Below, in pieces: positions 1 to 29,859 of a stretch of 29,859 nucleotides of DNA. The notes beneath the pieces are model-generated. The model was not told where the DNA came from and searched no databases. It saw only the letters and a program-made list of their open reading frames with translations. Source of the DNA: Candidatus Micrarchaeia archaeon (GTDB taxonomy: Archaea; Micrarchaeota; Micrarchaeia; Micrarchaeales; CABMGC01); the NCBI GenBank assembly GCA_049966395.1, contig JBMFUT010000007.1:1-29859 (forward strand), read 5' to 3'. Both the position numbers and the translations under genes were made by a program. The stretch's first letter is position 1, and each line of letters opens with the position of its first letter.

Positions 1-64
1 GCATCCTTAGGCGATATTCAACAAACCATTTCTCTCCATGAGATCGTCATTGGAAATCTGCTAC

Positions 65-2266
65 CTAATTGGCGAAGGAGACGTTGCCAATGCCGAAATC
101 CATGTATGGCGGCACGCCCGTGGAATTCGGGGCATAGAACACCAGGAAATTGTAACCTTGCTGCAAATGCAGGCTCTGGCTCTCGTTCTGCTGCCCTATC
201 AGCTGCATTTCTGCTACCCTGTTGCTTTCATTATAGCCATTCAGATATATGCTTAGGCTCGTCTGCGTAGGTGCAAAAGCCTTGAAGTGCATAGTGTAAT
301 TGAGCGATTTCGGAGAGTACGCGACGATTTCCCTGATGTTGCTTCCAAACCAGAGCGAACCTATGGTAGAATTGCAATTCAGGCCGTAAGCATAGCACAT
401 GTACCATCCCGGATACCAGCTTGGTCCAGGGTAAGCGACAAACGAGCTTCCTGCTCTGGAGAGCGCAGACTGAGTTGAAAAGATGATAGTTGTATTGCTG
501 TCATATACCGGCGTGCCAAAAACTTCGTAGAGGTAGCCTGCAAGCTGCTCAAGTTCGTATTGATTGTATGCCTGCCTTATTACAGATACGAATCTTGTGT
601 TGTAGTTGTAAAGCCACATTATTGTCAAATTAGTGTAGTTCTCTATTATTGGAGAAGAATAAGTGAGATTGCCTGTAGATTCCAATTCTGCTGCCGCCTG
701 CACCAGCGGCAAGGTCTCTTGCGGGAGGAGCTCTTCAGGAGTTGTCCTTGACGTATATCCTGTTATTATCGGTTTCTTGAAAGCAGTTTGGTAGTACATC
801 TGCATTCCTAAGTAAAGGGCAGGAGCCCTGCTGCCATTGGTGGTTGCGGGAAGTACAAGCACAGTATAGTTGCCAGTAAGATTGCCTATTTCATAATAAA
901 CTTTTGGTATGTGCGGAGTTATGAAAGCACCGCTGCCCGCGAAGAAACCGCTGTACTCAAGCAATATGAAGAATACAAAGGCAGAAGTAATATAGGCAGG
1001 ATAATTTTTAGAGTGCTTTCCATTATCGAGTTTTGCCATTAATTCCTTGAATCCAAACGCTGCAAGAATAGCAAGCGCTACAGTTGTTATCATATCGAAC
1101 CTGCCAGGCTCCCTTATGAGGCTGAGCACAGGGACGCTCCTGTAAAGAAGATATATCTCTGGCAAACCTCCTACCGCATTTGGCATAGGCCCGACCTGCA
1201 GGTACGGACCGAGTGAAAGCCATGCGAATATGATAAACACAATGGTCCACAGCGCGATTACTGAATAATCTTTTTTCTTGTAACCATAGTATAGACCATA
1301 GAGCATAAGGAAAATTGCCACATATCCTAAATATGATATCCTTTCAGTAGGATCTACAGAGTAAATCTGCATGTACGAGTTAGCCAATGGCCGCAAAAGT
1401 GCGTTGTCTGGGCTTGGAAGGAAGAAAGATGCAAGGGGGTCGCTCCAAAGCATGTTGTATTGCAGGCCGCTGAGTTGTGCAGCCTGGGAAAGCGCGCCAT
1501 TTTGTATTCCTCTGATTATTGGCACAATGAAAGGCGAGCCCAATATGAAAACTAGGACAATCATCACAGCCAAGTTGGTAGCAAACTTTCTGTTTAGGAT
1601 CTCGCTCCTCTTTTTGCTCGCGGCATAATAAACTAGCAGGAGGGCCGCGAAGACTGCAGTTATTACACCTTGCTCAGGATCGCCAAAAAACACCACGAAA
1701 ACAAAGCTCAACGCCGCCGCTATCGGATAAACGACTTTCTTCTTCTCTATAGTTAGAATAAAGAGCAGGATAAAAAGAGGAACGAATTCTATGCTTGTCC
1801 AATTGAGGTGGCCAAGAGATTGCGCTATGTGCATAGGGCTGAAGGCAAAAATTATGCCGGCAATGAATGCCGCATACTTGTTCCCAACAACGTGGTAAGC
1901 GAGCATGTACATGAAGAGCCCGGAAAGCATGAAGTCTACGAAGAATATTACGTTGTACTCGAACGGAAGGCTCACCGCCTGAAAAGGCAATGCGATTATG
2001 CCCGCAAGCGGGGAGAGCGTCTGTGTCACAAGGCTTGCCCCGACCGGGAAATAAAGCATGTTGGTGAAGTATATCGAAGTGTGCAATTCTAGCAGAGCGT
2101 AGCCGACCCACCAGAGGTTCCACATTGTTTGGTAGACGTCCCCGCCGCCGTTCGGCACCGTTGATGCTATACTAGACGTCATTGGCCAGTATAGCAGCAG
2201 CGCTAAAACTAGAAACGCTAAAGACACAATAGCGTATTCCTTTTCATGAGCTTTCAAATCCAACAA
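65..2266 (-). CDS. Multi-pass membrane protein, probable GT-C-fold glycosyltransferase (YfhO-like) with C-terminal extracellular domain
   Basis: 733-aa ORF with TTG start. About 12-13 hydrophobic segments. First loop GGDVYQTMWNLWW has an acidic residue after TM1. Motifs FAFSPMH and REPGRF. C-terminal soluble domain has 13 N-X-S/T sequons by manual count. Confidence 0.65.
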   Translation of the reverse strand: MLDLKAHEKEYAIVSLAFLVLALLLYWPMTSSIASTVPNGGGDVYQTMWNLWWVGYALLELHTSIYFTNMLYFPVGASLVTQTLSPLAGIIALPFQAVSLPFEYNVIFFVDFMLSGLFMYMLAYHVVGNKYAAFIAGIIFAFSPMHIAQSLGHLNWTSIEFVPLFILLFILTIEKKKVVYPIAAALSFVFVVFFGDPEQGVITAVFAALLLVYYAASKKRSEILNRKFATNLAVMIVLVFILGSPFIVPIIRGIQNGALSQAAQLSGLQYNMLWSDPLASFFLPSPDNALLRPLANSYMQIYSVDPTERISYLGYVAIFLMLYGLYYGYKKKDYSVIALWTIVFIIFAWLSLGPYLQVGPMPNAVGGLPEIYLLYRSVPVLSLIREPGRFDMITTVALAILAAFGFKELMAKLDNGKHSKNYPAYITSAFVFFILLEYSGFFAGSGAFITPHIPKVYYEIGNLTGNYTVLVLPATTNGSRAPALYLGMQMYYQTAFKKPIITGYTSRTTPEELLPQETLPLVQAAAELESTGNLTYSSPIIENYTNLTIMWLYNYNTRFVSVIRQAYNQYELEQLAGYLYEVFGTPVYDSNTTIIFSTQSALSRAGSSFVAYPGPSWYPGWYMCYAYGLNCNSTIGSLWFGSNIREIVAYSPKSLNYTMHFKAFAPTQTSLSIYLNGYNESNRVAEMQLIGQQNESQSLHLQQGYNFLVFYAPNSTGVPPYMDFGIGNVSFAN

Positions 2267-2330
2267 ATCATCTGGTACGGAATATATTTACGGCAAATCT
2301 ATAATAAATCTTTTGGCGTTTTTAGCCTGC

Positions 2331-3218
2331 CTAAACGAAGGCAGATAGCGCTCTAGCGATAAATCCTGATATGTCGATTATTTTGCATCCATCTATTTCT
2401 TCTTCTATCGAGTTGGCCCCTAAAATGCTTTCGATTCCTGCGTCTTTCATTGCACCTAGTGCGTTGCCTGCGAGGAGCAGATGTATCGCAGCGACTCTTA
2501 CTGAAGCTGCGCCTGCACCGAATGCAAACTTCGCCGCCTGGATTACCGTTCCTCCGCTGCTTATCATGTCATCGATTATGAGCACGTTCCTGCCTTTCAA
2601 TGCCATGTTTGGCGCCTCTTTTATCTTGATGCTTCCGTCGCTCCTGCTTCTCTCCTTGTCTATTGTGCCCCAATCGAGCGAATGCGCTTCGGCTACTCCT
2701 TTTGCCATTTCCGCCGCGCCGTTGTCTGGTGCCAGTATGAATGGGTTTTCGATTTCTTCTATCGCCCGCGATGCAACGTAGGGCATGGCGTCAATCGAAA
2801 GTGTGCTGCCCCTGAAGTAGTCGAGCTCCTTGCTCTTGTGCGGGTTTACTACCGCGAGTTTCTCAACTCCAGCATACCTTAAATGATCAAGAACAATTTT
2901 GGCAGATATTGGTTCCCCTTCTGCAAAACTTTTGTCCTGCCGTGCATAGGCGAGATATGGAATTAGCGCATAGACGTGCGCGGCTCCAGCATTATTTGCT
3001 CCGTCTATTGCCTCTAGCATCTCGAAAAAGCGCTTGTCCTGAGGCGAGTTCATGCTTTGTACAATTAAAACGTCATCTCCTTTAACCTCCGAGGGCACCT
3101 TTAGGTAGGATTCTCCATCTGGAAATATCCTGTAATCTACGCTTGCATACCTAGAGCCCAGCTCCCTTGCAACGCCTTCAGCCAGCCCTGTGCCTGCAGT
3201 GCAACCTAATACTATCAT
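2331..3218 (-). CDS. prs: Ribose-phosphate pyrophosphokinase (short archaeal-type PRPP synthase)
   Basis: Motifs FPDGESY, IPYLAYARQDK, LAPDNGA and the PRPP-binding loop IIDDMISSGGT. 295 aa. Confidence 0.95.
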   Translation of the reverse strand: MIVLGCTAGTGLAEGVARELGSRYASVDYRIFPDGESYLKVPSEVKGDDVLIVQSMNSPQDKRFFEMLEAIDGANNAGAAHVYALIPYLAYARQDKSFAEGEPISAKIVLDHLRYAGVEKLAVVNPHKSKELDYFRGSTLSIDAMPYVASRAIEEIENPFILAPDNGAAEMAKGVAEAHSLDWGTIDKERSRSDGSIKIKEAPNMALKGRNVLIIDDMISSGGTVIQAAKFAFGAGAASVRVAAIHLLLAGNALGAMKDAGIESILGANSIEEEIDGCKIIDISGFIARALSAFV

Positions 3219-3412
3219 TTAAGCAGTATGATTTGCACAAATTTAATATTTAAAAGAATTCCTTTAACGTGTTGAGAACAATACAATGTGCACTTTTAAT
3301 GCGTCAGTCCTAATGGCTAAAACACCAGCACTTCGGCAAATTCCCTATGCACCGCTTTTAGGTAGTGGCGCGCACAAAAGCAATAAATAAGCATATGAAG
3401 AAATTCAGATAT

Positions 3413-4006
3413 ATGCAAAAAAACATTATTACATACAACGGAAAAGAAGTGATATTCTATTCAGAGCCATCTTCTGCTGCAAAGCCGAGCATAGTGCTGA
3501 TGCATGGCTACAGTTTCAATTCGGAGATATGGGAAAAGACAGGGGTTGTAGACGCTCTCAAAGGAAATTTCAACATCATAGCATTAGACGTGCCTGGATT
3601 TCCTCGCAGTGCAAACCAGTTTGACATGCCTGAGGAAGAGTTTTTAGGTTTGGTTCACAAAATAGCAGGCACTGCTCCCGGTGGCAAAGTGGTATTGCTT
3701 GGTGCTAGCGCAAGCGGATACATTGCCGTGAGATTTGCAGAGCTGCACGAAAGCGACCTGCTGGCAATGGTGCTTGTAGGCCCAGTGAGACTCTCCAGAA
3801 AGGTGCTCTCTGGACTAAGTGTCAAAATACTAGGGATATGGGGAAGTGAAGACAAGACATCGGATCCGAAAGCGGGTTCGGCAATGCTGAAGGCAGCAAA
3901 GTCTGCAAAAGCGGAAATAATAGAAGGCGCAGGGCATGCATGCTACATTGACAAGCCAAAGGAATTTATTGGTTTACTTTTAAAATTTCTGAATAGCGTG
4001 ATTTAG
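3413..4006 (+). CDS. Alpha/beta-fold hydrolase (ABHD14B-like)
   Basis: Oxyanion motif MHGYS, LDVPGF, nucleophile elbow GASAS, acid in WGSED and His in GAGHACY. Start moved from GTG 3365 to ATG 3413, which lies about 24 nt after an AT-rich TATA-like box (3382-3389). Confidence 0.85.
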   Translation: MQKNIITYNGKEVIFYSEPSSAAKPSIVLMHGYSFNSEIWEKTGVVDALKGNFNIIALDVPGFPRSANQFDMPEEEFLGLVHKIAGTAPGGKVVLLGASASGYIAVRFAELHESDLLAMVLVGPVRLSRKVLSGLSVKILGIWGSEDKTSDPKAGSAMLKAAKSAKAEIIEGAGHACYIDKPKEFIGLLLKFLNSVI

Positions 4007-4302
4007 TGCTCTACAGCAACATTGTAAGAATAAGGAGAATAAGGAAGCTTATAGAGTACGTCGCTTACGGTTCTCTTGCGCTGGACTTTGCGATAGCGAT
4101 AGTAACGCTGGTATCTGTAAATGCCTACTTGCGCAACGTGAGCATATCCGAGGTGCTCCTAGGTCTTAACATTGCGCTGACGGTAGAAGTCATCCTTACT
4201 TCGATACTATTTCTTGCGCTGCTCTTCCTGTCACATTACGAGAAGATAACAGACAAGGTGCTTGACATAAGCTTTAAGTTGCGCAACAGGATCAAAAAAT
4301 GA
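4006..4302 (+). CDS. Small hypothetical membrane protein (2 TM)
   Basis: GTG start overlaps the TAG stop of the hydrolase. Two long hydrophobic helices with basic termini. Confidence 0.7.
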   Translation: MLYSNIVRIRRIRKLIEYVAYGSLALDFAIAIVTLVSVNAYLRNVSISEVLLGLNIALTVEVILTSILFLALLFLSHYEKITDKVLDISFKLRNRIKK

Positions 4303-4383
4303 AATGGCTGCTGGTCGATGCTGGCATTGCATCGGCGTTGCGCTTATAAATTTTTGTTTCAATATAATCAACATACTCGGCGT

Positions 4384-5703
4384 ATGCTTATGGATGAGGA
4401 GGAGTTTGTAGAATTCGAGAATGCGGTATTCGATCAGCTTGCAGAAAAGCTCGGAAGCATGACTGAGGAGAAGGAGAGGGACGAATTCATAAAGAAAGTG
4501 TCAAAGTACATACGAGCCGATGCAAGCGAGGAAGAGATAAAGAGGCTTATAGCGGATTGCTCTCGCTTTGAGCCAATAGACAAGTACCTGAACGATCCTG
4601 ACATAGAAGACATAATGATAAACAACACCTCGAACATATTCGTCTATAGCACATCTGCGGGCCAGCAGATGGCGCCAGAAAAGATTTCCAGCAGAAGGAA
4701 CCTCGATACCCTAGTAAAGAAACTTACAATGTACGCGACAACAGCTGCTTCTAACAACAAGATCTACGACGTGCACCTGCCAAACGGTTCAAGGGCTAAC
4801 ATAGTAGATTCGCCGCTCGGAGCTGACATAACTGTAAGGAACTTCAAGGGCACGGCTTACAGCATAATAGACCTGATAAATGCGGGAGAGATGAGCTACA
4901 ACATGGCCGCGAGACTCTGGCTGTATGTTGAGGGGCTCAAAGTGCGCCCTGCCAACTTGCTAATAGGGGGCATGCCTGCAAGCGGCAAGACTACGCTACT
5001 CAACGCGATGTTCAGTTTCTTCAGGCCTGAGGAAAGGATAGTGGTAATAGAGGAAACATACGAGCTCCACACCGAGACGCAGGAAAACTGCGTAAGGCTC
5101 GAGACGAGCCCTGAAATGCCAATGGAAAACCTTGTAAAGAACTCACTCAGAATGCGACCTGACATGATAATAATTGGCGAAGTGAGGGGCGCGGAGGCAA
5201 AAGACATGATGACTGCAATGAACATAGGAAAGATATCAATGGGCACAATACACGCAAGCACTACAAGGGACGTGATAACGAGGCTGCAGCACACGCCCAT
5301 GAACGTCGAGATGGACATAATACCTCTTATAGATGCGATAATAATAGTTTCCCAGGTGCCAGATCGCGGCAAGAGCACAAGAAAGATAACCCAGGTTTCA
5401 GAAATTTCCGGAATAGAAACTCAGGTACTGCTATCTGATCTTTACACTTACGATTACAAAACCCATAAAGGGTCTGAAATCCTGCCAAGCGTTACATACA
5501 GGGACCTTCTCTCAAAGCTTACCGGTTTCCCGCCATCGGAGATAATAATCGAAGAACAGAGGCGCGCAAAGATACTTGAAAAACTGAACAAGATGGGAAT
5601 AAGAGGAATGAGGGAAATAAACCAGTTTTGCAAGGAGTATTATGAGAACGCCGAAAATGCCCTTGCGAGGATAGGGCTGAGCAACCTCGGAACACTTGAA
5701 TGA
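4384..5703 (+). CDS. Type II/IV secretion / type IV pilus ATPase (CpaF/TadA/VirB11 family)
   Basis: EDIMIN, Walker A GMPASGKTT, Asp box IEETYEL, Walker B region LRMRPDMIIIGEVRG, His box TIHAS, EISGIE. Start set at ATG 4384 (or 4390), downstream of TATA CTTATAAA at 4343-4350. Confidence 0.9.
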   Translation: MLMDEEEFVEFENAVFDQLAEKLGSMTEEKERDEFIKKVSKYIRADASEEEIKRLIADCSRFEPIDKYLNDPDIEDIMINNTSNIFVYSTSAGQQMAPEKISSRRNLDTLVKKLTMYATTAASNNKIYDVHLPNGSRANIVDSPLGADITVRNFKGTAYSIIDLINAGEMSYNMAARLWLYVEGLKVRPANLLIGGMPASGKTTLLNAMFSFFRPEERIVVIEETYELHTETQENCVRLETSPEMPMENLVKNSLRMRPDMIIIGEVRGAEAKDMMTAMNIGKISMGTIHASTTRDVITRLQHTPMNVEMDIIPLIDAIIIVSQVPDRGKSTRKITQVSEISGIETQVLLSDLYTYDYKTHKGSEILPSVTYRDLLSKLTGFPPSEIIIEEQRRAKILEKLNKMGIRGMREINQFCKEYYENAENALARIGLSNLGTLE

Positions 5704-5704
5704 A

Positions 5705-6811
5705 TCAAGGGAGGAATTCCTTGTTCTTTATTTTGTCCTTTATGTAATCGTCGACGAAAGTGAGGCGCGGTCCCTGCAAAGCGTCCTGCTCTAGCTTCAA
5801 TTTGCTTTTAAGCATCCTTTGCAGCTCTTCGCGCCACTCTTTGTAGCCTTTTATCCATTCGTAGTTGAGCATATCTTGGGCCCTTTTTAAGTCTATCTCG
5901 GTTGCATGTATTGTCAATTTATTGAGGAATTCATACCTGTCAAGGTCAGACATAGTGACCCCTATGAACTTTGCCGCAGGAGTTGCAACATCATCTGCAA
6001 TGTACGCGAGGTTTATACTGCCAGTCTTTATTGTCCAGTATATGTACCATCCCCAGGCATCTGAGTCTGTGAAAACGTAGATCGGAAGGCCCATGTCTGA
6101 GAGCTTTCTTATGAGCCTTCTGGTGCCTCTCGACGCCTGCCCCTGTGGCGTTATCAGTATGGCGTTCTCTTTCTTCCAAAACTTGTCTTCGTTGAGCCTC
6201 TGCCACAGCGCATCCTTCTCTACGACTATAGCGTATTTTGCCTTCATGTCTACAAATTCTATATCGTTGTCTACGTCGCTCGGTATTGCCCAGCCGCTCC
6301 TGCCCTGCTTGCTGCAGTCAATTTCAACCTTCTCGTCGCCGAACCTGTCCACAACTTTCATGTTGCCTGCAAGAACCCCTTTTCTGTTTGCGTTAAGGTT
6401 AAGATCTTCCCTTTTCATTTCCAGCGAAACCTCTATATCTTCTATTAGAGGGTTTGACTCTTCCTGCTCGCTGAATATGCTCTCATCGACCTCGTTGCCA
6501 AGAGAAAACTTGAGCTGGTAATAAAGGCCCCTTATCGAAGTGTGCAGATTCTCTGCAAGGAATCTGTGGCACTTAGAGGCTATGGCTATAGTTTGCATGA
6601 ATCTTCTTGCCTGCGCGACATTGATAAAATTCCTCTCCTCTTGCGCGCTGCCAAGCCTGAGATACCCTTTCTTCTGGTCGTAAAGTATGTTGGAACGCGT
6701 CCTTGCAAGTGTCACGAATTTCGGGTTTCTGCCATTTTCTATGTCTTCAAAGAGGTTGCGCCCAAGAATCTCCAGCCTCTCCTTTGGCTTTTTGCCTTCG
6801 TACTGCATCAA
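5705..6811 (-). CDS. top6A: DNA topoisomerase VI subunit A (Spo11 family)
   Basis: CAP/winged-helix catalytic Tyr in SIRGLYY, Toprim VVEKDA and FTDSDAWG (DxD), C-terminal KLEQDAL. Confidence 0.95.
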   Translation of the reverse strand: MMQYEGKKPKERLEILGRNLFEDIENGRNPKFVTLARTRSNILYDQKKGYLRLGSAQEERNFINVAQARRFMQTIAIASKCHRFLAENLHTSIRGLYYQLKFSLGNEVDESIFSEQEESNPLIEDIEVSLEMKREDLNLNANRKGVLAGNMKVVDRFGDEKVEIDCSKQGRSGWAIPSDVDNDIEFVDMKAKYAIVVEKDALWQRLNEDKFWKKENAILITPQGQASRGTRRLIRKLSDMGLPIYVFTDSDAWGWYIYWTIKTGSINLAYIADDVATPAAKFIGVTMSDLDRYEFLNKLTIHATEIDLKRAQDMLNYEWIKGYKEWREELQRMLKSKLKLEQDALQGPRLTFVDDYIKDKIKNKEFLP

Positions 6812-6812
6812 A

Positions 6813-8798
6813 TCACTGCTTTTCTTCCTTGCTCCCTATAACAAGAGGAGGCTTCTCCTTGTAGTTTGTAGTGATGTAGCTCCTGAAAGTTCTGACAATC
6901 TCATCCCTTCTGCTGCTCTTTTTCAGCGCATACTCTAGCACATCTGCTATGTTAGAAGCTGCTATCACCTTTATTTTCTTAAGCTTATCCTTAGGTATGT
7001 ATATATCGTGCAAGTTGCTCCTAGGTATTATTACGCTTTTCATTCCTGCGTCTATTGCCGCCTCGACCTTGCTGCTTATGCCTCCAACAGGCAGAACGTC
7101 GCCCCTCACCGAAAGCGAGCCAGTCATAGCAATAGACTGGTCTACCGGAAGCCCCTCCATCGCCGATATGACGCTCACCGCAACAGATATGCTTGCACTG
7201 TCTCCTTCAACACCCTCGTAAGTCTGGAGGAACTGGACGTGTATGTCATAACTAGCTATGTCGCGATTCATGTGCCTTTTTATTACGGCACTTATGTTCT
7301 TTACCGCTTCCTGGGCTATTTTGCCGAGCTTGCCGGTCGCTATAAGCTTGCCTTCGGCCCTAGAGCTAGCTTGCGTGACCTCCGCCATTATCGGCACTAT
7401 TATGCCTGCCGAGAGGGTCGAAGAGCCGAGTATGGCAAGGCCGTTGACCTTCCCTATTGAGAAGCCCTTTGTATTGAACACCTTGTACTCCTTCCTGTAA
7501 TCAAGCACCTGGTCAACAAACTGCGCCTCTATGGGCTTTGCAAGGCCCTTTGCAGCTATGACATCCTCTTTAGTGACTATCTTCCTCCCATGCTCCAGAG
7601 CGTAATCCCCTGCCGCCCTCACTAGCCCACCCAGATCTCTCAATATCAGCGTTAGCCTTCCGCTCCTGTCGCTTCTCCTTCTGGCATCTTCTATTACTTC
7701 CATGCAGGCGCCATAGTCAAAAGGAGGTATCTTGCCGTCCTTCTTTATTTCTTGGGCTATAAACTGCACGAGTTTTTCTCTGTTTTTTTCGGTGTCAGGC
7801 ATAGAAGATTCCATGTAAACTTCGTAGCCGTACCCTCTTATCCTGGACCTAAGCGCCGGGTGCATTTTTGCTATATCCTGAAGGTTTCCTGCAGCAACGA
7901 GTATGAAGTCGCAAGGTACGGGTTCTGTCCTTACTATAGCCCCTGAGCTTAGCTCGCTCTGCCCTGTTATGGAATACTTCTTTTCCTGCATCGCTGTAAG
8001 GAGCTCTTGCTGCCACTTTGGATCGAGGCTTGCAATTTCATCTATGAACAGCACGCCGTGATTTGCCCTGTGTATGGCTCCCGCCTCAACCCTAAGGTGA
8101 GGAGGCGTGCCAAGCCCGCCGCTCTGAAGAGGGTCGTGTTTCACGTCACCGAAAATAGCGCCAGCCCTTGAACCGGTAGCATCTACAAATGGAGCATGGG
8201 TCATGCCAGTATTGTCGACTATGAGCTTTGGTTCATTTGAATCAAACATCCCTGGAAGTATGCCCCCTCTCCTCGTGAGGCTGCTTACAAAGACGATAGC
8301 CGAACCGAAGACAAGTATGCCTAGTATAAGCGCCGCGAAAACTATTATCACATAACCTTTGAATATGTTGAGCAGAGATATTGCGAAGAGGACTATAACT
8401 ATTCCTATTATTATAGGCATCACGTTAGACCTGCCCTGGGTCGAATCCATCCTGTTCTTCAGCTTTTCCCTTTGCACTATCTGCCTGCCCTGGCCGTCTC
8501 CTAGCGGCTTTCCTGGCTCCGGCGGCACAGGATATGTCTTCACCGCCTTTACTATCGGATTGTTTTCATCGATGCTGTTTCGGTAGCAGAGCACGTCCTC
8601 CAGCTCTGTAGATGGCAGAAGGTCTGCCATTGCCTGCGCAAGCATCGTCTTTCCTGTACCTGGTTCGCCTATGAGAAGCACGTTTCTGTGCTGCTTGGCC
8701 GCCTTCTTTACTATTTCCACAGCATTTTCCTGGCCTATTACCTGGTCTACGACCTTCTCTGGTATTTTTATCTCGTTTGTATTCTTGAATTTTTTCAT
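6813..8798 (-). CDS. lonB: Archaeal ATP-dependent Lon protease (LonB, membrane-anchored)
   Basis: DQVIGQE, Walker A GEPGTGKT, two TM helices inserted in the AAA+ domain, Walker [19 protein letters not shown], catalytic Ser in EGDSAS and downstream Lys (GGISSK). Start uncertain between 8813 and 8798. Confidence 0.95.
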
Positions 8799-8880
8799 AA
8801 CCATCATTAGCAATTAGCATGTACAAATTATATTTCCCACATGCAACTTAATAAATTTATTTGTGCACTGTCATGCCTTG

Positions 8881-9633
8881 CTATATTTCGCGCCATCTGG
8901 ATTTCTTTATTGCTATGGCAAGTACTACTATGAGTATTGCTGCAAGCACAACCCAGTCCATTGCAAGGTTGGCCGGAGAGAGCTTTATGAAGCCAACTGC
9001 ATTCTGCGCTATCTCGGCAGCATATGTTGTTGGAGACAGGTATGCGAGATAGCGGTAAGGCAGTGGTATATAAGTTATCGGATAGAAAACAGGAGGCAGA
9101 GTAGAGAATAGGGTGTTTATGATACCAGTGAAACCCCATGTTTGCACGACGTCAGAGCTGAAAGTCGAAAACATGTATCCCAAAGCCGTGGCGACAACAA
9201 ATACGAATATTATAGCTGTCGCAGCCACAAGTATCCCAGTAAAGCTTGCATGCACTAAGAAGAATGCGAGTATGAGAAGTATTACAATTGTGGGCAGCGA
9301 ATACACTAACTCTGACAGCGCCATGCCTAAAACATACACAAATTGTGGCGTAGGAGAGCTCACTATCATGTCCTGAACCTTGAAATCGTTTTTGAGGTGC
9401 GACAGGTCAGTTTGGAAGAAAACGCCGTTAGATACGAGCACTGATATGAAAGCGCCTAGAATAGAAACCCCTATCAGTGTACCTTTGCTAGCTATGGTTA
9501 TTACAATAAGCATTGAAAAAGGCATTATTATTGTGTTGACTACCATTATAGGGTAGTTCTTAAGCGAATATATCGCGTTAACCAGTAACGAAGCGTAAAT
9601 CTCACTCAGTATGCTCCTCTTCATTCTCTTCAC
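8881..9633 (-). CDS. ABC-2 type exporter permease
   Basis: 250 aa with about 6 TM helices and the PVFYPITYIP...LSPTTY motif typical of ABC-2 permeases. Overlaps the end of the ABC ATPase. Confidence 0.9.
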   Translation of the reverse strand: MKRMKRSILSEIYASLLVNAIYSLKNYPIMVVNTIIMPFSMLIVITIASKGTLIGVSILGAFISVLVSNGVFFQTDLSHLKNDFKVQDMIVSSPTPQFVYVLGMALSELVYSLPTIVILLILAFFLVHASFTGILVAATAIIFVFVVATALGYMFSTFSSDVVQTWGFTGIINTLFSTLPPVFYPITYIPLPYRYLAYLSPTTYAAEIAQNAVGFIKLSPANLAMDWVVLAAILIVVLAIAIKKSRWREI

Positions 9634-10542
9634 CTTCTATTTCGGTCTTGGCGAAATAATAAAATACGTCGTTCAGTGATACGGGGCTCATTGAGAAGAC
9701 TATGTTGTATTTTACAAGCAGCTTCGCCAAGTCATATGCCACGCTCTTACTTGCAAGTATCTGGCTCTTTTCCTCCCCGCTTACTATCTTGCACTTTTTC
9801 AGCATGTGCCTTATTTTTGCAATATCCCCATTTCCGACCATAATGCTATACTGGTAAGATATCTTGCGCCTGAGCTCCTCAAGGGTGCCTATAGCGACAA
9901 GCCTTCCGCTTTCGAGTATGGCAATGCGGTCCGCAAGCGCCTCAGCTTCCTCAAGGTAGTGCGTAGTGAGTATTATCAAATGGTCCTTTTTCAGCTTTTT
10001 TATTGCCTTCCATATCTCGCTTCTAGATATGGGGTCAAGTCCTGTTGTAGGCTCGTCAAGAAAAACAATGCTCGCCTCTGACGAAAGAACTGTTGCGAGA
10101 AGCACCTTGCGTTTCATGCCTCCTGAAAGCTTTCCATTTTCCTTCTCTGCAATACCTTTCAAGTGCAGCCCTTCAAGCGCTTTGTCGGCCCTGCTGAGCG
10201 CCTCTTTTACAGGGAAGCCTCGCCAAAGCAAGTAGCTGTACACGTTCTCCCTAGGCGTCATCCACATTACTGGTTTTGCCTCCTGCGGCATCACGGCTAT
10301 CTGGCTGCGTATGGCGCAGCGTCTTTTATTATGTCGAAGCCATTTATTTTCGCAGTGCCTGAGCTTGGCAGCAGCTGCGTAGCCAGGATCCTGATCAGTG
10401 TGGTCTTTCCTGCACCGTTCCTGCCTATTACAGCAAAAACCCCGTTGCGCTTGATAGAAAACGAGACGCCTTGGAGTGCTTCCTTCTTGTCTTTTCTTTT
10501 TTTGTATGTCTTAAATAGCTTGACACACTCTATGGTATTCAT
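9602..10542 (-). pseudogene. ABC transporter ATP-binding protein (DrrA/CcmA-like), split by a frameshift near 10310-10325
   Basis: ORF 10297..10542 holds Walker A GRNGAGKTT. ORF 9602..10294 holds Q-loop MPQE, signature LSGGMKRK, Walker B FLDEPTTGLDP and H-loop TTH. Restoring one base gives ...IIKDAxAIRSQIAVMPQE..., a single ~313-aa protein. Could be an assembly error rather than a true pseudogene. Confidence 0.8.
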
Positions 10543-10684
10543 AAAGTAATCATTTCACAAACAAAATTATAAATAGCCACTACAGTCACAGCCACGCCTA
10601 ATGGCGTAGTTCGAAGAGCGCATGCCGTCTAACCCTGGCACAACGCTTATAAATGAGAGAAAACAAGCTTTCAATGGTGAACCG

Positions 10685-10978
10685 ATGTCTGGAAATCAGG
10701 AATATTCGGCAAGCAGCGGAGTTAACATAGACACAATTTTGGGAGAGGTTTTTGGGCAAGACGCTGGAAGGCAAGGCGTTTATGCCACTGTAGAAGAAAT
10801 AGCCGCAACGTTGCGAAGCCGAGGATACGATGTCAAGAAGGAGGAAGTTGCGAGAATCCTTGATGCAGCAGTGGAAGCTGGAAAGATGGATCGTTTTATT
10901 GGCAGAAGCGGAAACTCTTTAGATATAGTCTATGGCTGGAAGACAAAGATTGACATTCCCCGCATAAGCAATTTCTAG
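10685..10978 (+). CDS. Hypothetical protein, possible winged-helix DNA-binding domain
   Basis: ATG 10685 is preceded by SD GGTGA and by TATA CTTATAAA (10647-10654). The segment TVEEIAATLRSRGYDVKKEEVARILDAAVEAGKM followed by a beta-hairpin-like stretch fits a wHTH pattern. Confidence 0.6.
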   Translation: MSGNQEYSASSGVNIDTILGEVFGQDAGRQGVYATVEEIAATLRSRGYDVKKEEVARILDAAVEAGKMDRFIGRSGNSLDIVYGWKTKIDIPRISNF

Positions 10979-11055
10979 CATTGGAGCCACGCTTTGCCGG
11001 CTTTTTACGCAGTTAAACCATATTTTGCGTCATGTTTTAATTCTTTTCTGCCTAT

Positions 11056-11072
11056 TTATAACTCAGTTATAA
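11056..11072. promoter_or_regulatory. Perfect 8-1-8 inverted repeat TTATAACT-C-AGTTATAA, candidate operator of the suf operon
   Basis: Directly visible palindrome immediately 5' of SD GGTGA (11073-11077) of the regulator gene and downstream of a TATA-like TTTTAATT (11035-11042). Confidence 0.7.
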
Positions 11073-11081
11073 GGTGAGCTG

Positions 11082-11402
11082 TTGGGATCTGCCTACGAGG
11101 AAGCTGCGCACGGCACTGTTCCTGCAATAAGGGCTTCGCTGTCTGTGGCGCTTGCGAAAAAGTACAAGATGAGCGAGTGTGAGATAGCCGAAGCGCTTGG
11201 CATAACCCAGGCCGCAGTGAGCAAGTACCTCTCTGGCAAGTACTCATCCAAAATAAAGCGCTTGCAGGCGCGAATAAGCAAAAGCATGCTTGATGAAGGC
11301 GCAGAGTCAATAGCCGCACACAGGGCAAGCGCCGCAGCATGCCTGTGCGACATATGCGAGAGCATTAGAACATCAAAGTGCTATTTGAGAGGGGCGCATT
11401 GA
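11082..11402 (+). CDS. XRE-like HTH transcriptional regulator (COG2522 / ThiR N-domain-like) with Cys-rich C-terminus
   Basis: TTG start after SD GGTGA. Motifs VPAIRA and HTH EIAEALGITQAAVSKYLSGK. C-terminal CLCDIC-x7-C. Ends 1 nt before sufB. Confidence 0.85.
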   Translation: MGSAYEEAAHGTVPAIRASLSVALAKKYKMSECEIAEALGITQAAVSKYLSGKYSSKIKRLQARISKSMLDEGAESIAAHRASAAACLCDICESIRTSKCYLRGAH

Positions 11403-11403
11403 A

Positions 11404-12810
11404 ATGGCCGACATTCTGAAGGACATAAATGAAGGATACGCTGACAAATACGGATTCAAGACAGATGCGAGATACGAGGCCATGATCAAAGGCATAAGCG
11501 AAGAGAATGTTATTGCCATATCAAAGCTCAAGAAAGAGCCGGAGTGGATGCTTGAAAAGAGACTTGCTGGTTTTAAGGCTTTCGTAAGCAAGCCAACGCC
11601 GCGGTGGGGCACAAGAAGCCTCGATGATATAGACTACAGCAGCATATATACCTACCTGAAGCCAAAGGCCAGGGAAGCCACCAACTGGGATGACGTGCCA
11701 AAGGAAATAAAAGACACCTTCGAAAAGCTCGGCGTTCCAGAAAGCGAGAGAAAATTCTTCGCCGGCGCAGAGGCGCAGTTCGATTCTGAAGCTGTTTACA
11801 GCAGCGTCAAAAAAGAACTGGAGAAACTCGGCGTTATTTTCACTGATACAGACACCGCGGTAAAGAAGTATCCTGACATAGTGAAGAAGTACTTCGGCAC
11901 CATAGTGCCTCCTCTGGACAACAAATTTGCCGCGCTGAACACCGCAGTATGGTCTGGAGGGAGCTTCATATACGTTCCTAAAGGCGTGAAGGTGACTTTG
12001 CCTTTGCAAGCATACTTCAGGATAAACGCCGAAAGCGCAGGGCAGTTCGAACGGACGCTGATAATAGCAGACGAGGGTAGCGAGGTTACTTATTTGGAAG
12101 GCTGCACTGCGCCAATATACTCTTCAACATCGCTTCATTCTGCAGTGGTGGAAATATACGTGGCAAAAGACGCCCACGTGAGGTACATAACCATACAAAA
12201 CTGGTCAAAGAATGTGTACAACCTTGTTACGCAGAGAGCGCACGTGAAGGAGAACGGCCATATGGAATGGGTAGATTTCAACATAGGCAGCAAGCTTAAC
12301 ATGAAGTACCCGAGCGTCTTCCTTATGGAGCCTAGGGCAAAGGGCGACATTCTCTCTGTTGCCGTGGCAAGTGCAAACCAGGTGCAGGATTCAGGCGGCA
12401 AGGCTTACCATCTTGCGCCAGAAACGGTTTCCAAAATAGTTTCAAAAAGCATATCTATAGGAAATGGAGAAACAACCTACCGCGGCCTTGTGCATATAGC
12501 AAAGAATGCCGAAAACTCTATTTCCTCTACTCAATGCGACGCAATGATGGTTGACGACGCATCCAAAACGAACACATTTCCTTATACAGATATAAAGAAC
12601 GAAACTTCTACCCTTTCTCACGAGGCAAGCGTGGGGAGAATAGGGCAAGAACAGCTTGTCTACCTGGAATCGCGCGGCATAAAGGAAGAGGATGCAAAGG
12701 CGCTCATACTGCTTGGTTTTATACAACCTCTGACTGAAGTGATACCATTGGAGTATTCCATAGAGCTCAGCAGACTGATAAGACTCGAACTGCAGAACGC
12801 TGTCGGCTAG
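11404..12810 (+). CDS. sufB: Fe-S cluster assembly scaffold SufB
   Basis: DNKFAALNTAVWSGGSFIYVPKGV, GQFERTLII, YLEGCTAP, IQNWSKNVYNLVTQRA, QCDA, HEASVG. Confidence 0.97.
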   Translation: MADILKDINEGYADKYGFKTDARYEAMIKGISEENVIAISKLKKEPEWMLEKRLAGFKAFVSKPTPRWGTRSLDDIDYSSIYTYLKPKAREATNWDDVPKEIKDTFEKLGVPESERKFFAGAEAQFDSEAVYSSVKKELEKLGVIFTDTDTAVKKYPDIVKKYFGTIVPPLDNKFAALNTAVWSGGSFIYVPKGVKVTLPLQAYFRINAESAGQFERTLIIADEGSEVTYLEGCTAPIYSSTSLHSAVVEIYVAKDAHVRYITIQNWSKNVYNLVTQRAHVKENGHMEWVDFNIGSKLNMKYPSVFLMEPRAKGDILSVAVASANQVQDSGGKAYHLAPETVSKIVSKSISIGNGETTYRGLVHIAKNAENSISSTQCDAMMVDDASKTNTFPYTDIKNETSTLSHEASVGRIGQEQLVYLESRGIKEEDAKALILLGFIQPLTEVIPLEYSIELSRLIRLELQNAVG

Positions 12811-12823
12811 AAGCGGTGAAGCG

Positions 12824-14026
12824 ATGAAAGAGCAAAAAGAAATTTCTAATTACAGAAGCGTGCCAGAAGAAGGCGAGCTCTACAAGAGGAACTTTATACA
12901 CATTCCATTAGAGGATTTTGAATTGACAACTAATGCAACCGGTTCTGGTGATGTCGAGACGAAGGCGTATTCTTCCAAGGCAATGTCAAGCTACGGTATC
13001 AGATTTAGTGCAGAGGCATGGCCGGGCGGCTTTGTCACGCACAGCAAGAACATAACTACCATCAACAGGTCTGCGCCTTTCGAGGGAGTAGGAGCCGACA
13101 TAGGCGGCAGAGCTGTTGCTTTCCTAGAAAGCTTCGCAGACAGGACAATAGAGGTAAATGCAGCCGAGTCTGACGGCGAACAGGATCTTGGACTGCTTTT
13201 AGTAAGTTCGTCCGCCAGGGAAGTACTGCGGCTGTTGGTGAATGCTGGGCAAAATTCCAACCTCAAGCTTACAGTAGTCAGCCTTTCTTCAAGCGCAAAG
13301 TCTTTTTCTGGGATACTGTGCAGCGTGAATGCGATGGATCAGTCAAAAGTTGAGATAAACTACATATACAACCAAGGCAAAAACACTGTAGGCGTTTTCG
13401 CGACTCGCGCAGTCGCAGGAAGTGATGCCAGCATCCAGATAAACAACATTTATACGGGCGCTTCAATAATCAAATCGATAACAGCGATTTCATTAGATGG
13501 CTACAGAGCCCGCGGGAAAATAAACGAGGCTGCGTATCTTGATAGCAGTCAGGCGCTCGATGCGACTACGAGCATAATCAACATTGGCAAAGAGACCGTC
13601 GGGTCGGCAGACTCGCGGGTGGTGGCAAACAGTGGTTCCTCTGCAATAATAAAAAGCTATGCAAAGGTTTACAAAGGGGCAGAAGGCGCTTCATCGCTCA
13701 TAAGGGAAAAGGGAATAACGCTTGACAAAAATTCAAAAATAGAGGCAATACCAATGATGGCGATAGACGAAAGGAACGTCAAGGAGGCAAAGCATTCAGC
13801 AGGCGTATCTCCACTTAGCGACGAGGCCGTTTTCTACCTTTGCGCAAGGGGCATAAAGCCTGAATCAGCTAGAAATCTTGTAGTAAAAAGCATGCTTGCA
13901 TCAAGCATGGCAGCAACGAGCAGCACTATTTCGAAAGTGCTTTCGCCGAGCATACTGTTCTCTAAGCTTGACGGCGCAGAGTATGAAGGCATGCCCTCCA
14001 GCAATGTTAGCGGGATATGGTTCTAG
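12824..14026 (+). CDS. sufD: SufD (SufB paralogue), divergent
   Basis: Beta-helix-like repeats and C-terminal PMMAIDERNVKEAKHSAG and FYLCARGI. SD GGTGA. Position between sufB and sufC. Confidence 0.85.
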   Translation: MKEQKEISNYRSVPEEGELYKRNFIHIPLEDFELTTNATGSGDVETKAYSSKAMSSYGIRFSAEAWPGGFVTHSKNITTINRSAPFEGVGADIGGRAVAFLESFADRTIEVNAAESDGEQDLGLLLVSSSAREVLRLLVNAGQNSNLKLTVVSLSSSAKSFSGILCSVNAMDQSKVEINYIYNQGKNTVGVFATRAVAGSDASIQINNIYTGASIIKSITAISLDGYRARGKINEAAYLDSSQALDATTSIINIGKETVGSADSRVVANSGSSAIIKSYAKVYKGAEGASSLIREKGITLDKNSKIEAIPMMAIDERNVKEAKHSAGVSPLSDEAVFYLCARGIKPESARNLVVKSMLASSMAATSSTISKVLSPSILFSKLDGAEYEGMPSSNVSGIWF

Positions 14027-14039
14027 CCATGGTGAAAAA

Positions 14040-14777
14040 ATGAAGCTTGAAATAAAAAATCTTCATGCATCTATAGGAGAAAAGGAGATACTTAAAGGGG
14101 TAAATCTCTCTATCTCTACAGGTGAGATGCACGTGCTAATGGGTCCAAACGGCTCCGGAAAAACGGTGCTTACCAAAGCGGTGCTTGGCCATCCTGGGGT
14201 CAAGATAACCGAGGGTGACATACTTGCCGATGGCAAGAGCATCCTCGGAATGACTACAGACGAGCGCGCCCGCCTTGGCATATTTCTCCAATTCCAGGAG
14301 CCAGTAGAGATAGAAGGTGTGGGATTTATAAATTTCCTGAGATCTGCCAAGGCTGCGTATGAAAACCTGCCAATAAACGTCTCAAAACTTGTCAGCGAGG
14401 TGAACGACGCAGCAGCAAAGCTGCATATAGAAAAAGGCATGATAGGCAGGTCATTGAACTTCGGAATGTCTGGAGGAGAGAAGAAGAAGGCAGAAATACT
14501 GCAGATGGCAATACTGAAGCCGAAGATAGCCATACTGGACGAGCCCGATTCCGGGCTAGATGTCGATGCGGTCAAGATAGTCGCGAGCAACATAACAAGC
14601 ATATTCGAGGGCGGCAAGGTAGGCATGCTGCTCATAACCCATTACAGTAGGATACTTGAGTACATGAAACCGCAGTTCGTTCACGTTATGCTAAATGGCA
14701 GGATAATAGCAAATGGAGGCCTGGAGATAGTGTCAGACATAGAGAAAAATGGATATGATATTTTCAACAGGGTGTAA
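14040..14777 (+). CDS. sufC: Fe-S cluster assembly ATPase SufC
   Basis: ILKGVNL, GPNGSGKT, DERARLG, FQEPVEI, MSGGEKKK, LDEPDSGLDVDA, LITHY. Start at ATG 14040 after SD GGTGA rather than 13896. Confidence 0.96.
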   Translation: MKLEIKNLHASIGEKEILKGVNLSISTGEMHVLMGPNGSGKTVLTKAVLGHPGVKITEGDILADGKSILGMTTDERARLGIFLQFQEPVEIEGVGFINFLRSAKAAYENLPINVSKLVSEVNDAAAKLHIEKGMIGRSLNFGMSGGEKKKAEILQMAILKPKIAILDEPDSGLDVDAVKIVASNITSIFEGGKVGMLLITHYSRILEYMKPQFVHVMLNGRIIANGGLEIVSDIEKNGYDIFNRV

Positions 14778-16019
14778 ATGATGAAATTCGATGTGAACAA
14801 GATAAGGGAGGACTTCCCGATACTGAAGATCAGGATGGGCGACAGCGAAATAGCCTATCTTGACAGCGCTGCCACTTCTCAGAAGCCGAGGCAGGTTATA
14901 AGTGCCATATCTAGATATTACAAGACCTACAATGCTAACATACACCGCGGGATATATGACATCGCTGAGCGCGCGACAGAGGAATACAAAGAGTCTAAAG
15001 ATCTTCTTGCCGAGTTTATTGGTGCGCATAGCTACAGAGAAATAGTTTACGTGAGAAACACCACAGAGGCGATAAATCTTGTGGCGCTGACATGGGGCGA
15101 GGCAAACATAAAGAGAGGAGACCACATACTCATAACAAAGATGGAGCACCATAGCAACCTTGTCCCGTGGATTATGCTTGCAAGGCGCAAGGGCGCTGTG
15201 CTTGACTACGTGGAGCTGAAGGACGAGTCTTTTGTAGACATCGACGATTATAAGCAGAAGCTCGGATTTTCGCCAAAACTGGTCGCTTTTACTCACGTTT
15301 CGAATGTCTTGGGCACTGTAAACGACGTTGAAAAAATGACTAAACTCGCGCACGATGCAGGGGCATTAGTGCTAGTCGACGGCGCCCAGTCCGCGCCGCA
15401 TATGAAAGTGGATGTAAGCAAGATTGGCTGCGATTTTTTTGCCCTATCTGGCCACAAAATGCTGGCGCCGCTCGGGATAGGGGCGCTTTATGCCAGGGAA
15501 GAAATACTTGAGAAAACCGAACCTCTTCTTGGTGGTGGCGACATGATAAACAGCGTGGAGCTGCAGTCTTGCACGTGGAATGAGCTGCCGTGGAAGTTCG
15601 AGGCCGGAACGCAGAATATAGAAGGGGCGATAGGCCTTACAGCAGCTATAAAATACCTTAACAAGGTAGGAATGGAAAACATAAGGGAGCACGAAAAGTC
15701 CCTGACTGCATATGCGCTAAAGCGTCTAAACGAGACTGAGGGTGTGACTGTCTATGGACCTTCAGGGAAAGATATCAATTCCAAGGCAGGAGTAATTTCT
15801 TTCAACGTGGAAAACATCCATCCGCACGACCTTTCAGAAGTATTCAACAGCAAGGGCATCGCGATAAGAAGCGGCCACCATTGTGCCATGCCACTTGTGA
15901 CAAGTGTGCTTGGCGCCGGCGCAGTGGCTAGAGCAAGCTTCTACCTTTACAACAAGGAGGAAGAAGTCGACAGGATGGTAGATGCAATAGAAACAGCAAA
16001 GCGTTTCTTCAAGAAGTAA
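14778..16019 (+). CDS. sufS: Cysteine desulfurase, group II (SufS)
   Basis: YLDSAATSQKP, EHHSN, DGAQS, PLP lysine in SGHK, catalytic Cys in RSGHHCA, RASFYLYN. Confidence 0.96.
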   Translation: MMKFDVNKIREDFPILKIRMGDSEIAYLDSAATSQKPRQVISAISRYYKTYNANIHRGIYDIAERATEEYKESKDLLAEFIGAHSYREIVYVRNTTEAINLVALTWGEANIKRGDHILITKMEHHSNLVPWIMLARRKGAVLDYVELKDESFVDIDDYKQKLGFSPKLVAFTHVSNVLGTVNDVEKMTKLAHDAGALVLVDGAQSAPHMKVDVSKIGCDFFALSGHKMLAPLGIGALYAREEILEKTEPLLGGGDMINSVELQSCTWNELPWKFEAGTQNIEGAIGLTAAIKYLNKVGMENIREHEKSLTAYALKRLNETEGVTVYGPSGKDINSKAGVISFNVENIHPHDLSEVFNSKGIAIRSGHHCAMPLVTSVLGAGAVARASFYLYNKEEEVDRMVDAIETAKRFFKK

Positions 16020-16099
16020 AAGCGAAAAATGTTTATAGCTTTATTATAAAAAGCTATTGTATTGTGGCTGCATTTTAGCAGGGCGGCCTTGGTGTTCTG

Positions 16100-16456
16100 A
16101 TGTTGCTTGGCATAAAGAGGATATACGACAAGGCTGAAATAATAGATGGAAAGCGTATCCTGATAGACAGGCTTTGGCCAAGAGGAGTCAAGAAGAACAG
16201 CGCTAATTTTGACATGTGGCTTAAGGATGTCGCGCCCAGCAACGAGCTGAGGAAATGGTTTATGCACGACCCGTCAAAGTGGGAGGAATTCAAGAGACGC
16301 TATGAAAAGGAGCTCAAGGGCAATCCAGCGTTTAATCAGCTGCTGTCGATTGTGAAGAGCTCAGACGTCACATTGCTGTATGCGGCAAGGGACGAGAAAC
16401 ACAATGATGCTGTAGTCATTGCAGAGATGATAAAGAAGGAACTTGGCGGCAAATAG
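16100..16456 (+). CDS. DUF488 / YeaO-family protein
   Basis: KRIYD, RILIDRLWPRGVKK, WLKDVAPSNELRKWF, VTLLYAARDEKHN. Confidence 0.9.
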   Translation: MLLGIKRIYDKAEIIDGKRILIDRLWPRGVKKNSANFDMWLKDVAPSNELRKWFMHDPSKWEEFKRRYEKELKGNPAFNQLLSIVKSSDVTLLYAARDEKHNDAVVIAEMIKKELGGK

Positions 16457-16497
16457 ACAGCCTCCAATTATATATTTTGACATGCAATATTCCTATC

Positions 16498-18627
16498 ATG
16501 GAAGTCTCCTCTCTCAAAGGCATGCTGCCAAACGAAGTTCTGGAATCTCTCGTTTCGCGTGGCATAAGCAGGCTTACGCCGCCTCAAGAGGCAGCAATAT
16601 CAAGAGGGCTGCTTTCAGGGAGAAGCATGGTTGTCGCTTCTCCGACAGCCAGCGGCAAAACCCTCATAGCTGAGATGGCGATGCTAAGGGCGGTATTCGC
16701 AAGACGCAAAGCCATCTATATAGCCCCGATGAGGGCTCTCGTAAGCGAGAAGTACGAGGAGTTCAAAAGCGCATATCCTTACCTGAAAATAGCAATGTCT
16801 ATAGGGGATTTGGATTCTATGGACGCCTGGCTCGCGGGCTACGACATCATAATGGCTTCTACAGAGAAGTTCGACAGCCTGATAAGGCACGGCGTCAACT
16901 GGTTCAGCGAAGTGGGCTGCGTAGTATTCGACGAGGTTCACATGCTCGGCGATCGCGAGCGCGGCGCCTTGATGGAAGTGCTTATGACAAAGCTGAGGAG
17001 GCTTTGCAAGGACTCCCAGGTAATAGCTCTTAGCGCAACTGTAGGCAATGCCGATGAGATAGCCGAGTGGCTTGGCGCAGAGATTGTCGAGAGCGATTAC
17101 AGGCCAGTAGATCTCAAAAAGGGAATTGTCGCAGGCAGCAGAGCTTTCTACATAGATGGCGATGAGGAGCTCTCAGGAAGCAGCAAAGTTCCAGAGGCGC
17201 GAATCGCCGAAGATGTGCTTATACGCGGCAAGCAGCTGCTTATATTCTATTCAACAAAACGCAATGCAGAAGCTGGCGCAGAAAGGCTTTCCCACGTGGT
17301 TGAGGAATATGTGAGCGATAAAAGGGCAGAGCTCGAGGCTTTGGCTGCTGAAATAGAAGGCGTGCTCTCGCATCCTACTGAGCAATGCAGAAGGCTTGCA
17401 AGATGCGTGAGAAGCGGAGTGGCATTTCACCATAGCGGCTTGATGAACGAGCAGCGCCGCATTGTTGAAGATGCATTCAAGGGCAACAGCATAAAAGTAA
17501 TATGCTCAACCACGACCCTAGGGCTTGGCGTTAACCTTCCAGCGCATACAGTTCTAGTTAGGGATACCAGCAGATACAGCGAAGGATTCGGCTCCGTGAA
17601 AATGAGCGTCAACGAGGTGACACAGCTTTTTGGAAGGGCGGGAAGGCCAAAATACGACAAAGAAGGAAGGGCGCTGCTTCTTGCAAAATCCAAGGATGAG
17701 ATTGTTGATTTATACGAGAGGTACATGAACTCGCCGCTTGAACCAATAGAATCCAGCCTTGGCATAATGCCGGCGCTAAGAAGCCACATACTCGCACTTA
17801 TAGCGACAAGGTTCCTCAGGACAAAGGAAGGCATAACTTCGTTTTTTGGCGAGACTTTCTACGGCTACCAGTATTCGAGCATGAGCGACATAGAACGCAT
17901 GATAGAAAGTTCGCTAAACGAGTTCCAGGCGTGGGGTTTTGTAGAAAAGGCGGGCAGCATCTATTCGGCAACTAGAGTAGGCGAGCGCGTGAGTGAACTG
18001 TACATAGACCCCCTCTCCGCCAAATGGATCATTGACAAGATGGCCGAAAAGCGCGATAGCATTGCAAACCTTTTCATGATTACCAATACGAAGGAGATGC
18101 AGCCTTATGTGAAAGTAACTGAAGAAGCCGAGGAAAACTTTTTCGCATACGAGCATATGATAGAGGGCGCATCAGCATCTGACATGGCAGAAGACAACGG
18201 TTTCGGGTATTATGATCCTCTGAAGCCTTTCAGCACTGCAATGATGCTTAACGACTGGATAAACGAAAAAGGGGAGAGCGAAACGGTAAAGAAGTACAAT
18301 ACAACTCCAGGCGCGCTTTTTTCAAAGATAACCAACGCAGACTGGCTTCTCTACTCGGCGGCAGAGCTAGGCAGAATAATGCACGTTCCTACAAGGGACA
18401 TAATAGAAATGAGGGTGAGGATGCGCTATGGCATCAAGGAAGAACTGCTAGACCTGATAAGGCTCGAGCAGGTGGGCAGAGTTAGGGCCAGGATGCTCTT
18501 CAACGCCGGAATAAAGAGCGTCGCCGACATCCGCAACAAGGAGTCTCATGAAAAGATAAGGAAGCTGTTCACCAAAGAACTTGCAGAAAAGATAATATCG
18601 CAAGCTACAGGAGGCATAATGGAATGA
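16498..18627 (+). CDS. hel308: Ski2-like SF2 DNA helicase Hel308/Hjm
   Basis: Q motif LTPPQ, SPTASGKT, DEVH, SAT, FHHSGL, GVNLPA, QLFGRAGRP, RVSELYIDP and a C-terminal HhH (VGRVRARMLF). Likely leaderless ATG 16498 after TATA TTATATAT (16468-16475). Confidence 0.95.
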   Translation: MEVSSLKGMLPNEVLESLVSRGISRLTPPQEAAISRGLLSGRSMVVASPTASGKTLIAEMAMLRAVFARRKAIYIAPMRALVSEKYEEFKSAYPYLKIAMSIGDLDSMDAWLAGYDIIMASTEKFDSLIRHGVNWFSEVGCVVFDEVHMLGDRERGALMEVLMTKLRRLCKDSQVIALSATVGNADEIAEWLGAEIVESDYRPVDLKKGIVAGSRAFYIDGDEELSGSSKVPEARIAEDVLIRGKQLLIFYSTKRNAEAGAERLSHVVEEYVSDKRAELEALAAEIEGVLSHPTEQCRRLARCVRSGVAFHHSGLMNEQRRIVEDAFKGNSIKVICSTTTLGLGVNLPAHTVLVRDTSRYSEGFGSVKMSVNEVTQLFGRAGRPKYDKEGRALLLAKSKDEIVDLYERYMNSPLEPIESSLGIMPALRSHILALIATRFLRTKEGITSFFGETFYGYQYSSMSDIERMIESSLNEFQAWGFVEKAGSIYSATRVGERVSELYIDPLSAKWIIDKMAEKRDSIANLFMITNTKEMQPYVKVTEEAEENFFAYEHMIEGASASDMAEDNGFGYYDPLKPFSTAMMLNDWINEKGESETVKKYNTTPGALFSKITNADWLLYSAAELGRIMHVPTRDIIEMRVRMRYGIKEELLDLIRLEQVGRVRARMLFNAGIKSVADIRNKESHEKIRKLFTKELAEKIISQATGGIME

Positions 18628-18682
18628 AGGTCCAGCGCCTCCTCGGCAGCTTTGCCTTAAGTGGCAAAAAAGGGCAGAAAGA

Positions 18683-18690
18683 TTTATAAG
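18683..18690 (+). promoter_or_regulatory. TATA box (TTTATAAG) with purine-rich BRE, not followed by any ORF
   Basis: GAAAGA-TTTATAAG-CTTTTC closely matches the tRNA promoter TTTATAAG-TTTTTC at 29714 onward. Confidence 0.55.
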
Positions 18691-18711
18691 CTTTTCTTGA
18701 CAATATGTTCT

Positions 18712-18773
18712 ATAGCGTTTAGAGCATATTCTGATAAATCTTCCCCACCCTCTAAACGCTCTTACGCTTTTTT
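18712..18773 (+). ncRNA. Candidate small hairpin RNA (~60 nt), unclassified
   Basis: Perfect 11-bp stem AGCGTTTAGAG (18714-18724) / CTCTAAACGCT (18750-18760) with a 25-nt loop. Begins about 24 nt after a TATA box and is followed by T6 (18768-18773). Confidence 0.45.
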
Positions 18774-18796
18774 CCTTTCAAAATTCCCCTATTCCG

Positions 18797-19687
18797 CTAA
18801 TCTTCAATTTTCTCAGTCACAGTGCCTTTAGCGAATATGCGCGGAACGCTTTCGCGCAAAAGCAGGAAATCGTCGCCTATTTCAAGCGGCACCGGCTTTG
18901 CAATTGAAATATCCCCATTCTCTCCCACCACGGCGTTTGCGTAAGTGAAATTAGATACAAAACCGTAGCTTTTGCCTTTTTCGACTTCTGCATCTGCAAT
19001 GTTTGCGACGTTTATCTTGGCTCTTATTTTTCTCGCTTTCGAGACGAGCGTGCTTGAAATCACGTCCCCTTTTTCTATCTCATCTGCATCTATGCCTTTT
19101 AGCGCCAGCCCAACCCTCGTGCCGTAGCCGGCTTCCTGAATGTCCTTGTCCTGGCTTTGTATAGATTTGACTACTACCTTTTTGCCAGAGCTATGGAAAA
19201 GCTCATCGTGGACTTTCACGCTGCCCCTTGTAACAACGCCAAGCACAACGGTGCCTACGCCTCTTACGACAAAGGCCTTGTCTATGTCTATGCGCGTTCC
19301 TCCAGCCTGCGGCTTAGGCGCGCCTGATATTATCCTGTCAAGGACAGACTCCCTACTGACTATCTCGAAATCATTCAGCGACCCTGCAAGCAGTTTCGTG
19401 ACGTCGTTGTCGTTTGTGAGCATAACCTTCTTCCCAAGCAGAGAAGCCGCGACCACCATTTCTCCGAAAAGCCTGTCTATTGTAGAAGTGCTCAACAGTA
19501 TCTTGTGCGAAATGCACATAGCTTCAGCCGCGCCGTAAAACTTTTCCTCTATCGAGGACGGCGCAAGTGCAACAATGGTGCTGCCAGAGTACTGCCTGTT
19601 GTAGAAAGTTATGCTGTTCTCGGATCCTTTTTTGCCTACAAATGAAGCCAGTGTGCTGTCCAGCGGTATTGCCACAATATGATTCAT
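18797..19687 (-). CDS. SelB-like / EF-Tu-like factor (archaeal SelBL family) with degenerate G domain
   Basis: N-terminal GKKGSENSITFY and EF-Tu domain II motifs IDKAFVVRGVGTVVLG, VKSIQ and RVGLALKG. Start ATG 19687 after SD GGTGA gives 296 aa. The longer ORF extension is antisense to the next gene. Confidence 0.85.
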   Translation of the reverse strand: MNHIVAIPLDSTLASFVGKKGSENSITFYNRQYSGSTIVALAPSSIEEKFYGAAEAMCISHKILLSTSTIDRLFGEMVVAASLLGKKVMLTNDNDVTKLLAGSLNDFEIVSRESVLDRIISGAPKPQAGGTRIDIDKAFVVRGVGTVVLGVVTRGSVKVHDELFHSSGKKVVVKSIQSQDKDIQEAGYGTRVGLALKGIDADEIEKGDVISSTLVSKARKIRAKINVANIADAEVEKGKSYGFVSNFTYANAVVGENGDISIAKPVPLEIGDDFLLLRESVPRIFAKGTVTEKIED

Positions 19688-19736
19688 CTTTTCACCAACA
19701 AATTCATGCTGTTGATTTTGTCCTCGCAAGTATAAG

Positions 19737-20084
19737 ATGTCGCAGATAAATATAAATATCAGAAATGCGCAAAGTAAATCAGTGGGGAATGAGAGGGTGG
19801 AGAAAGGAATATCTGCGCCAGCCGCGAAAAGGCTGAGAGCCAGACTTATAATAGAAAGGAAGGATGGTGGTGCGCTTTCAGCCTTGCTCGAGAAGGAATT
19901 TTTAGGAACACTCAAGGTGTTGGGAGAGGAAGGTGCAACCGACAGGGATAAGCGGGCATTCATAATAGAATCTCTCTCATCATTTGCCGAATCACACCAA
20001 AGTACAAGAGAAGCAGAGGTAGCTGAAAAGACAGTAAAGACTCTTGAAGTAATAGACATGCTGGATTTGCTGAAGGGCGGTTAA
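19737..20084 (+). CDS. Hypothetical soluble protein
   Basis: 115-aa ORF with ATG start and typical Glu/Lys-rich composition. Fills the gap, divergent from the SelB-like gene. No recognisable motif. Confidence 0.6.
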   Translation: MSQININIRNAQSKSVGNERVEKGISAPAAKRLRARLIIERKDGGALSALLEKEFLGTLKVLGEEGATDRDKRAFIIESLSSFAESHQSTREAEVAEKTVKTLEVIDMLDLLKGG

Positions 20085-20112
20085 TCATCAGCACCATGCT
20101 GTAGCAATTTCA

Positions 20113-20145
20113 TCGTTTTTTGTCTAACTTTCGTTTTTTGTCTAA
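20113..20145. repeat. Tandem direct repeat, 2 x TCGTTTTTTGTCTAA (period 18)
   Basis: Exact 15-nt copies at 20113-20127 and 20131-20145. Confidence 0.85.
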
Positions 20146-20217
20146 ATATCCTGTTACTAAACATACTTTGGCAATAGCTTTAAAAATATATCTTTGTTTT
20201 GTTATATCGTGATGAAC

Positions 20218-20574
20218 ATGGCAAAAAGCGAAAACAATTGGGCAGTATTCGGTCTGTTGTTCATAGGAAGCCTCTTCTATCTCTATGTAGCATTCACATC
20301 GTCCGGTAGCTATGCCAACGGCGCATGGGGCGCAGCTGCACTATGGCAGCCATTCTTCTATGCGGCTGCAGTGATTAGCGCAATTGCTCTCTTCTTTGTG
20401 AGCTTTGGGTTCATATCCAAGTCTTCAAAGGAGCTGGCATACTGTGCAAAACTTGCGACAGTGGGTGGAGGTTTTGCGCTGATCGCGCTGACAATGGGTA
20501 GCATTGGCTATTTCCTAGCAAGCATAATAGGATTCATAATAGCCTTCATAGGAGTAATAATGACATACAAGTAG
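20218..20574 (+). CDS. Small 4-TM membrane protein, unknown function
   Basis: Four hydrophobic segments. TATA-like TTTAAAAA at 20178-20185. Start is ATG 20212 or 20218. Confidence 0.75.
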   Translation: MAKSENNWAVFGLLFIGSLFYLYVAFTSSGSYANGAWGAAALWQPFFYAAAVISAIALFFVSFGFISKSSKELAYCAKLATVGGGFALIALTMGSIGYFLASIIGFIIAFIGVIMTYK

Positions 20575-20592
20575 GCGCGGCAGCATGTCTTT

Positions 20593-20614
20593 GGGTGCGG
20601 CTGTCGCTGCACCC
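20593..20614. terminator. GC-rich hairpin between convergent genes, possible terminator or 3'-stabilising element
   Basis: GGGTGCGGC-TGTC-GCTGCACCC forms a 9-bp stem with one G-U pair and is followed by an AT-rich tract. Confidence 0.45.
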
Positions 20615-20642
20615 TATTATTTATGTAAACTCTTTCTTTGTT

Positions 20643-23105
20643 TTACTGCGAGCTGTTGTATATTATCCTGAATATCTTGGTGTCGGTGTTAATGTATACA
20701 AGCTGCATTTTTGCCACGCTGCTATTCCAGAGGCACTGCTGGTTGTTGCAGAAGTATAGGAACTTAAGCATGTTGCTTAATTCAAGGCCTGTGTTAAACA
20801 CATAACCGCCGGTTATGTTTATGGCCATGTTTGGGTTCCTTATGGTAGAATATGCTATTACCAGGAGCTCTCCGTTTGTCTTGTTGTATGCGTTCTGCCT
20901 CACAATGCTGAACGTGCCATTTACAACGTTGTAGAATGCGACGTAAGTCACTGGGGATATGCCGTTGCTGTAAATGAGGTAGCTGCTCACCGCCTGTGTG
21001 TTATTTACAACCTTGAGGATTGTCCTTTCAGAAATGCCATTGGGGCTTGAAAAGGTTATTATCTGCGTGCTGGCGTTTACATATTCGGACATTCGCGAGA
21101 AGGGCAGGTAGCCGAATAAGCTGGCGTTTTCCTTGGTGCCGGACTCAGTATATATGCCAGAAGTTTCAAGGAGCCAAGAATACCTGACAAGCAGGTAATT
21201 TGGCTTTCCGTTTATGCTGCTAGTCAAAAACTGTCCGTCCGGGCTTGAATTGAGGAGCCATGCCGCAAATGCATCTGCCTTTGTGACATTCTGCGAGCCG
21301 ACGCTGTCAGTTACGCTTGTCCTGTTGGCTACCCCCTCTACAACGCTGCCGTCTGGCCACAATGTAAGCACCACCGCATTCGCGCTCGAATTGTTCTTCA
21401 GCCACTCCAGCGCGCTTATGAACTGTGGATTAATGTTGTCTGCTTGCACAAGCACAGAAGTATATACAACTGCAAGGAAGAACATGTATATGCATAGCGC
21501 AGCCAGTACTCCATAGCCGATCATTTTGTATCTCTTGAATCTGAGCACCAGCCAGTAGACTGTATAAGCAGAGAATATTGCCAATGGCACTGCGAGAAGC
21601 GAATTGAACCTTACTGCGTGCATTTGGAGGTAAGCAGTGGTAGCGTAGTATGCAATAAGCACAAGCAAGGCTTCGTCAATGCCGAACCTCCATACGGCGT
21701 GATTCTCCCCATTCCTGTTTTCAATTTTCATGAATGCGTAAGGCGCGAAAAATATAAGCATCAGAAACCACATTACGTACTTGGGGTGCAGGATGTAAGA
21801 TGAAAGGTATACCACTATTGCCATTGGCGTAGTAAAAAGGCTAGCTCCGAAGCTTGCGAAAAGGAACTGGGGCGTTGGTGGCTGCAATTCCTCTATCGTC
21901 ACTGCAAAATTGCTCCCGGTGGTTATGAAACCATTTGCAACGAATATGGAGTAGACAAAAGCCGGCGCCGCAACGTCTATTGCTATCAGTGCTGCAGCAA
22001 CAAAGATCGTCGCGGTAACGAATCTCCCCCTCGGCGTCTGCACGAACAAAAGTCTTTCCTTGTTCTTCAGCAGATAGTCAGCAAGGAAATATCCTATGAA
22101 CATTAGGGCAAGGAGCATGATGAAGTACTTTCCTGTGAAGGTCTGCTCAAGTATGAACTCAAGGAATTTGTAGAGGTTGACGAGCAGGTACCACAAAAGC
22201 ATTGCAATGAGCATGTAGCCGCTGTTCCTAAGCATCTTCCTGTCGGCAATCACAAAGGCATAAGCTGCTATGAAGAAAAATGCAACGACGTAAGTTGCTG
22301 TGGCAAACGGCGCACCGTTCCAAACGAAATTGCACACGCTCAGGAAAAAGCCTGAGAGCAGGGCGTATTTCAACTTTGCATTTTTGTCGTTGGTCTTTGC
22401 TATCTTTATGGCGAAGAAGAGCGCAATTATAAGGAAAATGGTCACGAAGCCGTCTCCCCTGTAGATGAGCGTGCTTGTCCTTGCTGCGTCACCCATGCTC
22501 AGCGCAACGAAGAGCATTGCAAGGAGACCGAGCAACCTGCTCTTGCCAAGGTACCTTACCAGGTAATAAGCGCCTATGACGTCGAATACGCCGAAAAGCA
22601 CTGGTATGAGCCTCATTATGGTGTAATAGCTCACGCCAAAGAAACGCAAGAAGAAATACGGAGCCAGCGTTACCCAGTAGAGGCCATGAGGCTCCCCAGT
22701 ATAAGTATGCGCGGGCCATCCTGAAAGAACGAGGTATTTCGGTATTATGAAACCGTCATTGACCGCAGCTCTTATAACAGAGAAATGGTAGAAGCCGTCA
22801 GGTTCATAAAAGCCGAAATACTTGAGCATCGGTATTCTGAAATATATTGTCACTACAATTATAGCTATGATCGCGGCAATGAATAGCCAGTCTGCCCCTG
22901 TGAGATTTTTGATGCTGTTTGAAAGTATCTTCTTCTCTATTTTTTTCTCTGCTGTTCTGTCTGCCTCCAGTTTTTCTTCGTCTTTTATTTCCTTCTTTAG
23001 TATCCTCTCTTCTTTGTCAATGAGCTTTTCGCTGCTTTCGACGAGGCGCTTCTCACCCTCCAGTCTGCGCAGTTTGTCATTCAATTCGGACTCTGATTCT
23101 GGCAA
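20643..23105 (-). CDS. aglB: STT3/AglB-family oligosaccharyltransferase with atypical WWDxG motif (LWPDG)
   Basis: About 13 TM helices. EPDGFYH (first catalytic Asp), YRGD (RxD variant of DxD), TIEELQP (TIxE), AVRF, ALEWLKNN...LTLWPDG...ANRTSVTD, C-terminal KIFRI. TTG start. Confidence 0.85.
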   Translation of the reverse strand: MPESESELNDKLRRLEGEKRLVESSEKLIDKEERILKKEIKDEEKLEADRTAEKKIEKKILSNSIKNLTGADWLFIAAIIAIIVVTIYFRIPMLKYFGFYEPDGFYHFSVIRAAVNDGFIIPKYLVLSGWPAHTYTGEPHGLYWVTLAPYFFLRFFGVSYYTIMRLIPVLFGVFDVIGAYYLVRYLGKSRLLGLLAMLFVALSMGDAARTSTLIYRGDGFVTIFLIIALFFAIKIAKTNDKNAKLKYALLSGFFLSVCNFVWNGAPFATATYVVAFFFIAAYAFVIADRKMLRNSGYMLIAMLLWYLLVNLYKFLEFILEQTFTGKYFIMLLALMFIGYFLADYLLKNKERLLFVQTPRGRFVTATIFVAAALIAIDVAAPAFVYSIFVANGFITTGSNFAVTIEELQPPTPQFLFASFGASLFTTPMAIVVYLSSYILHPKYVMWFLMLIFFAPYAFMKIENRNGENHAVWRFGIDEALLVLIAYYATTAYLQMHAVRFNSLLAVPLAIFSAYTVYWLVLRFKRYKMIGYGVLAALCIYMFFLAVVYTSVLVQADNINPQFISALEWLKNNSSANAVVLTLWPDGSVVEGVANRTSVTDSVGSQNVTKADAFAAWLLNSSPDGQFLTSSINGKPNYLLVRYSWLLETSGIYTESGTKENASLFGYLPFSRMSEYVNASTQIITFSSPNGISERTILKVVNNTQAVSSYLIYSNGISPVTYVAFYNVVNGTFSIVRQNAYNKTNGELLVIAYSTIRNPNMAINITGGYVFNTGLELSNMLKFLYFCNNQQCLWNSSVAKMQLVYINTDTKIFRIIYNSSQ

Positions 23106-23420
23106 AAAACCCCCGCGCTATTGCAAGCCTATCACGGCATGCAAATATTAAAGATGCAATATCTTTTGCTTTGAAAATTCAAGTTTTTAACTCTTTCGCA
23201 GCATGCTGATTTCAATTTGCCATACTGCAGCTGAGCCAATGCAAATATTGCGTTGCAGATTTTATAGTTGTATAAGACAGGATGCACAAACTTTAAATAT
23301 ATTAAGCTAATCCTAAATTTACACATATCGCGGAAAACAATTACCAATGCGAGGCTTTCTGCTTTGGCGCGCCTCACGCTGCTGAAAAAAATTCGCCGCA
23401 GATTAAATTTGGATGGTTAG

Positions 23421-25109
23421 ATGGCAAAATACGTTTTAATTGCCGATTCTAGTCTGTCAGCAGATTTTAGGAATTTCCCGCTGCTGAGCTTCCTTCCAAG
23501 CGCACCTACCAATCTCGTGCCTGGCCCTATATACTACTTTCTCAAAGGCCCGCTTTTCAGGCCTGACAAGGAGGGTAGATCGGCTATTACAACTTACGCA
23601 CTCAGGAAAATAGAAGCCGCGCTTTTGCAGAGATACAGCAGCTCAGAGGTCGTTGTCGCGCATGAAAATTTCCTTGAAAATTTCATAAAGGAAGACACCG
23701 AGATAATAGCTGTAAACACAATGGATCCTCTTGGCTTGGGTCCTCTTACCATGTCATATTTTGCGCTTCTCGGAGGAGAATCTGGGGCATGGGTGCGAAG
23801 TGAATTCTACAAGCTTATCAAAAGAATAAACGCGGCGCGTCGCGGGAAAAAGGCCAAGCTGGTGGTCGGAGGCCCAGGGGTGTGGGAGCTTACGCTTAGG
23901 CCTGAGGAGCTTGACGAGCTCGGCATAGACTACGCTTTCCAAGGCGAGGCAGAGGACATTATACTGGAGCTTTTCGAGCAGCTTAGCAGCGGAACCATAG
24001 ACAGCAATATGTTCTTCCAAGGCTACATGACTATAGACGACAATTTTCACAGGAGCTACGTGAAAAATCCAAAATTTCTCACAAGAAGCCTGAAGATAGG
24101 GTCAGGCACTCCGTTGGAGAAAATCCCTGCAATCAAGCATCCTGCGCATGCCGGGATGGTCGAAATAATGCGCGGTTGCGGTGTCGGTTGCGATTTTTGC
24201 GAGGTGACTCTCAGGCCGCTTAGATACTATTCAGACGAGATGATATTAAAAGAAATAAGTGTTAACCTTAATGAAGGAGGCTTCGACAACGCATGGCTGC
24301 ACACTGACGAGTTTTTCAATTTCAGACACACGAAGGCGAATCTGGAGCCGAACGAGGAGGCACTTGTAGACCTTGTCACAAAAGTGATGTCAATACCTGG
24401 TATAAAGCGTACAAATCCAACGCATGCAAGGATATCCCCGGCTGCAGCATATCCGGAAATGATGGAAAAGCTTTCTAAAATAATGAAGGCAGGGCCTAAG
24501 AATTGGATAGGGGTCCAGGTGGGAGTTGAAACAGGCAGCGACTCTCTTGCAAAGAAGCACATGCCGAACAAGACCCTTCCGCTTCACATAGGCCCAGACG
24601 GAAGCTGGGGCGAGATAGTATGGGAAGGCACGAAAAACATGAACAAAAACTTTTGGAGGCCGGCGTTCACTTTGCAAGTAGGTCAAGCTGAAGAAACGGA
24701 CGACGACAATTGGGACAGCGTGGCTTTGATAAACAAGCTAAGCAACTCGTACGTTGACGGAAGGCCTTTTGAATTCACCATAACTCCAATGCAAAACGTG
24801 CCCCTTGGATTGATAAAAAGCAAAGGCTTCTCAATGGCAAAGCTAACTCCCGCCCAGTTTGCTGTTTATTATGCTAGCTACAGGCACCTTTACAAGATGG
24901 CCATAAGGGACGCAAAGGCAGAAAGCAAAGGAAATTTTGTTGTCAAGAATGGTACCGCATCACTTATAGCTCTTGGAGGATGGGGAATGCTTAGGTTTGT
25001 GGAGGGTCTTGCCAGGAAGGCAGGCACAGACATAGAAAAGGCAAAGTATTACGGTGTCGAAAGCGCGTCAGAGAAGCGTATAGAAACAATGACAGATTTC
25101 AACAGATGA
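23421..25109 (+). CDS. B12-binding-domain radical SAM protein, GDGT ring synthase (Grs)-like family
   Basis: CxxxCxxC (CGVGCDFC, 24177-24200). N-terminal YALRKIEAAL, MDPLGLGP, VVGGPGVW and QGEAE, plus VEIMRGCG and QVGVETGS. These match my recollection of Grs-family motifs and need HMM confirmation. Confidence 0.75.
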   Translation: MAKYVLIADSSLSADFRNFPLLSFLPSAPTNLVPGPIYYFLKGPLFRPDKEGRSAITTYALRKIEAALLQRYSSSEVVVAHENFLENFIKEDTEIIAVNTMDPLGLGPLTMSYFALLGGESGAWVRSEFYKLIKRINAARRGKKAKLVVGGPGVWELTLRPEELDELGIDYAFQGEAEDIILELFEQLSSGTIDSNMFFQGYMTIDDNFHRSYVKNPKFLTRSLKIGSGTPLEKIPAIKHPAHAGMVEIMRGCGVGCDFCEVTLRPLRYYSDEMILKEISVNLNEGGFDNAWLHTDEFFNFRHTKANLEPNEEALVDLVTKVMSIPGIKRTNPTHARISPAAAYPEMMEKLSKIMKAGPKNWIGVQVGVETGSDSLAKKHMPNKTLPLHIGPDGSWGEIVWEGTKNMNKNFWRPAFTLQVGQAEETDDDNWDSVALINKLSNSYVDGRPFEFTITPMQNVPLGLIKSKGFSMAKLTPAQFAVYYASYRHLYKMAIRDAKAESKGNFVVKNGTASLIALGGWGMLRFVEGLARKAGTDIEKAKYYGVESASEKRIETMTDFNR

Positions 25110-25113
25110 CATT

Positions 25114-26361
25114 CTACGCCAACTTTTTCTTGGACAGGCTTCCTTCCCTTTTTGCTTTTCTCGCATACATGAAAAGCCCTGCAGAGGCTATTATGTTTGT
25201 AAAAAGTATTATAAGAAATATGGTATCTACAAAACCTGGGATTACAATTCCAAGTGCCAAAGGCATAGTCGCAACTATAGTAGGCGAAAGACCTCTTGCC
25301 ACATCGAAAGATGCAAGCACTCTCTCGCTCCCTCTTCCTTCCTTGCTGAAGAAGCCGCCAATGATTGGTATGAACAAAGGCCTGAGGAAGAATATTATTG
25401 CCGAGACTGTTGCTGCGACTGCCACGATGCCAAGCGTGGCGTCGCTTATCTGGAAAAGTATTCCTATGTAGACGAAGAAGAAAGTGCTTACGAAGAAAGT
25501 TATCTCCTTTTGATAGTCTTTTATATGCGCGAATTCCTTTTTTATGTCGTAAACATATCCCTTGAAGACGCTTATGTAAGGCATGTTCGCTATGGCTATT
25601 CCGAAAACAAAAATGGCTACTGCTCCGTTCAGTCCTATTGCGGATGCAGCGCCATATGTCGCGACTACCATAGTCATAGTGAGCATCCAGCTATAGCTCT
25701 CGCTGTACTTCTTGAAGTTCTTTAGTATAAATATCCAAAATAGGGCTGACAGCACGCCGAAGAAAGTGGAGCTCACGAAAAAATTGAAAAGCATGTAAAG
25801 TGCAGAAGAGATGTTTGCGTTTCCGCTCTGCAATATGGCAAAAAGTATTATAGGTATTATCAGCTGCACTGAGTCAGTAACCACGCTCTCGAAGACTAGC
25901 GCGGACTTAAGCTTTTCATTGGCACTGGTAATTTTCATTATCGTGGGCAGTATGACGCTGCTAGGTCCTGCTATCGCGAAGCCGCATATGAACGCGATTA
26001 GTATGTTCCAGTGCGTCAGAAGGAATATTGCCGTGCCAGAAACTATACCTGTTGCTATCGCAAGCATGAATGTGAATTCCGTCGTCTTCACAATCACCTT
26101 TTCAAGCTTTGAAAGCCTTATGCTCATTCCCACGTCGAACAAGACGAATGCGATGGCTACAGCTGTTATATAGGGAGCGAACTGCACTATGCTGCTGTTG
26201 CTTCCTGTGCCGACGAGCTTCAGCAATGGACCCATGATGAACCCTATTAGCATTAGTGGCAGCACCACCGCAATCTTGAGTCTATCGAAAAGCGCATACA
26301 GGACATAGCCAAAGAACACTATTGCTGAAAATAGGATAAATACTTCAGTAACGCCAAGCAT
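25114..26361 (-). CDS. Cation:proton antiporter (CPA1/NhaP-like)
   Basis: About 13 TM helices, LFDVG, ESVVTD (ES..ND-like), FFVYIG, RP and ARGLSP motifs. Start abuts the helicase stop (TAG-ATG). Confidence 0.88.
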   Translation of the reverse strand: MLGVTEVFILFSAIVFFGYVLYALFDRLKIAVVLPLMLIGFIMGPLLKLVGTGSNSSIVQFAPYITAVAIAFVLFDVGMSIRLSKLEKVIVKTTEFTFMLAIATGIVSGTAIFLLTHWNILIAFICGFAIAGPSSVILPTIMKITSANEKLKSALVFESVVTDSVQLIIPIILFAILQSGNANISSALYMLFNFFVSSTFFGVLSALFWIFILKNFKKYSESYSWMLTMTMVVATYGAASAIGLNGAVAIFVFGIAIANMPYISVFKGYVYDIKKEFAHIKDYQKEITFFVSTFFFVYIGILFQISDATLGIVAVAATVSAIIFFLRPLFIPIIGGFFSKEGRGSERVLASFDVARGLSPTIVATMPLALGIVIPGFVDTIFLIILFTNIIASAGLFMYARKAKREGSLSKKKLA

Positions 26362-27927
26362 CTAAACACCGGTAAGCCCCTGCTGCCCAGCCGCCGCTTT
26401 TAGCTTTTCTTCAAGCTTGGCGTTTATGGAGCTTATTATCGCGAGCATCTTTCTTTCTCTCTGCCTCGATACATATAAATATATTTGGTCTTTTGTGTCT
26501 TTGGCAACGAGTATTACAATTTCGCCAGCCCTAAACCTTCCAGTCCTGCCCCTTCTTTGTATGTTCCTTATCTCGTTCGGTATGGGCTCGTAGAAGACTA
26601 CCAGGTCAACGCTTGGTATGTCCAACCCCTCCTCCCCTATTGAGCTTGCGACAAGCACGTCAAACTTGCCTTCCCTGAAGTCGGCTATTGTCTGCTTTTG
26701 CTGCTCTTGCGTCACGCCCTCTTTCTTGCCCACGAACGCCCTTGCGTTGAAACCCGCCGCATTTAGCTTGTCTACAAGCATCTTTATGGTCGATCTGTAC
26801 TGTGCAAAAACTATAATGCCTTTTTTCTGCCCCTGCCTGTCTCGCACTTCCTTAAGCAAAGCATCTACTTTAGGGTGCTCAACCCCATTTCTTATATACT
26901 CCTCAGCTAGCTGCATGGCAGATATTACATTCTTGCTGTCAAGGAGGGAGCTCACTGCTCTACCTTTGTTTTCCCTTGCTGCAAGGCCCTTGAAATAGTA
27001 AAGGAATGGGGCAAGCCCCTCTGTCTCAAGCAAGTCGTAGGCGTGCATCAGGTTTAGCAGCTTGATGTAGTTAGCGAGCGCTCCAAACTTGAAGTTTCTC
27101 GCACTTATCTTGTTTATCAAGTTTCCAAGCTCTATGAGCCTGCCTTTAGGTATGCGCTCGAACTTCCTTATGTTTATGAGTCCCATCTTGTTCAGCCCTT
27201 CGAGGCTGCTCTCTATTTCTGGCTTCAGCAGTGCCCCTATTTTGTTTACTATCTCCGATTTCTCTACCTCAACAACGCTTACGTATTTTGGCATGACATA
27301 TTTTATCACGTCCTCGTCAGTGCTTATCCTAGCTTCTATCGCTTGTATGTTGAGCGCGTCGATGAGCGTCGACACCTTCTCTCTTTTGCCACCTGGCGAA
27401 GCAGTGAGTCCTATCACTTGTATACCTTTCATGCTGCACTCGTTCGCTATGTAAGTGTAGGCATACTTACCGACAGCCTTGTGGCACTCGTCAAATATCA
27501 CAACGTCAAATCCTTCTAGAGAAAGGTTGCCGCTCTTAAGATCGTTCGCCACCGTCTGTGGCGTAGCTACTATTACAGATGCCATTTCTTCCATCTCCGC
27601 CCTTTTTCTTTTGACCATTGCACCTGTAAGGAGCAGTACTTTGCTTTCGTCTATTTTGAGCAGCTGCCTTAACGTCGCATAATGCTGTTCGCTAAGCGGC
27701 TTCGTAGGTGCAAGCATCATCGCCTTCTTGCCTATCGAAAGCGCCCTCGCTATCGCGAAAGCTCCTATGAGCGTCTTGCCGAGTCCAGTGGGGAGAACTA
27801 CCAGCGTGTTCCTTCCCTTGAGAATATTCTTTGTGATGTTGAACTGGTATTCCCGGAACTCTATACCATCGAGATTTAAAAACTTGGTCGCATCGCCAAG
27901 ATCTTGCCATCTCTTATCCTCCGCCAT
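26362..27927 (-). CDS. hef: Hef/FANCM/Mph1-family SF2 helicase lacking the C-terminal ERCC4 nuclease domain
   Basis: REYQ, LPTGLGKT, APTKPL, ATPQ, DECH, TASPG, HPK, EEGLDIP, QRRGRTGR. Ends about 55 aa after motif VI. Start is 27927 or 27975. Confidence 0.88.
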   Translation of the reverse strand: MAEDKRWQDLGDATKFLNLDGIEFREYQFNITKNILKGRNTLVVLPTGLGKTLIGAFAIARALSIGKKAMMLAPTKPLSEQHYATLRQLLKIDESKVLLLTGAMVKRKRAEMEEMASVIVATPQTVANDLKSGNLSLEGFDVVIFDECHKAVGKYAYTYIANECSMKGIQVIGLTASPGGKREKVSTLIDALNIQAIEARISTDEDVIKYVMPKYVSVVEVEKSEIVNKIGALLKPEIESSLEGLNKMGLINIRKFERIPKGRLIELGNLINKISARNFKFGALANYIKLLNLMHAYDLLETEGLAPFLYYFKGLAARENKGRAVSSLLDSKNVISAMQLAEEYIRNGVEHPKVDALLKEVRDRQGQKKGIIVFAQYRSTIKMLVDKLNAAGFNARAFVGKKEGVTQEQQKQTIADFREGKFDVLVASSIGEEGLDIPSVDLVVFYEPIPNEIRNIQRRGRTGRFRAGEIVILVAKDTKDQIYLYVSRQRERKMLAIISSINAKLEEKLKAAAGQQGLTGV

Positions 27928-28126
27928 GATACCATTTGCAATATTTCGCCTTATAACCTTTTCTGCTTGCTGCATTTCTGCAATTATACTTAAACTTGGC
28001 TGGAAGTTAGGAGGATAAAATTGGTAATAGCATATCCAGCGTCGCCATCAAGTGGCGCAGCCACTGTACTACGAATCTTGTTTGATGAAACAGCTAAAAT
28101 TAGAAACGTTTACATTATGTTTCATC

Positions 28127-28441
28127 TTATTTTTGGTAATAGTTCAATAAATAGTCATCAATCTTAGATTTTATTTCTTCAATTATTCCGAACCGCATAA
28201 GCCTGAACTTGTTTTTTATGAATTCATCGCGCTTTTCAATAAGCATCTCGCTGTTTTTGGCGGTGAACAGAACTTTGTCCTTGTTGTCTAATAGATATTC
28301 GAAGAAATTGAAGTCCGGATCCTCAGAAACTTCACTTTTCAAAAATTGCGACAGTTTTCTATACTTAGAAAGGTACAGCATTTCAATTAAGTAATTGCGC
28401 AGATCGTAATATGTATATTTCTTCAAACAACCACCGTTCAC
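28127..28441 (-). CDS. Hypothetical protein (low GC), coupled to the upstream glycosyltransferase
   Basis: GTG start overlaps the TGA of the upstream gene. Alternative TTG start at 28426 after GGTGGT. Lys/Glu/Tyr-rich, 104 aa. Confidence 0.6.
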   Translation of the reverse strand: MNGGCLKKYTYYDLRNYLIEMLYLSKYRKLSQFLKSEVSEDPDFNFFEYLLDNKDKVLFTAKNSEMLIEKRDEFIKNKFRLMRFGIIEEIKSKIDDYLLNYYQK

Positions 28442-29607
28442 AGCTCCCTATCCAATAGCTGCTCACTTCCATATTTTGATTCTTTGTTGATAACCTCCTT
28501 GATCATCTTTAAGAAATTTGCCCCACCTGATTCTATGTCAAATTTTTCTACGCTTTCCAAGGCCTTATTCTTCATCGAACTCAGGTCCATGCTTGCCATT
28601 TGCATCATTTTTTCGGCTAGATCCTTGTAATCCAATCTTTTATAGATCATACCATTGACGTTATCTTTCACTATGGCATTTATATCCGAAGTAAAGAATC
28701 TGTCCAATCTGGCACCAGAAAACGGGTCTATTTTCTCGTTGAATTCATCATCTATCAGCACAGGAACCCCAGACGCCAAAGAAATAATTATCTGCTTAAG
28801 GTCCAAATGCTTCATAGGCGCCATAAAGGAAAATCTATGCTCCCTTAAATATGATATATACAATTCCCTTGGAAGTATAGGAATAAATCTAAAGTACTCC
28901 AAGAGTTTCTTCTTCCTAAGCACCTCTTGAAAACTTTCTTTGTCCCCTCCACTTGCAGTAATTTCTATCAGCAAGTCGTTTGTTTCTAGGAAATCCGTAT
29001 CTTTTACTATGTAATCTACAGCCTTTACAATCAAGTCAAGATTCGTTTGGCGTGAGCTCAACCTGGAGAAGAAAAGTATTGGTTTTTTAGGGTCGTCTTT
29101 CAATTGCTCGTTTGAGCGTACGAAGTATGCATGGTCTATGAATGGTAGCATCCTCTTTATTGCTTCGTTTTCCCCGAATAGCTTCTTTGCCAGCAGCTCA
29201 TCTTCGTGCGAAAACACCACATACATGTCGATGTTGCCTACCAATTTGGTGAAATTCCGCTTTATTCTTTGGAATGGGAAATCGAATATTGAAACCTTAG
29301 CCGCCAAATCTTTGATAAACTCAAATTTGTCCACAAATATTATTATGGGATTTACCCTTGTCCTCTTGATGTACTCGTTTATGAACGGAAAGTCCATAGG
29401 GCTGAAAGTTATTATCATGTTATATATTTTTTTCAGAACAGCTTCGCGTGTCTGTACTGAAATCTCTTTCGGCTTGTCATAATACAGATTTTTGTATAAG
29501 CTTACGTCAAAGCCTGCCCTGGCTAATACCTTGTAATAGTTGAATGATTCGTAATAGTTCTCCCCTCCGGGCAAATACACTCCGGTGTCAACCATTAGAA
29601 CTTTCAT
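28438..29607 (-). CDS. GT-B-fold glycosyltransferase (GT4-like), degenerate
   Basis: N-terminal MKVLMV...PGGE, LFFSRL, SLASGVPVL, IVKDNVNGMI, DLAEKM. TATA TTTTATAA about 23 nt upstream of the ATG. Confidence 0.75.
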   Translation of the reverse strand: MKVLMVDTGVYLPGGENYYESFNYYKVLARAGFDVSLYKNLYYDKPKEISVQTREAVLKKIYNMIITFSPMDFPFINEYIKRTRVNPIIIFVDKFEFIKDLAAKVSIFDFPFQRIKRNFTKLVGNIDMYVVFSHEDELLAKKLFGENEAIKRMLPFIDHAYFVRSNEQLKDDPKKPILFFSRLSSRQTNLDLIVKAVDYIVKDTDFLETNDLLIEITASGGDKESFQEVLRKKKLLEYFRFIPILPRELYISYLREHRFSFMAPMKHLDLKQIIISLASGVPVLIDDEFNEKIDPFSGARLDRFFTSDINAIVKDNVNGMIYKRLDYKDLAEKMMQMASMDLSSMKNKALESVEKFDIESGGANFLKMIKEVINKESKYGSEQLLDREL

Positions 29608-29712
29608 GATTTAATGTTCTCAGTTAAACTTATAAAAGCTTGCGCAGTATCAGTCCTGTAACTGAAAAATCAGCAATACGAAAAAGTTCAGATTCGTGCA
29701 AAATAAATAGCA

Positions 29713-29721
29713 TTTTATAAG
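29713..29721 (+). promoter_or_regulatory. TATA box of the tRNA-Phe gene
   Basis: TTTTATAAG ends 27 nt before the mature tRNA 5' end. Confidence 0.7.
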
Positions 29722-29747
29722 TTTTTCGCACAAAATGATTAGCGTGT

Positions 29748-29859
29748 GCCGCAGTAGCTCAGTCCGGGAGAGCGTCCGGCTGAAGTAAGGCTTCTTAAAA
29801 AGGAGTTTTGTCAAGAAGCAGAAACCGGAATGTCGTCGGTTCAAATCCGACCTGCGGCA
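29748..29859 (+). tRNA. trnF: tRNA-Phe(GAA) with a 38-nt intron at canonical position 37/38; no CCA visible within the window
   Basis: Acceptor GCCGCAG/CTGCGGC plus discriminator A. D arm GCTC/GAGC. Anticodon stem TCCGG/CCGGA with CT-GAA-G|A. T arm GTCGG-TTCAAAT-CCGAC. Confidence 0.96.
29786..29823 (+). other. tRNA intron with relaxed bulge-helix-loop splice motif
   Basis: Removing 29786-29823 restores a 7-nt anticodon loop. The intron folds as GCTTCTT/AAGAAGC. C32-U33-G34 can pair with intron CAG, leaving an AA|A 3' bulge. Confidence 0.88.

Follow-up and report, generated by a model that had tools for sequence, protein, structure and literature searches.

In the 29,859-nt window analysed here (the whole stretch of DNA, from a Candidatus Micrarchaeia archaeon), the genes of the SUF system for Fe-S cluster assembly follow a gene for a 106-aa helix-turn-helix (HTH) protein, in the order HTH-sufB-sufD-sufC-sufS, with a palindrome in front. 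The question raised by this locus is whether the protein controls the suf genes through the palindrome and, if so, to what signal its cysteines respond. Genome comparison indicates a real and well-conserved pair of regulator and predicted operator serving archaeal Fe-S and sulfur genes.

The suf locus and its promoter

The features of the locus are collected in Table 1. We noted that the original prediction was accurate in its positions for the palindrome (11056-11072), the TGC codons (11340, 11346, 11355 and 11379) and the regulator ORF (11082-11402); the TATA-like box and Shine-Dalgarno sequence that it placed around the palindrome are also both found, the box being weak here. The regulator ORF begins with TTG (with CTG in frame at 11079), and its stop codon falls 1 nt before the sufB ATG at 11404. 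An apparent ACG start codon of the regulator in locus L015 hints at the use of non-canonical start codons here. The longest ORF of sufC starts at 13896, and a sufU-like gene of the source genome (G000) lies on a separate contig. Directly upstream of the locus, on the same strand, a small ORF (10622-10978) gave no family match below E 0.01. In about 14 of 61 relatives (L057, L058, L068, L294, L297 and others) sufB carries an in-frame insertion near residue 235, with open frames of about 620-890 aa; the insertion looks like an intein, and a SufB intein is known from mycobacteria.

Table 1. Features of the regulator-suf locus, with positions in the window
Feature	Position	Strand	Basis and remarks
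Weak TATA-like box TTTTAATT	11035..11042	+	Sequence; putative role; centre of operator 29 nt downstream
Operator palindrome TTATAACTCAGTTATAA (predicted)	11056..11072	none	Core TATAAC-N3-GTTATA at 11057-11071; predicted overlap with transcription start
Shine-Dalgarno-like GGTGAG	11073..11078	+	Sequence; G-rich positions after the site also in orthologues
106-aa all-helical HTH regulator	11082..11402	+	Pfam HTH_3/HTH_5; pLDDT 86.7; ThiN fusions
Helix-turn-helix, residues 26-62, QAAVSKY helix conserved	11157..11267	+	Pfam; alignment
Conserved Cys C89-x2-C92-x7-C100	11346..11381	+	36-sequence alignment; 28/28 and 76/80 loci
sufB	11404..12810	+	TIGR01980, 675 bits, above cut-off
sufD-like	12824..14026	+	PF01458; TIGR01981 best match, below cut-off
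sufC	14043..14777	+	TIGR01978 above cut-off, match from ORF residue 51; ATG start probable
sufS cysteine desulfurase	14778..16019	+	TIGR01979 above cut-off

The perfection of the palindrome alone means little, because the 694-kb source genome holds 16 perfect 8-1-8 palindromes. The exact motif TATAAC-N3-GTTATA, in turn, occurs only twice in that genome and not at all with one mismatch, against an expectation of 0.03-0.04, and the window has a single match (with up to one mismatch) versus a shuffle mean of 0.05. Scanning G000 with a weight matrix likewise revealed no sites beyond these two (scores of 26.7 and 24.6, then 10.6). They precede HTH-sufBDCS and, on contig C22, a gene for a thioredoxin-fold protein with two thioredoxin-type CxxC domains, so that the genome scan proposed in the original prediction did yield one more exact site. 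The centre of this second site is 31 nt downstream of a TTTAAAAT box, and the site lies just 5' of the Shine-Dalgarno sequence of the thioredoxin-fold gene (L001:4455-5105, minus strand), which has an apparent ATA start codon after GGTGA. A 9-1-9 palindrome at 20800-20818 of the window, with a similar ATAAC..GTTAT arm and a 5-nt spacer, lies within a membrane-protein ORF and is probably due to chance.

Over 74 orthologous promoters, the base profile has a nearly invariant operator core, and A/T content peaks 25-33 nt 5' of the operator centre; the TATA position was taken from this profile (a regular-expression count of TATA caught only 29 of 71 promoters). The archaeal TATA box lies about 26-30 nt before the transcription start. 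Given this spacing, the peak would put the operator over the transcription start, which is the usual position for a repressor, and from this position of the site we consider repression quite probable. A sigma-70 promoter scan found nothing, as expected of a model that does not apply to archaea.

Operator and regulator across genomes

Within the regulator's own family (28 loci, including G000) the site is exact at 27 loci and has one mismatch at one, CxxC-x7/8-C is present in all 28 proteins, and sufB is the next gene in 27. We compared these with GTDB genomes, using the best 80 of 314 loci, a set that may overlap that of the related genomes. Among these best 80, the Cys tail was found at 76; every one of the 76 had the operator (73 exact) and 71 had sufB in the locus, while the four Cys-less matches had neither (site 0/4, sufB 0/4). 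The co-occurrence of Cys tail, suf adjacency and palindrome that had been proposed as a check was thus borne out, and the counts support the predicted autoregulation of the suf operon through a conserved operator. Genome-wide, the exact motif occurred in 49 of 61 related genomes (which, through kinship, are not independent in any of the operator counts), versus 8 for a reversed control. HTH-suf loci also appeared in L079, L138, L123 and L143, whose titles (Saccharimonadales, bacterium or Marsarchaeota) are probably mislabelled or reflect mis-binning.

The site keeps its place when the regulator gene does not. In one family (f3) this gene has moved between sufD and sufC (sufB-sufD-HTH-sufC-sufS) and the site is still before sufB: at 32 loci (34 minus L054 and L176) it is exact in 27, has one mismatch in 1 and two in 4, all of the latter belonging to one genus. 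Where the suf operon is split (G016), the HTH gene, sufB and sufS each have a site of their own. Natural losses of the regulator point the same way. Eleven genomes from 7 genera have sufB and no regulator match (in G009 and G028 as judged only from a query with one protein and a profile search at the suf locus), and the 400 nt before sufB (180 nt for L298) contain no site at any of their 12 sufB loci, even when one mismatch is allowed. Decayed relics of the operator are visible in two of these genomes, G030 and G158; as a counter-example, G121, also without the regulator, has one exact site elsewhere. By this comparison, a link between the operator and the 106-aa regulator is very probable.

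Further sites revealed what else the regulator may control. We examined 25 of them, upstream of ZIP-like transporters (8), radical SAM enzymes (4), Fe/Mn superoxide dismutases (SOD; 2), suf genes (2), a pair of uncharacterised proteins (2) and single DoxX, PALP-family and membrane-protein genes, with 4 unassigned. The ZIP-like transporters are homologous to one another; a Pfam Zip match was obtained for 3 of the 5 scanned (1 above cut-off), the other 2 being without match. The uncharacterised pair (L034:1825-2160 and L060:1342-1710), proteins of 112-123 aa with the operator upstream in two families, are 47% identical and share three cysteines; neither had a Pfam match, and the ESM Atlas held nothing for L034. 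The SOD promoter of G000 has no operator. Repeated TGCA-containing inverted motifs in it (G000:C4, about 28990-29060) may be the site of another regulator. The predicted picture is one of an autoregulated operon plus a small, lineage-variable regulon.

A second set of 20 homologues of the same class lies outside families f1-f3. Seven adjoin sufC or sufB, eight adjoin a cysteine desulfurase gene (NifS/IscS-type in 4 of 4 tested, with NifU next in 3 of 3 tested), four share a block with thiI, thi4 and cysS (one of these blocks being annotated), and one has no such neighbour. The site is at the head of the gene or operon in 11 of the 20; of the 9 with no site at the promoter, 3 are beside suf genes. 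The recurrence of suf or nifSU neighbours across families suggests that the regulator tracks Fe-S assembly, whichever machinery is present.

More distant homologues, at 80 metagenome loci on contigs that carry no taxonomy, have a median identity of 35% to the window protein (65 of 80 aligning). Even so, the exact 13-mer ATAAC-N3-GTTAT was present at 62 of 80 loci versus 0 of 80 in the control, and in the 150 nt upstream it was found within one mismatch in 70 of 76 versus 4 in the control. Named members of this family come from Aenigm-, Thor-, Odin- and Hydrothermarchaeota. From the neighbourhoods we scanned a hand-picked set of 46 of 173 ORFs, in most cases the gene that follows: 19 were related to sulfur or Fe-S, 10 belonged to other families and 17 had no match at 1e-18. 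The sulfur-related ones include ThiI (5), SepSecS-family proteins (3), class-V aminotransferases (3), sulfite reductase (2) and FdhD (2), as well as PAPS reductase, PALP, MoaE and SufBD. At six loci (L217, L218, L220, L221, L222 and L224) the operator is about 400-420 nt after the regulator start, just 3' of the regulator gene and before a short stretch and a small ORF, where it may stand in front of a gene for a small RNA or a tRNA. The Fe-S cluster would unite iron import and SOD, found in one lineage, with the sulfur assimilation and transfer of another. Comparison demonstrates, at the level of sequence, the palindromic site, its classes of target and the conservation of the cysteines.

The cysteines, ThiR-type proteins and a Cys-less paralogue

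In the structure model (pLDDT 86.7) the protein is all-helical, without a beta wing; C89 and C92 are on one helix and C100 comes just after it. These three cysteines are invariant in an alignment of 36 sequences, as are Q43, A45 and K48 of the HTH. The original prediction had described a C-x-C-x2-C-x7-C tail, and all of its codons are present; only the last three cysteines (89, 92 and 100), however, are conserved, since C87 (codon 11340) varies, being present in 20 of 28 and 43 of 76 orthologues, and four invariant cysteines were therefore rejected. Suf-linked exceptions comprise one copy with CxxC only and two with a shifted third Cys (L187; L306, L188). We also rejected co-variation of recognition helix and operator, because QAE-type helices go with exact sites at 6 loci and with variant sites at 5. 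Searches of solved structures and folds gave generic HTH matches only (best Z 5.5; NsrR Z 3.7, rmsd 3.8, 70 aligned; no Foldseek match at E up to 0.001), and a missing match of this kind does not show a new fold. Matches in the ESM Atlas were unnamed archaeal HTH clusters only, JGI names the homologues 'predicted transcriptional regulator', the protein may fall under COG2522, and viral contigs gave 2 weak HTH matches. Prediction of a homodimer with a 4Fe-4S cluster scored 0.02; it gave no answer and is not used as evidence.

The relatives of the domain are more telling. As had been proposed, the HTH resembles the DNA-binding domain of ThiR: of the 84 longer homologues, 83 carry ThiN (PF10120, E down to 2.8e-10) and are ThiR-type. 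G000 itself has no PF10120 match. In 64 of these 83 ThiR-type proteins CxxC-x8-C occurs together with ThiN, mostly alongside a CxxH..CxxC module and an N-terminal Cys, and in 19 of the 83 the N-terminal Cys and CxxC are lost together. The idea that the Cys tail had replaced a ligand-binding domain thus did not hold, because tail and ThiN coexist; judged from this distribution, the tail is an ancestral, putative metal site of the domain. The N-terminal Cys is present in 79 of 79 distant homologues that could be parsed, and CxxC in 78 of 79. In the suf-linked copies of the order, Tyr takes the place of the N-terminal Cys, which therefore leaves three cysteines, or four with C87. Two proteins, P0020 and P0069, have two tandem copies of the domain and are natural single-chain dimers, from which the position of the N-terminal Cys might be read.

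In most genomes of the order the regulator is matched twice. The second, a Cys-less paralogue, is encoded in G000 on contig C22 (L001:8070-8393, minus strand) between RpiB/LacAB-like and PolX-like genes; the RpiB-like neighbour recurs in many relatives. At 26 paralogue loci we found CxxC in none (0/26), a site at the paralogue's own promoter in none (0/26) and an N-terminal Cys in 22, and the recognition helix is nearly the same as the regulator's. In the 10 genomes of the order with a single match, the copy is the suf-linked CxxC type; the paralogue never occurs alone, and none of the 11 genomes that lack the suf copy has it. Complementary loss of cysteines and this one-way co-loss suggest that paralogue and suf copy are functionally coupled, and the paralogue may be a partner of the regulator. 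A quick tree (120 columns, 4 starred branches) grouped suf copies and paralogues (SH-aLRT 93) and nested ThiR among the stand-alone forms at low support. Gene duplication and the direction of ThiN fusion are, on this basis, suggestions only. One may join these strands into an ancient, archaea-wide family of Fe-S sensors with one operator from DPANN to distant lineages, ThiR being a derived ThiN fusion and duplication within the order having split the ligands between the members of a pair (a heterodimer, or a sensor and its modulator); as a whole, this picture is quite doubtful.

What the regulator may sense

The reading that we favour, with moderate confidence, is that of an Fe-S-loaded repressor which sits over the transcription start and is released when Fe-S supply fails. 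The regulator, presumably dimeric, would bind TATAAC-N3-GTTATA over the predicted start, with the TATA box on one side and the ribosome-binding site on the other, thereby repressing HTH-sufBDCS and the regulon. A labile Fe-S cluster, made by the very machinery under the regulator's control, would most likely be bound by C89, C92 and C100, the fourth ligand being C87 or, in proteins that lack it, a non-Cys residue; upon iron or sulfur shortage, or oxidative damage to the cluster, the apo form would leave the promoter. Dimerisation, cofactor and DNA-binding form are thus all predicted. A mixed ligand set has a precedent, as IscR uses three Cys and one non-Cys ligand according to the available part of a review (PMC8593673). 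Fe-S loading would account for the association with both SUF and NifSU, for metal-import and SOD targets in this lineage and for sulfur-supply genes elsewhere, and we count in its favour that Rrf2, DtxR and Fur had no match in G000 (89% complete). Some observations speak against it: a CxxC on one helix resembles zinc sites more than the widely spaced ligands of SufR and IscR, and the Cys motif of ThiR-type proteins, in which the effector is expected on ThiN, fits a structural metal site. The suf-linked copies with an incomplete or shifted Cys set, the 9 of 20 homologues with no site at the promoter and the SOD promoter of G000 also count on this side.

The cysteines could instead bind a single metal ion, either as the signal (Fe2+ or Zn2+, repressing ZIP import and suf) or as structural Zn with another effector. 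Consistent with this, the ancestral Cys set co-varies as a site (the joint loss in 19 of 83 ThiR-type proteins), ZIP-like transporters are the commonest secondary target and could equally point to zinc, and neither Fur nor DtxR matched in G000; but zinc does not explain why the regulator is linked, in several lineages, to suf, nifSU and sulfur genes, and a stand-alone 106-aa protein has no other domain for an effector. We regard a single ion as unlikely. Alternatively, the same repressor and operator may work without any Fe-S cluster, the cysteines acting as a thiol switch that responds to sulfane sulfur, oxidants or cysteine through Zn ejection, a disulfide or persulfidation. We regard this as only slightly less unlikely, although the targets of distant homologues are mostly in sulfur transfer and assimilation (ThiI, SepSecS-family, sulfite reductase and others), the second G000 site precedes the two-CxxC thioredoxin-fold gene, SOD is a target in 2 relatives and CxxC is the sole universally kept pair; a redox-active archaeal regulator, SurR, is a precedent (PMC10746257). 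A third Cys (N-terminal or C100) is, however, nearly always kept, which is more than a disulfide needs, and metal importers at 8 of 25 sites are not expected of a purely sulfur sensor.

It is very improbable that the palindrome is not this protein's operator at all and instead consists of two TATA-like elements placed back to back, or is bound by the Cys-less paralogue or by some other factor. Each arm does contain TTATAA, the paralogue has the nearly identical recognition helix, and helix variants do not track site variants. Nevertheless, the C-N3-G core is invariant, a separate A/T-rich box lies upstream and no divergent gene is present here; the site disappears where the regulator does, paralogues lack it at their own promoters (0/26), and genomes and lineages with the Cys type alone still have it.

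Under the favoured reading of an Fe-S-loaded repressor, this HTH protein, although unlike SufR and IscR, probably fills the role that these two have in bacteria. In the searchable literature, which excludes subscription papers, RegPrecise-type databases and supplements, we found no description of a dedicated archaeal regulator of Fe-S assembly, or of this regulator or motif, and in its available part a review (PMC8593673) lists IscR and SufR for bacteria only. The 106-aa protein and its 17-bp site provide a concrete candidate protein, operator and regulon. Should the protein bear a cluster, transcription factors that sense Fe-S would have arisen independently once more, here on the domain of ThiR. 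Genome-reduced, host-dependent archaea are predicted to keep feedback control of SUF. The operator can also guide the search for Fe-S and sulfur genes among uncultured archaea, the pair at L034 and L060 being an example.

Among known systems, SufR of cyanobacteria and some actinobacteria (PMC8593673 and PMC6034842, as excerpted) is similar in layout, having an N-terminal HTH and a C-terminal Cys cluster, being encoded with suf and acting as an autorepressor at a perfect palindrome, as predicted here. The details differ: in the excerpted text of PMC8593673, SufR binds a [4Fe-4S] cluster through C-X12-C-X13-C-X14-C and recognizes CAAC-N6-GTTG, whereas the window protein has C-x2-C-x7/8-C within 106 aa and the site TATAAC-N3-GTTATA, and the regulon here extends to ZIP-like, radical SAM and SOD genes. 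IscR, like the window protein, is encoded by the first gene of an Fe-S assembly operon and has three conserved cysteines, and homologues here precede nifS-nifU as iscR precedes iscSU; its ligands (C92, C98, C104 and H107 in the same excerpts), however, are spaced differently. Neither a SufR model nor the Rrf2 winged-helix domain (PF02082) matched the protein at E up to 0.1, and PF02082 had no match in the genome, in agreement with the original view that the protein is of neither type.

Archaeal iron homeostasis is also controlled through a palindrome by haloarchaeal DtxR-family regulators such as TroR, but these belong to another family and their motif is different (TTTAGGC-NNN-CCTAAAA); DtxR factors of Halobacterium salinarum regulate iron systems including SUF (both from the available portion of PMC10783522). 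PF02742 (DtxR C-terminal) and PF01475 (Fur) had no match in the protein or in G000. Since Cys spacing, operator and domain searches all differ or are negative, membership of SufR, Rrf2, DtxR and Fur was rejected. Closest is ThiR, the archaeal HTH-ThiN regulator of thiamine genes (PMC10746257; also mentioned in PMC13325395 and cited in PMC8305020, all as excerpted). The N-terminal domains of the two are homologous, with the QAAVSKY helix and CxxC-x8-C in common, whereas the window protein is without ThiN, the N-terminal Cys and the CxxH..CxxC module, and its predicted targets are Fe-S and redox genes. The sites of ThiR, too, may be TATAAC-N3-GTTATA-like palindromes, as the original prediction put forward.
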